Positions 1 to 64,000 of a stretch of 64,000 nt of DNA are shown one piece after another (within the stretch, counting starts at the first letter, position 1; each line of letters begins with the position of its first letter). Made by a program: the position numbers and the translations under genes. Source of the DNA: Peptococcaceae bacterium UBA6096 (GTDB taxonomy: Bacteria; Bacillota; Peptococcia; DRI-13; UBA5745); contig DIWW01000001.1 in assembly GCA_002435905.1 (NCBI GenBank), positions 23,283 to 87,282 on the forward strand. Direction: 5' to 3'. The notes beneath the pieces were generated by a model, which saw only the letters and a list, made by a program, of their open reading frames with translations, ran no database searches and was not told the origin of the DNA.

Positions 1-1
1 A

Positions 2-946
2 ACGGATCCCAGCTTCGTCATCACGGACTTGCTGCCCCATCTCGCCCATGAACAAATGAAAAAGCGGATGAGCGAAGGTGTGAACGGAGAAGGTCTGAAT
101 GTGGTCCTTGGCGCCATACCCCTGCAGGAAGAAAAGGATGAAGCGGAAGGAACCGGCAGCAGCAAAGAAAAGCATAAAGATCCAGTCAAAATGAATCTGC
201 TGAGGATCCTGAAAGAAACCTACGGCATCGATGAAGTGGACTTTGTTTCGGCCGAAATCGAAGTGGTGCCTGCCATGCCGGCCAGAGAGGTTGGTTTTGA
301 CCGGAGCATGATCGGCGGCTACGGCCAGGATGACCGGGTATGCACCTATGCGGGGATCCATTCACTGCTTGACTTGAAGGCGCAGCCTGCCCGAACGGTC
401 ATGGTTTATTTATCCGACAAAGAAGAAGTCGGCAGCATGGGCAATACAGGGGCCCAGTCCGCAGGACTGACCCATTGCATTGCGGAGCTCTGCGCCTTGA
501 CCACGGATCATTACAACGATTTGGTAACCAAACGGTGTTTCGCAAATTCCGCGCTGCTGTCCGCTGACGTGTCGGCGGCAGTGGATCCAAACTATAAGGA
601 TGCCCAGGACAAACTGAATGCGACCTATTTCAGCAAAGGTGTGGTTTTGGAAAAATACACCGGTTCCAAGGGGAAATCCGGCGCCAACGATGCCAATCCC
701 GAATTTATCGCGGCTTTGCGGGCTCTGTTCGATGACCATCAAGTGGCCTGGCAAACCGGTGAATTAGGCAAAGTCGATCTGGGAGGCGGTGGGACCATCG
801 CCCAGTTCATGGCTAATTTAGGGATGCAGGTCATTGATTGCGGCGTCCCGGTCCTGTCCATGCATTCGCCTTTCGAGCTGACCTGCAAGGCAGACATCTA
901 TAATGCCTACCTAGCGTACAGCGCCTTTCTGAAAGCCTACAAATAA
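2..946 (+). CDS. M18-family aminopeptidase (aspartyl aminopeptidase-like), 5'-partial
   Basis: Frame is open from the window edge. Motifs DLLPHL, GYGQDDRVC, DKEEVGS, LSADV and MHSP match M18 zinc aminopeptidases. Confidence 0.85.
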   Translation, partial: TDPSFVITDLLPHLAHEQMKKRMSEGVNGEGLNVVLGAIPLQEEKDEAEGTGSSKEKHKDPVKMNLLRILKETYGIDEVDFVSAEIEVVPAMPAREVGFDRSMIGGYGQDDRVCTYAGIHSLLDLKAQPARTVMVYLSDKEEVGSMGNTGAQSAGLTHCIAELCALTTDHYNDLVTKRCFANSALLSADVSAAVDPNYKDAQDKLNATYFSKGVVLEKYTGSKGKSGANDANPEFIAALRALFDDHQVAWQTGELGKVDLGGGGTIAQFMANLGMQVIDCGVPVLSMHSPFELTCKADIYNAYLAYSAFLKAYK

Positions 947-987
947 CAGACCGGGCACCGAAGCCTGAAGAAATATCGTTCAAATAT

Positions 988-1030
988 AAAGCGCATGTCG
1001 CGGGCCGATGACCCGGAGCATGCGCTTTTT
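988..1030. terminator. Bidirectional intrinsic terminator between convergent genes
   Basis: AAAGCGCATG...CATGCGCTTTTTT inverted repeat with A and T tracts. Confidence 0.7.
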
Positions 1031-1060
1031 TATACCCGTTTTATCGAATAAACGGTGGTG

Positions 1061-1930
1061 CTAGTGCTTTTCTTTTTTGACCCAGACGATGGCCACGGCG
1101 CCAGGTCCGGTATGGGTTCCCACCACACTGCCGATCTCAATGATTTTGCTGCGGGACAATATTGCTGGATCGGGGAAGAGACCGCTGTCTGCCAGGACTT
1201 TCTTGAATTCCTCCAGGGCTGCGGGTGCATGGGCATGGGCAAAGATGACTTCGAAATCTTCGTCCATGGGAAGGGCTTTCATCCGCTCCGCCACTAGATG
1301 ATAGGCCGCCCGGGAACCCCGTGCTTTACCGTCGTTGACGATCAAACCCTGACGCACGGTGATGACCGGCTTCACATTCAGAAGACCGCCGACCGCAGCA
1401 GCCGTCACCGAGAGCCGGCCGCCCATTTTGAGGTACTTCAAGGTGTCAAAGACCGCAAAAAGCGCCACATTCTTTTTGGCCTCTTCAATTCGTGCGCAGA
1501 TATTTTCGGCGGTTTTGCCAAGATCCCGCAGACGGATGGCTTCATAGACTAGTAAAGCCAAACCGAGGGTCACGTTTCGGGAATCGATCAAATGGATTTG
1601 GGCAGGGTCCTCCAGCAGCCGTTTGGCAATCACCGCAGACTGAAAGGTGCCGCTGAGATCGCTGGAGATGAAGATGCCGATGATTTCATCCCCCGCTTCC
1701 AGATAGGGTTTGAACAAGGCCAGGAAGCCTTCCGGATTCACCTGGCTGGTGGTGGGCAGGTGAGCGCTTACGGAAAGTTTTTCGTAAAAAGCCTGCTTCG
1801 TAATGTCCACGCCATCCAGAAATTCTTCTTTGTCAAAATGGACTTTCAGCGGGACGATGTCGATTCCTAATTCTGACATCAGTCCGAAAGGCAGGTCACA
1901 GGTGCTGTCAGTGATGATGCGAATGGCCAT
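1061..1930 (-). CDS. DegV family fatty-acid-binding protein
   Basis: IITDSTCDL, TSQVNP, ISSDLSGT, DSRNVT, LKMGGR and GTHTGPG motifs. Confidence 0.92.
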   Translation of the reverse strand: MAIRIITDSTCDLPFGLMSELGIDIVPLKVHFDKEEFLDGVDITKQAFYEKLSVSAHLPTTSQVNPEGFLALFKPYLEAGDEIIGIFISSDLSGTFQSAVIAKRLLEDPAQIHLIDSRNVTLGLALLVYEAIRLRDLGKTAENICARIEEAKKNVALFAVFDTLKYLKMGGRLSVTAAAVGGLLNVKPVITVRQGLIVNDGKARGSRAAYHLVAERMKALPMDEDFEVIFAHAHAPAALEEFKKVLADSGLFPDPAILSRSKIIEIGSVVGTHTGPGAVAIVWVKKEKH

Positions 1931-2002
1931 AAGAGCCTCCTTTTTGGATTGGATTAGGGGGATGTATACAAGGAATAATCCAGGTACAGCCGGGGCAGGT
2001 TG

Positions 2003-2031
2003 TTGACGGATGCGGGAAACTGCTATAAAAT
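2003..2031 (+). promoter_or_regulatory. sigmaA promoter of the por operon
   Basis: TTGACG-17 bp-TAAAAT. Confidence 0.65.
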
Positions 2032-2177
2032 TTAATTTAAACAGAATCCATTCTTATTTAATGCATGAGGTACAAGCAAAAGAGCAGAGACGGCGTCAAT
2101 GTGAATTGTTTTACGTGACGATCGTCTTTGTTCGATTTTAACTAAGTATAACCGATATTGAAAGGGGACTTCAACAA

Positions 2178-2729
2178 ATGCTTGAATTACGTATTCACGG
2201 CCGAGGCGGTCAGGGTGTGGTCACCATGGCTGAATTGCTGGCCAAGGCTGCCGTGAAAACCGGATTAGAGGCCCAGACGCTGCCTTTTTTCGGCGTTGAA
2301 CGCCGCGGTGCGGCAGTTAAGGCCTGTGTTCGTTTTGACCAGACGCCGATCCGAATCCGTTCTATGTCTTACCATCCCCAGGTCATCGCACTGATGAACG
2401 GGAACCTATTATCTTATGCCCGGATCGACGGCATCGATCCGGATACCTACTTCGTTGTCAATGCCAAGGAGCCTTTGGACCTCCAGGCGGATCAATGGAT
2501 CCTGGATGCGGAGGCCGTTGCCATCGAAAACAATCTGGTCTTCGGCGGCGAACCTTTCATCAATGTACCCATGCTTGGCGGAATCGCCAAGGTATTGAAT
2601 ATTCCTTTGGCTGCTGTGGAGGAAACCATCCGCGGCCATTGGAGCGGCAAAAAAGCAGACGTCAATCTGGCAGCAGCCCGCCAGGCTTATGAACAAATCA
2701 AAAAATATGAGGGAGGTTGCCGCCAATGA
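2178..2729 (+). CDS. porC: 2-oxoacid (pyruvate):ferredoxin oxidoreductase gamma subunit
   Basis: IRIHGRGGQG-type N-terminus (LRIHGRGGQGVVT), FGVERRGA and NVPMLG motifs. Confidence 0.9.
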   Translation: MLELRIHGRGGQGVVTMAELLAKAAVKTGLEAQTLPFFGVERRGAAVKACVRFDQTPIRIRSMSYHPQVIALMNGNLLSYARIDGIDPDTYFVVNAKEPLDLQADQWILDAEAVAIENNLVFGGEPFINVPMLGGIAKVLNIPLAAVEETIRGHWSGKKADVNLAAARQAYEQIKKYEGGCRQ

Positions 2730-2986
2730 ACAACATGCCCATCAATCCGCTTTCCTGCGCTACGGAGGGCGCAGGCGGTCCAACCGGCACCTGGCGAAGC
2801 CACCGGCCTGTGATTGACACCAACCAATGCACCGGCTGCCTGATGTGCTGGATTTGGTGTCCCGAAGGCGTGATCGCCAAAGAAGACCGTGCCATCAATT
2901 ACGATTATTGCAAAGGCTGCGGCCTTTGTGCAAAAGAATGCCCTGCCCATGCCATCACAATGATCAAGGAGGCGGACCATGAGTAA
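2726..2986 (+). CDS. porD: 2-oxoacid:ferredoxin oxidoreductase delta subunit (2x[4Fe-4S])
   Basis: TGTWRSHRP plus CTGCLMCWIWCP and CKGCGLCAKECP ferredoxin motifs. Confidence 0.9.
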   Translation: MNNMPINPLSCATEGAGGPTGTWRSHRPVIDTNQCTGCLMCWIWCPEGVIAKEDRAINYDYCKGCGLCAKECPAHAITMIKEADHE

Positions 2987-4106
2987 ACGAATGGATACAG
3001 GCAATGCGGCCTGCGCCTTGGCGGTGAAAGCGGCAAACGTTGATTTTATAGCGGCATACCCCATCACACCCCAAACAACGATTTCTGAAAAGCTGGCGGA
3101 TTATGCGGCTGCCGGTGAATTGTCCGGCGTGTATCTTCCCGTCGAGTCCGAACACAGCGTCATGAGCGCCGTGGCTGCGGCTTCCGCAGCAGGATCCCGG
3201 ACCTTCACCGCCACCTCTTCCCAAGGCTTGCTTTACATGCATGAGATCCTGCATTTTGCCGCCGGCGGCCGTCTGCCGGTGGTCATGGTCAATGTGAACC
3301 GGGCGGTTTGCGCGCCCTGGTGTTTATACGCAGACCATCAGGATTCGGTTTCCCAGCGGGACACAGGATGGCTGCAGTTCCACTGCGCTTCCCACCAAGA
3401 GATTTACGACACGGTGTTTCTCGCCTACAAGGTCGCGGAAAAAGTTCGGATTCCTGCCATGATCAACTATGACGGATTTCTGCTCTCCCATTCCATGCTG
3501 CCTTTTGATACCCTGGACCAGGAGACCATCAACCGGTTCCTCCCGCCCTACCGTCCGGATTGGAAGCTGCATCCCCAATGGGGCGGCACCTTCGGCAATG
3601 TGGCCGCTGCCGCAGAGTATTCAGCTTACCGCAACACCCTGGCGGAGGATACCCTGAAGGCGGCGGATGTGATCGAGGAAGAAGCCAGGGCTTATAAAGA
3701 TTTGACCGGGCGCTGGCACGGCGGCATGATCGACGTCCAAGGACCCCAAGACAGCGACGTTTTCCTGATGTCCATGGGCTCCATGTCCGCTGAGATGAGC
3801 CTGGTTGCCGAGGCGCTGCAGGCCCAAGGGATCAAGGCAGCCAACCTGAAGGTCCGGGTCTACCGTCCCTTCCCTGGGGCTGCATTACGGCAGGCATTGC
3901 CTCAGAACGCCAAGCTGTTGGTCTTTGACCGCAATCTGGCATACGGCCATGAGGGCGGGGCTTTACTGATGGAAGCGCGCTCCGTATTCTATGACAGCGG
4001 AAAGGCAGTTAAAATCGCAGGCGCATCGGTGGGGATCGGCGGCGTCGATCTGCCGGCGGCGATGCTGACAGAAAAAGCCCTGGCGCTTTTGGAGGGATTA
4101 AAATGA
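2979..4106 (+). CDS. porA: 2-oxoacid:ferredoxin oxidoreductase alpha subunit
   Basis: AAYPITPQT, VESEHS and TATSSQGL motifs. Confidence 0.9.
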   Translation: MSKRMDTGNAACALAVKAANVDFIAAYPITPQTTISEKLADYAAAGELSGVYLPVESEHSVMSAVAAASAAGSRTFTATSSQGLLYMHEILHFAAGGRLPVVMVNVNRAVCAPWCLYADHQDSVSQRDTGWLQFHCASHQEIYDTVFLAYKVAEKVRIPAMINYDGFLLSHSMLPFDTLDQETINRFLPPYRPDWKLHPQWGGTFGNVAAAAEYSAYRNTLAEDTLKAADVIEEEARAYKDLTGRWHGGMIDVQGPQDSDVFLMSMGSMSAEMSLVAEALQAQGIKAANLKVRVYRPFPGAALRQALPQNAKLLVFDRNLAYGHEGGALLMEARSVFYDSGKAVKIAGASVGIGGVDLPAAMLTEKALALLEGLK

Positions 4107-5050
4107 ACGAAGCAATCAAATCGGTAAAGCTGGCGGATATGCCGGATTATGAATTGGTCAAATCAGGAACCGGCGGCTGCGCCGGCTGTCCTTCCCCCAT
4201 GGGATTGCGGATCGTGGGCAAAGCCCTGGGACCCAATTCCATCATGGTCATGACGCCTTCCTGTGCAGTGGCCAGCATCGGCGTCATGCCGAAATCCTGC
4301 TACGATGTGCCGGTGCTCAACGTCTGTTTTGCCTCTGCGGGGGCTTCAGCGGCAGGCGTCAGCATGTCCTTGGATGCTCAGCTGAAAAGCGGCGAGCTGA
4401 CCGGTGAAAAGCCGACGGTCTTCACCTGGGTGGGCGACGGCGGCACCTATGACATCGGCTTTCAGGGGATTTCCGCCGCGGCGGAGCGGAATGATGATTT
4501 TATCCATTTCTGCTATAATAACGAAGCCTATTCCAACACCGGCGTACAGCGCAGCGGTGCCACGCCGAAATATGCCACCACCACAACGACACCGGCAGGC
4601 AAATCGGCTCAAAAGAAAAACGTTCCTTTACTGATGCTGGAGCAGCGGGTCGCTTATGTTGCCACGGCTTCCTTAGCCTATCCTCAGGACTTTTATCGAA
4701 AAGTCATGAAAGCCAAGAGCATCAAGGGTTTCAAATACATTGAGCTTCATGCGCCCTGCGGTCCCGGCTGGAAATTTGCCAGCAGCGATACCGTAACCCT
4801 GGGCCGTCTCGCTGTCAAAAGCGGCGCATGGCTTCTTTGGGAAGGCGAACATGGCAAACTGACTTTGAACACGCCCACCAAACCATTGGCCGAAGGCAAA
4901 ATGCCCCTGACTGAACTGGAAGATTATCTAAAAGCTCAGGGACGTTTTTCCCATGTGATGAAGAGCCCTCAAAAAGATGCGGTCATTGATGAGATGAAAG
5001 CAGAGATCCGCCGGGAAATGGATTTCATGCTGGGACGGGAAAAACTATAA
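4103..5050 (+). CDS. porB: 2-oxoacid:ferredoxin oxidoreductase beta subunit (TPP-binding)
   Basis: GCAGC, GDGGTYDIG...YNNEAYSNTG TPP motif and PCGPGW. Confidence 0.9.
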   Translation: MNEAIKSVKLADMPDYELVKSGTGGCAGCPSPMGLRIVGKALGPNSIMVMTPSCAVASIGVMPKSCYDVPVLNVCFASAGASAAGVSMSLDAQLKSGELTGEKPTVFTWVGDGGTYDIGFQGISAAAERNDDFIHFCYNNEAYSNTGVQRSGATPKYATTTTTPAGKSAQKKNVPLLMLEQRVAYVATASLAYPQDFYRKVMKAKSIKGFKYIELHAPCGPGWKFASSDTVTLGRLAVKSGAWLLWEGEHGKLTLNTPTKPLAEGKMPLTELEDYLKAQGRFSHVMKSPQKDAVIDEMKAEIRREMDFMLGREKL

Positions 5051-5062
5051 CAAAACATGGAC

Positions 5063-5110
5063 GGAGCCGGTCTCTTGCTGCATCTGAGCAATACCGGCTC
5101 CTCTGTTTTC
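5063..5110 (+). terminator. Intrinsic terminator after porB
   Basis: GGAGCCGGT...ACCGGCTCC stem followed by a short T-rich tail. Confidence 0.55.
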
Positions 5111-5150
5111 GAAAAAATTAAAGAATCCCTGGGATAATTGCGAAATCTGT

Positions 5151-5179
5151 TTGCTGTTATTCGATGAACGTGGTACAAT
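5151..5179 (+). promoter_or_regulatory. sigmaA promoter (extended -10) of thrR-hom-thrB
   Basis: TTGCTG-17 bp-TACAAT with TG at -15/-14. Confidence 0.5.
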
Positions 5180-5238
5180 GTCTTTTGTGGATGGACACAC
5201 ATCCGCCGCAGAAAAAACGGGAAAGGGAGGGAGAGCCC

Positions 5239-5685
5239 TTGAAAAGCAGGGAACCGGTCAATTCATATATTGTGAGCCGGGATATTCTGCCGGAGGCGAT
5301 CCTGAAAACGGCACAGGCAAAAGATCTCCTGGTTCGGGGAGATGCCCTGACCGTCAACGAAGCCGTCGACAAAGTAGGAATCAGCCGCAGCGCGTTTTAT
5401 AAGTATCGAGACGGCATCTTTCCTTACACCCAGTCTGGCCGCGATAAAATCATTGCGTTGACTTTGCTGCTGGAACATCGTTCCGGCGTCTTGTCCAATG
5501 TTTTGAATACGGTCGCTTTGCTGAAAGGCAATATCCTATCCATCAATCAGGGCGTCCCGGTCCAGGGCGTCGCAGTTGCCACCATGAGCGTCAACATAAC
5601 GGAAGTCAAAGATTCCGACGCCATGATTGAACGCCTGCGTCATCAGCAGGGCGTTAAACGCGTTGAGATCGTATCACAAAAATAG
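5239..5685 (+). CDS. thrR: HTH + ACT domain regulator (UPF0735/PheB, ThrR-like)
   Basis: AVDKVGISRSAFYKYRD HTH and C-terminal ACT (LEHRSGVLSNVL). Lies directly upstream of hom. TTG start follows a GGAGG SD. Confidence 0.75.
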   Translation: MKSREPVNSYIVSRDILPEAILKTAQAKDLLVRGDALTVNEAVDKVGISRSAFYKYRDGIFPYTQSGRDKIIALTLLLEHRSGVLSNVLNTVALLKGNILSINQGVPVQGVAVATMSVNITEVKDSDAMIERLRHQQGVKRVEIVSQK

Positions 5686-5704
5686 AAATGTCAGGAGGTA
5701 TACG

Positions 5705-6994
5705 ATGGGAGTCGTTAATGTTGCTGTCCTGGGACTCGGTACCGTAGGACAGGGAGTTGTTAAGGTTATCCAAGATAATGCCGGGGTTTGGGAACAAAAA
5801 ACCGGCAGCCGGATCTGCCTGAAAAGGGCTTTGGAGAAATATCCCAATCGGCCCATGGATGTCAAACTGGAGCCTGGGGTGATTACAGCAAACCTGGAAG
5901 ATATCATGAATGATCCGGAGATCCAGGTCGTGGTTGAAGTGATTGGCGGCATCGAGCCGGCCCGTACGTTTATTTTAGAGGCGCTTAAAGCAGGTAAAAA
6001 TGTGGTGACCGCCAATAAAGACCTTTTAGCCGTGCACGGCCAGGAAATTTTTCGCGCGGCTCAAGCGGCCGGCAAAGACTTCTTCTTTGAAGCCAGCGTC
6101 GGAGGCGCGATTCCCATCATCGGACCTCTGCGTCAAAGTCTCATTGCAAGCAACATCCTCGAAGTCATGGGCATCGTCAATGGGACCACCAACTATATCC
6201 TGAGCAGAATGTCCCGGGAAGGCGGCCAATTTGACGAAATCCTCAGTGATGCCCAGGCCTTGGGTTATGCCGAGGCTGATCCCACGGCAGACGTGGATGG
6301 CATCGATGCCGCCCGTAAGGTGGCCATCCTGGCAACGCTGGCGTTCCATAGCCAAGTGACGCTTTCCGATGTGCATATCGAAGGCATTAAGCATATAACA
6401 CCGGAGGACCTGAAATTCGCCAGTCAAATGGGCTATGCGGTCAAACTTCTGGGTATTTGCCGGAGCAACAATGGGACCATCGAAGCCCGGGTCCATCCTG
6501 CGTTGATTCCTCTGAAGCATCCGCTGGCCAACGTCAATGATACGTTCAATGCAATCTTCGTCAAAGGCGATGCTGTAGGCGACACCATGTTCTATGGCCG
6601 CGGCGCAGGCAGGATGCCGACGGCCAGCGCCATCGTGGGCGATATTGTCGAGATTGCAAGAAACATCAATCACAATTGTTCCGGCCGTTTGTCGTCGGTT
6701 TGTGAGAGGACGAAAACCATCAAAGCCATGGATGATGTGGAAACCAGCTTCTTCCTTCGTATGGTTTTGGCTGACCGCCCCGGTGTTCTTGCCCAGTTGA
6801 CCAAGTCCCTGGGAGATCATCAAGTGAGCCTGGCCACGGTTCTGCAGACAAATCTCCAGGGGGGCGACGCAGAACTGGTCTTTGTCACCCATAAAGTTCG
6901 AGAGGGAGACCTGAGAGAGGCCTTGAAAGAAATTGAAAACATGCCGGTGACACGGAAAATCGCAACCGTAATTCGAGTCGAAGGAGATGCCTGA
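5705..6994 (+). CDS. hom: Homoserine dehydrogenase with C-terminal ACT domain
   Basis: GLGTVG, VVTANK, FEASVGGAIP, GIVNGTTNYIL and GYAEADP motifs. ATG at 5705 follows AGGAGG. Confidence 0.95.
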   Translation: MGVVNVAVLGLGTVGQGVVKVIQDNAGVWEQKTGSRICLKRALEKYPNRPMDVKLEPGVITANLEDIMNDPEIQVVVEVIGGIEPARTFILEALKAGKNVVTANKDLLAVHGQEIFRAAQAAGKDFFFEASVGGAIPIIGPLRQSLIASNILEVMGIVNGTTNYILSRMSREGGQFDEILSDAQALGYAEADPTADVDGIDAARKVAILATLAFHSQVTLSDVHIEGIKHITPEDLKFASQMGYAVKLLGICRSNNGTIEARVHPALIPLKHPLANVNDTFNAIFVKGDAVGDTMFYGRGAGRMPTASAIVGDIVEIARNINHNCSGRLSSVCERTKTIKAMDDVETSFFLRMVLADRPGVLAQLTKSLGDHQVSLATVLQTNLQGGDAELVFVTHKVREGDLREALKEIENMPVTRKIATVIRVEGDA

Positions 6995-6996
6995 GC

Positions 6997-7878
6997 ATGA
7001 TTTATCTTAGGGTGCCGGCGACCTCAGCCAATCTGGGGCCGGGCTTCGACGCCTTCGGCATCGCTCTGGAGCTGTATAATGATTTTATAATCAGAGAAAA
7101 AGGCGGAAGGGCATTCCCTTCCGGCTTTTCCTTATTGCCTTCCCGCAATTTAGCCGCGACCGCTGCGGCTTATCTGGCCGAAAAGGTCAAACAGCCTTTG
7201 CCGGAAATCGAGATAGGGATTCGTGCTAGGATACCCCGTGCAAGAGGACTTGGCAGCAGCGCAGCGTTGACGGTTGCAGGGCTTAAAGCGGCGGACCTGC
7301 TGCTGCAGACCCACATGGCCGATGAACAGCTCATCGCCATGGCCAGCGTATTGGAAGGTCATCCGGACAATGCGGCGCCGGCGATCCTGGGCGGTTTTGT
7401 GATCTCAGCCAAAGAGGATGGAAGGGTCCAGTCTCTTCGGAGCATACCGCCTAAACCGTTGGACATCATCGTGGGTGTACCGGATTTTGAACTTAAAACC
7501 TCAAGATCCAGGGAAGCTTTGCCCTCAAAGGTCAGTCTACAGGATGCTGCGTTCAATATCAGCCGGGCGGGATTGCTGGCGGCGGCACTGATCACAGGCC
7601 AATATGAGCTGTTAAAAACCAGCATGCAGGATAGACTGCATCAACCCTACCGCAGACCGCTTGTAACCGGCCTGCAGGCTGTTATGACGGCAGTTCTGGA
7701 GCATGGAGCCTTAGGCACCTGCCTGTCAGGGTCTGGGCCGACCGTTTTAGTGTTCTGCAGGGAAGATGCGGATGAACTTCAGAGCATCATAAAAGAAACC
7801 TGGTATGCTGCGGGAATCACTGCAAGGACCTATCATCTGCGGATCGCCGAGGAAGGCGTCAGGGAAATCGCCTATTGA
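6997..7878 (+). CDS. thrB: Homoserine kinase
   Basis: VPATSANLGPGFD, PRARGLGSSAA, EGHPDNAAP and SGSGPT GHMP motifs. Confidence 0.95.
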   Translation: MIYLRVPATSANLGPGFDAFGIALELYNDFIIREKGGRAFPSGFSLLPSRNLAATAAAYLAEKVKQPLPEIEIGIRARIPRARGLGSSAALTVAGLKAADLLLQTHMADEQLIAMASVLEGHPDNAAPAILGGFVISAKEDGRVQSLRSIPPKPLDIIVGVPDFELKTSRSREALPSKVSLQDAAFNISRAGLLAAALITGQYELLKTSMQDRLHQPYRRPLVTGLQAVMTAVLEHGALGTCLSGSGPTVLVFCREDADELQSIIKETWYAAGITARTYHLRIAEEGVREIAY

Positions 7879-7931
7879 CGGCGTATGATGAACTTCAAAA
7901 ATGAGCTTTTTAAAAGAATTGGCGTTTCGGC

Positions 7932-7960
7932 TTGACATTGAGCGTGTTTTCTTTTATAAT
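7932..7960 (+). promoter_or_regulatory. Consensus sigmaA promoter for tRNA-Pro(GGG)
   Basis: TTGACA-17 bp-TATAAT. Confidence 0.9.
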
Positions 7961-7976
7961 CTAATTCGTTGGCTGT

Positions 7977-8054
7977 CGGGGCGTAGCTCAGTTTGGCTAG
8001 AGCGCTACCTTGGGGTGGTAGAGGCCGCAAGTTCAAGTCTTGTCGCTCCGACCA
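7977..8054 (+). tRNA. tRNA-Pro(GGG)
   Basis: Acceptor stem CGGGGCG/CGCTCCG, anticodon arm CTACC-TTGGGGT-GGTAG, TTC loop, encoded CCA. Confidence 0.95.
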
Positions 8055-8062
8055 GGAATTCA

Positions 8063-8097
8063 CCCTCTTGTCTATTGATTGGGCAAGAGGTTTTTTT
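8063..8097 (+). terminator. Terminator after tRNA-Pro(GGG)
   Basis: CCTCTTG...CAAGAGG followed by TTTTTTT. Confidence 0.8.
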
Positions 8098-8218
8098 ATG
8101 CCTTGCCATGAGCTTTGGAATCTTGCTAAATCGTAACGAAAGCCGATGGACATGGCGGCAGAAAGCAGAGTTTGAAAAAATTTAGATGGCATAAAACCAA
8201 AAAACTTTCAGAAAGGCC

Positions 8219-8247
8219 TTGACGAGGATAGGGATATTTGCTAAAAT
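8219..8247 (+). promoter_or_regulatory. sigmaA promoter of the tRNA cluster
   Basis: TTGACG-17 bp-TAAAAT with extended TG. Confidence 0.8.
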
Positions 8248-8265
8248 ACATTTTGTCACGTCAAG

Positions 8266-8342
8266 CGGGGCATAGCGCAGTTTGGTAGCGCACCTGGTTT
8301 GGGACCAGGGGGTCGGGGGTTCGAATCCCTCTGCCCCGACCA
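8266..8342 (+). tRNA. tRNA-Pro(TGG)
   Basis: CCTGG-TTTGGGA-CCAGG anticodon arm, GTTCGAATC, CCA end. Confidence 0.95.
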
Positions 8343-8372
8343 TTTTCTCAGGTGCATGACAAATCCTTACGT

Positions 8373-8447
8373 GGCCCGGTGGTCAAGCGGTCAAGACACG
8401 GCCCTTTCAAGGCTGTAACACGGGTTCGATTCCCGTCCGGGTCACCA
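8373..8447 (+). tRNA. tRNA-Glu(TTC)
   Basis: CGGCC-CTTTCAA-GGCTG anticodon arm, CCA end. Confidence 0.95.
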
Positions 8448-8492
8448 ATTAGTTTTACTTTTGGGCTTACCAAAGCCCGATCCCCATAATGC

Positions 8493-8569
8493 GGAGCCGT
8501 GGTGTAGTGGCCTAACATGCCTGCCTGTCACGCAGGAGATCGCGAGTTCGACTCTCGTCGGCTCCGCCA
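8493..8569 (+). tRNA. tRNA-Asp(GTC)
   Basis: CCTGC-CTGTCAC-GCAGG anticodon arm, CCA end. Confidence 0.95.
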
Positions 8570-8579
8570 TTTCTTTCTT

Positions 8580-8655
8580 GCCGACATAGCTCAATTGGTA
8601 GAGCAGCTGACTTGTAATCAGCAGGTTGTAGGTTCGAGTCCTATTGTCGGCTCCA
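8580..8655 (+). tRNA. tRNA-Thr(TGT)
   Basis: GCTGA-CTTGTAA-TCAGC anticodon arm, CCA end. Confidence 0.95.
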
Positions 8656-8667
8656 TCATCGAATTGT

Positions 8668-8753
8668 GGAGGGATTCCCGAGTTGGCCAAAGGGGGCAGA
8701 CTGTAAATCTGCTGGCACTGCCTTCGAAGGTTCGAATCCTTCTCCCTCCACCA
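8668..8753 (+). tRNA. tRNA-Tyr(GTA)
   Basis: GCAGA-CTGTAAA-TCTGC anticodon arm, long variable arm, CCA end. Confidence 0.95.
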
Positions 8754-8766
8754 CTTTTGATTTTAT

Positions 8767-8842
8767 TGGGGCGTCGCCAAGTTGGTAAGGCAACGGACTC
8801 TGACTCCGTTATTCGTAGGTTCGAGTCCTACCGCCCCAGCCA
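8767..8842 (+). tRNA. tRNA-Gln(CTG)
   Basis: ACGGA-CTCTGAC-TCCGT anticodon arm, CCA end. Confidence 0.95.
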
Positions 8843-8844
8843 TA

Positions 8845-8874
8845 TTGACAAAAGACGGCGACAACCGTTAGAAT
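8845..8874 (+). promoter_or_regulatory. Internal sigmaA promoter in front of tRNA-Leu
   Basis: TTGACA-18 bp-TAGAAT immediately after tRNA-Gln, 13 bp before tRNA-Leu. Confidence 0.65.
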
Positions 8875-8887
8875 ATTCCTTGTATAA

Positions 8888-8974
8888 GCGGACGTGGCGG
8901 AATCGGCAGACGCGCTAGGTTCAGGTCCTAGTGATCGCAAGGTCATGGAGGTTCAAGTCCTCTCGTCCGCACCA
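8888..8974 (+). tRNA. tRNA-Leu(CAG)
   Basis: CTAGG-TTCAGGT-CCTAG anticodon arm, long variable arm, CCA end. Confidence 0.95.
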
Positions 8975-9042
8975 TGAATGGCAAGCCTTCCCAGATTGGG
9001 AAGGCTTTTTTCGTGTTCGTTTATGGGGTTTAAACCCAACAA
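8965..9042 (+). repeat. Direct repeat copy 1 (tRNA-Leu 3' end plus terminator; att-like)
   Basis: 78-bp imperfect match to 11913-11990; first 14 nt GTCCGCACCATGAA are identical. Confidence 0.85.
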
Positions 9043-9279
9043 TGACTCAATAGTTATTTTTTACCAATGAGATCTAGATTAGTGAATGAAAATTAATTTA
9101 GAATATGACAATTTGGTGTGGGTGATAAAGTATAGTAATCTTGTTTTAAGATAATTATTAGAATATAATGACAAAGATGTTTGGATCTGTTCTTCACCGC
9201 GCAATGTCTCATAGCCGAATAAAATGATTAAAGATGAGCTGATGAAATGCCATGTTGAAACGATAAAAGGAGGATATCA

Positions 9280-9984
9280 ATGAAAAAGCGGCTTAAAATA
9301 GCCTTGATCACGCTCATATCGCTTGTGGTTTTATTGACATCAGCATTTTTGGTCTATGTATCCGATTATTACAGAGCAGATGATGTGGCGATTGCAGTGA
9401 TGCAAAGTGCAGAAGCGATGCGTATTCAAGACAACTTGATCATACTATCCCCTGCCACGCCCAGCGATACCGCACTGATTTTTTATCCGGGTGCCAAGGT
9501 AGAGTATACAGCATATACCCCAATTTTAAATAAGCTGCGTCAAAACCACATTACCTGTGTGCTGATAAAAATGCCGTTCAACTTGGCGATACTCGACCAA
9601 AACGCAGCAAACAAGGTCTTTGACGAGTTGCCTGATATTAAAAATTGGTACATAGGCGGTCATTCGATGGGGGGCGCCATGGCAAGCAGTTATGCTGCAA
9701 ATCATAAAGATAAGGTCAAAGGTCTTATTTTGCTGGGCGCATATATTTATGGTGATGTGTCGCCGGAAAACGCTCTTACTATTTACGGAACATTGAACTC
9801 AAACTTAGAAAAAAACATCAATTACACAAAAAACGTCGTGATCATTGATGGCGGCAACCATGCCCAATTTGGAAATTATGGAGAACAAAAGGGTGACCCA
9901 CCTGCGACGATAAGCAGAGAAGATCAACAGAATATCGCAGTAAAAGAAATTATAGATTTTATACATAAGCAATCCAAAGAATAA
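9280..9984 (+). CDS. Membrane-anchored alpha/beta hydrolase (Abhydrolase_5-like)
   Basis: N-terminal TM/signal, IFYPGAKV, GGHSMGG nucleophile elbow, GGNHAQFG. Confidence 0.85.
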   Translation: MKKRLKIALITLISLVVLLTSAFLVYVSDYYRADDVAIAVMQSAEAMRIQDNLIILSPATPSDTALIFYPGAKVEYTAYTPILNKLRQNHITCVLIKMPFNLAILDQNAANKVFDELPDIKNWYIGGHSMGGAMASSYAANHKDKVKGLILLGAYIYGDVSPENALTIYGTLNSNLEKNINYTKNVVIIDGGNHAQFGNYGEQKGDPPATISREDQQNIAVKEIIDFIHKQSKE

Positions 9985-10088
9985 TGTCCGGATGTCACTT
10001 GACCATAAAAAGGTTGCCATCATGCAAAGAATTGAAGATTTCTGCACAAAACTAAAATTTGAGCTGTAAAAATGGAAGCTGAGGCATT

Positions 10089-11078
10089 ATGAAGATAGAG
10101 CATAAAATGATCGACAAGCAATTGCGAATTCCCGGCAGAATTTCTAAAATATTTATAAAGTTATCGAGCAAAACGGATTTTATAAGACTTCGAATGATGT
10201 TAGACAAGATGCGTGGTAAAAAGGTTAAAGGACTGAACTGCAGCGAAGAATGGATAACCCGTAGAAAAGATGGCACGGGTCTGCGCATCTGTATCTATAG
10301 ACCTCTTGTTTCTTCAGGGGCTGCTGCCGGGATACTTTGGATGCATGGCGGAGGATATGCTATGGGTGTACCGGAATCCAGTATTGGACTTATCAGAAAG
10401 TTTATTGCTGAGAGTGGCTGCGTTGTCGTCGCGCCAGACTATCGCCTTTCATTAGATGCACCATATCCCGCAGCTTTGGATGATTGTCATGAAGCACTTC
10501 TGTGGATGAAAGAACATGCCGGCGTGCTGGGAATCAGAAACGATCAACTGATGGTCGGGGGTGAAAGCGCCGGAGGAGGTCTGGCTGCTGCGATTGCTCT
10601 CTACGAAAGGGATCTTGGCGGTGTGAAAATCGCTTTTCAAATGCTGTTGTATCCCATGCTTGATGATAGGATGACGAACGAATCTGCCAAGAAAAATAAC
10701 GCTCCTGTCTGGGATTCAGATGCCAACCGAGTAGCATGGGGCTTATATCTGGGTGATTTAGCGGGGAACGATGTGCCCCCCTATGCAGCACCAGCCAGAG
10801 CGACAGACTTTACCAGCCTGCCCCCAGCAGTAACTTTCGTTGGTGATCTTGAACCTTTCAGAGACGAGACAATTATATACGTGAGAGACCTAAGAGATGC
10901 AGGGGTTAAGGTAGACTTCGAAATATATTCAGGCTGTTATCACGCTTTTGACAGGATGAATCCCTATGCTGAGGTGAGTAGAAAAGCGATTGCATTTTTA
11001 ATGAATTCATTTAAATATGCAGTTGGACACTATTATGCAAAACAGTGTTCACACACGCAGGAGTTTTACTTGAGTTAA
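10089..11078 (+). CDS. HSL-family esterase/lipase (Abhydrolase_3)
   Basis: HGGGY oxyanion motif, GESAGG, DLEPFRDE, YHAF. Confidence 0.9.
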   Translation: MKIEHKMIDKQLRIPGRISKIFIKLSSKTDFIRLRMMLDKMRGKKVKGLNCSEEWITRRKDGTGLRICIYRPLVSSGAAAGILWMHGGGYAMGVPESSIGLIRKFIAESGCVVVAPDYRLSLDAPYPAALDDCHEALLWMKEHAGVLGIRNDQLMVGGESAGGGLAAAIALYERDLGGVKIAFQMLLYPMLDDRMTNESAKKNNAPVWDSDANRVAWGLYLGDLAGNDVPPYAAPARATDFTSLPPAVTFVGDLEPFRDETIIYVRDLRDAGVKVDFEIYSGCYHAFDRMNPYAEVSRKAIAFLMNSFKYAVGHYYAKQCSHTQEFYLS

Positions 11079-11091
11079 AAAGGAGTACAGT

Positions 11092-11880
11092 ATGAATAAT
11101 TATTTCAAAGGGTGGTATTTTAAGGCACAGAACCCCAGACAAACAGTTGCCTTAATTCCTGCGATGCATATCGATGAAGAGGGGCAAAAGTCCTCATCGA
11201 TCCAGATAATTGCAGAACACGGCGTGTGGAATATATGCTTTCCATACGAACAGTTCTCCTGTCGAAGAAACAAGCTGCAGGTTAAAATTGGTGAGAATGT
11301 TTTTTTTGATCAAGGGCTGACACTTAACATTAAAACAGATGAAATTACGGCTTGCGGCAACCTAAAATTCGGACCTCTATCACCTATAGGTTACGATATT
11401 ATGGGACCGTTTCGCTATGTGCCGTTTATGGAGTGTCGACACAGCGTGTTCAGTATGACAAACACGGTGAGCGGGTTGCTTAGTATAAACGGCCAAGCTT
11501 ATCGATTTGATAACGATGCGGGCTATATTGAGGGTGACAGAGGCCGGTCGTTTCCCGAAGCCTATGCTTGGACGCAATGTAATTTTTTTGATGAATCTCC
11601 TTGCAGTATTATGATGTCTGTAGCCAATATACCTCTGGGTGCAAAAGTTGCGCACATCGGCCATGGAAAAATTGCAATTTCGCAAGGAAGATTTAAGCTA
11701 ACAGCCACACTTATCAAAAAGAAGGATAACCCTCTTTATGCGCCTGTTCACGGCGGCATGAAACGATTAATACGTGAAAGTATTTCATGTACCACCCATT
11801 ATTCATTTGAAGAAGACGGCAAAACGCTATTTGATTTCAAAACTGACCGTGCCTCTTTTGAGTATGAGTTTGAAAAATAA
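11092..11880 (+). CDS. Tocopherol-cyclase-like beta-barrel protein
   Basis: YFKGWYFK, DIMGPF..VPFMECRH and YIEGDRGRSFP..Y.WTQ pattern typical of this family. Confidence 0.7.
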   Translation: MNNYFKGWYFKAQNPRQTVALIPAMHIDEEGQKSSSIQIIAEHGVWNICFPYEQFSCRRNKLQVKIGENVFFDQGLTLNIKTDEITACGNLKFGPLSPIGYDIMGPFRYVPFMECRHSVFSMTNTVSGLLSINGQAYRFDNDAGYIEGDRGRSFPEAYAWTQCNFFDESPCSIMMSVANIPLGAKVAHIGHGKIAISQGRFKLTATLIKKKDNPLYAPVHGGMKRLIRESISCTTHYSFEEDGKTLFDFKTDRASFEYEFEK

Positions 11881-11912
11881 TCTCTGCCCGATTCTTATTT
11901 GAAACGAAGATT

Positions 11913-11990
11913 GTCCGCACCATGAAATTCAAGCCTTCTCAGATGGGAAGGCTTTTTTCGTGCTGATTGAAGGCGTTTTAAACCCAACAA
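11913..11990 (+). repeat. Direct repeat copy 2 (att-like duplication of the tRNA-Leu 3' end)
   Basis: Matches 8965-9042 including the AAGCCTTC/GGGAAGGCTTTTTT hairpin and TTAAACCCAACAA. Confidence 0.85.
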
Positions 11991-12240
11991 TTGTAAGCCA
12001 TCGACATAACATAAACCGTCCAGACAGTGTATCGGTAGATATGAAGAATCACCTAAATGAAGCCTTATAAATCAATGGTGATAAAATCCGATTTGTCAAG
12101 ATACTGATATCTGTGATAAAATATATTAGAATATTCAAAAAACAATGGCAAACTTGAGGCTGCCTTTGAAATGGTTACTTAAATATAGCCAATCTTATAA
12201 CCGACCCCTAGGTCTGGTTTTAGGATCATCCTAATATAAG

Positions 12241-13794
12241 ATGGAGGTCGTACCTGTGAGTAAAATAAGAGTTTTAGTTGGCAGCCCGGTTTATCAAAAG
12301 CCGGAGATTTTAGAATGTTTTTTAAAGTCCTTAAAAAATCTTAACCGGCGTACCATTTCCATCGATTATTTCTTTATTGATGATAATAGTGATGAAAGCT
12401 CCAGCAAGTTGATTGCTGAGTTTGAAAGAGATGACGCTCAGGTTACTGTCGTTTTGGGTGAAAAGCAGGGCAGATATCTGTGCGATGACGATTTTCACCA
12501 CTGGGATGACGATATAATACTTAAAGTAGCAAAGTACAAAAATGCGATCATTGATTACACAATAGAAAACAATTATGATTATTTGTTTTTTGTTGATTCT
12601 GATCTAGTTTTGCACCCTGATTTGATTGAGCACCTTAAAGATGCAAATAAAGATATTGTCTCAGAAATATTTTGGAGTCAATGGGGAAAGGACCGACCGC
12701 TCGAACCGAATGTGTGGCTGTTTGATGAATATGATCTCGTTCCTAAAATATTATATGAAGATCTTAACGAAACAGAGAAAAATTCACGGCGGAACAGATT
12801 TTTGGAGCAACTCAGAATCCCCGGATTGTATGAGGTGGGTGGATTAGGGGCGGTTACATTGATTCATAAAGCTGCATTGATGAAAGGTGTTAACTTTAAG
12901 ACCATAAAAAACTTGACCATCCATGGCGAAGACAGGTTTTTTTGCATACGGGCGGCTGTGCTTGGCATTGATTTGTTCGTTGACACGTATTATCCCGCGT
13001 ACCATATTTATCGTGAGAAGGACCTTGATGGTGTGCAAGATTATATTAATAGTTTTCGGGAAGAACTTGCGTTACCACGTAAATTTAAAGAGCATGGGAA
13101 TAAGCTTACGCTTTCAATGATTGTGAAAAATGAAGAAAAACGTTATTTGCTTCGGTTGTTGAAGGGCCTAAAAGGACATATTGATGAAGCGGTCATCATT
13201 GATGATGGAAGCACTGACAACACGATTCAACTCTGCCAGGACATATTGCAAGGGATCCCTCTGCACATTATAAAAAATGAGCATTCGATGTTCGCAAATG
13301 AGGTTGAACTTAGAAAAAAACAATGGAAGGAAACCATAAAAACAAATCCTGACTGGATTTTAAATCTTGATGCAGATGAAATACTTGAAGTTAGTTTTTG
13401 GGATAACGTACAAAATCTTATTAATCAAAAGGATTATGATCTATATTGTTTTAGACTCTATGATATGTGGGACGAAACACATTATCGAGAGGATGAATAT
13501 TGGAACGCGCACAGCGTTTACAGACCTTTTCTTTTGCGATATCAACCTGAGGTCAAATATTTATGGAAAGAGGCACCGCAGCATTGTGGCAGATTCCCTG
13601 CAAATATTGTGTCGTTTCCAACGGCTCTATCTGAATTTAGAGTGAAACATATGGGGTGGGCGACGCAAGAAGATAGACACGTAAAATATAAAAGATATAA
13701 GCAATTAGACCCAGATGCTATTTATGGAATCATGGATCAATATGAGTCGATTTTAGATAAAAATCCGAATTTATTTAAGTGGGAAAATGATTAG
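12241..13794 (+). CDS. Glycosyltransferase with two GT-A/GT2 domains
   Basis: Two DxD-type domains (FFVDSD; LNLDADE), IDDNSD / IDDGSTD and HGED motifs. AT-rich. Start may be GTG at 12256. Confidence 0.8.
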   Translation: MEVVPVSKIRVLVGSPVYQKPEILECFLKSLKNLNRRTISIDYFFIDDNSDESSSKLIAEFERDDAQVTVVLGEKQGRYLCDDDFHHWDDDIILKVAKYKNAIIDYTIENNYDYLFFVDSDLVLHPDLIEHLKDANKDIVSEIFWSQWGKDRPLEPNVWLFDEYDLVPKILYEDLNETEKNSRRNRFLEQLRIPGLYEVGGLGAVTLIHKAALMKGVNFKTIKNLTIHGEDRFFCIRAAVLGIDLFVDTYYPAYHIYREKDLDGVQDYINSFREELALPRKFKEHGNKLTLSMIVKNEEKRYLLRLLKGLKGHIDEAVIIDDGSTDNTIQLCQDILQGIPLHIIKNEHSMFANEVELRKKQWKETIKTNPDWILNLDADEILEVSFWDNVQNLINQKDYDLYCFRLYDMWDETHYREDEYWNAHSVYRPFLLRYQPEVKYLWKEAPQHCGRFPANIVSFPTALSEFRVKHMGWATQEDRHVKYKRYKQLDPDAIYGIMDQYESILDKNPNLFKWEND

Positions 13795-13817
13795 AAGATA
13801 AAAAATAATTTAGATAT

Positions 13818-13848
13818 AAAAAAAGAGAGAAATTCATCTCTCTTTTTT
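13818..13848. terminator. Bidirectional terminator
   Basis: AAAAAAAGAGAGA-AATTCA-TCTCTCTTTTTT. Confidence 0.8.
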
Positions 13849-13912
13849 ATACGTCTCACTGTCTCAATGATACTGTTCTCTAGGCCCTTGAGAACATTCA
13901 ATTCAAACGGTA

Positions 13913-13984
13913 TTATACTCTCCTAAGTAAATATAGAATTAAAAGTATTACGAGGATTGTTCCTAGCAAGCCCATGCCTAACAT
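13913..13984 (-). CDS. Small hydrophobic 23-aa peptide MLGMGLLGTILVILLILYLLRRV (below ORF-track cutoff)
   Basis: Own promoter TTGAAT-17-TAGAAT (14056-14028, minus strand), SD AAGGAA 5 nt before ATG, single TM helix with basic C-terminus, downstream terminator at 13818-13848. Confidence 0.7.
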   Translation of the reverse strand: MLGMGLLGTILVILLILYLLRRV

Positions 13985-14070
13985 AAATATTCCTTCTTTC
14001 TCTATGACAATTTATTTGTCTATATTTATTCTAGCATAAAAAATGAGAATATTCAAACAAAAGAAAAGGA

Positions 14071-14100
14071 GACCCATCGCAACATGTTGAGATGGGTTTG
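14071..14100. terminator. Hairpin, likely terminator (U-tract on the minus strand)
   Basis: AGACCCATC...GATGGGTTT preceded by AAAAGAAAA. Confidence 0.55.
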
Positions 14101-14188
14101 CGAATGACCCATTGAGGATGAAATGTAAAAAGATTGTATAAGGGCCGGTTAAAAACATGAATAAACATCACATTCGTTCGAAAAACAA

Positions 14189-14217
14189 TTGACAGAAAAT
14201 TCAGTATATGATATTAT
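14189..14217 (+). promoter_or_regulatory. Strong sigmaA promoter driving the structured RNA / lipoprotein genes
   Basis: TTGACA-17 bp-TATTAT with extended TG. Confidence 0.8.
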
Positions 14218-14220
14218 GAT

Positions 14221-14520
14221 CTCAACCCCAGAAATGGTCGAAAGATCAAAGTACGAGAACCCCAAAAACCGGAAGTAACAGGGATATTCATAGATCCTTC
14301 GGGATTCATATCTCTGAAGCAAAACTCTGATTGAGAAGGAAGCAGACGCAAGTTTGCAACCCATCAAAAGGAAAAGCCGGCGATTCCAACCAACAATAGA
14401 AATATTGGAAAATTGGATACGGGGAAAAATTGAAAGGAGGAGTACTCAATTGCAGTACGACCTCGAGTGATGGGCAGGAAAATTCCGAAAGGGACCACCT
14501 GTCCATCACTAGTTTAAATA
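14221..14520 (+). ncRNA. Unassigned structured non-coding RNA (~300 nt; five tetraloop hairpins)
   Basis: GAAA, C(UUCG)G, GCAA, GAAA and GAAA tetraloop-capped stems; 13-bp closing stem 14466-14478/14498-14510; no credible ORF. Confidence 0.6.
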
Positions 14521-14595
14521 TGCTAAGTCAAATGCCGGAACTTAAGGGATTCTGCAATGCCCGCAAATAATGAGTATATTGTCAAAGAGGTGATC

Positions 14596-15477
14596 ATGAT
14601 GAAAAAGATAACAGGATTATTATTGGCGATAGTTTTTTTAATTGCACTTTTCGCAGGCTGCGGCATGATGGGCGTCAATGGAGGTCCACGTGTTGGCGGG
14701 GTCATGCAGAGCGGGGACTGGTTATACTACACACTCAATGGCACACTGTATAACATGAAGCGTGACTGGACTGAAAAGACAAAGATCGCAGACAATTTTG
14801 ATGCTCAGTTCATGATTGTGCGGGATGACATCATCTACTACGCCGACAAGGAAATGAGCGTATATAAGATGATGAGGGACGGCACAGGAAAATCGAAGAT
14901 CATGAGCGGCGAAAATATGTACGGTTTCGAGGTTTCGGGCGACTGGCTGTACTACAGCGTTAAACCAGGCAGCATTTACAGGATAAAGACAGACGGCACT
15001 GGAAAGATGAAGCTGGCCGATATCGACTCTTTTAAAGGCGTTATGTGGGCGTCGGGAGGCTCTGTATATTACATTGACGGAACAAGCTTAATGAAAATGG
15101 CGGAGAACGGCACCGGGGTTATTCAACTTGGAGACAATATTGAGATAAACGGCTTTAAGGATGAGTGGATCTATTACAGTGAGATAAACCAAAAAGGAAA
15201 ACGATTGAACTTAAATAGGATGAAGCTCAATGGCATTGAAAAAGCAAAGCTTGCGGATGGTGGATTTGCTGCCATGGACGGGGACTGGCTATATTATAGT
15301 AAAGATGATGAATGGCTTTACAGATCAAATCTGGACGGAACGGGAGAGGAAAAACTGAACGAAGTGAAAATGTGGAATCTCATGGGTATATGGGGTGATT
15401 ACATCTATTACAGCGAATATGAGGGGCCTGTTTACAGGATCGATCTGGACGGCAGCAACAAGATGGAGCTGAAATAG
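14596..15477 (+). CDS. Lipoprotein with repeated beta-propeller-like units (DUF5050-like)
   Basis: Lipobox LFAGC and repeated GDWLYYS/IYRI..DG units. Confidence 0.75.
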   Translation: MMKKITGLLLAIVFLIALFAGCGMMGVNGGPRVGGVMQSGDWLYYTLNGTLYNMKRDWTEKTKIADNFDAQFMIVRDDIIYYADKEMSVYKMMRDGTGKSKIMSGENMYGFEVSGDWLYYSVKPGSIYRIKTDGTGKMKLADIDSFKGVMWASGGSVYYIDGTSLMKMAENGTGVIQLGDNIEINGFKDEWIYYSEINQKGKRLNLNRMKLNGIEKAKLADGGFAAMDGDWLYYSKDDEWLYRSNLDGTGEEKLNEVKMWNLMGIWGDYIYYSEYEGPVYRIDLDGSNKMELK

Positions 15478-15506
15478 AAGACATTCAAAAGAAAGAAGGG
15501 TTAGTC

Positions 15507-16019
15507 ATGAGAAAAGCGTTGAGCATCCTTTTATTGATTCTGGTGGCATCTGCCCTGTTTGGTTGTGCTAAAAAGGACGAACCGGAGCCGACGATACAAG
15601 TCCCCAATCCGGTCCATGAATCAACGGCGACAGAAATACTCGAGACGCTTGGTATAACGTTTCATATTCCTGAAGATGCACTGAATGTTAGCTATTCTAC
15701 CATTGATGCAGGCAATGAAAAAGCCATGGCACAGGCAAAATTCACAAGGAGCAACGTGGAATATACGTATCGCATCCAGTCAAAAGCGGCTTTTGAAGAT
15801 ATATCCGGAGCCTACCATGTGTGGACAACCGTCAAGAAAATCGAAGTCAGCTACTGCAATGGAGAGTTGCGCTACAATGACGGCAAGGAAGGCGTCTGCT
15901 TATGGTATGACACCGTCCCCGGTTTGATGTACAGCGTCTATACAGGTGAAGGCGCTGCTGAGGAAACGCTCATATCCCTGGCGAATACGTTGTTTGTGCC
16001 AGCGAAGGATGCCCCATAA
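15507..16019 (+). CDS. Hypothetical lipoprotein
   Basis: Lipobox LFGC, SD present, PNP motif after the linker. Confidence 0.7.
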   Translation: MRKALSILLLILVASALFGCAKKDEPEPTIQVPNPVHESTATEILETLGITFHIPEDALNVSYSTIDAGNEKAMAQAKFTRSNVEYTYRIQSKAAFEDISGAYHVWTTVKKIEVSYCNGELRYNDGKEGVCLWYDTVPGLMYSVYTGEGAAEETLISLANTLFVPAKDAP

Positions 16020-16042
16020 ATCGTCTATACAACCCATCGATC

Positions 16043-16079
16043 AAGGCCGGAGAGATCAATTCTCATCCGGCCTTTTTTG
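16043..16079 (+). terminator. Intrinsic terminator
   Basis: AGGCCGGA...TCCGGCCT followed by TTTTT. Confidence 0.75.
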
Positions 16080-16244
16080 TTTCGTAAAGCGCCCCAGCGT
16101 TCTCCTCATCAGTATTATATTGGGCAACATCAGAAAATTAATTGCCATGTGCATTAAACTCTCGAATATTTAGGTCGAAATAATATGCGTGGCTGTGGAA
16201 AAAAGAAGTTTATCGATCAAATACCAGCAATGAAGGGGGACCCT

Positions 16245-17984
16245 ATGAGGACGAGTCGGCATTTTCTGAAGAAATCCTTGTCTTTAAGATCCAAGCTTAC
16301 GGGAAGTTTTTTGGCGCTGATCCTCTTTTCCTCGATGGTGATTGGCTGCTATTCATATTCGAATGCAAAGTCCAACATTGAAAGCGCTGTCGGCGATACC
16401 GGCTTATCCATTGTTCAATCCATAGTCCACACCATCGACAGCACAGCGTTTGAAAGTCTTCAGCACCCATCGGATATGCATTCTGATTATTACATGGAAC
16501 TGCAAGGCGCCTTAAGCGGCATCCGAGAAGCCACAGGTCTTGAATACCTCTATACGATGCGTCAGACAGAGGCTGGACAGTATATTTATGTCGTTGACGG
16601 CTCTCCCATGGACGATGAGGATTTTTCAGCCCTAGGGGATCCGGAGGAAGCGATGAGCGATGTGATGCTCGCATGTTTTCAGGGCCATTCAGGCTATGAA
16701 CTGGGTTCCGATGACTGGGGAAGTTTCATATCAGCCTATATTCCAATCGAGGATTCCGCGGGCAGGATCATCGGGATTTTGGGCGCTGATTTTGATGCGG
16801 GGAAGATGGTCAGCCATCTGGAGCAATTTAAAACCCATCTCATCATGATCATCTTGGGGGTAATTTTTATTGGTTTCCTGATTGGAGAAGGATTGTCCAT
16901 GGTTCTGGTCCGTTCGCTTATGCGGCTGAAGGCAAAGGCGGAATTGGTCAAAAATGGCGATTTGACGGTGGAATTCGAAAAGTCCGGGACTGATGAAATC
17001 GGAGTCTTGACTCAAACCTTCAAAAACATGGTCAGCAGTCTGTTGGCCATTACCCATGAGATCAAAAACAACACTCGAAATGTGGTCATGGAAATCAATG
17101 ACTTGTATCAATGCTTTAGTGAGGCACACAAAGCCGCCGACGAAATCAATCATGTCATCACAGGCATCGCAGCCGGCGCCACAGAACAAACGGGCCGGAT
17201 GGACCAGGTATCCAGATCCATGGAAGCCGTATTTGACCAAGTGAAAAAATCAGCGGATCATGCGCACCTTGTCTCAGATTCATCGAATAAAGCCAGTGAA
17301 AATGCGGTTATAGCCATGGAAATCTTCAAAACCTCCATCGAAAAAGTGATCACTGTGAATAAGACGGTGGAGCAGACGTCCCTGATCATCCATGAATTGG
17401 GCGACAAATCGAAAGAAATCAGTTCCTTCTCGGATAGGATCTCGAAAATCACCCGGCAAACCAATTTGTTGTCTTTGAATGCAGCCATTGAAGCGGCAAG
17501 GGCTGGAGAACACGGCAAAGGCTTTGCCGTGGTGGCCGATGAGGTGAAAGCCTTGGCTAGCCAGTCCGATGCGGCAAGCAAGCAGATCAGCGAAATTGCC
17601 AGCAGCATGCAGACGGAAATCGAGCATGCGATCAAGGCCATCCAGGATGGGGCTGTTCAGGCCAACGAAGGGGTCGCCGCGGTCACGGAGGTCAACCAAT
17701 ATTTAGCGGCGCTGCAAATATCCAGCAGAGATGTATCAAAAAGGGCCCAGGTGATTTTGGATGCCATCCAGTTGATCGAGGATGCCTGCAGAGGCGTTGT
17801 CAGCGAGGTCCATGAACTGGACGACCTCTCAAAGGATTTCAGTACCGGCAGCAAACAGGCAGCATCGTCCATTGAGGAACAGGCGGCGATCCTGCAGCAA
17901 ATCAATGGCAACATCGATAATATCAAGAAAACAACCTATTGTCTAAACGATGTGGTCAATCAATTCAAAATCGATGAAGGATAA
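16245..17984 (+). CDS. Methyl-accepting chemotaxis protein (Cache-like sensor, HAMP, MCP signalling domain)
   Basis: Two TM segments, HAMP (GDLT...DEIG.L), [30 protein letters not shown]. Confidence 0.92.
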
Positions 17985-18208
17985 GTTGAGAGGCCATTCC
18001 TTTCCAGGAATGGTCTTTCTATTCCTTTTGGATGGACACAGACAGCTTCCGGCACATTGTTCAGGAATCCGAAGCATCATCGAATCAACCGATTTATGCA
18101 GCGGAACCTAAATCATAAAGAAAATCAAAGAAGACGGAAAATTCAGAAAATAATTAATCCATGAGAGCGCATTCGTGGTATTCTTAAAGATAGAAGAGGA
18201 GACAGAAC

Positions 18209-18691
18209 ATGAAAGGGGATGGAGTTATAATGAAGCAGCTTCAAAAGCACCCGCATTTCCAGGGGCTCATGATCAGTCTGATCTTTGCATCCATGCTGTT
18301 TGCCTGCGGCGCCGTTCTTGCATCGGCGGATGAGGTTTTGTTTAATCAGGTGAATGTCATGCTCGACGGTAAAACCATCTCGAAGATTGGGGAGAACTAC
18401 AATTCCAATCCTGCAACCATAACCTATCACGGCACAACTTATTTTCCGATGCGAAGGGTATCCGAGTTATTTGAAACAGCCATTGATTATGACAGCGCAA
18501 GTAAAACGGTTAATCTGATCAACACGAAAAGCACCCAAAAGGAGACGGCGTTAACTGATGAACAACTCGATATGATTAAGAATGTTATGCTGTTTGTTCT
18601 GTTGGTGGTCTCGGTCATATCTTTATTGCTCATCTTACAATTGAAACGGCTGTTGAAAGAAGTCAAAGTACCGAAAGGACCATCAGCTTAA
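18209..18691 (+). CDS. Secreted/membrane protein with copper-amine-oxidase-like N-terminal (stalk) domain
   Basis: Signal peptide, ITYHGTTYFPMRRVSELF...IDYDSASKTV motif, C-terminal TM. Confidence 0.6.
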   Translation: MKGDGVIMKQLQKHPHFQGLMISLIFASMLFACGAVLASADEVLFNQVNVMLDGKTISKIGENYNSNPATITYHGTTYFPMRRVSELFETAIDYDSASKTVNLINTKSTQKETALTDEQLDMIKNVMLFVLLVVSVISLLLILQLKRLLKEVKVPKGPSA

Positions 18692-18844
18692 CCGGGGAAG
18701 GCGTCTAAAAAAATCCGGCGGATTGTCCAGGCAGGTGCATAGGTTGTGACCAGCACATAATAAATCCTTATCACGAAGGCGCAGTTCGTGATATAATGGT
18801 GCAAATTATTAGAAAAAATGGAATTGACTGGCTGGTCAATCGTA

Positions 18845-19723
18845 ATTCCATTTTTAGGAGTGGCCATGAGAAAATACACCATCGTAACCGAAAGCGGAGC
18901 CGATTTGCCGCAGGATTTAGCGGCGCTGCATCAAATTCATGTATTGCCCATGCATGTGGTCATGGATGACATTGACTATCAGGATGGTTCGATTCCGGTT
19001 ACCCAGGTGTATGACTACCATAAAAGGACCCAGAAGATACCCTCCACATCGGCTATCAATCCCGATGAATACAAGAGCCTGTTTCAAAAGATCTTTGCAG
19101 ATGATCCGGAGACCCGGATCCTTCATATCAGCTACACCTCCAAAGCCTCCTGTACCTATCAAAACGCGCTCATTGCATCAACCGGCATGAAGAACATAGA
19201 CCATATCGACTCTCTCAATGTTTCAGGCGGGGAAGCGGCCATCATCATGAAGGCCGTGGAGTTGATTGAAAAGGATCCGGATATCCAGCCGGATGAGCTC
19301 ATTGAAAAAATCAAGTATTTTGTTACCGTTGCCAGGGTTTCTTTCATCCCCGGCGACTTGGAATATCTTAAGGCTGGCGGCCGATTATCCAATGCGGCGT
19401 ATTTGGGCGCAATGATCCTACAGTTGAAGCCTTTGATCGAAATCGTTGACGGAAAGCTCATTGCTACCAAAAAGTATCGTGGCAGCATGGGCCATATCGC
19501 TGAAAAATACTTGAATGACTACTTTGAAAGATATTCTTTGGACAAAGAGCGGCTCTATTTGCTTTACTCCCTGGGGCTTGATGAAAACGTCAAGCAGCGG
19601 ATGGAAGGCCTTGCTAAAGAGAAGGGCATTAAAAAAGTTATATGGATCCAGACAGGCTGCGTGATATCGACCCATAGCGGCCCCGGTGCCATAGGGGCTG
19701 CAGGCTTTGAAATCGTAGAATAG
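18845..19723 (+). CDS. DegV family protein (second paralogue)
   Basis: IVTESGADL, STSAINP, LKAGGR and STHSGPG motifs. Confidence 0.9.
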   Translation: MPFLGVAMRKYTIVTESGADLPQDLAALHQIHVLPMHVVMDDIDYQDGSIPVTQVYDYHKRTQKIPSTSAINPDEYKSLFQKIFADDPETRILHISYTSKASCTYQNALIASTGMKNIDHIDSLNVSGGEAAIIMKAVELIEKDPDIQPDELIEKIKYFVTVARVSFIPGDLEYLKAGGRLSNAAYLGAMILQLKPLIEIVDGKLIATKKYRGSMGHIAEKYLNDYFERYSLDKERLYLLYSLGLDENVKQRMEGLAKEKGIKKVIWIQTGCVISTHSGPGAIGAAGFEIVE

Positions 19724-19767
19724 AAAACGTCCCGGACGCACAGGCGGACTGTCCGGGACGTTTTTCC
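19724..19767. terminator. Bidirectional terminator
   Basis: AAAACGTCCCGGAC...GTCCGGGACGTTTTT. Confidence 0.75.
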
Positions 19768-19961
19768 ATTATAAGATCAGGAATATTGTAGAAAAAAATG
19801 GAAAGCCGCAGCATCGATGTTCGCCACGTGCTGGGACAGGTCAATTTCGTTTTGTTCGTCAATCCAAAGGACTGTGAACTGCAGGCCTATGCTGAAGTTT
19901 TGAAACAATTCATCAAAAGTGATATAATTCAGTAAACTCTAGAAAAGCTGTGGTGAAATAT

Positions 19962-21089
19962 ATGGAATTAAAAGATCTCCAGACACCCTGCTGGCTCGTG
20001 GATCAGCACCGGCTGCAGGAAAATATCGAAGAATTCCAAAGGGTTGCAGAAAAACATAAAAAACAGCTCTGGCCTATGATCAAAACCCATAAATGCAGCA
20101 CCATTGCACGGCTGCAAAAAGCGGCCGGCGCCCAGGGGTTTCTGGCCGGAACCCTCCAGGAATGCCAGGTGTTGCTGGAACAAGAGCTTGGGCCAGTGAT
20201 GTTTGCCTATCCGGTGGCCGGAGAACCTAATTTGCGTCGTGTTTTGGAAATCGGCCGAATGGGCCGTCTGATCCTTAGCGTAGACGGCGAGGCCAACGTT
20301 CGGATGCTCAGTGAAGCTTGGCAGAGCCAAAAGAAGGACACGTCCAATCTTCCTGAACAGGAAGTTTTGATGATCATCGACAGCGGCTTGCACCGGTTTG
20401 GGATCCAGCCGGAGTTGGCGGGTTCCTTGGGACGCTATATTGACCAGATGCAGGGCTTAAAGCTGATCGGTATCAGCACCCATCCCGGACAGGTTTACGG
20501 TGCCAAAAACTGCTTCGAGGTGCTTCAGACGGCGATGGATGAAGCCGCTGCCATGAAGACGGCCATCGCCAGCTTAAAAAGAGCCGGATTGGCTGTTGCC
20601 TTCGTCGCCACCGGGAGTACACCGACCTTTACTGCGGATGCCGAAGAAGACGTCATCAATATCCTGCGGCCGGGCAATTACGTCTTTTTTGATCAGGATC
20701 AAATCAGGCTTATGGAAATCCCCGAGTCCCAATGTGCATTGACAGTATTGGCAACCGTCATCGCCAAGCCTTCCCTGGACCGGATGCTGATCGACGCAGG
20801 CAGCAAATGTCTGGCTTTGGATCAGGGCGCCCATGGTATCGCAGCCGTTTCCGATTACGGCAGGATCATCGGGCATCCGGAACTCAAACTGGAAAAGCTT
20901 TCAGAGGAAGTCGGCAAAATCATCATTACCGGCAGCACCACGGTCAAGGTCGGGGATCAACTGAGGATCATCCCCAATCATGCCTGCCCGGTGGCGAATT
21001 TGTCAGACAGGCTTTTGCTGGTACGGGATGGCCGGGTCACCGGGGCCTGGTCGGTGGATATGAAAATGAAAAGCAACCATAGTCTATAG
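19962..21089 (+). CDS. PLP-dependent fold-type III enzyme (D-serine dehydratase / D-threonine aldolase family)
   Basis: PMIKTHKC PLP lysine, DSGLHRFG, THPGQ, GSTPT, RPGNYVF, DAGSKCL, PNHACP. Confidence 0.85.
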   Translation: MELKDLQTPCWLVDQHRLQENIEEFQRVAEKHKKQLWPMIKTHKCSTIARLQKAAGAQGFLAGTLQECQVLLEQELGPVMFAYPVAGEPNLRRVLEIGRMGRLILSVDGEANVRMLSEAWQSQKKDTSNLPEQEVLMIIDSGLHRFGIQPELAGSLGRYIDQMQGLKLIGISTHPGQVYGAKNCFEVLQTAMDEAAAMKTAIASLKRAGLAVAFVATGSTPTFTADAEEDVINILRPGNYVFFDQDQIRLMEIPESQCALTVLATVIAKPSLDRMLIDAGSKCLALDQGAHGIAAVSDYGRIIGHPELKLEKLSEEVGKIIITGSTTVKVGDQLRIIPNHACPVANLSDRLLLVRDGRVTGAWSVDMKMKSNHSL

Positions 21090-21094
21090 TAGAA

Positions 21095-21137
21095 CAGAAA
21101 AGACTGTATGGACGGATGTTCCATACAGTCTTTGTTA
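21095..21137. terminator. Bidirectional terminator between convergent genes
   Basis: AAAAGACTGTATGGA...TCCATACAGTCTTT. Confidence 0.75.
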
Positions 21138-21167
21138 TGTATGCGGATCGTTGGTTTGGCCGCAGCC

Positions 21168-23288
21168 CTATACGCTGAATAAAAGATCCCCATAGGTGGG
21201 CATGGGCCAGAAATCTTTTGCGACAATTACTTCCAAGCGGTCAACCGGGGCACGGAGAGCTTCCATGGCCGGAACGATCTTTTTGCGATAGGCCTGGGCC
21301 TGAGAGAGGGGTTCTTTGATGACGGAAATGATTTGCAGGGTCTGGTCCAGGGATTCGATGGCTTTGGATAGACAGGCTGTGTCCTGGGAAAGCTTCTTCA
21401 GCAAAGTTTCTTCTGCGGATACATCCAGATTCAAGGCACAAGCCCGTTTGTTGAGCAGGGCTTTGCTCACATGGTCGCCAAAATGGATCACAGCAGGAAG
21501 GATTTCCTGTCGGGCCATATCCAGCATCGTCAGGGCTTCTACATGGATGATTTTTGAATACCCCTCGATCAGGGTCTCCACCCGGGATTTTAGCTCCTGA
21601 CCGGTGAAGATTTTATGCTTTGTAAAAAGCTCTAAATTTTTGGAATCGATAAAATGCGGCAGCGCGTCGATGGCGGAGGGATAGTTGGGCAGACCTCGGC
21701 TGGCGGCTTCCTCCACCCAGGCCTGGGAATAGTTGTTGCCATTGAAGAGGATGCGTTTATGCTTTTTAAAGGAATTTCGGATCAAGTCGTTGAGGGCTGT
21801 GGTAAAATCATCGGCGGCTTCCAGCTCGTCGGCGAATTGTTCTAAAGCCTCAGCCACGATCGTATTAATAATAAAATTAATTCCGGCAATGGAAGAGCCG
21901 GAGCCGGTCATACGGAACTCGAACTTATTGCCGGTAAAGGCAATAGGGGAGGTGCGGTTCCGGTCTGTGGTATCTTTAGGCAGCTTGGGAATGGAGGTGA
22001 CCCCGATTTCCAGGAAGCTGCCGGCAGTGGCTTTATTGGGTTTCCCGGTTTCGATGGCCTCAAAGATCCCGGTCAGTTCATCGCCCAGGAAAATGGAGAC
22101 AATGGCTGGCGGCGCTTCATAACCGCCCAAACGATGATCATTGCCGGCTGTGGAAACGGCGACACGCATCAAATCGCTGTATTCATCCACCGCCTTCACC
22201 AGGGCACAGACAAACAGCAGAAATTGTGCATTTTCCGAGGGTGAGTCCCCCGGTTCCAACAGATTGAAGCCGTCGTTGGTGGAAAGGGACCAGTTGTTGT
22301 GCTTGCCGGACCCGTTGATGCCGGCAAAAGGCTTTTCGTGGAGCAGACAGGCCATCTGATGACGGATGGCCACTTTTTTCATCATTTCCATGGTCAGCTG
22401 GTTATGGTCCGTGGCAATATTGGTATTGGCGAAAATAGGGGCCAGTTCATGCTGGGACGGCGCGACTTCGTTGTGCTCTGTTTTGGCGGAGATCCCCAGC
22501 TTCCAGAGTTCCTCATCCAGCTCCTGCATGAAGGCGGCCACCCGGGGCTTCAGGATGCCGAAGTAATGATCTTCCAATTCCTGGCCTTTGGGAGGCTTGA
22601 CGCCGAAAAGCGTCCGGCCGGTAATTTTGAGATCCTTGCGTTGATTGAAGAGGGCAAGATCGATCAAGAAATATTCCTGCTCGGGCCCCACCGTGGTATG
22701 GACATGGGTGGAGTCGGTGTTTCCAAAAAGCCCCAGGATCCGCAGGGCCTGTCGGTTGATGGCCTCCATGGAACGCAGCAGGGGTGTTTTTTTGTCCAAG
22801 GTCTCTCCGCCGTAGGTGCAAAAGGCCGTGGGGATACAGAGGGTCTTGTCTTTCACAAAAGCGAAAGAGGTGGGATCCCAGGCAGTGTAGCCTCGGGCCT
22901 CAAAGGTGCTGCGCAGTCCGCCGGAAGGAAAGGAGGAGGCATCCGGTTCGCCCTTGATCAGGGACTTGCCGGAAAATTCCATAACCACCTTGCCGGCAAC
23001 GGTAGGGGAAATAAAAGCGTCGTGTTTTTCGGCGGTGATGCCGGTCATGGGCTGAAACCAATGGGTATAATGGGTGGCGCCTTTCTCCAGCGCCCAATCC
23101 TTCATGGCATTGGCCACCACATCGGCCACATCTTCGCCTAAGGGGAGCCCTTCTTCCATGGTCTTTTTGAGAGACAGGAAGATATGCTTGGGCAAGCGTT
23201 CCTGCATGACGACTTCATTAAAGACATTGGAGCCAAACAGGGCGGAAATATCTTTGTTCACAGCACGCTCCATGGTGGTTTCCTCCAT
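21168..23288 (-). CDS. glnA: Glutamine synthetase type III
   Basis: 706 aa with [41 protein letters not shown] and DRNRTSP. Confidence 0.95.
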
Positions 23289-23402
23289 TCAAATCGTATG
23301 GTGGGGTATCGGCATAATTTCATGAATAAAACTATAAATAACAGATAATTTATTGTATCATATTACCTAAGTCCAGACAAATTCGAAAAAAGGGGAAACC
23401 AA

Positions 23403-23834
23403 ATGAATATGATCAAGATAATGAAAATCGATCCGGATGCGATCCTGCCGAGCAAAGCCCACCCGACGGATGCCGGCTATGATTTATATGCCGTCCAGAC
23501 GCTGACGATCCAGCCGGGGGAAAGCGCCCTGGTGGGCACCGGGATCGCCATGGCCCTGCCGACCGCAACAGAAGCCCAGGTGCGGCCCCGCAGCGGCATC
23601 GCGCTGAAGCATCAGGTCACCGTATTGAATGCGCCTGGAACCATCGATGCGGATTATCGTGGTGAGGTGAAGGTGATCCTGATCAACCATGGTCGGGTGT
23701 CTTTTCAAATCGAAAAGGGCATGAAGATCGCTCAAATGGTGATCGCCCCAGTTCTGGCCACTCAGCTCTCTGAGGCATCCAGCCTTGATGACACGCAGCG
23801 GGGTGAAGGCGGCTTTGGCTCCAGCGGCATGTAG
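23403..23834 (+). CDS. dut: Trimeric dUTP diphosphatase
   Basis: AGYDL, RPRSGIA, GTIDADYRGE, IAQ and RGEGGFGSSG motifs. Confidence 0.95.
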   Translation: MNMIKIMKIDPDAILPSKAHPTDAGYDLYAVQTLTIQPGESALVGTGIAMALPTATEAQVRPRSGIALKHQVTVLNAPGTIDADYRGEVKVILINHGRVSFQIEKGMKIAQMVIAPVLATQLSEASSLDDTQRGEGGFGSSGM

Positions 23835-23880
23835 CGGCTGAAGCCAAAGTGCGGATGGTCGGAAGGGTTCCGGCCATTTT

Positions 23881-24501
23881 TTATTTTGCGTTGGAGGTTA
23901 TGTAATCCTGCCTGAGGATGGCTTCGTCCAAAGCGAACATGATGTGCCCTGTTTCGTAAGGAGCCCCCTCAACACTGACATAGATTCTTTCGATTTCGGG
24001 TATGTTTTCGAAATAGGCCCAAAACAGATTTTCCATCAAAGCCGCTTCCGTGCCGCTGCCGTAATTTCCATAGATGCTTCGTGTAAAATCAAGATGCAGA
24101 TCACCGTTTTCAAGGGTAATAGCCTTTGCGGCAATGGCCTCACCGCCTAGCACAGGAAGCTTAAAGGCCGCATTATAAGCATCCAGAATTGTGCCCAGTG
24201 TTGTGACGGTATTGGCAGGGATCTCATAAGTGTAGGATTCCATCTTGTCGGCTTCGGTGTTGTAGCCCTTCAAGGCAATGAGGGTGCCGCTGAAGTCATA
24301 GACCGGAAAGGGGCTCGTTTCCGGAACGGTTGCCACGGTGGTTTCACTGCCGCCGGAGGGGGCTGTTTGCGTTGGCGGCGTCTCTTGACCAGAGGACGTT
24401 TCGGCGCTTTTGGCTCCGCAACCAGCTAAGGATCCGAGAAGCAGGAGACTGCTTAAGGCGAAAATCAAAAAGTTCTGATGGATGGACGATCGTTGATTCA
24501 T
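23881..24501 (-). CDS. Lipoprotein with C-terminal GerMN-like domain
   Basis: Start ATG at 24501 after GGAGG; lipobox LAGC; LHLDF...GSGTE...IPEIERIYVSVEG GerMN pattern. The longer ORF-track start overlaps ppa. Confidence 0.7.
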   Translation of the reverse strand: MNQRSSIHQNFLIFALSSLLLLGSLAGCGAKSAETSSGQETPPTQTAPSGGSETTVATVPETSPFPVYDFSGTLIALKGYNTEADKMESYTYEIPANTVTTLGTILDAYNAAFKLPVLGGEAIAAKAITLENGDLHLDFTRSIYGNYGSGTEAALMENLFWAYFENIPEIERIYVSVEGAPYETGHIMFALDEAILRQDYITSNAK

Positions 24502-24520
24502 AAGAATCCCTCCAAGATGC

Positions 24521-25051
24521 TTACCTGCAGAATTTTTCAATGTATGTGTCGATGGATTTTTGGACGATCCGGATCGCCGCATCGGCGCCCTGGACTTCAT
24601 CGATGGCCGTTTCCTTTTCTTCCAAAGCCTTATAAACCTTAAAGAAATGGGACATTTCATTGAAGATGTGCTTGGGCAGCTGGCTGATGTCCGTATACGT
24701 ATTGTAAACGGGATCCTTAAAAGGGATGGCAATGATTTTTTCATCGGAAAAGCCGCTGTCCATCATGGTAATGACGCCGATGGGATAGCAGTGCACCAGT
24801 GCCAAAGGATGGATCGCTTCAGAGCATAGGACCAGGACATCCAGCGGATCCAGATCATCGGCATAGGTACGGGGGATAAAACCATAGTTTGCCGGGTAGT
24901 GGGTGGAGGTATAAAGGATTCGGTCAAGGACAATGAAGCCTGTTTCCTTGTCCAATTCGTACTTGGTCTTGTCGCCCTTGGTGATTTCGATCACAGCAAA
25001 AAAATCGTTGGCTGCGATGCGCTTTGGAGAAAAATCGTGCCATATATTCAT
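24521..25051 (-). CDS. ppa: Soluble inorganic pyrophosphatase (family I)
   Basis: KYELDK, DR.L...HYPANYGFIPRT, DDLDPLD, DEKII, FFKVYK. Confidence 0.95.
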   Translation of the reverse strand: MNIWHDFSPKRIAANDFFAVIEITKGDKTKYELDKETGFIVLDRILYTSTHYPANYGFIPRTYADDLDPLDVLVLCSEAIHPLALVHCYPIGVITMMDSGFSDEKIIAIPFKDPVYNTYTDISQLPKHIFNEMSHFFKVYKALEEKETAIDEVQGADAAIRIVQKSIDTYIEKFCR

Positions 25052-25185
25052 GGGCTGCCTCCTTGGTCAGAATGGGTCGATTACAATATTCATCATACCA
25101 CTGGGCTGCTTCAAAGAAAAGAAAAACCGCTTCCATTGAAAGGAAGCGGCTTTTGGATTTGCATAGGTTCGATTCGTTGATCGGT

Positions 25186-26043
25186 TTAGAAAAGAGGTAT
25201 CACGGAACCTTTATAAGTATCCTCGATAAACTTTTTGCAGGTTTCGCTGGTGAGAGCCTCCACCAGCGCTTTGATGTTCTCGTTGGACTCTTCACCGGTG
25301 CGGACAGCCAGGATGTTGCCGAAGGTCTGAGCGGCAATGGAATCTTTATCTTCTGTCATCAAGGCATCGGCAGCCGTCAGTTCAGCCAGAAGGGCGTAGT
25401 TGCCGTTGATGACGCCGAAGGCTACGTCGGGCAAGGCACGGCTGACTTGGGCGGCTTCCAGTTCTTGGATTTTGATGTTTTTGGGATTTTCGGTGATGTC
25501 CAGGATCGTCGCCTGCAATCCGGCATCTTCACGAACTTTGATCAGACCGGCTTGTTCCAGCAGCAGCAGCGCGCGGGCTTCGTTGGTGGCATCGTTGGGA
25601 ACTGCGATGGTGGCGCCATCCTGGATCTCTTCAAGGGTCTTGAGCTGGCCGGGATAGATGCCCATAGGCTCATAGTGTACGGCCACGGCGGAGCTCAGCT
25701 TGGTGCCGTTTTTCGCGTTGAAGTCCTCCAGGTAAGGAAGGTGCTGGAAGTAGTTGGCATCCAGTTCTTTATTTTCCAAGGCGGTGTTGGGAAGAACATA
25801 ATCGTCGAATTCAACGACTTCCAGGGTAATGTTCTTCTCAGCCAGGAGGGGTTTGATGGCGTTGAGGATCTCAGCATGGGGCGTGGGAGATGCTCCGACC
25901 TTGAGGGTGACGGCTGCAGGTTTGGTGTTTTCAGCCGCAGCTGGGGTGCTGCCGGAGTTTGCCGTATTGCCGCAGCCCATGAGTCCGAGGCTCAATAAGG
26001 CAATCAAAGTCAAGGCAACCAGGATTTTCAGTTGTTTTTTCAC
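25186..26043 (-). CDS. metQ: Methionine ABC transporter substrate-binding lipoprotein
   Basis: Lipobox LMGC, VGASPTPH, DANYFQH, PNDATNEARAL; GTG start after AGGAG. Confidence 0.92.
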   Translation of the reverse strand: MKKQLKILVALTLIALLSLGLMGCGNTANSGSTPAAAENTKPAAVTLKVGASPTPHAEILNAIKPLLAEKNITLEVVEFDDYVLPNTALENKELDANYFQHLPYLEDFNAKNGTKLSSAVAVHYEPMGIYPGQLKTLEEIQDGATIAVPNDATNEARALLLLEQAGLIKVREDAGLQATILDITENPKNIKIQELEAAQVSRALPDVAFGVINGNYALLAELTAADALMTEDKDSIAAQTFGNILAVRTGEESNENIKALVEALTSETCKKFIEDTYKGSVIPLF

Positions 26044-26140
26044 AATGGACACTCCTTTTGTATTACCGGATCTCACGGTATATTTGGTTTTGAATTTATC
26101 TAATCTCCCATGGGAGACCGATACAGATTTGACTTGCAGC

Positions 26141-26809
26141 TCAGCGGCTGCGTTTGTCCAGCTTTCTGGAAATCAGGGAGCCTGCGGATTGCAGGATCTG
26201 CACCAAAATGATCAGCAGAACGATGGTCATGATCATCACATCGGTTTGGTAACGGTGATAACCATAGCGGATGGCAAGATTGCCCAAACCGCCGCCTCCC
26301 ACCGCACCGGCCATGGCCGAATAACCAACCAAGGTGATGGCGGTGATAGAAACACCCAAGGTGATGGAAGGAATGGATTCCGGCAGCATCACTTTGGTGA
26401 TGATCTGCCAGGGGCTGGCGCCCATGGCTTGGGCTGCCTCGATCACGCCTTTATCTAACTCGCTGATGGAGGTTTCCACCAAGCGGGCCACAAAGGGGGT
26501 TGCTGCAATGACCAGCGGCACGATGGTGGCGTTGGTGCCAATGCTGGTGCCCACCACAAACCGGGTGAAGGGGATGATGGCAATCAATAAAATAATGAAA
26601 GGGATGGAGCGGCCGATGTTGACGACCCACTGTAAAACCCGATTTAACCTGGGCATGGGCAGAACACCGTTGGCATCCGTCGCCACCACCAGGAGGCCCA
26701 TGGGCAACCCCAGCGCATAGGCGAAAAGGGTCGAGGCCAAGGTCATATAGATGGTTTCCAGAGAGCCCTGGATCAGAAGCGGCAGATAGGTTTGGAAGGA
26801 ATTCAGCAT
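26141..26809 (-). CDS. metI: Methionine ABC transporter permease
   Basis: NIGRSIPFIIL, EAA motif (IEAAQAMGAS), GGGGLG.LA.RYGY. Confidence 0.92.
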   Translation of the reverse strand: MLNSFQTYLPLLIQGSLETIYMTLASTLFAYALGLPMGLLVVATDANGVLPMPRLNRVLQWVVNIGRSIPFIILLIAIIPFTRFVVGTSIGTNATIVPLVIAATPFVARLVETSISELDKGVIEAAQAMGASPWQIITKVMLPESIPSITLGVSITAITLVGYSAMAGAVGGGGLGNLAIRYGYHRYQTDVMIMTIVLLIILVQILQSAGSLISRKLDKRSR

Positions 26810-27561
26810 GGTCGGACCACCCCCTCAAAAGCAACCAGATCCCGGGTAATGTCAACGGAAGGATTGGAGAGGATCTCCGAGGTCAGTCCTTGCTCCACGA
26901 TGTGGGAGCTGTCGATGACCGCGGTTTTATTGCATAGGTTGCGGACCACGCTGATTTCATGGGTAATAACGACCATGGTCACGCCAAGAAGTTGGTTGAG
27001 ATTCTTAAGCAATTCAAGGATCGAGCGGGTGGTCAGACTGTCCAGAGCGGAGGTGGCTTCATCACAAAGCAATACCTTGGGATGGGTCACCAGAGCCCGG
27101 GCTATGGCCACGCGCTGCTTTTGGCCGCCTGAAAGCTGGGAAGGGTAGGCACCCGCTTTATCCTGCAAGCCGACCAGCTCAAGCATTTCCAGGCAGCGCC
27201 GCCGGATCTCCTCTTTGGGCGTGCCGCTCAGCTCCAGAGGGAATGCCACATTGTCCAGGACCGTGCGCTGCATCAGGAGATTGAAGCCCTGAAAAATCAT
27301 GCCGATCTGCTTGCGGGCATCCCGCAGCTGAGCGTCTGTCAGGGTGGTCATTTCCTGGCCATCCACCCGCATGCTGCCGCTGGTGGGCTTTTCCAAGAGA
27401 TTCATGCAGCGGATCAGGGTGCTCTTGCCGGCACCGCTCATGCCGATGATGCCAAAGATATCCCCTTGGTCAATGGTGAGGTTGATGTCCTCCAAGGCCT
27501 GAATCTTGTGAAGATCCCCCTGATATTCTTTGTATAGATGCGAGATTTCGATCATGTTCAT
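26803..27561 (-). CDS. metN: Methionine ABC transporter ATPase (short form, no C-terminal NIL domain)
   Basis: Walker A GMSGAGKST, LSGGQKQRVAIARAL, CDEATSALD; only 252 aa. Confidence 0.88.
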   Translation of the reverse strand: MNMIEISHLYKEYQGDLHKIQALEDINLTIDQGDIFGIIGMSGAGKSTLIRCMNLLEKPTSGSMRVDGQEMTTLTDAQLRDARKQIGMIFQGFNLLMQRTVLDNVAFPLELSGTPKEEIRRRCLEMLELVGLQDKAGAYPSQLSGGQKQRVAIARALVTHPKVLLCDEATSALDSLTTRSILELLKNLNQLLGVTMVVITHEISVVRNLCNKTAVIDSSHIVEQGLTSEILSNPSVDITRDLVAFEGVVRPC

Positions 27562-27772
27562 CTTCCTTAGTATGGTATAATCAGGAATATAGAATTAGAT
27601 AATCTGGTTATCGAAAAAAACGATAACCGGCTATCAAAAAATGCTAGAACTTATTTTATCACAATATTTCCTTATGTGAAGGGTTTTCTTTGAGAAATTC
27701 ATAAAAAAGTGTAGACGTGGGGAAGACACGTCTACGAAATAAAACACCGAAATCGTTATAGGAGGCAGCAGA

Positions 27773-29377
27773 ATGATCGAGCAAAAAGGAACCATCAGCG
27801 GATACAGCCACCAGGGGGCCGGCGTGGTCCGGGGGGAGGCGCAGGTTTGTTTTATACCCGGTACTCTGCAGGGAGAAACCGTGCTCTTTGAAATCGAAGA
27901 GGCGCACGAAAAAAAGACGCCCTACAGAGGGCAAAGACAGCCTAAAAAAGGCAGTCAAAGCAAGGTGGTTTTTGGTGAATTAAAACAGCTGCTGACGGAA
28001 TCCGAGCATAGGGTCCAGCCGCGGTGCCCTTATTATGGGCTATGCGGCGGCTGCCAACTGCAGCACGCTTCCTATGAACATCAGCTGCAGATCAAAAAGG
28101 ACATCGTGGAGCGGGCCTTCCGGGGGCTGGGTCGGGAGGAAAGCGCAAAGGTGGAGATCCAGCCGGTCTTGGGCGCCCATGAGCCTTGGGGTTATCGCAA
28201 CAAAGGAATCTTTGCCGTGCAAAAGCAGGGAGAGAAGGTCAAGATCGGATTTTATCAGAGAAAAAGCAGGCTGGTTGCGGGAACAGGGTGTCCGGGCCTT
28301 TTTTCGGACCAGGCCAATGGTCTGATCCAAGCCATTGCGTATTGGCTGGAAGGCGCCGGAGCAGAGATTGGCGCTCAAGGCTTACATCACTTAATGATCC
28401 GGGAAAGCAAAACCACGGGCCAGCTGATCCTGGTCTTGATTGGCGCGGTTGACAAACCGGTGTGGCTGCCGGATTTCCTAAAAACATTCGTTCCCAAGGA
28501 TCCCAAGACACTGCCGCCCATGGCGCCGGTGCCCAAGCAGCTGCTGCAGGGCATTGGCTGGCTGACCGCGGACCTCAAAGAAGGTCCGGTGCTGGAAGGC
28601 AAGCCGGAAACCCTCTGGGGCAATCTGATTTTGGTGGAGCATTTGGGAAAAATCCGTTATGGCATTTCACCGGAATCTTTCTTTCAGGTGAACACAGCCC
28701 AGGCCAAGGTCCTCTTTGACCAGGTCTTGAAGATGGCGTCGCTTACCGGCAAGGAACGAGTCTGGGACCTGTACTGCGGCACCGGCTCCATTACCTTGTA
28801 TTTGGCAGCCAAAGCAAAATCCGTCCTGGGCATTGAATCTGTGTCGGCGGCTGTAAAAGATGGACAGACCAACGCCCGGCTCAACAAGCTAAGCAATGTG
28901 AAGTTTGTGACCGGCTTGGCGGAGGAACTGCTTCCGGAGATCATCCATCCCACAGTTACGGAAGCGAAAACAGAGGCAGCGCCTTTGGCCGAAAAAGTCG
29001 CCGATCGCTGGCAGAAAATGGCCCAGGCAGCCCAGGCGGTCGAAGCGGCTGAAGCGAAGGCTGAAATGGAACCCGAGGCACTCGCCGCCGAAGCAGCAAT
29101 CCTGGAGCAGAAACGTCGTGAGACGGCCAATTTGCCGGATGTGGTGGTGATGGATCCGCCCAGCAAAGGCTGCGAGCCGGCGGTGATCGATGCAGTATTG
29201 GAAGCCGCAACGGCGCGGATCGTTTATGTATCCTGCGATCCTGCCACCCTGGTGCGGGATTTAAAGCGAATTATCGCCGGGGGACACTACGAAATCGAGG
29301 CTGTGCAGCCTGTGGATATTTTTCCGCAGACAGGGCACGTTGAGACGGTAGTATTGATGTCAAGGGTTGAAAAATAG
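27773..29377 (+). CDS. rlmD: 23S rRNA (uracil-C5)-methyltransferase RlmD/RumA
   Basis: TRAM-like N-terminus, CPYYGLCGGCQLQH Fe-S motif, FFQVN, DLYCGTG, YVSCDP catalytic Cys, FPQTGHVE. Confidence 0.92.
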   Translation: MIEQKGTISGYSHQGAGVVRGEAQVCFIPGTLQGETVLFEIEEAHEKKTPYRGQRQPKKGSQSKVVFGELKQLLTESEHRVQPRCPYYGLCGGCQLQHASYEHQLQIKKDIVERAFRGLGREESAKVEIQPVLGAHEPWGYRNKGIFAVQKQGEKVKIGFYQRKSRLVAGTGCPGLFSDQANGLIQAIAYWLEGAGAEIGAQGLHHLMIRESKTTGQLILVLIGAVDKPVWLPDFLKTFVPKDPKTLPPMAPVPKQLLQGIGWLTADLKEGPVLEGKPETLWGNLILVEHLGKIRYGISPESFFQVNTAQAKVLFDQVLKMASLTGKERVWDLYCGTGSITLYLAAKAKSVLGIESVSAAVKDGQTNARLNKLSNVKFVTGLAEELLPEIIHPTVTEAKTEAAPLAEKVADRWQKMAQAAQAVEAAEAKAEMEPEALAAEAAILEQKRRETANLPDVVVMDPPSKGCEPAVIDAVLEAATARIVYVSCDPATLVRDLKRIIAGGHYEIEAVQPVDIFPQTGHVETVVLMSRVEK

Positions 29378-29582
29378 AAGGGCAGAAAGTGCCTGCAAAT
29401 AAAGGGTTTCCGAGCATTGAACTATTCTCGCGGCTATGCTGCCGGAGGTTACAATGCAAGGAAACCCTTATTTTTATTATTCGTGGTAACATATCAACGG
29501 CCCTGATGGTGATAGGGTTGAGTTGACAGCTTAGATAACGCTTATTTTTATTGGGGTTGAGGAGACAGAGTAGATGTATAGT

Positions 29583-32090
29583 TTAGTCTTCACGCACAGC
29601 ATCAGTATCGAAAATTCTATCAAGCTCCTCGTTTGATATTATGCCACGAACCTTATTCCTAACTGTCGTTTTTTCCATGTCTAATCGATAGAAATGTTCG
29701 CGACCATCTACACCTTTTTTTAGACGAATGAGCTGAATCCTACCAAATTTATCCCAGTGCTTCTCTGCAAATTTAGCCAATCCTACTGCCTTGGGATAAT
29801 TGTCCTTGCGACTGGGGTCATGCGGTTCCAGAATATCGAAAATGTAACCCTGTGCATCGGCGCGGACAATCACTAAATCTGGGAACATAGAAGTGGTTAC
29901 ACCGCTGATTTCATAAGGTATTTCAAGAGACCACTTTTTACGGTCGAGATTGCGTAACCAGCAGACAGCACCGTTTTTAAGTTCTTCTACAATGACTCCG
30001 CTTTCCCACGAGTTCAGTGATGTTTGGAATATTCCGTCCTCAGAACAATAGAGGTGCTGTTCAAACTTCACGCTATCATCCGGCACAGAAAAATCGATTG
30101 AACGTGGCAATACCCACGGTACAGATATCGGTTGCGCTGAAGCATTTATTAATCTTTCATAGACATTCTTTCGTGCCTCGTTCAGTCTCGAAATGGATCG
30201 CTTGTTGTTCTCGTAGAGCGTAATGAACTCTTTCTCTGCATAGGAGTTTATCCTCTCAATAGAGTCCGTATCACTCATGAGAACGATGACTTCAATTTTT
30301 ACATCAATATGGTCACGAGTACTATTCCGAATCCAATACTCCTTATGCAAGCCTTCTCCCAATAGCTTTCCGGCTTGCTCAAAATATCGAGAAATATCAA
30401 ACTCTGATACAGTCATAGTCTGTGATGTCTCATCAAAGGAATAGGCATTGTCTCCGTAGTCAAATGTCAGTGTGCCAAGAGCAAATCCAGTGATTGCGGC
30501 CGCTCGTCTTTCAAAGTCTCCTGATTCTTTTATCCGCGCAATTTCCTCATCCATTTTTGACAAAACGGTACTTTTGACCGACTTTTGCGCTCCTAATTCA
30601 ATTCCATCCATCGTCAGCGCGCGAGAAAGTTGTATTAACAACTTGAGTGGTGCCTGCTTGCGGGATGAATCTATCCGATAGGTGATGAGGTTATCCATTG
30701 CCTCAAACACATCAGAATAGGCAAGATTGCACCCAAGTGTAACAAGTTCTTTACTTGTTCCAGTTTCAGTAGGCATGGCCGCGTCACTGTCACGCAGAGC
30801 ATTAACAACATTTTTCACTGTTTCTGCATCAAAATACGGAAGAAAAAGACTAACACTGTTAAGCTCGGCGTCAGAGGAAATTCTTCTAGCCAAAGGAGTT
30901 CGAATCATACGTCCCAGGAGCTGAGCAATATAAGTATAGTCATGCGCACTACGGAATGACATCATGGTTTCAGCACGTGGGCAGTCCCAGCCCGTGGAAA
31001 GGTTCATTTTGAAAAACACGATCATGACATTATTATCGTCCTCAATTCGAGAAGCGTCTATTTGCTGAAGTTCAACGTCACGCACTTTAAGTGTACCGCG
31101 GTCATTGAATGTATGTACTGCTTCCCCGGGCTGTAACTTGCGTCCCAGTGTTTCCTCCAGCAAATCAATGCAAGCACCCAAATCAGTATGTGTTGCTTCG
31201 CGCTCACTACCGTCCTCAACCTGAACAACCAGAATGGGATTTACCATTTTCTCATTTTCGTGATCACAGTAGGATTCCCAGTGAGCGCATTTTTTGCGCC
31301 AATTTTCCACTGCGCCTTTGAACATGGTCATATCGGCACCCAATTGAATATCTGGGTAATGAATGATGATTCTGTCTTTCAGAAGCCCAGACTCACGCAC
31401 ATGTTCAGGTGGAACGATAACTTTTTGAACAGTAGATACCGTTCCAGCAATCAAGTTATCAAATCTATGAGGTGTCGCGGTTATACCGATAACCAGAGGC
31501 ATGACGCAAAGGCCATCGCTTTTACTGCCTTTGATGAATTTCTGCATGATGGACTGTGCCTTGTTCTCAGCTTGAACGGACGTGAAAGTGCCTCTGTGTG
31601 CCTCGTCAATCACCACATAAAATTGCTTTGGATTGCGTTTGGCAGTGTTCGTTAGAGTTTCCCATATAGGAAATTGCCTTGTATCAGACATTCCTGTCAG
31701 CAACTTATCAGAACCGAGTTTTTGAGTGTTTAAAAAATAAATGCAGCCACTCTCGAAGTACTCAGCATTAAAGGTTGAATCAATGGTCACCAAATCGCGC
31801 ACACGGATTTTATCAGACTTGCTTTCGATTTTCAGCCGTGTCTGCTCATTGAGTTCCGGAGAATCGGAAAGCCAAATAAACACTGAATCCGGTTCTCCGA
31901 TGCTGTCTGCACTTCCATACAGAATTTCCTCGAAAAGAGTGGTCATAATGATTGTTTTCCCCGAACCCGTAGGCGAGGAAAACGAAATTACCTGTGGATC
32001 GCGTTCACTCCACATTAAGTGTGCCTTGGTTATTTTCTCATGCAGTTCGGCAAGAGCCGTTTCTTGAAACGGAAATAGTATATCTCTCAT
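29583..32090 (-). CDS. res: Type III restriction endonuclease subunit (SF2 helicase + PD-(D/E)XK)
   Basis: SPTGSGKT Walker A, IDEAHRG, GITATP, LSTGWDCP, Q.LGRMIR, FPDL...ILEPH nuclease motif. Confidence 0.85.
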   Translation of the reverse strand: MRDILFPFQETALAELHEKITKAHLMWSERDPQVISFSSPTGSGKTIIMTTLFEEILYGSADSIGEPDSVFIWLSDSPELNEQTRLKIESKSDKIRVRDLVTIDSTFNAEYFESGCIYFLNTQKLGSDKLLTGMSDTRQFPIWETLTNTAKRNPKQFYVVIDEAHRGTFTSVQAENKAQSIMQKFIKGSKSDGLCVMPLVIGITATPHRFDNLIAGTVSTVQKVIVPPEHVRESGLLKDRIIIHYPDIQLGADMTMFKGAVENWRKKCAHWESYCDHENEKMVNPILVVQVEDGSEREATHTDLGACIDLLEETLGRKLQPGEAVHTFNDRGTLKVRDVELQQIDASRIEDDNNVMIVFFKMNLSTGWDCPRAETMMSFRSAHDYTYIAQLLGRMIRTPLARRISSDAELNSVSLFLPYFDAETVKNVVNALRDSDAAMPTETGTSKELVTLGCNLAYSDVFEAMDNLITYRIDSSRKQAPLKLLIQLSRALTMDGIELGAQKSVKSTVLSKMDEEIARIKESGDFERRAAAITGFALGTLTFDYGDNAYSFDETSQTMTVSEFDISRYFEQAGKLLGEGLHKEYWIRNSTRDHIDVKIEVIVLMSDTDSIERINSYAEKEFITLYENNKRSISRLNEARKNVYERLINASAQPISVPWVLPRSIDFSVPDDSVKFEQHLYCSEDGIFQTSLNSWESGVIVEELKNGAVCWLRNLDRKKWSLEIPYEISGVTTSMFPDLVIVRADAQGYIFDILEPHDPSRKDNYPKAVGLAKFAEKHWDKFGRIQLIRLKKGVDGREHFYRLDMEKTTVRNKVRGIISNEELDRIFDTDAVRED

Positions 32091-34541
32091 TTATGAATCC
32101 CTCCTGCTTCCCAACACAAAGTTATCGATATAATCGCGATATAGTTGGTATGTGTTATTTGCTTTTACTCCAGCAGTCATTTCACGGAAAGCCGCTTCAG
32201 AGTTAGATACAAAATAGACCACTCTGATATTAACTGCTTCCGAAAGCTTTTCAGCAAATTCAGCGTACTTCGTTTCATCAACTAGAATGGCAAAGCCGTT
32301 TTCAGGAAGTATCAGCATCTCCGGTTCATCGTCAGTGTTTATCTCTGGCCTCCGGCCAAGCGCCCCGGATTTTAGCCACAGTAATGGTAGTATTTCACGA
32401 AACTGTCGACCAAGTGACACGCTGTTTTTATCCAAAAAGCCTAACTTAAAGTATTCGACGTTGGCAGGTAAGCCTTCGCTCATAGGACGTTTAATTTGTG
32501 ATTTAACGGTAATGGTTCCAAGTAATTCAGAAACACGTGCTTTAATTGCATTGAATGCAGCTGTTTCCGTTACCACTATATAAAAGTCTGTGATGTGGTC
32601 TTGATCTTCCAGTGCGTTCAGCCACTCATCAGCGGAATCTAAATTAAACAAAATGGATGTTGAGTGTTTCTCCGAAACAATAAACTTACTGTCAGACTTG
32701 ACTAATGTTTGAGGTAGTTGAGTCTTGCCATCCTTGCCACGAAGTACAGCAACTATTTGTTTTTTTGCATTGTGTGTTAACTCTGCAGGGTTATCAACGA
32801 AGCCAAGATGATAGAACGAGCGGCTTTCTTCTTTTGTGACGGTTTGATTAGTAAAGTATTCTCCAGTGAGCGGAGAGCCATCATTACGCTTGCCCATTAT
32901 ACTGTATTGTGTCCTCGGCCAAGTTACTGCACGGCAAATTCCGTGCTCTTCCCATTCAGGGTCGCCAGGTTGATAGCCGTTCCTCTGTAGGTCCCGGGCC
33001 TCGTCAACTGAGACCTCGTTATTGGTAACTAGTATGCACCGTCTGTTACCGCAATCCTCGGCATTCAACAGATTCACGGCGTGGAGAGTTGTACCACTTC
33101 CGGCAAAGAAATCGGCAATGAGAGCATTTTTATTATTTCGAACCACTGCCATAATTGCATCTTTAGTAGAGTAAAGTGATTTAGGAAAAGAAAACGCTCT
33201 TGACTGACCAATAATACTCGAAACCAAATTAGATCCATAAGCTCCTGCGTCATGCAAACTCCTATGCCATATAGTTTTAATTGCCCTATTGTTGCTATCA
33301 TTATATTCAATAGATACAACCCCAGTTTTAGGATCCTTATCTACAATTCTAATATGTCCATCATCTATCATTTTTTGGTTTGGTAGGCTAATATATGAAA
33401 TCCCCCATGTTTTACGGCTTGAGTCATACTTTCCAAGAGAAACATATCCTTTATTAATTAATGTTCGTAAAGTTTCATATCCAACCCCCCAATTTCCTAA
33501 AGAGCCATCTGTTCTTATAGGCCACGCGACATCATAGCCCTCAATTTTCAAATCAAAATTTGGATATTCATTAAAAGGTAAACTTTCACCAGTACCAACA
33601 ACTTTACCAAGGTTAGTATCTATTAAAACAGGATAGAACATATTTTTTCTATCTTCACGTCGTGCATTTGTTCCAGAACGTAAGAGCCCTTTCCAACGTG
33701 GTTTTCTGTTTGAAACAGGCGGATTCAGAAGATTATCGTCACTGGCATCAATAAATGCGTTAGGAGCAAAGCAATAAACAATATACTCCTCTACCCGCGA
33801 AAAACGACCCTGAGTTACTCCTTTTGGGTTTATTACAGTAGTCACCATTTGTATATAAAATTCAGGAAGTAACTGTTCTAATAATACTCTTAGGTGATGC
33901 ACTTCGTGTTCGTCTATGGTGACTATTAGCACACCTGTATCAGGATTAAGTAAACGACGAGCAAGCTTTAACCTTTTTTGCATCATGGAAAGCCACTTAC
34001 TGTGGCGCCAATTATCAGAAGAATCTACATAATCGTTATTGTATTTCCAGTCCTTGGCGCCAGTGTTATATGGTGGATCAATATAAATACAATCCATTTG
34101 TTTTGGGTAAAGATACTCAAGAAGCTGCAGCGCGTGGTAGTTGTCTGCTTCAATGAGAGTATGCCATAAACTACTATCAGGCGAATTCTCTATAGAATCA
34201 ATCGGCTGGAGCATGGGAAAAATAGGTTCACCAAACTGAGCAACCGAAACAAGCTCCGTAAGCGGGATGGTTACAATGTCACCCGTCGCCTTGTGACGAC
34301 AAAGGGCTGTTTCGTTGTTCAGCTTTATCACTGAATAAACGTCATTGATGTGTCCCGTTTTGCAGGCAATGGTCGAACCGCGTTTGACAGCAACATCGTA
34401 AAGCGGAGTGCATTCAGGTATATGTTCCTCGAATACAAGCCCAAATTTTTTATTTTTAGATATGCGAGCAAATTCCTGTTCCAAGCGACTACGCAAGGAT
34501 GTATCGGGGATTTGCCGTAATAAATCAGTAATTGCAGCCAT
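32091..34541 (-). CDS. mod: Type III RM methyltransferase subunit (N6-adenine, beta class)
   Basis: LIEADNY, YIDPPYNTG, WLSMM..RL, FPKS, DFFAGSGTT; abuts res. Confidence 0.88.
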   Translation of the reverse strand: MAAITDLLRQIPDTSLRSRLEQEFARISKNKKFGLVFEEHIPECTPLYDVAVKRGSTIACKTGHINDVYSVIKLNNETALCRHKATGDIVTIPLTELVSVAQFGEPIFPMLQPIDSIENSPDSSLWHTLIEADNYHALQLLEYLYPKQMDCIYIDPPYNTGAKDWKYNNDYVDSSDNWRHSKWLSMMQKRLKLARRLLNPDTGVLIVTIDEHEVHHLRVLLEQLLPEFYIQMVTTVINPKGVTQGRFSRVEEYIVYCFAPNAFIDASDDNLLNPPVSNRKPRWKGLLRSGTNARREDRKNMFYPVLIDTNLGKVVGTGESLPFNEYPNFDLKIEGYDVAWPIRTDGSLGNWGVGYETLRTLINKGYVSLGKYDSSRKTWGISYISLPNQKMIDDGHIRIVDKDPKTGVVSIEYNDSNNRAIKTIWHRSLHDAGAYGSNLVSSIIGQSRAFSFPKSLYSTKDAIMAVVRNNKNALIADFFAGSGTTLHAVNLLNAEDCGNRRCILVTNNEVSVDEARDLQRNGYQPGDPEWEEHGICRAVTWPRTQYSIMGKRNDGSPLTGEYFTNQTVTKEESRSFYHLGFVDNPAELTHNAKKQIVAVLRGKDGKTQLPQTLVKSDSKFIVSEKHSTSILFNLDSADEWLNALEDQDHITDFYIVVTETAAFNAIKARVSELLGTITVKSQIKRPMSEGLPANVEYFKLGFLDKNSVSLGRQFREILPLLWLKSGALGRRPEINTDDEPEMLILPENGFAILVDETKYAEFAEKLSEAVNIRVVYFVSNSEAAFREMTAGVKANNTYQLYRDYIDNFVLGSRRDS

Positions 34542-34560
34542 AAATTAGATCCTCCTATAT

Positions 34561-36198
34561 TTACTCGTTCGATTCGAACTTGCTCCACGAACGACCAAAT
34601 AGTTTATTTCCGTCCGACAAGTGCAAAATTGATGTATTTTCTAAAATTTTATGTGCCTTCTCAGTAGTTGAATCAGCTTTATCAAATGCAATAAAAATCT
34701 GTCGTCCACTGCCCTGATAACGTTCCAGGATATGCTCTAAATGAGTATCCTCAATACGTTTGAGAATATTGGAATCGTGAATGAGCGCAGGAATTGGACA
34801 TAATTCAAGTATGCTCAAATCGTATACCACAAGGCCCTTGAACGCAGTACCTTCACTGGTGTTACCTGGCGTTTCAAAGATAATTTCCTTTTGGGGAGTG
34901 ATTTGCAGTAGGGGCGATGTTTCCTGTTGTTCGGTCACTACGCCGTTTATTATTTCAATACGCAGATTGATTTTATTTTGTATCTCTTCCAGTTTTTCGG
35001 TTTGTTGTTGTATCAGTTTTTCCAGTTTTTGCTCTGCGTCTAAGCGGGCTTCCTGCAATTCTTTTTGGTGAATCAACTCAGCTGTTTCTTCTTCAAGCCT
35101 ATCAATGCTTTTAGACACGTTGACACACTGGGAGAGCACTCGCTCTGTCATCTCTTTTGCCAGACCAGACTCTTCGATTTTTTGATAAAGCCGTTTAATT
35201 TCCTTGTCGCATTGGTCGATGAGTGGTTGTAAACGTTCGATTTCCTGATCCATCTCTTCACCCAGGATTTCTCTGATTTTTTTGTGAAAATATTCAATCT
35301 CCTTGAACGCTTTTAGATCAGCATTCGGGAAGAAATGTACCAAAGAATCAAATTCACTGGCGGTCTCTGGGTTGCTTTCAGCGATATTGCCCTTAATAGC
35401 ATTAAGCTGCGATTGGAGACGATTGCGCTTGCGGATGAAACTGTTCAAATCTTTTTGAGCAGCTGTTATTCGTTCAAATGTCTGTGTGTCAAACCCAAAC
35501 ATTGCTAACTGGGCTTCTTCATTGTTTTTCATTAAGGTTTGGAGTCTTTTCTTCAGTGAATCTATAGACTTTCGATTCGTTTCGATTCTCTCAGTGTCTA
35601 CCTTCTGACGCTGGCGCGATTTGAGCTGCGAATATTTGATGCCAAGTTCTTCCTCCATGCTCTTAATGGCAGCGAGAATTTTATAGTGACCAAACAGTTT
35701 CATCAGAAAATCGACGGCCTTTTCATCCTGTTCGCGAGGCTTTATTAGTAGAGGATACTTTTCCAGTGTATTTTCACGTCCATAGATACGGAAATACCGC
35801 TCTGTGATTTCCGAAAATGTGAGTGCAGGAAGTTCAACTTTGTATTCCTGGAAGAGAAAGCTTCGAAATTCGTCCAGTGTCAATTTCGTAATAAAATGGT
35901 AATCCTTATCACAGCGATATACATTTTTAGGATCATCGGTACTTCGGTAGAAATAATGCGGTTGTCCTTGAAATTGGAAAGTGAAATAGATGGTATGGGG
36001 ACCTATTTCCTTTTTAATATCATTTGACAGGGAGTAGTAGCTTTCGCCACCGAATGCATAATCAATAATCCATAGAAATGTTGATTTGCCAATAGCATTG
36101 CTGCCACCTGCACTGCCTAAAACTGTGTTAAGGCCTGACTTAAAGTTGATGGTTTGATGTTTCAGTGCAAATTTATTGCATTTTATTTGAGTCAACAT
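34561..36198 (-). CDS. lmuB: SMC-like ABC ATPase (DUF2326; Lamassu LmuB / ABC-3C ATPase)
   Basis: Walker A GGSNAIGKST, central coiled coil, SEGTAF signature, LIHDS Walker B, QIFIAFDK. Confidence 0.8.
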   Translation of the reverse strand: MLTQIKCNKFALKHQTINFKSGLNTVLGSAGGSNAIGKSTFLWIIDYAFGGESYYSLSNDIKKEIGPHTIYFTFQFQGQPHYFYRSTDDPKNVYRCDKDYHFITKLTLDEFRSFLFQEYKVELPALTFSEITERYFRIYGRENTLEKYPLLIKPREQDEKAVDFLMKLFGHYKILAAIKSMEEELGIKYSQLKSRQRQKVDTERIETNRKSIDSLKKRLQTLMKNNEEAQLAMFGFDTQTFERITAAQKDLNSFIRKRNRLQSQLNAIKGNIAESNPETASEFDSLVHFFPNADLKAFKEIEYFHKKIREILGEEMDQEIERLQPLIDQCDKEIKRLYQKIEESGLAKEMTERVLSQCVNVSKSIDRLEEETAELIHQKELQEARLDAEQKLEKLIQQQTEKLEEIQNKINLRIEIINGVVTEQQETSPLLQITPQKEIIFETPGNTSEGTAFKGLVVYDLSILELCPIPALIHDSNILKRIEDTHLEHILERYQGSGRQIFIAFDKADSTTEKAHKILENTSILHLSDGNKLFGRSWSKFESNE

Positions 36199-36415
36199 AG
36201 CGTAGCATCCTCCCTTCCTCGATTAGTTCGATTTTTCCTAATGCAAATAGGCAGTCTAAAGCGTTTAGAAAATCTCCCATGTCCTTTTTTCCTGATGCGG
36301 TAAGTTCAAACAACTCTTTAGGGGTCATATTCCGCTGCATCAATAACTCTAAGATTTCTGGGAAACTAGCAATGATGCTGTTTGCATAGGATGTAACTTT
36401 ATTTGGCAATCTCAT
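36173..36415 (-). CDS. lmuC: ABC-three-component middle component (LmuC-like)
   Basis: 80-aa winged-helix-like protein (MRLPNK...FLNALDCLFALGKIE) overlapping both neighbours. Confidence 0.7.
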   Translation of the reverse strand: MRLPNKVTSYANSIIASFPEILELLMQRNMTPKELFELTASGKKDMGDFLNALDCLFALGKIELIEEGRMLRYVDSNKMQ

Positions 36416-37637
36416 CGAACACCTCACACCTTTGCACGAAGTAGGAGATTATGATCTCACAGGCTTCTCTATATTTGCGGCCAGTCTTTTCAAACAAAGT
36501 CTCAACTAGCAAGTTATAAATATCACTTTGGGATGTAAGCGATTCGCTAGCGTCTTCATACATCCTCTTAACATTCTTAGCAAACTTATCAACGTTCAAT
36601 TTATTTTCCCCCGCCAGCCGATCCAAGGCATTATTAACGCCTTCATACAACTGTCTAACGTCAAAAAGCACTCGCTCTCTCAAGCGCTTTTCAGTGATTT
36701 TATTCTTAACCTTAACAGGTTCGATTTTAAGTTGTGTATCGTCTGTAACATCCATTAAATCGACTTCACGAAGCACTTGTTCAATTTGCTTTTCTATCGT
36801 ATAGCGTGAGGTTGCATCTCTTGCCACCGTAAGAATTTCCAGGGCATGCTTATCTGAAAGCAAAGCCAATTTATCTTCCTCGGAGGCACTTTGTATTTCG
36901 CGTTCACAGTCAACACATAGTACAACGTCATCGGTTTCGGAAAGGTGAACGACCTTGGCGTAGTTAACGTCGTTGCCTTCTTTTTTTATGCCCAAAAGTC
37001 TACCGCATTTTTGACATTTGCCGCCCGTTTCTGTTAGTAACACCAAACAGCGAGCGTCAATTGCAATTTCATCGGCGGTTTCTATAGAGAATTTACTGTA
37101 TGCCATAAGGAAGCTTATGCTCGTTTTTTGTGCGTCAAAGAATTGTATGTATTCGTCGGTTATCTCTTTTACACTTTCTTCGCAATTTCGGTTTTCAACA
37201 TTGACTACCGTATAGAGAAAAATCCCTGCGAGAAAGTCATCTAAAACAAAAGCATCACGTCTTGCAATAGTTTCCTTTGTCATGCCATTCACTTTTTCGA
37301 CAATTGTGTCGGGCTCGATTGAATTGTCAGAAGCAATAATATCCTTCAATGCAAGAACGATGAGGCTCTTTTTGTTGCCATCTAACAAGGGAAGGATGTT
37401 CTGCTTAAAGTAATTTGAAGTAGTATGAGCATCTGCTGTCGGAGCAAAATCAGTCACATTGGGCGATAGATTTTTTTTGCCAAGTATCAAATCTGAAGTA
37501 GTGCCGTCATCGGTACGAACGTCATAGCTAGGCGCAACAGAAAGCAGTACGGTACCACACAACCACTTTTGTGTAACGCTTTTTGCCTTGCAAAGCTTCA
37601 AAATTGTTGCATAAGTGCCAAAGCACAGCTTTTTCAT
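36399..37637 (-). CDS. lmuA: ABC-three-component effector (LmuA-like): N-terminal helical domain, degenerate HNH/Zn finger, CTD
   Basis: CQKC...VHL...LCVDC Zn-HNH-like region; C-terminal EIIISYFVQRCEVF typical of ABC-3C CTDs. Confidence 0.7.
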   Translation of the reverse strand: MKKLCFGTYATILKLCKAKSVTQKWLCGTVLLSVAPSYDVRTDDGTTSDLILGKKNLSPNVTDFAPTADAHTTSNYFKQNILPLLDGNKKSLIVLALKDIIASDNSIEPDTIVEKVNGMTKETIARRDAFVLDDFLAGIFLYTVVNVENRNCEESVKEITDEYIQFFDAQKTSISFLMAYSKFSIETADEIAIDARCLVLLTETGGKCQKCGRLLGIKKEGNDVNYAKVVHLSETDDVVLCVDCEREIQSASEEDKLALLSDKHALEILTVARDATSRYTIEKQIEQVLREVDLMDVTDDTQLKIEPVKVKNKITEKRLRERVLFDVRQLYEGVNNALDRLAGENKLNVDKFAKNVKRMYEDASESLTSQSDIYNLLVETLFEKTGRKYREACEIIISYFVQRCEVFDEIAK

Positions 37638-37661
37638 AGATTGCGCCCCCCTTCAATGAAT

Positions 37662-37880
37662 TTAGATAGTTGGATTATCGTCGTTGACGTAGTCAACAAT
37701 ATCGCCAATATTGACATCAAGTGCCTTACAGATTCTGGCTAACACATCCATGCTTACCGGCAAGTCTTTGCTCATTTTTGCCATCGTTGTCGATGTCAAA
37801 TTCGTCTTTGCCATTAAATCTTTTTTCATCATCTTTTTATCAATTAAAAGTTTCCAAAGTTTGTTATAACTAAATGCCAT
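37662..37880 (-). CDS. Xre/Cro-C1 family HTH regulator
   Basis: FSYNKLWKLLIDKKM.K.DL......TMAKM.KD.PVSMDVL.RIC..L...IGDI; SD GGAGG. Confidence 0.9.
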   Translation of the reverse strand: MAFSYNKLWKLLIDKKMMKKDLMAKTNLTSTTMAKMSKDLPVSMDVLARICKALDVNIGDIVDYVNDDNPTI

Positions 37881-37913
37881 TTTATCGCCTCCAAGCACTA
37901 CTGGATGGTATTA

Positions 37914-37927
37914 AAAGACGTGTCTTT
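37914..37927. promoter_or_regulatory. Palindrome, putative Xre operator
   Basis: AAAGAC-GT-GTCTTT about 35 bp upstream of the Xre start codon. Confidence 0.35.
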
Positions 37928-38100
37928 ACTAGCTAAAACCAACTCTTCTCAAAAGGTAGAACTACAAAACTGTGCCGCCAACCATCCATGCTCAGCCATA
38001 AAAACAGGGGTGGATTCTCCGATTACAAAAACATCGAGAGGGAGTCGATCTCTATTTGGCATGCCCATTTTTCTCATGATACGCCAGATAAACGAAAAAA

Positions 38101-38242
38101 TCAAACTGCATTTGGGTTACAAAAGTGGCTTTTCGTTTTCAAAAGTGGCTTTTCAGATACAAAAACTGCGTTTCGTTTACAAATATTCACTTGTCAATTA
38201 CAAAGGTTGCTTTTCACTTTACAAAGTGGCATCTCGCCTTTC
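38101..38242. repeat. Degenerate tandem array of ~7 x 20-21 bp
   Basis: Units such as AAAAGTGGCTTTTCGTTTTC, AAAAGTGGCTTTTCAGATAC, AAAAACTGCGTTTCGTTTAC and AAAGGTTGCTTTTCACTTTAC. Confidence 0.8.
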
Positions 38243-38378
38243 TATTAAGGTTCAATTAACCCGTGTCTTTACTATTTTAGCAAATTACTAAGCGAATTTC
38301 AATCAAAAATCTAAATATGCTGACTCTGACTTCGCAATCGCTGAGTTTAAGTTTTCGCGGAAAAAAGAAATGGAAATT

Positions 38379-38422
38379 GCTGAGTCACAGCGGAGTGTCA
38401 GCGGAGTTGTGGCCGAGGACTT
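38379..38422 (+). repeat. Four phased 11-bp direct repeats
   Basis: GCTGAGTCACA|GCGGAGTGTCA|GCGGAGTTGTG|GCCGAGGACTT. Confidence 0.65.
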
Positions 38423-38494
38423 ACAGTGTCCGAATCAGTAAAATTTAAATAGATGGTCAGACAAGCCATACTCGATGCAAAAGGAGGACAACCC

Positions 38495-38704
38495 ATGGAA
38501 GAGATTCGCGATTGTAATGGTCGTATTGCTTGTAAGGGTGACGCAACCACAGGTCTTGTTGAGGTTGCATATAAACGATGCAAAACCAGTACTCAAATTC
38601 CTGTTGGAGGAACGTTGAGGATTGAACGTGAAGGTGTTGTGACAATAGTCACACGATTAAATGATTCTGCTTTCCATGTAGAAAGCGGTGTCTGCGCAGC
38701 ATAA
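38495..38704 (+). CDS. Small phage hypothetical protein
   Basis: ATG after AAGGAGG; first gene of the rightward operon. Confidence 0.65.
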   Translation: MEEIRDCNGRIACKGDATTGLVEVAYKRCKTSTQIPVGGTLRIEREGVVTIVTRLNDSAFHVESGVCAA

Positions 38705-38743
38705 GGCATTAATCAACTGAATATAAAATCCGCAGAGCTGCAC

Positions 38744-38793
38744 GACGGCCAGGATTAGTTCTCATATCAGAGGACTATCCTGGCCGTCTTTTT
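38744..38793 (+). terminator. Intrinsic terminator upstream of the sigma-like gene
   Basis: GACGGCCAGGA...TCCTGGCCGTC followed by TTTTT. Confidence 0.8.
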
Positions 38794-38861
38794 CGTTCTA
38801 CGGATCGATTCGGCTCCTGCGGATTTCAAAGCCAAATTTTGAAAACCAAAGGAGTCAAATT

Positions 38862-39356
38862 ATGTTGAGAAATTTTAAGACCAGCCAAAAGAACCGCACT
38901 AACTACATCTACTACACTGCCGAGGGCACAAAGATCGTGATTACACCTGGAGAAAATGGTGTTACAGAAACTGACATTGAGCTGTTGCATACTATGGACG
39001 ACACGGAGGTGGACGAGCAGCGTCGTTACGACTACCGTGTCCCCGCTCATCTGGATGCTTATTACGATGGTGAGAACGATGCAGCTGATGACCGTAACAA
39101 ATATCTCGCTGATGATAGCGTAAATCCAGAGGCGTTATTCATAACCAATGAAGAGGAACAAGAACATCAAACCTATCTGGACAAGCTGGCCGCAGCTATG
39201 GAGTGCTTATTACCTCAGCAGAAAGAGCTTTTTAAAAAGGTATATCTGGATAAACGTACAAACACAGATATCGCTGCAGAAGAAGGTGTGACAGAAGCGG
39301 CCATCCGTAATCGCCTTAAAAAGATTCAAGAAAAACTTAAGAAATATTTCTTCTAA
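38862..39356 (+). CDS. Sigma-70 region 4 (ECF-like) transcription factor
   Basis: C-terminal LLPQQKEL...TNTDIAAEEGVTEAAIRNRLKKI HTH. Confidence 0.85.
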   Translation: MLRNFKTSQKNRTNYIYYTAEGTKIVITPGENGVTETDIELLHTMDDTEVDEQRRYDYRVPAHLDAYYDGENDAADDRNKYLADDSVNPEALFITNEEEQEHQTYLDKLAAAMECLLPQQKELFKKVYLDKRTNTDIAAEEGVTEAAIRNRLKKIQEKLKKYFF

Positions 39357-39359
39357 ATA

Positions 39360-39405
39360 GGGGGGTTCGAAAGAACCCTCTTTTTCGCATATCGATGAGG
39401 GGCAG
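39360..39405 (+). promoter_or_regulatory. Repeated terminator/promoter-like motif, copy 1
   Basis: GGGGTTCGAA-15-GCATAT-N3-TGAGGG; near-identical motif at 43597-43643. Confidence 0.55.
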
Positions 39406-39435
39406 GAAATTGTCCCTCCGGAAAGGAGACAGAAA

Positions 39436-39651
39436 ATGAGCCTTAAGCACAAGGTAACGATCAATGTGGCAAAACCCGGAGGTATACGAAGTCCAGTTTT
39501 GCAAAGCAGCAGACAGACGATCCGCAGTAAACTGCTCAATCTGCTGTTCGGCGAAAAGGTAAGTCTTATTGTGATCACGCCTGGAGATTCAGTAAATACG
39601 GTGGAGATCAAAGAGATCAGGGAAGGAGGTGCGGAGAATGAGCAAAATTAA
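39436..39651 (+). CDS. Phage hypothetical protein
   Basis: SD GAAAGGAG; overlaps the next gene. Confidence 0.7.
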   Translation: MSLKHKVTINVAKPGGIRSPVLQSSRQTIRSKLLNLLFGEKVSLIVITPGDSVNTVEIKEIREGGAENEQN

Positions 39652-39955
39652 GCTGCTTCTTGATGTGGTGTCGGATCTGCGTTCATTAGCTGACAGCGTT
39701 CAAGCAGTAGCTGAAGCAATAATGGAAAACGAGCCAGCAGAAACTCAGCAGTCAGAGATGCCTGAGCCAGAAAAAGAACCTGAAGTGAAGAAAGTAACGC
39801 TTGAAGAAGTACGAGCGGTTCTGGCTGGAAAGAGCCATGAAGGCTTCACGGCTGAAGTACGAGCACTCCTTTTGAAGTATGGCGCATCGAAGCTTAGTGA
39901 AATTGATCCGGCAAAGTATGCTGCACTTCTTGCGGATGCGGAGGGGCTGAAATGA
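39638..39955 (+). CDS. Phage hypothetical protein (conserved, precedes DUF2800)
   Basis: TLEEVRAVLA.KS..G....V..LL.KYGA.KLS.ID...Y motif. Confidence 0.75.
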   Translation: MSKIKLLLDVVSDLRSLADSVQAVAEAIMENEPAETQQSEMPEPEKEPEVKKVTLEEVRAVLAGKSHEGFTAEVRALLLKYGASKLSEIDPAKYAALLADAEGLK

Positions 39956-41079
39956 GTAAGCACGCTATACTCTCAGCATCCGGGGCGCATCGGTGGATGA
40001 ATTGTACTCCATCGGCAAGGCTGGAGCTTGAGTTTGATGACAAAAGCGGGTCTGCAGCAGCTGAAGGAACAGCAGCACACGAGCTCAGTGAACACAAGCT
40101 TCGTAAAGCATTAAAAATGAGATCTAAGAAGCCGGTTTCCCCATTCGATTCCGATGAGATGGATTCCTACACCGACGGTTATGTGGAGTTTATCCTTGAA
40201 ATCATCGAACAGGCAAAGCAGTCCTGCAATGACCCGCTGGTGTTGATTGAGCAGAGGTTGGACTTCACCAAGTATGTGCCTGACGGGTTTGGCACTGGCG
40301 ACAGTTTGATTATAGCCGATGGAACACTTCATATTATTGACTTCAAGTATGGACAGGGCGTTCTTGTGAACGCAGAGGACAATCCTCAGATGAAGCTCTA
40401 TGCATTAGGTGCACTAGAACTTTTCGATGGCATATACGACATCAACACAGTTGCCATGACTATTTACCAACCCCGCCGGGAAAATGTCAGTACGTTCACG
40501 GTTTTTAAGGAAAGCCTGTATCAGTGGGCGGAGGAAATTCTCAAGCCTATAGCAGAGCTGGCTTTTGCAGGGGATGGTCAGTATTGCCCTGGCGAGTGGT
40601 GTCAATTCTGTAGGGCAGCAGTGAAATGTCGAGCCAGAGCAGAATCCAAAATGAAACTTGCTGCGTTCGAATTTGCCTTGCCGCCTTTGCTTTCTGATGA
40701 AGAAATCGCAGAGATACTTTCATCAATCGGCGATCTGACCAACTGGGCTAATGAAATTATGGCCTATGCCACAGATACGGCTGTGAATCATGGCAAACAC
40801 TGGCCGGGATACAAGGTGGTCGAAGGCCGATCCAACCGCAAGTACACTGACGATGAAGCTGTCGCTGAGACGGCGAAAGAAGCCGGATATCGCGATATCT
40901 ACAAGCAGAGTCTCATCACCATTACCGAAATGGAAAAGCTGATGGGCAAACCCAAATTCAATGAAATCCTTGGAAGCCTGGTCATCAAGCCAACGGGGAA
41001 ACCGACGCTAGTTCCTGTATCGGATAAGCGTCCGGAAATAAATACATCAACAGCAAAAAATGATTTTATGGAGGTTTAA
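39952..41079 (+). CDS. DUF2800 Cas4-like PD-(D/E)XK nuclease
   Basis: HA.LSAS.AHRW..C, GFGTGD..IIDFKYG, NPQMKLYALG, WCQFC....C. Confidence 0.85.
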   Translation: MSKHAILSASGAHRWMNCTPSARLELEFDDKSGSAAAEGTAAHELSEHKLRKALKMRSKKPVSPFDSDEMDSYTDGYVEFILEIIEQAKQSCNDPLVLIEQRLDFTKYVPDGFGTGDSLIIADGTLHIIDFKYGQGVLVNAEDNPQMKLYALGALELFDGIYDINTVAMTIYQPRRENVSTFTVFKESLYQWAEEILKPIAELAFAGDGQYCPGEWCQFCRAAVKCRARAESKMKLAAFEFALPPLLSDEEIAEILSSIGDLTNWANEIMAYATDTAVNHGKHWPGYKVVEGRSNRKYTDDEAVAETAKEAGYRDIYKQSLITITEMEKLMGKPKFNEILGSLVIKPTGKPTLVPVSDKRPEINTSTAKNDFMEV

Positions 41080-41083
41080 TATT

Positions 41084-41662
41084 ATGTCAAATACAGTAAA
41101 CAGAACAAATTCCAATCCTGGAAAGAACCCTACAAAAGTAATCACCGGTATCGTACGCTTGTCCTACGCCAATGTATGGGAACCCAAATCTATCAACGGT
41201 GGAGCTGAAAAATTCAGCGTAAGCCTGATCATCCCCAAAAGCGATGTGAAGACGCTCTCCGCAATCAATGGAGCAATCGATGCAGCCATTGAAGAGGGCA
41301 AAGGCAAATTCGGAGGCAAGGTTCCGAACAAGGCTGCAATCAAGATTCCCCTTAGGGATGGAGACATCGATCGTCCTGATGATGAAGCTTATGCCGACAG
41401 CTACTTCATCAACGCTAATAGTAATACTGCACCGCAGGTCGTTGATAAAAATGTCAATCCTATTCTTGATCGCTCTGAGGTTTACTCCGGCATCTATGCG
41501 AGGGTGAGCATCAACTTCTATGCCTTCAACTCCAATGGCAATAAAGGGATAGCCTGTGGCCTCGGTAATATCCAGAAAATCCGTGATGGTGAACCGCTGG
41601 GTGGCAGAACAAATGCCGCTGACGATTTTAGCACAGATGTAGATGATGATTTCTTATCATGA
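41084..41662 (+). CDS. DUF2815 single-stranded DNA-binding protein (gp2.5-like)
   Basis: RLSYANVWEP, VYSGIYARVS, GIACGLGNIQKIRDGEPLGG, acidic tail. Confidence 0.85.
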   Translation: MSNTVNRTNSNPGKNPTKVITGIVRLSYANVWEPKSINGGAEKFSVSLIIPKSDVKTLSAINGAIDAAIEEGKGKFGGKVPNKAAIKIPLRDGDIDRPDDEAYADSYFINANSNTAPQVVDKNVNPILDRSEVYSGIYARVSINFYAFNSNGNKGIACGLGNIQKIRDGEPLGGRTNAADDFSTDVDDDFLS

Positions 41663-43593
41663 TTAAGCTCAATATAGATATAGAAACATATAGTAGTGTG
41701 GACCTCGCTAAAAGCGGGGTCTATCGCTATACAGAAGCTCCTGATTTTGAGATTCTGCTTTTTAGTTATAGTACCGATAGCGGACCAGTTCAGGTGATCG
41801 ATCTTGCAAGTGGTGAAATGCTACCGGCAAGCATAAGAAACGCGATCTTCGATGAGAGCGTTACAAAGTGGGCATTCAATGCTCAGTTTGAGAGGGTCTG
41901 CTTGTCCCGATATTTTGACAGATGGCTGAAGCCTGATTCTTGGCGTTGCACTATGGCATGGTCTGCTTACCTCGGCTTACCTTTATCTCTGGAAGGTGCA
42001 GCGTTGGTCACAGGAGCCGACAATCAGAAATTGACCGAAGGAAAAGACTTAATCCGGTACTTTTCAGTTCCATGCAAACCCACTCAGGCAAATAGTGGTC
42101 GCTTGAGAAACCTGCCGGAACATGCAGCAGATAAATGGGAGAGGTTCAAAGCCTATAATATCCGCGACGTCGAAGCCGAGATGGCGATACAGTCGCGACT
42201 TGAGAAGTTCCTCATGCCGGAGGACGAGTGGCAGAATTATATCTTGGACCAGCAGATCAATGACCGCGGTATCCAGTTGGACATGGAACTTGTAGAACAG
42301 GCCATAAAATGTGATGAGAAATCAAGAGCACAGCTCACATGGACAATGCGAGAACTGACGGATCTGGATAATCCAAACTCAGTCGCTCAGATGAAAGCAT
42401 GGCTTGCAGAAAACGGTCTGGAAACTGAAAGCTTGGATAAAGCAGCGGTGAAAGAGCTATTACAGACCGCACCGGAAAGATTAAGCCGAGTTCTGGAGCT
42501 AAGACAGGCACTCGCCAAGTCCAGCGTAAAGAAATACACAGCGATGAAAAATGCTGTCTGTTCTGATGGTCGAGCACGCGGGCTTTTGCAGTTTTATGGT
42601 GCCAATAGAACAGGGAGATTCGCTGGGCGTTTAATACAGGTCCAAAATCTCCCGCAGAATCACCTTCCGGATCTGGAGCAGGCACGCAGCCTTGTCCGAG
42701 CAGGACAGTTTGATGCCATGGAGGTACTTTACGATTCAATCCCTGTCGTCTTGTCTGAGCTTATCCGGACTGCCTTTGTACCTAAGGAAGGATGCAAATT
42801 CATCGTTGCAGATTTTAGTGCCATTGAAGCAAGGGTTATTGCCTGGTTGGCGGGCGAATCATGGAGAAATGATGTGTTTGCTACACATGGCAAGATTTAT
42901 GAAGCCTCAGCAGCGCAGATGTTCCGAGTTCCTATTGAAGAAATTACAAAAGGAAGTCCACTGCGGCAGAAAGGTAAAATTGCGGAATTGGCTCTGGGAT
43001 ACGGTGGATCTGCAGGTGCGCTGAAGGCGATGGGAGCACTCGATATGGGCCTTTCCGAGGAAGAATTAAAGCCACTTGTATCTGCATGGCGAAACGCTAA
43101 TCCCAACATTGTCAGGCTTTGGTGGGATGTTGATAATGCAGTGAAGACAGCGGTCAAAGAGAAAACTAGGACTGAAACACACAGCATCCAGTTTGAATAC
43201 TGCAGTGGAATGCTGCTTATTCGACTTCCGTCTGGCAGGCAGCTTACTTATGTGAAACCTCGAATGGGAGTTAACAGTTTTGGCAGCGAGTCGGTGAATT
43301 ATGAAGGTGTGGGTTCTACGAAGAAATGGGAGCGCATCGATAGCTATGGTCCCAAATTCGTGGAAAACATCGTGCAGGCAATTGCCAGAGATATTCTCTG
43401 TTATGCCATGCGGCGTTTGGACCAGGCAGGACATAAGATTGTGATGCATGTCCACGACGAAGCGGTAATTGAGGCACCAGTCGAAACTTCAGTTCAAGGT
43501 GTCTGCTCCATTATGGGAGAAACACCACCTTGGTCAAAGGGGCTTTTGCTCCGCGCTGATGGCTATGAATGTGATTTTTATAAAAAAGATTAA
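41659..43593 (+). CDS. Phage family A DNA polymerase with 3'-5' exonuclease
   Basis: DIETYS, FNAQFER and YNIRDVE exonuclease motifs; ADFSAIEAR (A), RQKGKIAELALGYG (B), HVHDE (C). Confidence 0.92.
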   Translation: MIKLNIDIETYSSVDLAKSGVYRYTEAPDFEILLFSYSTDSGPVQVIDLASGEMLPASIRNAIFDESVTKWAFNAQFERVCLSRYFDRWLKPDSWRCTMAWSAYLGLPLSLEGAALVTGADNQKLTEGKDLIRYFSVPCKPTQANSGRLRNLPEHAADKWERFKAYNIRDVEAEMAIQSRLEKFLMPEDEWQNYILDQQINDRGIQLDMELVEQAIKCDEKSRAQLTWTMRELTDLDNPNSVAQMKAWLAENGLETESLDKAAVKELLQTAPERLSRVLELRQALAKSSVKKYTAMKNAVCSDGRARGLLQFYGANRTGRFAGRLIQVQNLPQNHLPDLEQARSLVRAGQFDAMEVLYDSIPVVLSELIRTAFVPKEGCKFIVADFSAIEARVIAWLAGESWRNDVFATHGKIYEASAAQMFRVPIEEITKGSPLRQKGKIAELALGYGGSAGALKAMGALDMGLSEEELKPLVSAWRNANPNIVRLWWDVDNAVKTAVKEKTRTETHSIQFEYCSGMLLIRLPSGRQLTYVKPRMGVNSFGSESVNYEGVGSTKKWERIDSYGPKFVENIVQAIARDILCYAMRRLDQAGHKIVMHVHDEAVIEAPVETSVQGVCSIMGETPPWSKGLLLRADGYECDFYKKD

Positions 43594-43596
43594 TTT

Positions 43597-43643
43597 GAGG
43601 GGGTTCGAAGCCCTCTCTTTTTTTTGCATATAGCTGAGGGCAG
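43597..43643 (+). promoter_or_regulatory. Repeated terminator/promoter-like motif, copy 2
   Basis: GAGGGGGTTCGAAGCCCTCTC-T tract-GCATAT-N3-TGAGGGCAG. Confidence 0.55.
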
Positions 43644-43679
43644 TCTATGTCGCCTTACAACTATAGCAGGAGGTTCACT

Positions 43680-44471
43680 ATGAACGATTTAAAAATTTTT
43701 AACTACGAGGGAAGTACGGTAAGAACAGTTTTGAGGAATGGAGATCCTTGGTGGGTTTTGAAAGATGTGTGTTCAGTGCTTGAAATCGGGAACAGTCGTG
43801 ATGTTATGGCACGCCTGGATAACGATGAAAAGGGAGTCGACATTATCGACACCCTTGGAGGAAGGCAAGAAGTATCCATTATCAATGAAAGTGGTCTGTA
43901 TAACATAATCTTGGTTTCCCGAAAACCAGAAGCAAAGAAGTTCAAGCGCTGGGTAACCCATGAAGTGCTGCCGTCTATCCGAAAACATGGACTCTATGCA
44001 GCTGATGAGCTGCTTGCCAACCCAGACCTTTGGATCAGAGCTTTACAGGAACTTAAAGCAGAGCGGACAAGAAATGCTGCGCTTGTTGCAACCATCAGCA
44101 TTCAGGAACAGCAGATTGCTGAAATGCAGCCCAAAGCGAGCTATTACGATGTGGTTCTAAATTGCAAGGATGCAGTGGCCATCACAACAATTGCTAAGGA
44201 CTATGGGAGATCAGGTCGCTGGCTGAACGAATATCTTCATGATCTGGGTGTGCAATTCCGTCAGGGTAATATCTGGCTTCTTTATCAGAAACATGCTCAG
44301 CATGGATATACCGCAACCAAGACTCATAGCTACCCAGGCGGCGACGGCAGCATGCACTCAAAGGTCCATACTTACTGGACTCAAAAGGGACGTCTGTTTA
44401 TCTACGAACTGTTGAAATCACATGGCATACTCCCGCTGATTGAGCAAGAATCGGATTTCGAGGTCGTGTAG
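43680..44471 (+). CDS. Phage antirepressor (BRO-N + KilAC/ANT domain)
   Basis: FNYEG..VR, INESGLY..I..SRKPEAKKFKRWVT.EVLPSIRKHG, PKA.YYD, YWTQKGRLFI. Confidence 0.9.
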   Translation: MNDLKIFNYEGSTVRTVLRNGDPWWVLKDVCSVLEIGNSRDVMARLDNDEKGVDIIDTLGGRQEVSIINESGLYNIILVSRKPEAKKFKRWVTHEVLPSIRKHGLYAADELLANPDLWIRALQELKAERTRNAALVATISIQEQQIAEMQPKASYYDVVLNCKDAVAITTIAKDYGRSGRWLNEYLHDLGVQFRQGNIWLLYQKHAQHGYTATKTHSYPGGDGSMHSKVHTYWTQKGRLFIYELLKSHGILPLIEQESDFEVV

Positions 44472-44473
44472 CT

Positions 44474-44893
44474 ATGGACAAGTACAATGTAGAAGGCTAC
44501 CCAGATCCAACAGCCGCTGAAGCTCTGGGTAATGTAGAACGAGAAGAAAAAGCGAAAAGCCATAGACCTTGCGTGTTCATATGCTCACCATTTGCTGGAG
44601 ATATAAAAACCAATCTTGAGAACGCCAGAAAGTACTTAAGATTTGCGGTGGATAAAGGAGCGATACCCTTCGCTCCTCATCTGCTATACCCGCAGGTAAT
44701 GGACGATCATGATCCGGATGAAAGGAAATTGGGATTATTCTTCGGCATGGTCTGGCTTAGAAAGTGTAATGAGCTATGGGTGTTTGGAAGTCATATTTCA
44801 AGCGGGATGCGGACAGAAATCGATAAAGCAACGAAGCATCATATGACCATCAGATACTTCACCGAAAACTGTAAGGAGGTGCAGAAGATATGA
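44474..44893 (+). CDS. DUF4406/DUF7768-like protein (nucleoside deoxyribosyltransferase fold)
   Basis: YPDPTA, VFICSPFAGD, PFAPHLLYPQ, LWVFG..IS.GM..EI. Confidence 0.7.
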   Translation: MDKYNVEGYPDPTAAEALGNVEREEKAKSHRPCVFICSPFAGDIKTNLENARKYLRFAVDKGAIPFAPHLLYPQVMDDHDPDERKLGLFFGMVWLRKCNELWVFGSHISSGMRTEIDKATKHHMTIRYFTENCKEVQKI

Positions 44894-47265
44894 AAATAGC
44901 GGTTGGCAACAGCCGTATGGATAAAAAGTGGAAGAACAAAGACATAACTTGGGAAGATTTTATCGCCCGAGTTATGACAACCATACGGACTACAGAAACG
45001 GTATCCGAGTTTCGTAAGTTGAGTCGGGCCAAACAAGACTCCATAAAAGATGTAGGCGGTTTTGTTGGAGGTGCTCTTCGTGAAGGCAAGCGTCGAAACG
45101 GATTTGTCTTAAGTCGTTCTCTCCTGACTCTCGATATGGACTATGCAAAGCCAGGAATCTGGGATCAGATTGAATCACTACATGATTTTAAATGCTGCAT
45201 CTATTCAACTCATAAAAATACACCTAATGCTCCCAGGCTCAGGCTGCTTATTCCTCTAGCTCGTGAAGTCAGTGAAGATGAATATCCGGCACTGGGGCGC
45301 ATGGTGGCAAAGGAAATAGGAATCGATCTGTTCGACGACACCACCTATGAACCATCAAGGCTGATGTATTGGCCATCTACACCCTCCGATGGAGAGTTTG
45401 TATTCAAAGAAAAAGATGGAGATTTGCTTGATCCTGATTTGTATCTTTCCAAATACGCTGATTGGCGTGATACCTCTACGTGGCCGGTATCATCTCGGCA
45501 GTCGGAGGTGGTCCAGCGAAAAATAACTCAACAGGCAGATCCACTTTCCAAGGAAGGCGTAGTCGGAGCATTTTGCAGAGCTTATACCATTGAAGAAGCT
45601 ATCGATACTTTCCTGAAGGAAATATATGAACCAAGTGCAATGAATGGCCGCTATGATTATACCCCTGCAGACTCTTCAGCCGGACTAGTTATCTATGACG
45701 GGAAATTCGCATACAGCCACCATGCCACTGATCCTGCCTGTGGGAAGCTCCTTAATGCTTTTGACCTTGTTCGTGTCCATAGATTCCGTGATGTAGATGA
45801 TAAGGTTGCTGAAGATACACCGCCAAGCAAACATCCATCCTACAAAGCAATGTCCGATTTAGCAATAAAAGATGAACGTGTAAAGGAGCAATTCGCAGAG
45901 GAGCGTAGGGCGCTGGCTGAAAGTGAGTTTGAAGATGAGGATTGGCAAAAGCAGCTTGAGCTTGAAAAGACAGGTGCTGTAAAAAACACCCTAAGAAACC
46001 TTACGATCATAATCGAAAATGATCTGAACCTAAAAGGTATTGTGTTCAATCAGTTATCCGACAATCTTGAAATTAAAGGCGACGTTCCCTGGACACACCC
46101 CTCAAGGTTTTGGAGGGATGCAGATGATGCGCAGCTTGTCAGTTACATCGATACCCACTATGGTACTTTCTCTGCCCGCAACTATGACATCGCAGTGGCA
46201 AAGGTGACTGACGACCGTTCCTATCATCCGATCCGAGAGTTCATTGATTCATTACCTGAGTGGGATGAAATTCCTCGCGTTGATACTTTACTGATCGATT
46301 ATCTCGGGGCTTCTGACAATCCCTATGTGAGATCTATAACCCGAAAGACTCTCTGTGCAGCCATAGCCCGTGTTATGAATCCAGGCTGTAAGTTTGATTC
46401 CATGCTGGTTCTGAATGGTCCGCAGGGCGTTGGGAAGAGCACGCTCATAGCCAAACTAGGCGGTGAGTGGTTTTCTGACTCGCTGAGCCTTTCTGATACC
46501 AAGGACAAAACCGCTGCTGAGAAGCTGCAGGGCTATTGGATACTTGAGATCGGAGAACTTGCCGGGCTAAAAAAGGCGGAAGTGGAAACGCTGAGAAGCT
46601 TTCTATCACGCCAGAACGACATCTATCGTGCCAGCTTTGGACGAAGGGCAACTCCTCACCTGAGGCAATGTGTCTTTTTTGGAACCACCAATGCAGAGAA
46701 GGGATACTTAAGGGACACTACAGGAAATCGTCGCTTCTGGCCCATAAAAACTCCCGGTAACGGAAGAAAGCAATCTTGGCAGCTTACACAAGAAGAAGTA
46801 TTCCAGATATGGGCTGAAACACTGATCTATGTCAAAGCCGGAGAAAAACTATACCTCGATGCATCTGTAGAAAATCTCGCAAAAGAGGAACAACGAGAAG
46901 CGATGGAGTCCGATGAAAGAGAGGGTTTGGTGCGTGATTACCTAGACACCCTTTTGCCAGAGGATTGGGACAGCATGGACACCTTTGAGCGTCGCAATTT
47001 TATAGGCGGTACAGAGTTTGGTGACAGCAACCGCATCGGGGTAAAGAAACGCACACTTGTTTCCAATATGGAAATCTGGTGTGAATGCTTTGGTAAGGAC
47101 CGCGCTAACTTCAAACGCATGGATAGTAATGAGATATCAACGATCATGGCTGGTATTGGAGGCTGGACCTTGTCTGATAAGAAGGTTCGAATACCACTTT
47201 ACGGCCCGCAGTGGGTTTATGTTCCCAAGTCTGTTCCAAGAAGTAAAAGTTCGGAACAGGCATAA
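44890..47265 (+). CDS. VapE-type primase-polymerase/SF3 helicase
   Basis: N-terminal prim-pol (LDMD, YSTHK..PRLR), GPQGVGKST Walker A, ILEIGEL, GTTN, TGNRRFWP. Confidence 0.9.
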   Translation: MKIAVGNSRMDKKWKNKDITWEDFIARVMTTIRTTETVSEFRKLSRAKQDSIKDVGGFVGGALREGKRRNGFVLSRSLLTLDMDYAKPGIWDQIESLHDFKCCIYSTHKNTPNAPRLRLLIPLAREVSEDEYPALGRMVAKEIGIDLFDDTTYEPSRLMYWPSTPSDGEFVFKEKDGDLLDPDLYLSKYADWRDTSTWPVSSRQSEVVQRKITQQADPLSKEGVVGAFCRAYTIEEAIDTFLKEIYEPSAMNGRYDYTPADSSAGLVIYDGKFAYSHHATDPACGKLLNAFDLVRVHRFRDVDDKVAEDTPPSKHPSYKAMSDLAIKDERVKEQFAEERRALAESEFEDEDWQKQLELEKTGAVKNTLRNLTIIIENDLNLKGIVFNQLSDNLEIKGDVPWTHPSRFWRDADDAQLVSYIDTHYGTFSARNYDIAVAKVTDDRSYHPIREFIDSLPEWDEIPRVDTLLIDYLGASDNPYVRSITRKTLCAAIARVMNPGCKFDSMLVLNGPQGVGKSTLIAKLGGEWFSDSLSLSDTKDKTAAEKLQGYWILEIGELAGLKKAEVETLRSFLSRQNDIYRASFGRRATPHLRQCVFFGTTNAEKGYLRDTTGNRRFWPIKTPGNGRKQSWQLTQEEVFQIWAETLIYVKAGEKLYLDASVENLAKEEQREAMESDEREGLVRDYLDTLLPEDWDSMDTFERRNFIGGTEFGDSNRIGVKKRTLVSNMEIWCECFGKDRANFKRMDSNEISTIMAGIGGWTLSDKKVRIPLYGPQWVYVPKSVPRSKSSEQA

Positions 47266-47480
47266 AGCTGGGAACAAAAATACCTGTTCCTATGTTCCAA
47301 ACTCATGCTTTTGGAACAACTCATCGGAACAGGCGGTAGCCCTTGATATATAAGAAACTGAAATACCTGTGTTCCTATGTTCCAAAAATTACTATTAATA
47401 ATAATTCTAAAGATAATAGATAGAAATTGACTGCAGACGCCCGTTTGCGCGCGTATAGAGATTTTTGATGCTTGGGAACA
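47220..47480. repeat. Cluster of 11 GGAACA/TGTTCC hexamers with an AT-rich stretch; putative replication origin
   Basis: Copies at 47220, 47232, 47253, 47271, 47285, 47293, 47313, 47326, 47370, 47378 and 47475. Confidence 0.7.
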
Positions 47481-47499
47481 CAGGCTTTATGGAGGATAT

Positions 47500-47781
47500 A
47501 TGAGAGAAAAAATTATTGAACAAAAATTGGTAAGAGATACGAAAGATAAAAGTGGCCTCGCATTAAAGTTCACATCACCCGGTTTTGATGGAATGCCGGA
47601 TCGGTTGGTGCTTCTACCTGGAGGGAAGATGGCCTTTATTGAAGTGAAAGCTCCTGGTAAAACAATGCGCCCACTCCAGGAAAAGCGAAAAAGACAGTTA
47701 GAAGCACTTGGATTTTTGGTATTCTGCATAGACCAGAAGGAGCAGATTGGAGGGATACTTAATGAAATACAGTCCTCATAA
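47500..47781 (+). CDS. VRR-NUC domain nuclease
   Basis: GMPDRLVL...FIEVKAPG...RPLQ. Confidence 0.9.
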   Translation: MREKIIEQKLVRDTKDKSGLALKFTSPGFDGMPDRLVLLPGGKMAFIEVKAPGKTMRPLQEKRKRQLEALGFLVFCIDQKEQIGGILNEIQSS

Positions 47782-49120
47782 ATATCAAGAATATGTGACT
47801 GATTATATCCTAACTCACCCGATTGCAGCCGTTTTGCTGGACATGGGTTTAGGCAAGAGTGTCATTGCACTGACTGCCATTTTTGATCTCACACTGGATA
47901 GCTTTTTGATTCGAAAGGTCCTGGTCATTGCACCGCTGAGAGTAGCAAGGGATACGTGGCCAACCGAGATTGAAAAATGGGATCATTTGAATGGACTTAG
48001 ATACACAGTTGCTGTAGGCTCCGAAGAACAAAGGAAATCAGCCCTGCGACAGCAAGCTCAAGTTTACATTATCAACCGTGAGAATGTTGAATGGCTTATT
48101 TATCGGAGTGGGATTCCTTTTGACTATGACATGGTAGTAATCGATGAGCTGTCGTCCTTTAAGTCGCATCAGGCAAAGCGGTTCAAAAGCCTTTTGAAAA
48201 TCAGACCTTTAGTCAAAAGGGTTGTGGGTCTTACAGGTACTCCTTCTTCAAATGGACTAATGGATCTCTGGGCTGAATATCGACTGCTGGATATGGGGCA
48301 GCGCCTTGGACGTTTTATAGGTAAATACCGTGAAGACTATTTTAGTCCTGATAAACGCAATCAACAGATTGTATTTTCTTATAAACCAAAACCAGGAGCT
48401 GAAGAAACGATCTACCAGAGGATTTCTGACATTACCATCAGCATGAAGGGTTCCGATTATCTTAAATTGCCGGAGCTGGTCATGAACGAGGTTCCTGTTA
48501 GGTTATCTGAAAAAGAAATGGAAACCGTCGAAACTATGAAGCGGGATCTTGTTGCAATGATTAAAGGTGAAGAAATAACAGCAGCCAATGCCGCAGCATT
48601 GTCAGGGAAACTACTGCAAATGGCTAATGGAGCAGTTTATGACGATGAAGGCGCTGCTATTCATATACATGATCGAAAGCTGGAAGCCTTAGAGGACTTG
48701 ATAGAAGCCGCCAATGGCAAACCTGTACTTATTGCATATTGGTTTAGACACGATCTTGCCCGTATCAAAGAAAGATTTGCTGTCGAAACCTTAGACGGAT
48801 CTGATTCCATAAGAAGATGGAATAACGGTGAAATTCCGATAGCAGTCATACACCCGGCTTCTGCAGGTCATGGTCTGAATCTTCAGGCTGGTGGCTCAAC
48901 CCTAATATGGTTCGGGTTGACTTGGAGTCTGGAGCTCTATCAACAAACCAATGCCAGGCTCTGGCGGCAAGGTCAAAGAGAAACAGTAGTTATTCACCAT
49001 CTTATCGCCAAAGATACGATAGATGAGAAGGTGATGAAAGCACTTAAAGATAAGGACAATACCCAGTCAGCCCTTATCGATGCAGTCAAAGCAACATTCA
49101 TAGGAGGTTCGATGCGATGA
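47762..49120 (+). CDS. SNF2/DEAD-like helicase
   Basis: LDMGLGKS, VIDELS, LTGTP, AGHGLNLQ, Q.NARLWRQGQ. Confidence 0.9.
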   Translation: MKYSPHKYQEYVTDYILTHPIAAVLLDMGLGKSVIALTAIFDLTLDSFLIRKVLVIAPLRVARDTWPTEIEKWDHLNGLRYTVAVGSEEQRKSALRQQAQVYIINRENVEWLIYRSGIPFDYDMVVIDELSSFKSHQAKRFKSLLKIRPLVKRVVGLTGTPSSNGLMDLWAEYRLLDMGQRLGRFIGKYREDYFSPDKRNQQIVFSYKPKPGAEETIYQRISDITISMKGSDYLKLPELVMNEVPVRLSEKEMETVETMKRDLVAMIKGEEITAANAAALSGKLLQMANGAVYDDEGAAIHIHDRKLEALEDLIEAANGKPVLIAYWFRHDLARIKERFAVETLDGSDSIRRWNNGEIPIAVIHPASAGHGLNLQAGGSTLIWFGLTWSLELYQQTNARLWRQGQRETVVIHHLIAKDTIDEKVMKALKDKDNTQSALIDAVKATFIGGSMR

Positions 49121-49572
49121 ATATAGTTTGGCATTACCTAGATAAAAAGATGGCAGCGATCAATGCGCTCAAGGATTACAGCAACATGGAATATATACTT
49201 GATCATACCGATGAAGACATCGCTACCATTCACGAAAAGATAGAATCACCAAGGAGTTCGGTTCCAACCGGAATGCCGAGTGCTCACAATCCTAAAGCGA
49301 TAGAGGACCGTCTGGTTTTTGGTATTGATGAGATTGATGTGCTTAAGGAACGTTATAGACAGGCCTTGGAGTACATGAAATGGTTCAAGCCCGCTTGGGA
49401 GAATCTCGATGAGGATTCGCAATTTATCCTGAATGAATTCTTTGTCCGAGATATTACAAAGACCGAGGCCATTCTAAATGTTAGTGAACAGCTACATATT
49501 GAACGTTCCTGGGTGTACAAGAAAAAGGAAGATGCTCTGCGTCAGCTGACGCTACTCCTATATGGAATTTAG
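49117..49572 (+). CDS. Phage late transcriptional activator (DUF1492/ArpU-like)
   Basis: C-terminal HTH-like segment (AILNVSEQLHIERSWVYKKK); position just before HNH/terS. Confidence 0.65.
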   Translation: MNIVWHYLDKKMAAINALKDYSNMEYILDHTDEDIATIHEKIESPRSSVPTGMPSAHNPKAIEDRLVFGIDEIDVLKERYRQALEYMKWFKPAWENLDEDSQFILNEFFVRDITKTEAILNVSEQLHIERSWVYKKKEDALRQLTLLLYGI

Positions 49573-49695
49573 GAGTGGACAAATAGCGGACGCAATTTAC
49601 AAAAAACCGTACTAGAATAGTATTATGGAAAGCTACAAAGAGCCTTCGTGGAAAATACCGCGAGGGCTTTCTTTATGCCCGAGAGGAGGTGTTAT

Positions 49696-50055
49696 ATGCC
49701 AAGGAAACCAAAACGACCATGCTCACATCCAGGTTGTCCTGAGCTTACAGAGAACCGGTTTTGTGAAAAGCACGCCAAGCAGGAGGCCTCCCGTTATGAG
49801 AAGTACGACCGTGATTCGGTAACCCGAAAGCGATATGGACGTGCATGGAAGCGCATACGTGACCGGTACATTGAATCGCACCCGCTCTGTGAAGAGTGTG
49901 TAAAGAATGGGAAAATGACACCGGCTACTGAGGTGCATCACATCCTTCCGCTCGCACGTGGTGGTAATCATGATGAATCGAACCTCAAAGCTCTTTGTAC
50001 GCCTTGTCATTCATCCATCACAGCGCGTGATGGTGACCGCTGGCACGACCGGTAG
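49696..50055 (+). CDS. Phage HNH endonuclease (terminase-associated)
   Basis: PLCEEC...EVHHILPL..GG.H...NL.ALC..CH. Confidence 0.9.
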   Translation: MPRKPKRPCSHPGCPELTENRFCEKHAKQEASRYEKYDRDSVTRKRYGRAWKRIRDRYIESHPLCEECVKNGKMTPATEVHHILPLARGGNHDESNLKALCTPCHSSITARDGDRWHDR

Positions 50056-50130
50056 GAGGGATCAAATCTCTGTAGCTCGTTTGCTGGGGAACGGGCGTAG
50101 GGTGTCGTGTGAATTTTTTCATAAGTTTTG
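50056..50130 (+). other. Putative cos packaging site region
   Basis: Lies between HNH and terS; GGAGGGATCAAATCTCTG...ACGGGCGTAGGG pattern. Position is inferred from HK97-like architecture. Confidence 0.4.
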
Positions 50131-50168
50131 GGGGTATTAACCCCCTCATTCAGATCGGAGGTGAATAC

Positions 50169-50702
50169 ATGGGTAAAAGAGGTCCGCAGCCAGGTGTAGG
50201 TGGCAGGCCGCGAAAGGCTTTAGCGGATAAAATACAGGATGGAAAATCGCGCAATCTTCAAATTGTACCTTTGCCTGAAGGTGACTCTGAGACAGGGTCA
50301 GAAATGCCAAAGCCCGCTGATTGGTTGTCGGCTTCCCAAAAGAATGGGCATCCCTTGATAGCCAATGAGATCTACACAGACACCTGGGGATGGCTTATAA
50401 AACACAAATGCAGTCATCTGGTGCCCAAGCAGCAGATTGAGCAATACTCTATGAGCGCTGCTCGCTGGATTCAGTGTGAACAGGCTATTTCTGAATATGG
50501 TCTTCTGGCAAAGCACCCAACAACAGGTGCACCGATTGCTTCACCTTACGTGAGCATGGCGCAATCCTTCTCTAAACAAACCTATAGTTTATGGGCTCAA
50601 ATTTTCGCAATCGTTCGTGAGAACAGCCTTACTGATTGCTCGAACTATACACCACAAGATGATTTAATGGAGCGCCTACTAAGCGCCCGGAAAGGAAAAT
50701 GA
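50169..50702 (+). CDS. terS: Terminase small subunit (P27 family)
   Basis: GKRGP.PG.GGRPRK and YC-like YSMSAARWIQCE..I...G...KHPTTG.PI.SP. Confidence 0.85.
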   Translation: MGKRGPQPGVGGRPRKALADKIQDGKSRNLQIVPLPEGDSETGSEMPKPADWLSASQKNGHPLIANEIYTDTWGWLIKHKCSHLVPKQQIEQYSMSAARWIQCEQAISEYGLLAKHPTTGAPIASPYVSMAQSFSKQTYSLWAQIFAIVRENSLTDCSNYTPQDDLMERLLSARKGK

Positions 50703-50703
50703 T

Positions 50704-51879
50704 ATGGAGAATAAATTCTTAACAGCAGAAAGTGTGTGCGAAGGGCATCCAGACAAGCTCTGTGATCTCATCGCAGATAGTGTTTTGGATGCTTGCTTAC
50801 GCAAAGACCGCGGCTCTCGGGTTGCCTGCGAGGTAATGGCTACTAAGGGCAAGATTATCGTGGCGGGCGAAATCACCTGTAGCGGTAAAATCGATATTCG
50901 AATGATTGTGAGAGATACACTGCGGAAGGTTGGATACAATCCGTGGAAGTATCTCATTTTTGTTTACGTGCACAAACAGAGTCGGGACATCGCAAATGGA
51001 GTAGGAAATGCCCTGGAATCAAGGAAGGGCGACACTTCATGGTATAACACCTTAGGTGCCGGAGACCAAGGGACGATGTACGGTTATGCTACCAATGAAA
51101 CGAGGCAGATGCTCCCGCTTCCAGTGGTTTTAGCAAACCGTATTACAAAACGACTTGATCAGGTTCGTCACGATGGACTTATCAAGGGCATCAAGCCAGA
51201 TGGCAAAGCGCAGATCACCGTGGAGTATGAAGATGGGAAGCCAAAGCGCATTAAAACAATCATCGTATCAATCCAACATGACGCGGCGAAAGAGTCTGAG
51301 GAGCTAAGCCGGGATATTTATTCCCACGTCCTGTGGAAGTGCTTTGAGGATTTTCCTTTTGATGAAGAGACGGAAGTCCTTATTAATCCTTCCGGTAGGT
51401 TTGTTGAAGGAGGGCCTTCGGCTGATACCGGGCTGACTGGCAGAAAGTTGATGGTCGATACCTATGGCGGACTTGCAGCCCATGGTGGCGGTGCCTTCTG
51501 TGGGAAAGACCCAACAAAGGTTGACCGGTCCGCAGCTTACATGGCCAGGAACATTGCCAAACATATCGTCTGGTGTGAGTTTGCTAAGCAATGCCAAGTC
51601 AATATTGCCTATGCCATTGGAAAGGCTGATCCCGTATCGGTCGAAGTTGATACGTTTGGAACAGGAACAGTTTCTGACGCGATACTTCGCGAAGCGATCA
51701 AGGAAGTATGGTGCCTTCGTCCGGCAGCAATTATTGAAACACTTGATCTGCGGTTCCCTCGTTATAAGGAAACAGCGGTGTATGGTCATTTTTCATCCTG
51801 CTTGTACCCTTGGGAGGATGTCAGAAAGTATAAAGAACTTAAAGAGGCGGTGATGCGATTTGAGCAAGACAACCAGTGA
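50704..51879 (+). CDS. metK: Phage-encoded S-adenosylmethionine synthetase
   Basis: AESVCEGHPDK, GAGDQG, DGKAQ, NPSG.F..GGP.ADTGLTGRK and GGGAFCGKDPTKVDRS. Confidence 0.92.
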   Translation: MENKFLTAESVCEGHPDKLCDLIADSVLDACLRKDRGSRVACEVMATKGKIIVAGEITCSGKIDIRMIVRDTLRKVGYNPWKYLIFVYVHKQSRDIANGVGNALESRKGDTSWYNTLGAGDQGTMYGYATNETRQMLPLPVVLANRITKRLDQVRHDGLIKGIKPDGKAQITVEYEDGKPKRIKTIIVSIQHDAAKESEELSRDIYSHVLWKCFEDFPFDEETEVLINPSGRFVEGGPSADTGLTGRKLMVDTYGGLAAHGGGAFCGKDPTKVDRSAAYMARNIAKHIVWCEFAKQCQVNIAYAIGKADPVSVEVDTFGTGTVSDAILREAIKEVWCLRPAAIIETLDLRFPRYKETAVYGHFSSCLYPWEDVRKYKELKEAVMRFEQDNQ

Positions 51880-53125
51880 TATGAAGCTGGTACCTATCCA
51901 GGAACTGGTACCATATATAAATAACGCACGAACACACTCGGCTGCACAGATCACCAAGCTCCGTTCAAGCTTAAGGGAGTTTGGCTTCGTCAATCCCATC
52001 ATTATCGACCGGGATTACAGTGTGATTGCTGGACATGGTCGTCTGATTGCCGCCAAGGAAGAAGGGTTTTTAGAGGTCCCATGTGTGTTTGTAGACTACT
52101 TGACTGAAGCTCAGAAAAAAGCATATATCATCGCTGACAACCGTTATGCAGAGGATGCAGGGTGGGATGAAGAACTTTTAAGGTTAGAGATTGAAAGTCT
52201 TCAGGGCATGGAGTTTAATGTTGAACTGCTAGGATTTGATCCGGCTGAACTCAACAAGCTTCTGACAAACGACGACGATATCCAAGAAGATGATTTCGAT
52301 GTTGATGCAGAGCTGAAAAAGCCGGCACTAACTCAGTCAGGCGATGTTTGGATGTTAGGAAATCATCGTCTAGTTTGTGGTGACAGCACTAAGCCTGAGA
52401 CCTATAAAGTCCTAATGGATGGAAAGAAAGCAAATCTGGTAGTTACAGATCCACCTTACAATGTTAACTACGAAGGATCAGCCGGAAAAATCAAAAATGA
52501 CAACATGGGCAATGAAGCGTTCTACACCTTCCTCTTTGATGCATTCAAAAGCATGGAAGAGGTTATGGCACAGGACGCTTCTATTTATGTGTTCCATGCA
52601 GACACTGAAGGTCTGAATTTCAGAAAGGCTTTCTCAGATGCTGGCTTTTATCTCTCCGGGACCTGCATCTGGAAGAAACAGAGTCTTGTACTGGGGAGAT
52701 CACCCTATCAGTGGCAGCATGAGCCGGTCCTTTTCGGATGGAAGAAAAAGGGCAAACACATGTGGTACTCGGACCGCAAGCAGTCAACCATCTGGGAATA
52801 TGACAAACCTAAGAAAAACGGTGACCACCCAACTATGAAGCCCGTAGCCTTGATTGCAAACCCGATCACTAATTCAAGCATGACGGGCTGCATTGTTCTT
52901 GATCCCTTTGGGGGTTCGGGTTCAACTCTCATTGCCTGCGAACAAACTGACCGCATATGTCACACCATCGAACTCGATGAGAAGTTTTGTGATGTTATCA
53001 TAAAGCGATTTATCGAGCAGGTTGGTTCTGATGAACAGGTTTTTCTCCTGCGTGATGGAAGCAAAAAAGCCTTCGGTGAGCTTGCAGAAAACATAGAAAC
53101 TCAGCCTACAAAACAACAGAATTAG
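51860..53125 (+). CDS. ParB-like N-terminus fused to N6/N4 DNA methyltransferase
   Basis: NNARTH...IAGHGR...ADNR; VTDPPYN; HPTMKP; DPFGGSGST. Confidence 0.9.
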   Translation: MSKTTSDMKLVPIQELVPYINNARTHSAAQITKLRSSLREFGFVNPIIIDRDYSVIAGHGRLIAAKEEGFLEVPCVFVDYLTEAQKKAYIIADNRYAEDAGWDEELLRLEIESLQGMEFNVELLGFDPAELNKLLTNDDDIQEDDFDVDAELKKPALTQSGDVWMLGNHRLVCGDSTKPETYKVLMDGKKANLVVTDPPYNVNYEGSAGKIKNDNMGNEAFYTFLFDAFKSMEEVMAQDASIYVFHADTEGLNFRKAFSDAGFYLSGTCIWKKQSLVLGRSPYQWQHEPVLFGWKKKGKHMWYSDRKQSTIWEYDKPKKNGDHPTMKPVALIANPITNSSMTGCIVLDPFGGSGSTLIACEQTDRICHTIELDEKFCDVIIKRFIEQVGSDEQVFLLRDGSKKAFGELAENIETQPTKQQN

Positions 53126-53187
53126 CTTGATATTACACTGGGTTAGAGTGATATATGTAACTACCAAAAAGAAAGGTGGTTAATCAT

Positions 53188-53907
53188 ATGGAAATCAAAT
53201 TTAACTGCACAGACACCGGGCGTAAGGCATTGGTTAATGCAATTGGGGAACTACTGGAGACCAAACCAGCATACAAAGGAGCACCATCCTTCGCTTACGA
53301 CATCAACGGCTTTGTGGTAGACAAAAACGGTGAGCTTTTCTTCGATGAGCACATCGACATCAACGAGGTTGAAATGCTTATTGAAAGGCTCGCAGAACGC
53401 GGTTTCGAAGCTGAGGTTGCGGGGAGCATAACAGTAAATGCTTCTTCGGAAGAAATTCAGGAACCAATTGCCGCTGCAAATGAAATCGAAGGGCTTGTAA
53501 TCGAACTGCCAAGGACCACATTTACAGAAACAAGCTTGGAGAACCTAAAGCGCTTGCTGGAAAGCAAGAAAGACCTCATCAAGAAGGCGCTTGGCCTGGA
53601 GACGCTGCCTATTGAAATTACAGATGAAAAGGTCAGCTTCCCTTGGTTTTCATTCCCGGTAAGCGCTGAGGAGATTAAGGCATATTCACACTTCATCTGC
53701 TCACTAAGTGAACTGGCTAAGGAACAAAAGCGGGTGACTGCAAAAGTTAAGGAAACGGACAATGAGAAATATGCCTTCCGGTGCTTTCTTCTCAGACTTG
53801 GTTTTATAGGCCAGGATTATAAAGGGGAGCGCAAAATCCTACTTTCTAAGCTGACCGGAAGCTCGGCTTTCAAAAGCGGAACTTCCAAACAGCAGGAGGC
53901 AGAGTAA
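53188..53907 (+). CDS. Phage hypothetical ('virulence-related'-type) protein
   Basis: RKALV.AI...Y.GAPSFAY and NEKYAFRCFLLRLGFIG..YK..RK.LL..L.GSSAF conserved pattern. Confidence 0.7.
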   Translation: MEIKFNCTDTGRKALVNAIGELLETKPAYKGAPSFAYDINGFVVDKNGELFFDEHIDINEVEMLIERLAERGFEAEVAGSITVNASSEEIQEPIAAANEIEGLVIELPRTTFTETSLENLKRLLESKKDLIKKALGLETLPIEITDEKVSFPWFSFPVSAEEIKAYSHFICSLSELAKEQKRVTAKVKETDNEKYAFRCFLLRLGFIGQDYKGERKILLSKLTGSSAFKSGTSKQQEAE

Positions 53908-53908
53908 A

Positions 53909-54136
53909 ATGCGCATCATTTCTCCAGAAAGACTTCTGCAGCTTAAAACAAAGTACACACCGGGAACGAGAGTTGAGCTGCTTCGAATGAACGATCCCTA
54001 TACCAAACTAAGTCCCGGTGCGACAGGAACGGTAACAGGAGTTGATGATATCGGAACCATCCATGTTTCCTGGGATTGCGGTTCGAGCCTTGGTATAGCT
54101 TATGGCGAGGATCTATGTGAAATCATCAAAGATTGA
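53909..54136 (+). CDS. DUF4314-like small protein
   Basis: Y.PGTRVEL..M.DPY......G.V..VDD.GTIHV.WD.GSSLG. Confidence 0.75.
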   Translation: MRIISPERLLQLKTKYTPGTRVELLRMNDPYTKLSPGATGTVTGVDDIGTIHVSWDCGSSLGIAYGEDLCEIIKD

Positions 54137-54153
54137 TGTGAGGAGGAAAAAAT

Positions 54154-54639
54154 GTGAAAGCGCATTTTGTTAGAAAAGCCAGTACAATAGACGATTTGAA
54201 GGGGTATGAGAAAGAAAGCGGCAGTCAATTTGATATCGAGGAAGTTGTTGAGCTTGAACCAGAACAGTTCAAATCATTTTCCGAAAACCTGCTTGATGAT
54301 CATGACTTCATTGCCAAACGCGTTGATAAGATGTTCATGGATACGGATAAGGTTTGGCACTGCATTCTGGTCAAGGCTAAAGGAACTGATGAAGGCATAC
54401 TGGTTGAAAGCGAAGGCTACGATTACGCAAGGTATGCAGCCTACTATCCCGGTAAAGAAAACCCAAAAGACCAGATAAAAAGACAGATTATAGCCATCAG
54501 GGATACCGGTGAGACCAACATGTTTGATACACCGATGGTTCAGCGGATGGCTTATGAGCGAGGATACTTCGAGCTTGTGACATTCCTTGAGGAACATAAA
54601 GAGAAATACAGCCACTTTATTCTCACCGGCGAACTATAA
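54154..54639 (+). CDS. Phage hypothetical protein (DUF6329-like + DUF5049-like fusion)
   Basis: GILVESEGYDYARY followed by QI.AIRDTGETNMFD...VQ..A....YFELV. Confidence 0.6.
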   Translation: MKAHFVRKASTIDDLKGYEKESGSQFDIEEVVELEPEQFKSFSENLLDDHDFIAKRVDKMFMDTDKVWHCILVKAKGTDEGILVESEGYDYARYAAYYPGKENPKDQIKRQIIAIRDTGETNMFDTPMVQRMAYERGYFELVTFLEEHKEKYSHFILTGEL

Positions 54640-54660
54640 AATACAAGAAATGACATACAA

Positions 54661-54682
54661 GAAGCCTTTCGGGGCTTTTTTT
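54661..54682 (+). terminator. Terminator closing the accessory cassette before terL
   Basis: AAGCCT-TTCG-GGGCTT followed by TTTTT. Confidence 0.75.
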
Positions 54683-54713
54683 GTCGTTCATGAATTGAAG
54701 GAGGTGACCGCGT

Positions 54714-56318
54714 ATACGAAAGCTGAAGAAATACAAGCCAACCCGATTTATGAGCAAAGATAGCCATTATGACAAAGCAACAGCGGACTACGCGGTCGGA
54801 TTTATTGAGTGTCTATCACATACAAAAGGGACATGGGCAGGAAAACCATTTGAGCTCATTGACTGGCAAGAACAAATCATTCGCGATGTATTCGGAACCA
54901 TTAAATCAAACGGGTATCGGCAGTTTAACACAGCTTATGTGGAGATACCTAAAAAGATGGGCAAATCGGAGCTGGCAGCTGCTGTGGCACTTCTTCTTAC
55001 CTGCGGTGACGGTGAAGAACGAGCTGAGGTTTACGGCTGCGCTGCGGATCGTAACCAGGCATCTATCGTCTTTAATGTGGCGGCTGACATGGTGAGACTA
55101 TGCCCGGCACTATCAAAGCGAGTGAAAATTCTTGATTCGCAAAAGCGATTAATATATTTACCAACCGGGAGCATTTATCAGGTGCTTTCTGCAGATGTTT
55201 CAAACAAACATGGATTCAACACCCACGGCGTAGTATTCGATGAGCTACATACACAGCCTAACAGAAAGCTTTTTGATGTTATGACCAAAGGCAGTGGCGA
55301 TGCAAGAATGCAGCCACTGTATTTTCTTATCACCACTGCCGGTAACGATACAAACAGCATATGTTATGAGATTCATCAAAAGGCACAAGACCTTCTTGAT
55401 GGTAGAAAAAACGATCCGACATTTTACCCAGTGATTTATGGGGCGGATGAAGCGGATAACTGGACCGACCCAAAGGTATGGAAAAAAGCAAACCCCTCGC
55501 TCGGTATTACGGTGGGTATTGATAAGGTGCGGGCAGCCTGTGAGAGTGCAAAACAAAATCCTGCAGAGGAAAACAGCTTCAGGCAGCTACGACTCAATCA
55601 ATGGGTCAAGCAGGCAATCCGATGGATGCCTATGGATAGATGGGATAAGTGCTCATTCACAACCGATCCCGATTCGCTTGCTGGACGCGTTTGCTATGGC
55701 GGACTCGATCTTTCCAGTACAACGGATATCACAGCATTTGTACTGGTTTTCCCACCAGAAGAAGAGGACGACAAGTTTATCATTCTTCCTTACTTCTGGA
55801 TGCCTGAAGAAAATATTGACCTGCGTGTACGACGTGACCATGTGCCTTATGAAATTTGGGAAAAACAAGGGTATCTCAAAACGACTGATGGTAATGTTGT
55901 TCACTATGGTTTTATTGAAGCGTTCATTGAGAAACTCGGAGAGAAATACAACATTAGAGAAATTGCCTTTGACCGGTGGGGAGCGGTGCAAATGGTTCAG
56001 AACCTTGAAGGCATGGGTTTTGTAGTTGTTCCTTTCGGCCAGGGATTTAAAGACATGTCTCCACCGACAAAGGAGCTCATGAAATTGACACTGGAAGAAA
56101 AGCTGGCTCATGGAGGGCATCCTGTTCTCCGATGGATGATGGACAATATCTTTATCCGAACCGATCCTGCTGGGAACATCAAACCGGACAAAGAGAAGAG
56201 TACAGAAAAAATTGACGGAGCTGTCGCAACGATAATGGCATTAGATCGCGCGTTACGATGCGGTAGCGACAATAGAGGGGAGTCTGTGTATAACGATCGC
56301 GGGCTTCTTTTTTTATAA
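54714..56318 (+). CDS. terL: Terminase large subunit (likely ATA start; first ATG at 54750)
   Basis: EIPKKMGKS Walker A, VFDELH, GGLDLS, DGAVA nuclease motifs; AGGAGGTG SD 9 nt before an in-frame ATA. Confidence 0.93.
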   Translation: MRKLKKYKPTRFMSKDSHYDKATADYAVGFIECLSHTKGTWAGKPFELIDWQEQIIRDVFGTIKSNGYRQFNTAYVEIPKKMGKSELAAAVALLLTCGDGEERAEVYGCAADRNQASIVFNVAADMVRLCPALSKRVKILDSQKRLIYLPTGSIYQVLSADVSNKHGFNTHGVVFDELHTQPNRKLFDVMTKGSGDARMQPLYFLITTAGNDTNSICYEIHQKAQDLLDGRKNDPTFYPVIYGADEADNWTDPKVWKKANPSLGITVGIDKVRAACESAKQNPAEENSFRQLRLNQWVKQAIRWMPMDRWDKCSFTTDPDSLAGRVCYGGLDLSSTTDITAFVLVFPPEEEDDKFIILPYFWMPEENIDLRVRRDHVPYEIWEKQGYLKTTDGNVVHYGFIEAFIEKLGEKYNIREIAFDRWGAVQMVQNLEGMGFVVVPFGQGFKDMSPPTKELMKLTLEEKLAHGGHPVLRWMMDNIFIRTDPAGNIKPDKEKSTEKIDGAVATIMALDRALRCGSDNRGESVYNDRGLLFL

Positions 56319-56358
56319 AAAACTTTAAAAAACAAGAGCTTATCTGGAGGTGTAGCCA

Positions 56359-57639
56359 ATGAATATACCCATTATTTCAAAGATTTTCAAGGCAAGAGAC
56401 AAGCCTAGCGACTACTATACTGGTTCGGATTACACCTTTTTATTCGGACCTACCACAAGCGGAAAGAGCGTAAATGAGTTTACCGCCATGCAAACTACGG
56501 CGGTTTATTCCTGTGTGCGGATTTTGTCAGAGGCTTTAGCTTCCCTGCCGCTTCATATTTACCGCTACAAAGAGGGAGGTAAGGAAAGGGTCTATGACCA
56601 TCCGCTTTATCACATCCTCCACGACGAACCAAACAGTGAAATGACATCATTTGTGTTTAGAGAAACGCTCATGAGCCATTTGCTCATCTGGGGGAATGCC
56701 TATGTACAGGTCATACGTGATGGCGCTGGAAGGGTACTTGGTCTATATCCTCTCTTACCAAACAAAGTGAATGTTGGCAGGGACAAAAGTGGGGAGATTT
56801 TTTATACCTATGCTCGAACCTCGGACGAGAATCCAAACTTCAAGGACTACGGAACGGTGGTCCTCCGAAAACAGGATGTTTTGCACATACCCGGACTTGG
56901 ATTTGATGGTCTGGTGGGATACTCGCCTATTGCAATGGCAAAGAACGCTGTAGGAATGACGCTTGCATGCGAGGAATATGGCGCCAGTTTCTTTGCCAAT
57001 GGAGCCAATCCTGGCGGTGTTCTTGAGCATCCCGGTGTGCTTAAAGACCCCAAGAAGGTTCGAGATTCCTGGAATGAAGTGTACCGCGGAACAAATAACG
57101 CCCACAAGGTAGCCGTTCTGGAAGAGGGAATGAAATACCAGCAGATCGGTATCCCGCCGGAAGAAGCTCAGTTTCTGGAAACACGAAAGTTCCAGATCAA
57201 TGAGATAGCCAGGCTTTACAGAATCCCTCCACACATGGTGGGCGATCTCGAGAAATCCAGCTTTTCAAATATTGAGCAGCAGTCACTTGAATTTGTGAAG
57301 TATACCCTTGATCCCTGGGTGATTCGGTGGGAGCAGGCACTGCAACGGTCACTGCTGCTGCCTAAAGAGAAAAGCGAATACTTCATAAAGCTTAATGTTG
57401 ACGGACTGCTTCGAGGCGATTACCAGAGCCGCATGAATGGCTACTCGATTGGAAGGCAAAACGGCTGGCTATCTGCTAACGACATCCGCGAGATGGAGGA
57501 TATGAATTCTATTTCTGAAGATGAGGGAGGAGACTTGTATCTCATAAACGGCAATATGACAAAGCTCAAGGATGCCGGAGCTTTTGCAAACACAGGTGAG
57601 CAATCTACCGGCAACTTAAACTTAACAGAAAGGAAGTGA
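56359..57639 (+). CDS. HK97-family portal protein
   Basis: AVYSCVRILSE.LASLP, LLIWGNAY, GYSPI, FFANGA.PGG, IPPHM.G, S.SNIEQQ. Confidence 0.93.
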   Translation: MNIPIISKIFKARDKPSDYYTGSDYTFLFGPTTSGKSVNEFTAMQTTAVYSCVRILSEALASLPLHIYRYKEGGKERVYDHPLYHILHDEPNSEMTSFVFRETLMSHLLIWGNAYVQVIRDGAGRVLGLYPLLPNKVNVGRDKSGEIFYTYARTSDENPNFKDYGTVVLRKQDVLHIPGLGFDGLVGYSPIAMAKNAVGMTLACEEYGASFFANGANPGGVLEHPGVLKDPKKVRDSWNEVYRGTNNAHKVAVLEEGMKYQQIGIPPEEAQFLETRKFQINEIARLYRIPPHMVGDLEKSSFSNIEQQSLEFVKYTLDPWVIRWEQALQRSLLLPKEKSEYFIKLNVDGLLRGDYQSRMNGYSIGRQNGWLSANDIREMEDMNSISEDEGGDLYLINGNMTKLKDAGAFANTGEQSTGNLNLTERK

Positions 57640-57648
57640 TACAACGAT

Positions 57649-58341
57649 ATGAAACGTAAATTTTGGAATTGGGTAAGCAATGAAGCCGGAAGGACCCTGT
57701 TTCTCAATGGGGAGATTTCGGACGAAACCTGGTATGGAGATGAGGTTACTCCGAAAATATTTAAGGATGAACTGAATTCCTGTACCGGGGATATTACTGT
57801 TTGGATTAATTCCCCAGGCGGAGATGTCTTTAGTGCAGCGCAAATCTACAACATGCTGATGGACTACCAGGGCAATGTGAAAGTCAAAATTGATGGACTC
57901 GCTGCTTCAGCGGCTTCGGTCATAGCGATGGCTGGTACGGAGGTTTTGATGTCTCCAGTGGCCATGATGATGATCCACAATCCCATGACTGTTGCCATTG
58001 GGGATTCCAGTGAGATGCAGAAAGCAAGCGAGATGCTCGCCGAAGTTAAGGAAAGCATTATGAACGCCTATGAAATCAAGACAGGACTTTCAAGGTCCAA
58101 GCTTTCACATCTGATGGATGCTGAGTCCTGGTTCAATGCCAAGAAAGCAGTGGAACTAGGCTTTGCAGATAAAATCCTGTTTGACGGTGAAGAGGAGAAA
58201 CAGAAGGAGCCGCAAGAAGCCATGATGTTTTCACGTTCAGCGGTGACAAACTCTTTGCTCTCAAAACTTATCCCAGCTAAGCCTGAAAACAAAACACCTA
58301 TAGAACAGCTAGAAAAAAGACTGAGTCTGCTGGCTCACTAA
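57649..58341 (+). CDS. ClpP-like prohead protease
   Basis: WINSPGGDVF, LAASAASVI, MMIHNP, AVELGFAD. Confidence 0.92.
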   Translation: MKRKFWNWVSNEAGRTLFLNGEISDETWYGDEVTPKIFKDELNSCTGDITVWINSPGGDVFSAAQIYNMLMDYQGNVKVKIDGLAASAASVIAMAGTEVLMSPVAMMMIHNPMTVAIGDSSEMQKASEMLAEVKESIMNAYEIKTGLSRSKLSHLMDAESWFNAKKAVELGFADKILFDGEEEKQKEPQEAMMFSRSAVTNSLLSKLIPAKPENKTPIEQLEKRLSLLAH

Positions 58342-58361
58342 AATTAAGGAGGAAAATTTAT

Positions 58362-59561
58362 ATGAACACAATTCTTGAACTTAGAGAAAAACGCGCTAAA
58401 GCATGGGAAGGGGCAAAAGCCTTCCTAGACAGCAAGAGGGGGATGGACGGCATACTCTCAGCCGTAGATACGGAAACCTACGAAAAGATGGAGACGGATG
58501 TTATGAATCTTGGAAAGGAAATAGAGCGTCTGGAGCGTCAGGCATCTATCGATGCAGAACTTTCCCGTCCCACATCGTTACCGATTACTAATCAGCCTGG
58601 AGCGAGTCAGACGGGGGAGATGAAGAAGGGTCGAGCATCCGATTCCTATAAAGAGGCCTTCTGGAAAGCTATGAGAAACAAGAATAGCTACGATGTACAG
58701 AACGCCCTGCAGATTGGTACCGACTCCGAAGGAGGATACTTGGTACCGGACGAATTTGAGAGGACCTTGATTGAGGCCTTGGATGAAGAGAACATCTTTA
58801 GAACAATGGCAAAGGTCATCACAACTTCCTCAGGGGATAGAAAAATTCCTGTCGTCGCATCCAAGGGAACGGCATCATGGGTAGATGAAGAAGGACAAAT
58901 CCCAGAAGCAGATGATGCTTTCGGGCAGGTTTCAATCGGAGCTTACAAATTAGCCACTATGATTAAGGTTTCGGAAGAACTCCTTAATGATAGTGTTTTC
59001 AATTTGGAGAGCTATATTGCCAGGGAGTTCGCTAGAAGAATTGGTGCAAAGGAAGAAGAAGCGTTCTTCATTGGGGATGGCACTGGTAAGCCAACAGGTA
59101 TCTTCAATGCCACCGGAGGTGCGCAGCTTGGCATCACAGCAGCTTCAGCGACAGCTATCACTATTGATGAGGTTATGGATTTGTTCTACAGCTTGAAATC
59201 GCCTTACAGAAAGAACGCAATATTTATCATGAACGATGCAACCGTCAAGGCAATTAGAAAGCTGAAGGATGGGAACGGGCAGTACATTTGGCAGCCTTCC
59301 ATCACAGCGGGTCAGCCGGATACCATTCTCAATAGACCGGTTAAGACATCAGTGTATGTTCCTACGATTGCCGCAGGAGCAAAGTCCATCGCTTTCGGCG
59401 ATTTCGGATATTACTGGGTAGCTGACAGACAAGGCAGGTCCTTCCAGAGGCTGAACGAGCTTTTTGCAGCAACAGGCCAGGTCGGATTCAAGGCAACCCA
59501 GAGAGTAGATGGAAAGCTGATCCTTCCTGAAGCCATCAAGGTGCTTCAGCAGAAAGCGTAG
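58362..59561 (+). CDS. HK97-fold major capsid protein
   Basis: N-terminal delta coiled coil, EGGYLVP, WVDE, FGDF, GQVGF....RVDG. Confidence 0.93.
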   Translation: MNTILELREKRAKAWEGAKAFLDSKRGMDGILSAVDTETYEKMETDVMNLGKEIERLERQASIDAELSRPTSLPITNQPGASQTGEMKKGRASDSYKEAFWKAMRNKNSYDVQNALQIGTDSEGGYLVPDEFERTLIEALDEENIFRTMAKVITTSSGDRKIPVVASKGTASWVDEEGQIPEADDAFGQVSIGAYKLATMIKVSEELLNDSVFNLESYIAREFARRIGAKEEEAFFIGDGTGKPTGIFNATGGAQLGITAASATAITIDEVMDLFYSLKSPYRKNAIFIMNDATVKAIRKLKDGNGQYIWQPSITAGQPDTILNRPVKTSVYVPTIAAGAKSIAFGDFGYYWVADRQGRSFQRLNELFAATGQVGFKATQRVDGKLILPEAIKVLQQKA

Positions 59562-59571
59562 GTGAAAGAGA

Positions 59572-59793
59572 ATGAGTAATGTCAAGAATTATACAGAACA
59601 GGGCGGAGAGAAAACCGTTATTGGTGGAACGCTTGAGATTGCAGAGGGTGGCCAGGTTATCGGGCTGCCCTCTAATTTTACACCTGCCGCGTTTCAGGCG
59701 GACAGCGTTGCAACTACAATTGCAGGACTGGTCGTTGATTTTAACGCTCTGCTTGCCAAACTCAAAGCGGCAGGGATTATGACTACTGAATAA
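59572..59793 (+). CDS. Small head-associated (head fibre/decoration-like) protein
   Basis: KNYTEQGGEKTVIGG and DFNALLAKLKAAG; located right after the capsid gene. Confidence 0.7.
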   Translation: MSNVKNYTEQGGEKTVIGGTLEIAEGGQVIGLPSNFTPAAFQADSVATTIAGLVVDFNALLAKLKAAGIMTTE

Positions 59794-59808
59794 TGACGGG
59801 AGGTGGGC

Positions 59809-60087
59809 GTGTTGATTGTTACACTTGAAGAAGCAAAGCTATATTTGAAAGTCGATGGTGATGAGGACGATACGCTCATCTCCGATTGCATCAATGCCGC
59901 AGAGGAACTTTGCGAGGATATTCTGCGTTTTCCACTTACCGAGTTTGCCGAGGTTCCAGACACAGTGAAACAGGCGGGTTTTTATGCTATAGGAAATCTA
60001 TATGAACAACGTGAAACCTTGGACATGAAAGCAATGATTGATCTTCTGAAGAGGTTGTTGTTCGCATACCGAAAGGATGGGTGGTAA
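59809..60087 (+). CDS. Head-tail connector (gp6-like)
   Basis: VTLEEAKLYLKVD.DE.D.LI...I.AAE. Confidence 0.85.
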   Translation: MLIVTLEEAKLYLKVDGDEDDTLISDCINAAEELCEDILRFPLTEFAEVPDTVKQAGFYAIGNLYEQRETLDMKAMIDLLKRLLFAYRKDGW

Positions 60088-60089
60088 AG

Positions 60090-60416
60090 ATGCATATTGG
60101 AGACCTCAGGCATCGTATCACTATTCGAAGGATTTTGCCTGTGATCAATGAGAATGGCTTCGAAAGCGAGGAGCCAGAGGAGTATAGAACAGTATGGGCG
60201 GCAGTCACAAATCTTCATGGCAAGGAATACTTCGAAGCAAAAGCAGTCCAGGCAGAAAACACAGTCAAATTCACAATCAGATTTTTGGCTGGGATTGATC
60301 AGACCATGCAGATCCTTTTCCAAGGAAAGAGTTACAACATCACCGCCATTGACAACATCAAGTACAGAAACAAATATATCGAGATTCAGGCGATGGAGGT
60401 GGAGTCGGATGGCTAA
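60090..60416 (+). CDS. Head closure / head-tail adaptor (SPP1 gp16-like)
   Basis: G.LRHRITI, VWAAV, FTIR, YNI.AID. Confidence 0.85.
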   Translation: MHIGDLRHRITIRRILPVINENGFESEEPEEYRTVWAAVTNLHGKEYFEAKAVQAENTVKFTIRFLAGIDQTMQILFQGKSYNITAIDNIKYRNKYIEIQAMEVESDG

Positions 60417-60807
60417 GATTGAACTGGAAGGTATGCAGGAGCTTATCGATAAAGTTAACAAGCTAGGAAGCCGGGGAACAGAGATTAAAAAGAAGGCACT
60501 GGATAAGGCCGGTTCCATGGTCAAAAGCAGCATGGAAGAGAAAGCTCCAAGATCTGAGCTTAGTAAAAAGCATATGGCCGACAACATCAAGGTATCAGAG
60601 ATTGAAAGCGAAGATGGTGTGGACTTTGTTACTATCGGGCCAAACAAAGGTGATAATTCGGAGTTCTTCTATTCGAAATTTACCGAATGGGGTACATCAA
60701 AGATTCCGGCTCAGCATTGGGCGGAGAATTCGGTGTTGGAGAACAAAAAGAAAATCAATGAAGTAATTATAGAGGAACTGGAAAGGGGGCTTGGTGAGCT
60801 TGATTAA
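60409..60807 (+). CDS. HK97 gp10-like tail completion protein
   Basis: KKALDKAG, APR, FYSKFTEWGTSK.PA motif; ATG at 60409. Confidence 0.85.
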   Translation: MAKIELEGMQELIDKVNKLGSRGTEIKKKALDKAGSMVKSSMEEKAPRSELSKKHMADNIKVSEIESEDGVDFVTIGPNKGDNSEFFYSKFTEWGTSKIPAQHWAENSVLENKKKINEVIIEELERGLGELD

Positions 60808-61132
60808 TAAACTGGTCATAGATACATTAAAGCCCCTTGGCATTCCAGTAGGATTTCAGAAATATTCCGGATCAGATACGACCTATATCACTTTTCACGA
60901 ATACCTTCAGTCCGGTGAGGAATTCGAGGAAGATGAGGAAGCCTTCACAGGGCATTATGTCCAAGTGGATATCTGGTCAAAAGCGGATTACACCACGTTA
61001 GCCAGCAATATAAAAGCACTTCTTATTGCGGCAGGGTTTCAAAGACTTAATGAAGCGGATTTTTACGAGCCGGATACGGGCCTCTATCATAAGGGACTCA
61101 AATTTTATTATTTAGAATCAAAGGAGGTTTAA
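60791..61132 (+). CDS. Tail terminator-like protein
   Basis: YITF.EY, VQVDIWSK, YE.DT..YHK; position before the major tail gene. Confidence 0.7.
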   Translation: MVSLINKLVIDTLKPLGIPVGFQKYSGSDTTYITFHEYLQSGEEFEEDEEAFTGHYVQVDIWSKADYTTLASNIKALLIAAGFQRLNEADFYEPDTGLYHKGLKFYYLESKEV

Positions 61133-61135
61133 CAT

Positions 61136-61708
61136 ATGGCAAGACAAATTGGATTAAGGGACATACACATTGCGCTGCTCACTGATGATGACGAGACAGG
61201 TGCAACCTATGCGGCACCAAGCAAGCTGGAAAGGGCAGTCAGCGCCAAGCTTTCGCCAAAAGTGAATTCAGAAAATATTTATTCAGATGATACGGTGGAG
61301 GACATCATTGCAGCCTTCGACAGCGTAGATGTGGAAATTGAACTCAATCAGCTTTCGCTCGCCAGCAGAGCAACCCTGCAGGGAGCAAAGGTAGTCAAAG
61401 GTGTTCTTATTGAAAGCAAAGAGAATATTGCACCGACATTGGCACTAGGGTTTAAATCCAAGAAGCACAACGGCAAATACCGTTATGTGTGGCTGCTTAA
61501 GGGCAAATTCGAACTGGCTACAGATGAGTATGACACTGAAGCAGAAAAGCCACAGCCTAAAAGCGCCAAACTCAAAGGCACATTCTTTTCCAGGGATTTT
61601 GACGGCAACTTCCGCTTTATCGCCGATGAAGATGAAACCGGAATTGACCAGACCATTATTGCAGCTTGGTTTACCGCAGTACCGGCAGAGCCAACGCCTG
61701 CTGTGTAG
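61136..61708 (+). CDS. Major tail (tube) protein, phi13-like
   Basis: IGLRDIHIA, YSDD, ALGF.....NG.YRYVWLLKGKF. Confidence 0.88.
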   Translation: MARQIGLRDIHIALLTDDDETGATYAAPSKLERAVSAKLSPKVNSENIYSDDTVEDIIAAFDSVDVEIELNQLSLASRATLQGAKVVKGVLIESKENIAPTLALGFKSKKHNGKYRYVWLLKGKFELATDEYDTEAEKPQPKSAKLKGTFFSRDFDGNFRFIADEDETGIDQTIIAAWFTAVPAEPTPAV

Positions 61709-61725
61709 GAAGGAGTTGAGGATAC

Positions 61726-62061
61726 TTGAAGGCAGCTGAACTAAAAAACAAGGGAATTAAATTCAAACTGGGAGATAAAGAATATGAGCTGAAGCTCGAC
61801 ATGAACACTTTCTGCGAATTGGAGGAAGTCTATGGGGATCTTAACAAAGCCTTTGATGATTTGCAGAGCATGAAGCTGAAAGCGGTCAGGGCGCTCATCT
61901 ATGCGGCAGTAAAGGTTGAGGATGAGGAGGTTACCTTAAAAATTGTTGGAGAGAAGCTGGGCTTGAATGATTTAGAAAGGCTGGGAACAGCCATCAACGA
62001 AGCACTAAGCAAAGCAATGCCGGAGGCGGAGGATGCGCCGGGGGAAGCGAAAGCCACTTAG
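61726..62061 (+). CDS. Tail assembly chaperone (gpG-like)
   Basis: Follows the major tail gene; LKLDMN.FCELEE.YG motif; TTG start. Confidence 0.8.
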   Translation: MKAAELKNKGIKFKLGDKEYELKLDMNTFCELEEVYGDLNKAFDDLQSMKLKAVRALIYAAVKVEDEEVTLKIVGEKLGLNDLERLGTAINEALSKAMPEAEDAPGEAKAT

Positions 62062-62243
62062 GTTCTGATACATGGGACTGGGAGTGGCTTTTCTATTTAG
62101 GAACGAACCTTCTTCAAATGAGCGAGGAGCAGTTCTGGAATAGCACCCCGAAAAAGCTGCAGGCGCTATTTAAGGTTTATAAAACAGTCAACGGAATTGA
62201 TGAGCAGAGTTCCTTTGATACCATTGACAATATTCTGTTCTAG
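62040..62243 (+). CDS. gpT-like extension in the -1 frame (likely frameshift fusion with gpG)
   Basis: -1 frame is open across the gpG stop and reads WDWEWLFYLGTNLLQMSEEQFWNSTPKKL; G GGG GAA at 62040-62046. Confidence 0.6.
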   Translation, partial: GGSESHLGSDTWDWEWLFYLGTNLLQMSEEQFWNSTPKKLQALFKVYKTVNGIDEQSSFDTIDNILF

Positions 62244-62257
62244 AGGAGGTGAGATGA

Positions 62258-64000
62258 ATGGCAAACGGTAGCAATACTGTAGTGGCTAGGGTTGGACTTG
62301 ACGACAGCGGATTCCAGGAAGGTGTCAGCAAAATCCAAAGAAGCCTGAAAGTGATACAGAGTGAATTTGCGGCAGCCAGCTCAAAGCTTGGTGATTTTGG
62401 TAAGTCTACTGATGGACTCAAGCTGAAAGCGGATAGTTTAAGCCGGCAGATGGAGTTGCAAAAGGACAAGGTTGCAGCCCTGACAAAAAGCTACCAGGAG
62501 AGCGTTGAGAAAAAAGGCGCTGATGCCAAGGCCACAGAAAACCTGAAGATCAAGCTGAACTACGCAAATGCAGAACTTGGCAAAATGCAGCAGGAGCTCA
62601 AAGCAACAACAGAAGAACTGAAAACGAAAAGCTCAGCCTGGTATAAGCTCTCTGAAAGCATGGACAAAGCCGGAGAAAAAATGAAGGCTGTGGGGGATAA
62701 GATATCCTCGGCGGGCAAGACTCTCTCTACTGCAGTTACCTTACCTCTGTTAGGAATTGGAACAGCTGCTACAAAGATGGCCATGGATGCTGTAGAATCA
62801 GAAAACCTCTTTGAAGTGGTGATGGGAGCTGTGGCAGGTGATGCAAGGAAGTGGTCCGAGGAAACCTCCAAAGCGCTGGGGCTAAATGCCTACAATGTCA
62901 GAAACAATATGGCCACCTACAATGCCATGCTCACCTCCATGGGACTTACGTCTGATGAATCACTAAAAATGTCAGAAGGACTGACACAGTTATCCTATGA
63001 TATGGCATCATTTTATAACCTGAAGCCAGAAGAGGCCTTCGATAAATTAAAGTCGGGTATCTCTGGAGAGGCAGAGCCTTTGAAGGCTCTCGGTATCCTT
63101 GTCAATGACAACACCATAAAGACCTATGCATATGCAAATGGAATTGCAAAGCAGGGTGAGCAGCTGACAGAAGCGCAGAAGGTGCAGGCCCGTTATGGCG
63201 CCATCATGGAAGCAACGAAGAATGCTCAGGGTGACCTGGCAAGAACCATGGACTCTCCAACAAATAAGCTGAGGATTATGAAGGAACAGGCCCAGCAGAT
63301 CGGGATTCAGTTTGGACAAATACTCATTCCGATCCTTGAAAAGCTTATTTCTATCATCAAGCCGCTAATGGATCGGTTCCAGGGACTTTCCAAAGAACAA
63401 CAGGAAATGATCGTCAAAATCGCACTTGTGGCCGCCGCTGTGGGTCCTGTTCTCCTGATTGTAGGAAAGGTGGTTTCCGTCATAGGAACCATTTCCACGG
63501 CCTTTGGAGCGGTATCTGGTGCGATGGCAGCGGCAGGTGGAGCATCCGGAGCTGTAGGCGCAGCAATCGCTGCAATTACTGGACCTGTCGGTATTGCCAT
63601 TGCTGCAGTAGCAGGCTTTATTGCTATATTTGTTTTGCTCTTTAAGAATAATGAGACCTTTAGAAATAGCGTCATCATCGTGTGGAATCAGATTAAGACA
63701 ATTATGGCCGGTGTATTTGAAGCGATAAAGCTTCTGATACAAGCTTTCGTTCAAGTCGCAGGTGCCATTTGGCAGAAGTATGGAGCAGATATCGTCACAG
63801 TAATTTCAGCGGCCTTCAATGTGATCGCATCGGTAGTAACGACTGCCTTGAATGTTATTAAAAACATTATCCAGATTGTGACCAGCCTCATCAAAGGAGA
63901 TTGGCAAGGCGTCTGGGAAGGCGTAAAGAATCTGACTCAGAATCTGTGGAATGGAATTCAAAGCATAATAAGCGGAGTGCTAAACCTCATAAAAGGAATC
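62258..64000 (+). CDS. Tape measure protein, 3'-partial
   Basis: ATG after AGGAGGTG; frame is open to the window end; Ala/Gly-rich helical repeats and W-periodic region (FRN..IW..I). Confidence 0.9.
   Translation, partial: MANGSNTVVARVGLDDSGFQEGVSKIQRSLKVIQSEFAAASSKLGDFGKSTDGLKLKADSLSRQMELQKDKVAALTKSYQESVEKKGADAKATENLKIKLNYANAELGKMQQELKATTEELKTKSSAWYKLSESMDKAGEKMKAVGDKISSAGKTLSTAVTLPLLGIGTAATKMAMDAVESENLFEVVMGAVAGDARKWSEETSKALGLNAYNVRNNMATYNAMLTSMGLTSDESLKMSEGLTQLSYDMASFYNLKPEEAFDKLKSGISGEAEPLKALGILVNDNTIKTYAYANGIAKQGEQLTEAQKVQARYGAIMEATKNAQGDLARTMDSPTNKLRIMKEQAQQIGIQFGQILIPILEKLISIIKPLMDRFQGLSKEQQEMIVKIALVAAAVGPVLLIVGKVVSVIGTISTAFGAVSGAMAAAGGASGAVGAAIAAITGPVGIAIAAVAGFIAIFVLLFKNNETFRNSVIIVWNQIKTIMAGVFEAIKLLIQAFVQVAGAIWQKYGADIVTVISAAFNVIASVVTTALNVIKNIIQIVTSLIKGDWQGVWEGVKNLTQNLWNGIQSIISGVLNLIKGI

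Follow-up and report, generated by a model that had tools for sequence, protein, structure and literature searches.

An unclassified structured RNA of anaerobic Bacillota with its own promoter and a Shine-Dalgarno-like 3' module

Within the window, i.e., the whole 64,000-nt stretch of DNA analysed here, a structured RNA of about 290 nt lies on the + strand between a sigma-A promoter and a lipoprotein gene. Its ends are inferred, and its delineation is based on folding, on the four copies present in the genome, on family alignments and on covariation. The elements of the locus are the following.

14187 to 14201, + strand: CodY-box-like sequence AATTGACAGAAAATT, identical to AATTTTCWGAAAATT at 13 of 15 positions and overlapping the -35 hexamer
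14189 to 14217, + strand: sigma-A promoter TTGACA-17-TATTAT with a TG extension (score 11/12), expected start near 14224
14224 to 14512, + strand: structured RNA
14227 to 14257, + strand: 5' hairpin hp1, with an outer CCC/GAG helix, an AGAAA/AAGUA internal loop of the loop-E/S-turn type and an inner UGGUC-GAAA-GAUCA stem (14235-14248)
14260 to 14263, + strand: 5' strand (CCCC) of helix P2
14269 to 14272, + strand: 5' strand (CCGG) of helix P3
14273 to 14321, + strand: second loop-E-type hairpin, AAGUAA on the 5' side, stem CAGGGAUAU...AUAUCUCUG, apical GAUCC-UUCG-GGAUU, GAAGC on the 3' side
14342 to 14357, + strand: hairpin GCAGAC-GCAA-GUUUGC of the variable core
14377 to 14380, + strand: 3' strand (CCGG) of P3, pairing with 14269-14272
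14385 to 14417, + strand: 3' sub-domain, a UCCAA/UUGGA stem around CAAUA-GAAA-UAUUG (14394-14407)
14421 to 14424, + strand: 3' strand (GGGG) of P2, pairing with 14260-14263 and closing the central domain; an A-rich linker and the next element follow directly
14433 to 14440, + strand: Shine-Dalgarno (SD)-like box AAAGGAGG
14437 to 14464, + strand: two-tier "SD hairpin", GAGG/CCUC and GUACU/AGUAC, with a CAAUUGC loop containing UUG
14450 to 14470, + strand: candidate mini-ORF UUG CAG UAC GAC CUC GAG UGA (M-Q-Y-D-L-E-stop), 9 nt past the SD-like box
14466 to 14510, + strand: terminal hairpin, a 13-bp stem with apical UUCC-GAAA-GGGA, followed by UUUAAAU, with no U-run
14596 to 15477, + strand: DUF5050 lipoprotein gene (Pfam PF16472, E = 1.3e-34), downstream of the RNA

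The promoter, already recognised in the initial annotation as TTGACA-17-(TG)TATTAT, is the best site of the region in promoter scoring. Its -35 hexamer, 17-nt spacing and -10 hexamer are conserved in all of the 27 homologues compared, in all lineages. A 311-nt stretch covering the RNA has a fold energy of -90.7 kcal/mol, against -65.6 +/- 5.2 kcal/mol for shuffled sequences (z = -4.87), and none of 100 shuffles equals it. No open reading frame of at least 80 amino acids is found in the flagged stretch, in agreement with the absence of a credible one noted initially, and the small frames present in it are not kept in the paralogues, which differ by indels that are not multiples of three. The fold energy, the covariation described below and the promoter kept in every copy thus bear out the proposal of a structured RNA with a promoter of its own. 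The G-U pairs in the model of the 3' module indicate that the RNA strand is the + strand.

When the six genus-level copies are aligned on the whole structure, 85% of the cells are paired, versus 30-43% with the partners slid, and RNAalifold run on the family alignment yields 52 pairs, 15 of them compensatory. The five tetraloop hairpins described initially all exist, with 72-99% pairing or covariation in this six-copy alignment. The inner stem of hp1 shows compensatory changes in five of its five pairs. The stem of the second hairpin (14279-14316) has other sequences in the paralogues, with 72% of the cells paired and three double changes, and one of its G-U pairs has become G-C in the sister strain UBA2264. 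The hairpin at 14342-14357 is 79% paired, with two double changes, and both stems of the 3' sub-domain are 93% paired with compensatory changes, including three double changes in 14394-14407. Homologues carrying compensatory changes, proposed at the outset as a check on the structure, could therefore be found.

The long-range helices P2 and P3 are supported as well. P3 is seen in the fold, by RNAalifold and in the genus alignment, with a C-G pair replaced by U-A in the C24 and C8 copies. An equivalent of P2 was recovered blind in 12 genomes, at the same place with other sequences, those of other lineages being CCCUGAAA/UUUCAGGG, GCCCCAU/AUGGGGC, GCCUGAAACG/UGUUUCAGGC, UUUAUCCC/GGGAUAAA and CCUC/GAGG. 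The core itself ranges from about 150 to 400 nt across the family and contains few invariant unpaired bases. Pseudoknots between the loop of the SD hairpin and the core do no better than shuffles and are not conserved. This holds for the claimed long-range AUUGAG/CUCAAU pair, which is present in the sequence but is unsupported, since it is retained in only two of five paralogues and shuffles are equally good. A pairing of the 5'-terminal UCAA with UUGA of the linker was dropped, as only two copies show it.

In the 3' module, the SD-like box, preceded by its A-rich linker, hardly varies within the genus and Anaerovoracaceae, and reads AAGGAGGG or AAAGGGGG in family f4 and in genome G057. The SD hairpin (helices 1 and 2 of model R2) is 91-92% paired, with double changes in five of seven pairs. 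The terminal stem is 99% paired among the six genus-level copies and 98% in the family, where 11 of 12 pairs show double changes. Over the whole module, 96% of the cells are paired and 16 of 19 pairs have double changes; none of 500 shuffles is as good, and slid controls reach 45-55%. In most other lineages, the terminal hairpin is an A-tract/U-tract intrinsic terminator; at the window locus, no terminator-like site is found on the + strand. The paralogues, the AAAGGAGG hairpin, the UUG mini-ORF ending in the terminal stem and the CodY-box-like sequence over the -35 hexamer were absent from the initial annotation.

Homologue searches used only the 3' module, of about 100 nt, as model. Besides the four paralogous copies in the genome of the window, three are present in the sister species, and homologues of 290-590 nt were detected in some Anaerovoracaceae and in four other sampled families belonging to the same GTDB class or phylum. 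All of them are built alike. A consensus sigma-A promoter, with an A/T-rich, CodY-box-like element upstream of it, precedes an RNA that opens with a loop-E/S-turn hairpin; a variable multi-stem core enclosed by two long-range helices comes next, then the AAAGGAGG/CCUC hairpin with its UUG-containing loop, and finally the long terminal hairpin. Nine full-length copies and one remnant were found in the 101 Anaerovoracaceae genomes searched. Within the same class, the RNA occurs in 4/4 genomes of family f4 and 1/9 of family f13; it occurs in 4/32 genomes of family f36, and seven further carriers appeared in a phylum sample of 150 genomes. A 151-genome sample from the order of the Anaerovoracaceae MAG G061 gave just two terminator false positives. 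A pattern scan of metagenomes returned 42 loci, of which three are real and nearly identical to the sister species, the others being chance matches or a protein repeat. The family is thus patchy in anaerobic Bacillota, and conserved. A tmRNA or another housekeeping RNA was rejected, the RNA being multi-copy, missing from most relatives and largely deleted in one of them (G069). ARAGORN places the tmRNA of the genome on another contig.

The scan against Rfam suggested initially was run with Rfam 15 on a 900-nt region and gave no match at gathering thresholds and none at E <= 10, group II intron models included, in line with the remark that no known riboswitch could be recognised. Five distant homologues likewise gave no match at E <= 5, including with the group II, T-box and raiA models, and the homologues scanned against Rfam, which came from three other lineages, were negative throughout. 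The initial annotation had considered that the RNA might derive from domain I of a group II intron, as a domesticated fragment, on the likeness of one internal loop to subdomain Ic. This loop, GAAGUAA...GAAGC in the second hairpin, is a generic loop-E/S-turn motif, the same that makes the 5' hairpin of the family. The occurrence of several copies in the genome and of one 635-bp segmental duplication would also suit an intron fragment or another mobile-element RNA. However, the GUGYG start, domain V and reverse transcriptase gene, correctly reported as lacking, are found neither in the sequence nor in its flanks, and domain V, reverse transcriptase, transposase and repeat ends are missing at every locus. 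No group II model scores, the context is not intron-like in about 30 homologues, the flanking genes are ordinary, and 72,556 plasmids and 50,697 phages contain no match. The Anaerovoracaceae locus is syntenic, and the RNA is equipped with a conserved promoter and terminator of its own. Within the reach of these searches, the intron reading is refuted, and either origin, intron or other mobile element, appears extremely improbable.

A divergent member of a described family, missed by the Rfam models, looks very unlikely too. Three such families deserve consideration, the first being a T-box-like tRNA sensor. In the second hairpin, as in T-box Stem I, an AGUA/GAA loop-E flanks a variable triplet followed by A: the 3' side reads GAA-GCN-A, N being A, G, G and U among the paralogues, which resembles an Ala-codon Specifier loop. 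This AAGUAA...GAA-GC(A/G/G/U)-A form is observed in four of five aligned genus copies, a small set of sequences, and is not found in other lineages. In contrast to T-boxes, the RNA lacks a distal platform and a T-box sequence, and the Rfam T-box model (RF00230) does not score, even at E <= 10. As the 3' hairpin loop is UGCA in the window RNA, UGGU in Anaerovoracaceae and UGGA in family f4, a UGGN bulge is not conserved across lineages, and its lack in this RNA had been pointed out initially. Aminoacyl-tRNA synthetase or amino-acid genes are not found downstream in the genus, where the RNA is followed by a DUF5050 lipoprotein gene, an epimerase gene or convergent genes; only family f4 has a TrpB-like gene there. 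The second candidate is the raiA motif (RF03072), which gives no match in the region at E <= 10 and none genome-wide, the latter being weak evidence since the controls were silent as well. raiA RNAs are single-copy, about 210 nt long and typically devoid of terminators (PMC10861870), whereas the present RNA can occur up to four times in one genome and includes an SD-like hairpin, a terminator and possibly a mini-ORF. The third is the trpB motif of Narunsky et al. 2024 (SRC-39-1), which, according to its description, joins a hairpin to a terminator, occurs in Firmicutes and lies ahead of diverse genes. The TrpB-like genes downstream of the family f4 copies also speak for this candidate. With more than 900 examples, this motif is reported to abound in Firmicutes and Fusobacteria (Narunsky et al. 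2024), while the RNA described here is rare and patchy, a distinction drawn from the prose description of the motif only.

At a more general level, the raiA motif/ModT, OLE and ROOL RNAs provide parallels: each is, like the present RNA, a free-standing gene with its own promoter and an ornate multi-helix fold backed by covariation, patchy in anaerobic Firmicutes and with no consistent neighbour. The present RNA differs from them by matching no Rfam model, by far fewer invariant nucleotides and by a core of variable size.

Whether the RNA is free-standing or a leader can be judged from its neighbours. In most lineages, a strong intrinsic terminator precedes unrelated or convergent genes, so that the RNA is free-standing there. 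The Anaerovoracaceae copies are flanked by a DAO-Rieske gene and a convergent thioesterase gene, and the next gene is convergent in eight Anaerovoracaceae genomes, in G422, G362 and G316 and for the C8 copies, where an extra terminator comes first. The picture differs in the genus itself, where the next gene at three of five loci is co-directional, at a distance of 25-130 nt, and the terminal hairpin lacks a U-run. At the window locus, no promoter-like site is found from 14518 to 14596, and this, together with the missing U-run, suggests that the lipoprotein gene is probably transcribed by read-through from the promoter of the RNA, which would double as a leader of about 370 nt. The alternative left at the start, cis-regulatory or standalone, is thus settled mostly in favour of standalone, a leader role being probable at the window locus.

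A generally cis-acting leader is a less probable alternative. The RNA would then be a riboswitch-like or protein-binding sensor with a uORF-terminator expression platform, in which the core, by sensing a ligand or factor, sets access to the SD-like box. Translation of the mini-ORF would break the terminator and allow read-through into the next gene, the free-standing copies being orphaned or controlling antisense read-through into convergent genes. Apart from the genus loci, a TrpB-like gene lies about 125 nt downstream in three of four family f4 genomes, and co-directional genes also follow in G401, G315, G327 and G410. In the fthC and ilvB-II uORF motifs (PMC11109978), which are comparable together with ribosome-mediated attenuation of the leader-peptide type, an SD and a start codon are followed by a frame whose stop falls in the terminator stem, and this layout is encountered here in all lineages but one. 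The likeness extends to a purine-rich SD, a very short frame and the predicted mutual exclusion of translation and hairpin. In contrast, those motifs are short, start with AUG and always precede one defined gene. The present module comes after 200-500 nt of structured domain, uses UUG or CUG as its candidate start, and shows no codon bias towards any amino acid. The downstream genes are unrelated or convergent, with no common theme (lipoprotein, epimerase, TrpB2, MBL hydrolase, signal peptidase, YigZ, ABC ATPase, MFS transporter and lipocalin), and no conserved neighbour hints at a role of the RNA at the loci examined. Moreover, the variable core with few invariant unpaired bases is unlike a ligand pocket, inspection by eye revealed no antiterminator or TRAP-like alternative, and, once the SD-like box has emerged, transcription reaches the U-run within only about 70 nt, which leaves little time for coupling.

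The candidate mini-ORF deserves attention in its own right. An in-frame stop lies within the 5' arm of the terminal stem in every lineage but one, with UUG-to-stop distances of 18, 21, 24, 27 and 30 nt, i.e., five length classes of 6-10 codons. This stop persists as UGA, UAA or UAG through compensated changes of the stem, and the two other frames are mostly open well past the stem. The start is 5-10 nt from the SD-like box; most copies have UUG there, family f4 has CUG, G456 and G001:C291 have UUA, and AUG or GUG never occurs. In G456, the frame is also out of register. A restriction to YUG or UUA fits a structural constraint on the loop equally well as a weak start codon. The frame conservation has an estimated p of about 0.045, computed after the data were seen. 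Conservation of the peptide does not exceed what the terminator imposes through its A-tract and GGG, and these account for the conserved "K-G" codons; an AAA-GGG portion of the stem is a requirement of any good terminator. As to a leader-peptide logic, no codon is enriched, Trp at codon 2 being seen in some Anaerovoracaceae only. The case for translation of this UUG-initiated frame, with its stop in the terminal stem, is suggestive, not proven.

The other face of this evidence is a purely structural, protein-binding sponge or scaffold, in which the mini-ORF would be coincidental and the AAAGGAGG/CCUC hairpin and terminal stem would serve only for folding and termination. The unusual start codons and the trivial origin of "K-G" suit this explanation, and so do the loop-E modules. 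The "AGUA words" listed initially are real and belong to recurring loop-E/S-turn (AGUA/GAA) internal loops, of which 27 are found across the family versus 6.7 expected. The hp1 module is located at nt 8 of the RNA in 8/27 copies, from five lineages besides the genus, some others having been missed by an over-strict scan, and Anaerovoracaceae RNAs carry one to four tandem copies of it. Such a number, with a strong promoter, recalls protein-titrating sRNAs of the CsrB/RsmZ type. Here, however, the module is a loop-E hairpin rather than a GGA loop, many members have a single one, and the partner protein is only hypothetical. Against a coincidental mini-ORF, the frame is retained over the five length classes and its stop through compensated changes, the box of G116 remains AAAGGAGG although the strand pairing with it has changed, and the A-rich linker and spacing are those of a real initiation region. 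The purely structural explanation is considered quite unlikely.

We favour, at about an even chance, the reading that 14224-14512 is one of four paralogues of an unclassified, mostly free-standing structured RNA, which would act in trans and whose 3' module would engage ribosomes. The RNA could be a regulator or a scaffold, its loop-E modules being possible docking sites for a protein or another RNA, although these motifs may be purely architectural. Ribosomes would bind AAAGGAGG and, after the short spacer, open the frame of 6-10 codons at UUG. Because the stop codon lies on the 5' side of the terminal stem, a reading ribosome would have to melt this stem, so that ribosome access and an intact 3' hairpin would be mutually exclusive. 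As the SD-like box lies half inside its own hairpin and adjacent to the core-closing helix, the fold of the core could gate ribosome access. In the genus of the window, the terminal hairpin would have lost its U-run, the window copy doubling as the DUF5050 mRNA leader. Riboswitch-controlled or attenuator-derived free sRNAs such as EutX/Rli55, SreA and rnTrpL are comparable, in that a sensor-plus-terminator unit yields a discrete trans-acting RNA; the difference is that the present RNA has no known aptamer and no nameable target or ligand.

A bolder version of this trans-acting reading is unlikely, though worth stating: a new Bacillota RNA class in which the large folded domain controls whether ribosomes reach a frame of 6-10 codons that ends in the terminal hairpin of the RNA itself. 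Its further parts, taken jointly, are equally speculative, namely that the amount, 3' end or stability of this free-standing and strongly transcribed RNA would report the translational or nutritional state, possibly with CodY in control, and that the loop-E modules would recruit a partner. If the mini-ORF is read, ribosome availability would bear directly on what becomes of a non-coding RNA. Should it go unread, the alignment still provides a seed for a new family model and for intergenic annotation in hard-to-culture anaerobes. The RNA family is missing from Rfam 15, and covariation backs it in several anaerobic Bacillota families. It displays a trio that is unusual in a free-standing RNA: repeated loop-E modules, a variable core closed by conserved long-range helices, and an initiation-like site whose short frame stops within the terminator. 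To our knowledge, few large structured bacterial RNAs are left without a family assignment. OLE, raiA/ModT, ROOL and GOLLD each opened new biology once characterised.

The CodY-box-like sequence at the promoter is the only site with at most two mismatches in the window and one of nine in the 2.54-Mb genome; the nine best sites of the genome outline no recognisable CodY regulon. Three other paralogues have a CodY-like box at the same place with three mismatches, and 20 of the 27 homologues have one with at most three. As their positions depend on the lineage and the DNA is A/T-rich, these boxes may be UP elements. CodY is encoded in the genome, and the location of the box over the -35 hexamer suggests that the RNA could be under nutritional control.

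The locus reads in sequence as the initial annotation described it. The TTGACA-17-TATTAT site is the top promoter-like site of the region, with a score of 11/12, and no ORF of at least 80 aa is present between this promoter and the start of the lipoprotein gene (14596). The features of the promoter region are:

14189-14194, + strand: -35 hexamer TTGACA, part of the promoter-like site
14212-14217, + strand: -10 hexamer TATTAT, separated from the -35 by a 17-nt spacer ending in TGa
14187-14201: CodY-box-like AATTGACAGAAAATT, overlapping the -35 hexamer of the RNA promoter, 13/15 to the CodY consensus AATTTTCWGAAAATT

The 311 nt 3' of the promoter fold at -90.7 kcal/mol; dinucleotide shuffles give -65.6 +/- 5.2, so that z = -4.87. 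Rfam 15 provides no family for this RNA: at gathering thresholds, only eight tRNAs are detected in the window, all outside the RNA, and a scan of a 900-nt region at E <= 10 gave no match inside it. Those of the homologues described below that were scanned gave no Rfam match either. The eight tRNA genes form a + strand cluster (7977-8971) that precedes the RNA by about 5 kb.

The RNA is a member of a gene family, with several copies and homologues. The genome of the window (2.54 Mb in 26 contigs) has four copies: besides the window's, one sits on contig 24 and contig 8 carries two. The genome of the sister species has three. The sequence from Peptococcaceae bacterium UBA2264 is almost identical to the window, and its few differences include a G-U to G-C pair change in the second hairpin. 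Both contig-8 copies lie inside a 635-bp segmental duplication of 96% identity. The two units, 5.6 kb apart (165626-166261 and 171274-171907, or 1406-2041 of extracted locus L005 and 1408-2041 of L006), comprise an upstream terminator, the RNA gene, a small extra terminator and a long palindrome resembling a bidirectional terminator. Their flanking genes differ: a gltD-like gene and an unknown gene for one unit, a small secreted protein gene and groEL for the other.

A pattern search with the most conserved stretch led to an Anaerovoracaceae MAG with a homologue of 400 nt; with this homologue as query, BLAST identified nine more carriers, mostly single-copy, among 100 related genomes. The same pattern also matched a ~134-nt periodic repeat (repeated GGAGGAGTACGCAATTGGAGTA) in a long coding-like region of metagenome loci L016, L023 and L052, presumably a repeat-domain protein gene unrelated to the RNA. 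The wider search used a covariance model of the ~100-nt 3' module (the SD-like hairpin plus the terminal hairpin); weak matches were inspected by eye and bare terminators removed. In the window's GTDB class, it detected the module in all four sampled genomes of family f4 and in one of nine of family f13. In an even sample of the phylum, 7 of 150 genomes were positive, and 4 of 32 within f36, the family of one of these. Since this module was the sole query beyond BLAST range, in genomes that are mostly MAGs, these counts apply to lineages sharing its 3' end.

The family is dispensable and patchy, because most close relatives searched lack it, no copy was found in the plasmid and phage collections searched, and one Anaerovoracaceae genome (G069) has lost everything but the 3' module. 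A housekeeping RNA is thus excluded; the tmRNA of the window's genome is located elsewhere. In G069 (L064 1493-1620, - strand), the 5' three quarters of the RNA have been deleted naturally, which leaves the SD hairpin and terminator directly 3' of the stop codon of the DAO-Rieske gene.

A common architecture could be recognized across these lineages. All 27 promoters compared combine TTGACA (except for one TTGACT and one TTGGAC) with a good -10 at 17-nt spacing, and A/T-rich DNA lies upstream. A 5' hairpin begins about 8 nt into the RNA, and in the window's genus, Anaerovoracaceae and several other lineages its internal loop, (A)GAAA opposite AAGUA, carries the loop-E/S-turn signature. Anaerovoracaceae display one to four tandem loop-E hairpins, and in f4 these sit within the core; a crude scan found 27 such modules across the family for 6.7 expected. 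The core is closed by two long-range helices. P2 joins a C-rich strand immediately 3' of the 5' hairpin to a G-rich strand immediately 5' of the SD-like box; a blind search recovered it at the same position, in quite different sequences, in twelve genomes, and in the window's genus it is CCCC/GGGG only. P3 is CCGG/CCGG in the window copy and UCGG/CCGA in paralogues, and the core measures 150-400 nt. The RNA ends with a long two-part terminal hairpin.

Homologues are present, and so are compensatory changes among them; their absence, together with that of a transcript, was the initial annotation's criterion for chance structure. RNAalifold predicted 52 pairs from seven sequences, with compensatory changes in 15. 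Over 31 aligned matches to the 3' module, 96% of cells are paired, with double changes in 16 of 19 pairs, none of 500 shuffles as good and 45-55% in slid controls, on a model-fitted alignment, which favours this result. Six genus-level copies aligned simply with MAFFT have 85% of cells of the window structure paired, versus 30-43% when slid, with double changes in 21 of 84 pairs. All the hairpins named initially are kept in this alignment; the proposed long-range AUUGAG/CUCAAU pair is not supported. The frequent G-U pairs identify the + strand as the RNA strand.

In its layout, the 3' module resembles a site of translation initiation. An A-rich linker precedes the purine-rich SD-like box AAAGGAGG, 5-10 nt 5' of a UUG; its GAGG pairs with CCUC, and this helix surrounds a second stem and the loop holding the UUG. 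The candidate frame from UUG spans 6 to 10 codons, and in all lineages but one its in-frame stop falls within the terminal stem, on the 5' arm.

Candidate peptides of the 3' module
Window copy: MQYDLE*
Anaerovoracaceae: M(W/Q/R/C/S)Y(T/A/P/S)(S/P)(K/E)K(G/E)*
Further examples: MQVHLEE*; MQSLTGKG*; MQYVLESKG*; MVQQYIRGKG*

Depending on the lineage, the UUG-to-stop distance is 18, 21, 24, 27 or 30 nt. The stop varies between UGA, UAA and UAG, and the 3' arm of the terminal stem changes to compensate; the remaining two frames are mostly open well past this stem. The peptides show no conservation beyond that imposed by the terminator A-tract and GGG. If the frame is read, it would be the reading itself that matters, since a ribosome could reach the stop only by opening the terminal stem. 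The case is weakened because AUG or GUG never occurs as first codon in the homologues, because f4 has CUG at this position while two copies have UUA (the frame being lost as well in one of the two), and because the chance of four of five length changes keeping frame, ~0.045, was estimated after the fact. From these sequence features, actual translation has about an even chance.

The Anaerovoracaceae RNA has a co-directional DAO-Rieske oxidoreductase gene on one side and a convergent thioesterase gene on the other, and its 3' end is a textbook A-tract/U-tract terminator. Convergent genes also face the RNA in three other genomes (G422, G362 and G316) and at the contig-8 copies. Where downstream genes are co-directional, they differ each time: DUF5050 lipoprotein, NAD-dependent epimerase, TrpB-like enzyme, MBL hydrolase, signal peptidase, YigZ, ABC ATPase, MFS transporter or lipocalin. 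This diversity, the convergent neighbours and the terminator argue that the RNA itself is the gene product. At three of five loci in the window's genus, however, a gene lies 25-130 nt downstream. Since no U-run follows the terminal hairpin in this genus and no promoter-like site occurs between 14518 and the lipoprotein start, the DUF5050 lipoprotein gene is likely transcribed by read-through from the RNA promoter. At f4 loci L077, L079 and L081, the RNA is flanked by a divergent gene whose product has a conserved N-terminus with CPFC, and three of four f4 genomes have a co-directional TrpB-like (TrpB2-type) gene 3' of it; both identities come from by-eye reading of N-terminal sequences.

No other site in the window matches the CodY consensus at 13/15 or better; its genome has nine such sites in all, as well as a CodY gene. 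In the paralogues the box persists at three mismatches, and many homologues carry one like it, though just upstream of the -35. An A/T-rich UP element would be an equally good reading, because the boxes lie in A/T-rich DNA and shift position between lineages. The other eight genomic sites outline no recognisable regulon.

The group II intron resemblance noted initially failed every test applied. Membership of the T-box and raiA families was likewise tested and rejected. As a curiosity, the second hairpin has the form AGUA...GAA-GCN-A, in the manner of a T-box Specifier loop, and the base N differs between paralogues. Among published designs, the uORF-in-terminator motifs and the 'trpB motif' (Narunsky et al. 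2024, PMC11109978) come closest. The uORF motifs always stand before one gene, whereas the genes downstream of this RNA vary; the trpB motif is compared through its published description. In kind, the RNA groups with orphan structured RNAs of Firmicutes, for example raiA/ModT (PMC10861870), without being a member of any of them; its function is inferred from its anatomy.

Two lineage-specific features may be added. In f4, a palindrome-like CGAATTTT-N-AAAATTCG lies upstream of the -35. The 590-nt homologue of genome G401 (L094, - strand) has three tandem GAAAGUCUUAU near the 5' side of its core and three CAGGUUUCAAAA near the 3' side, which may serve as binding sites or build a helix out of repeats.
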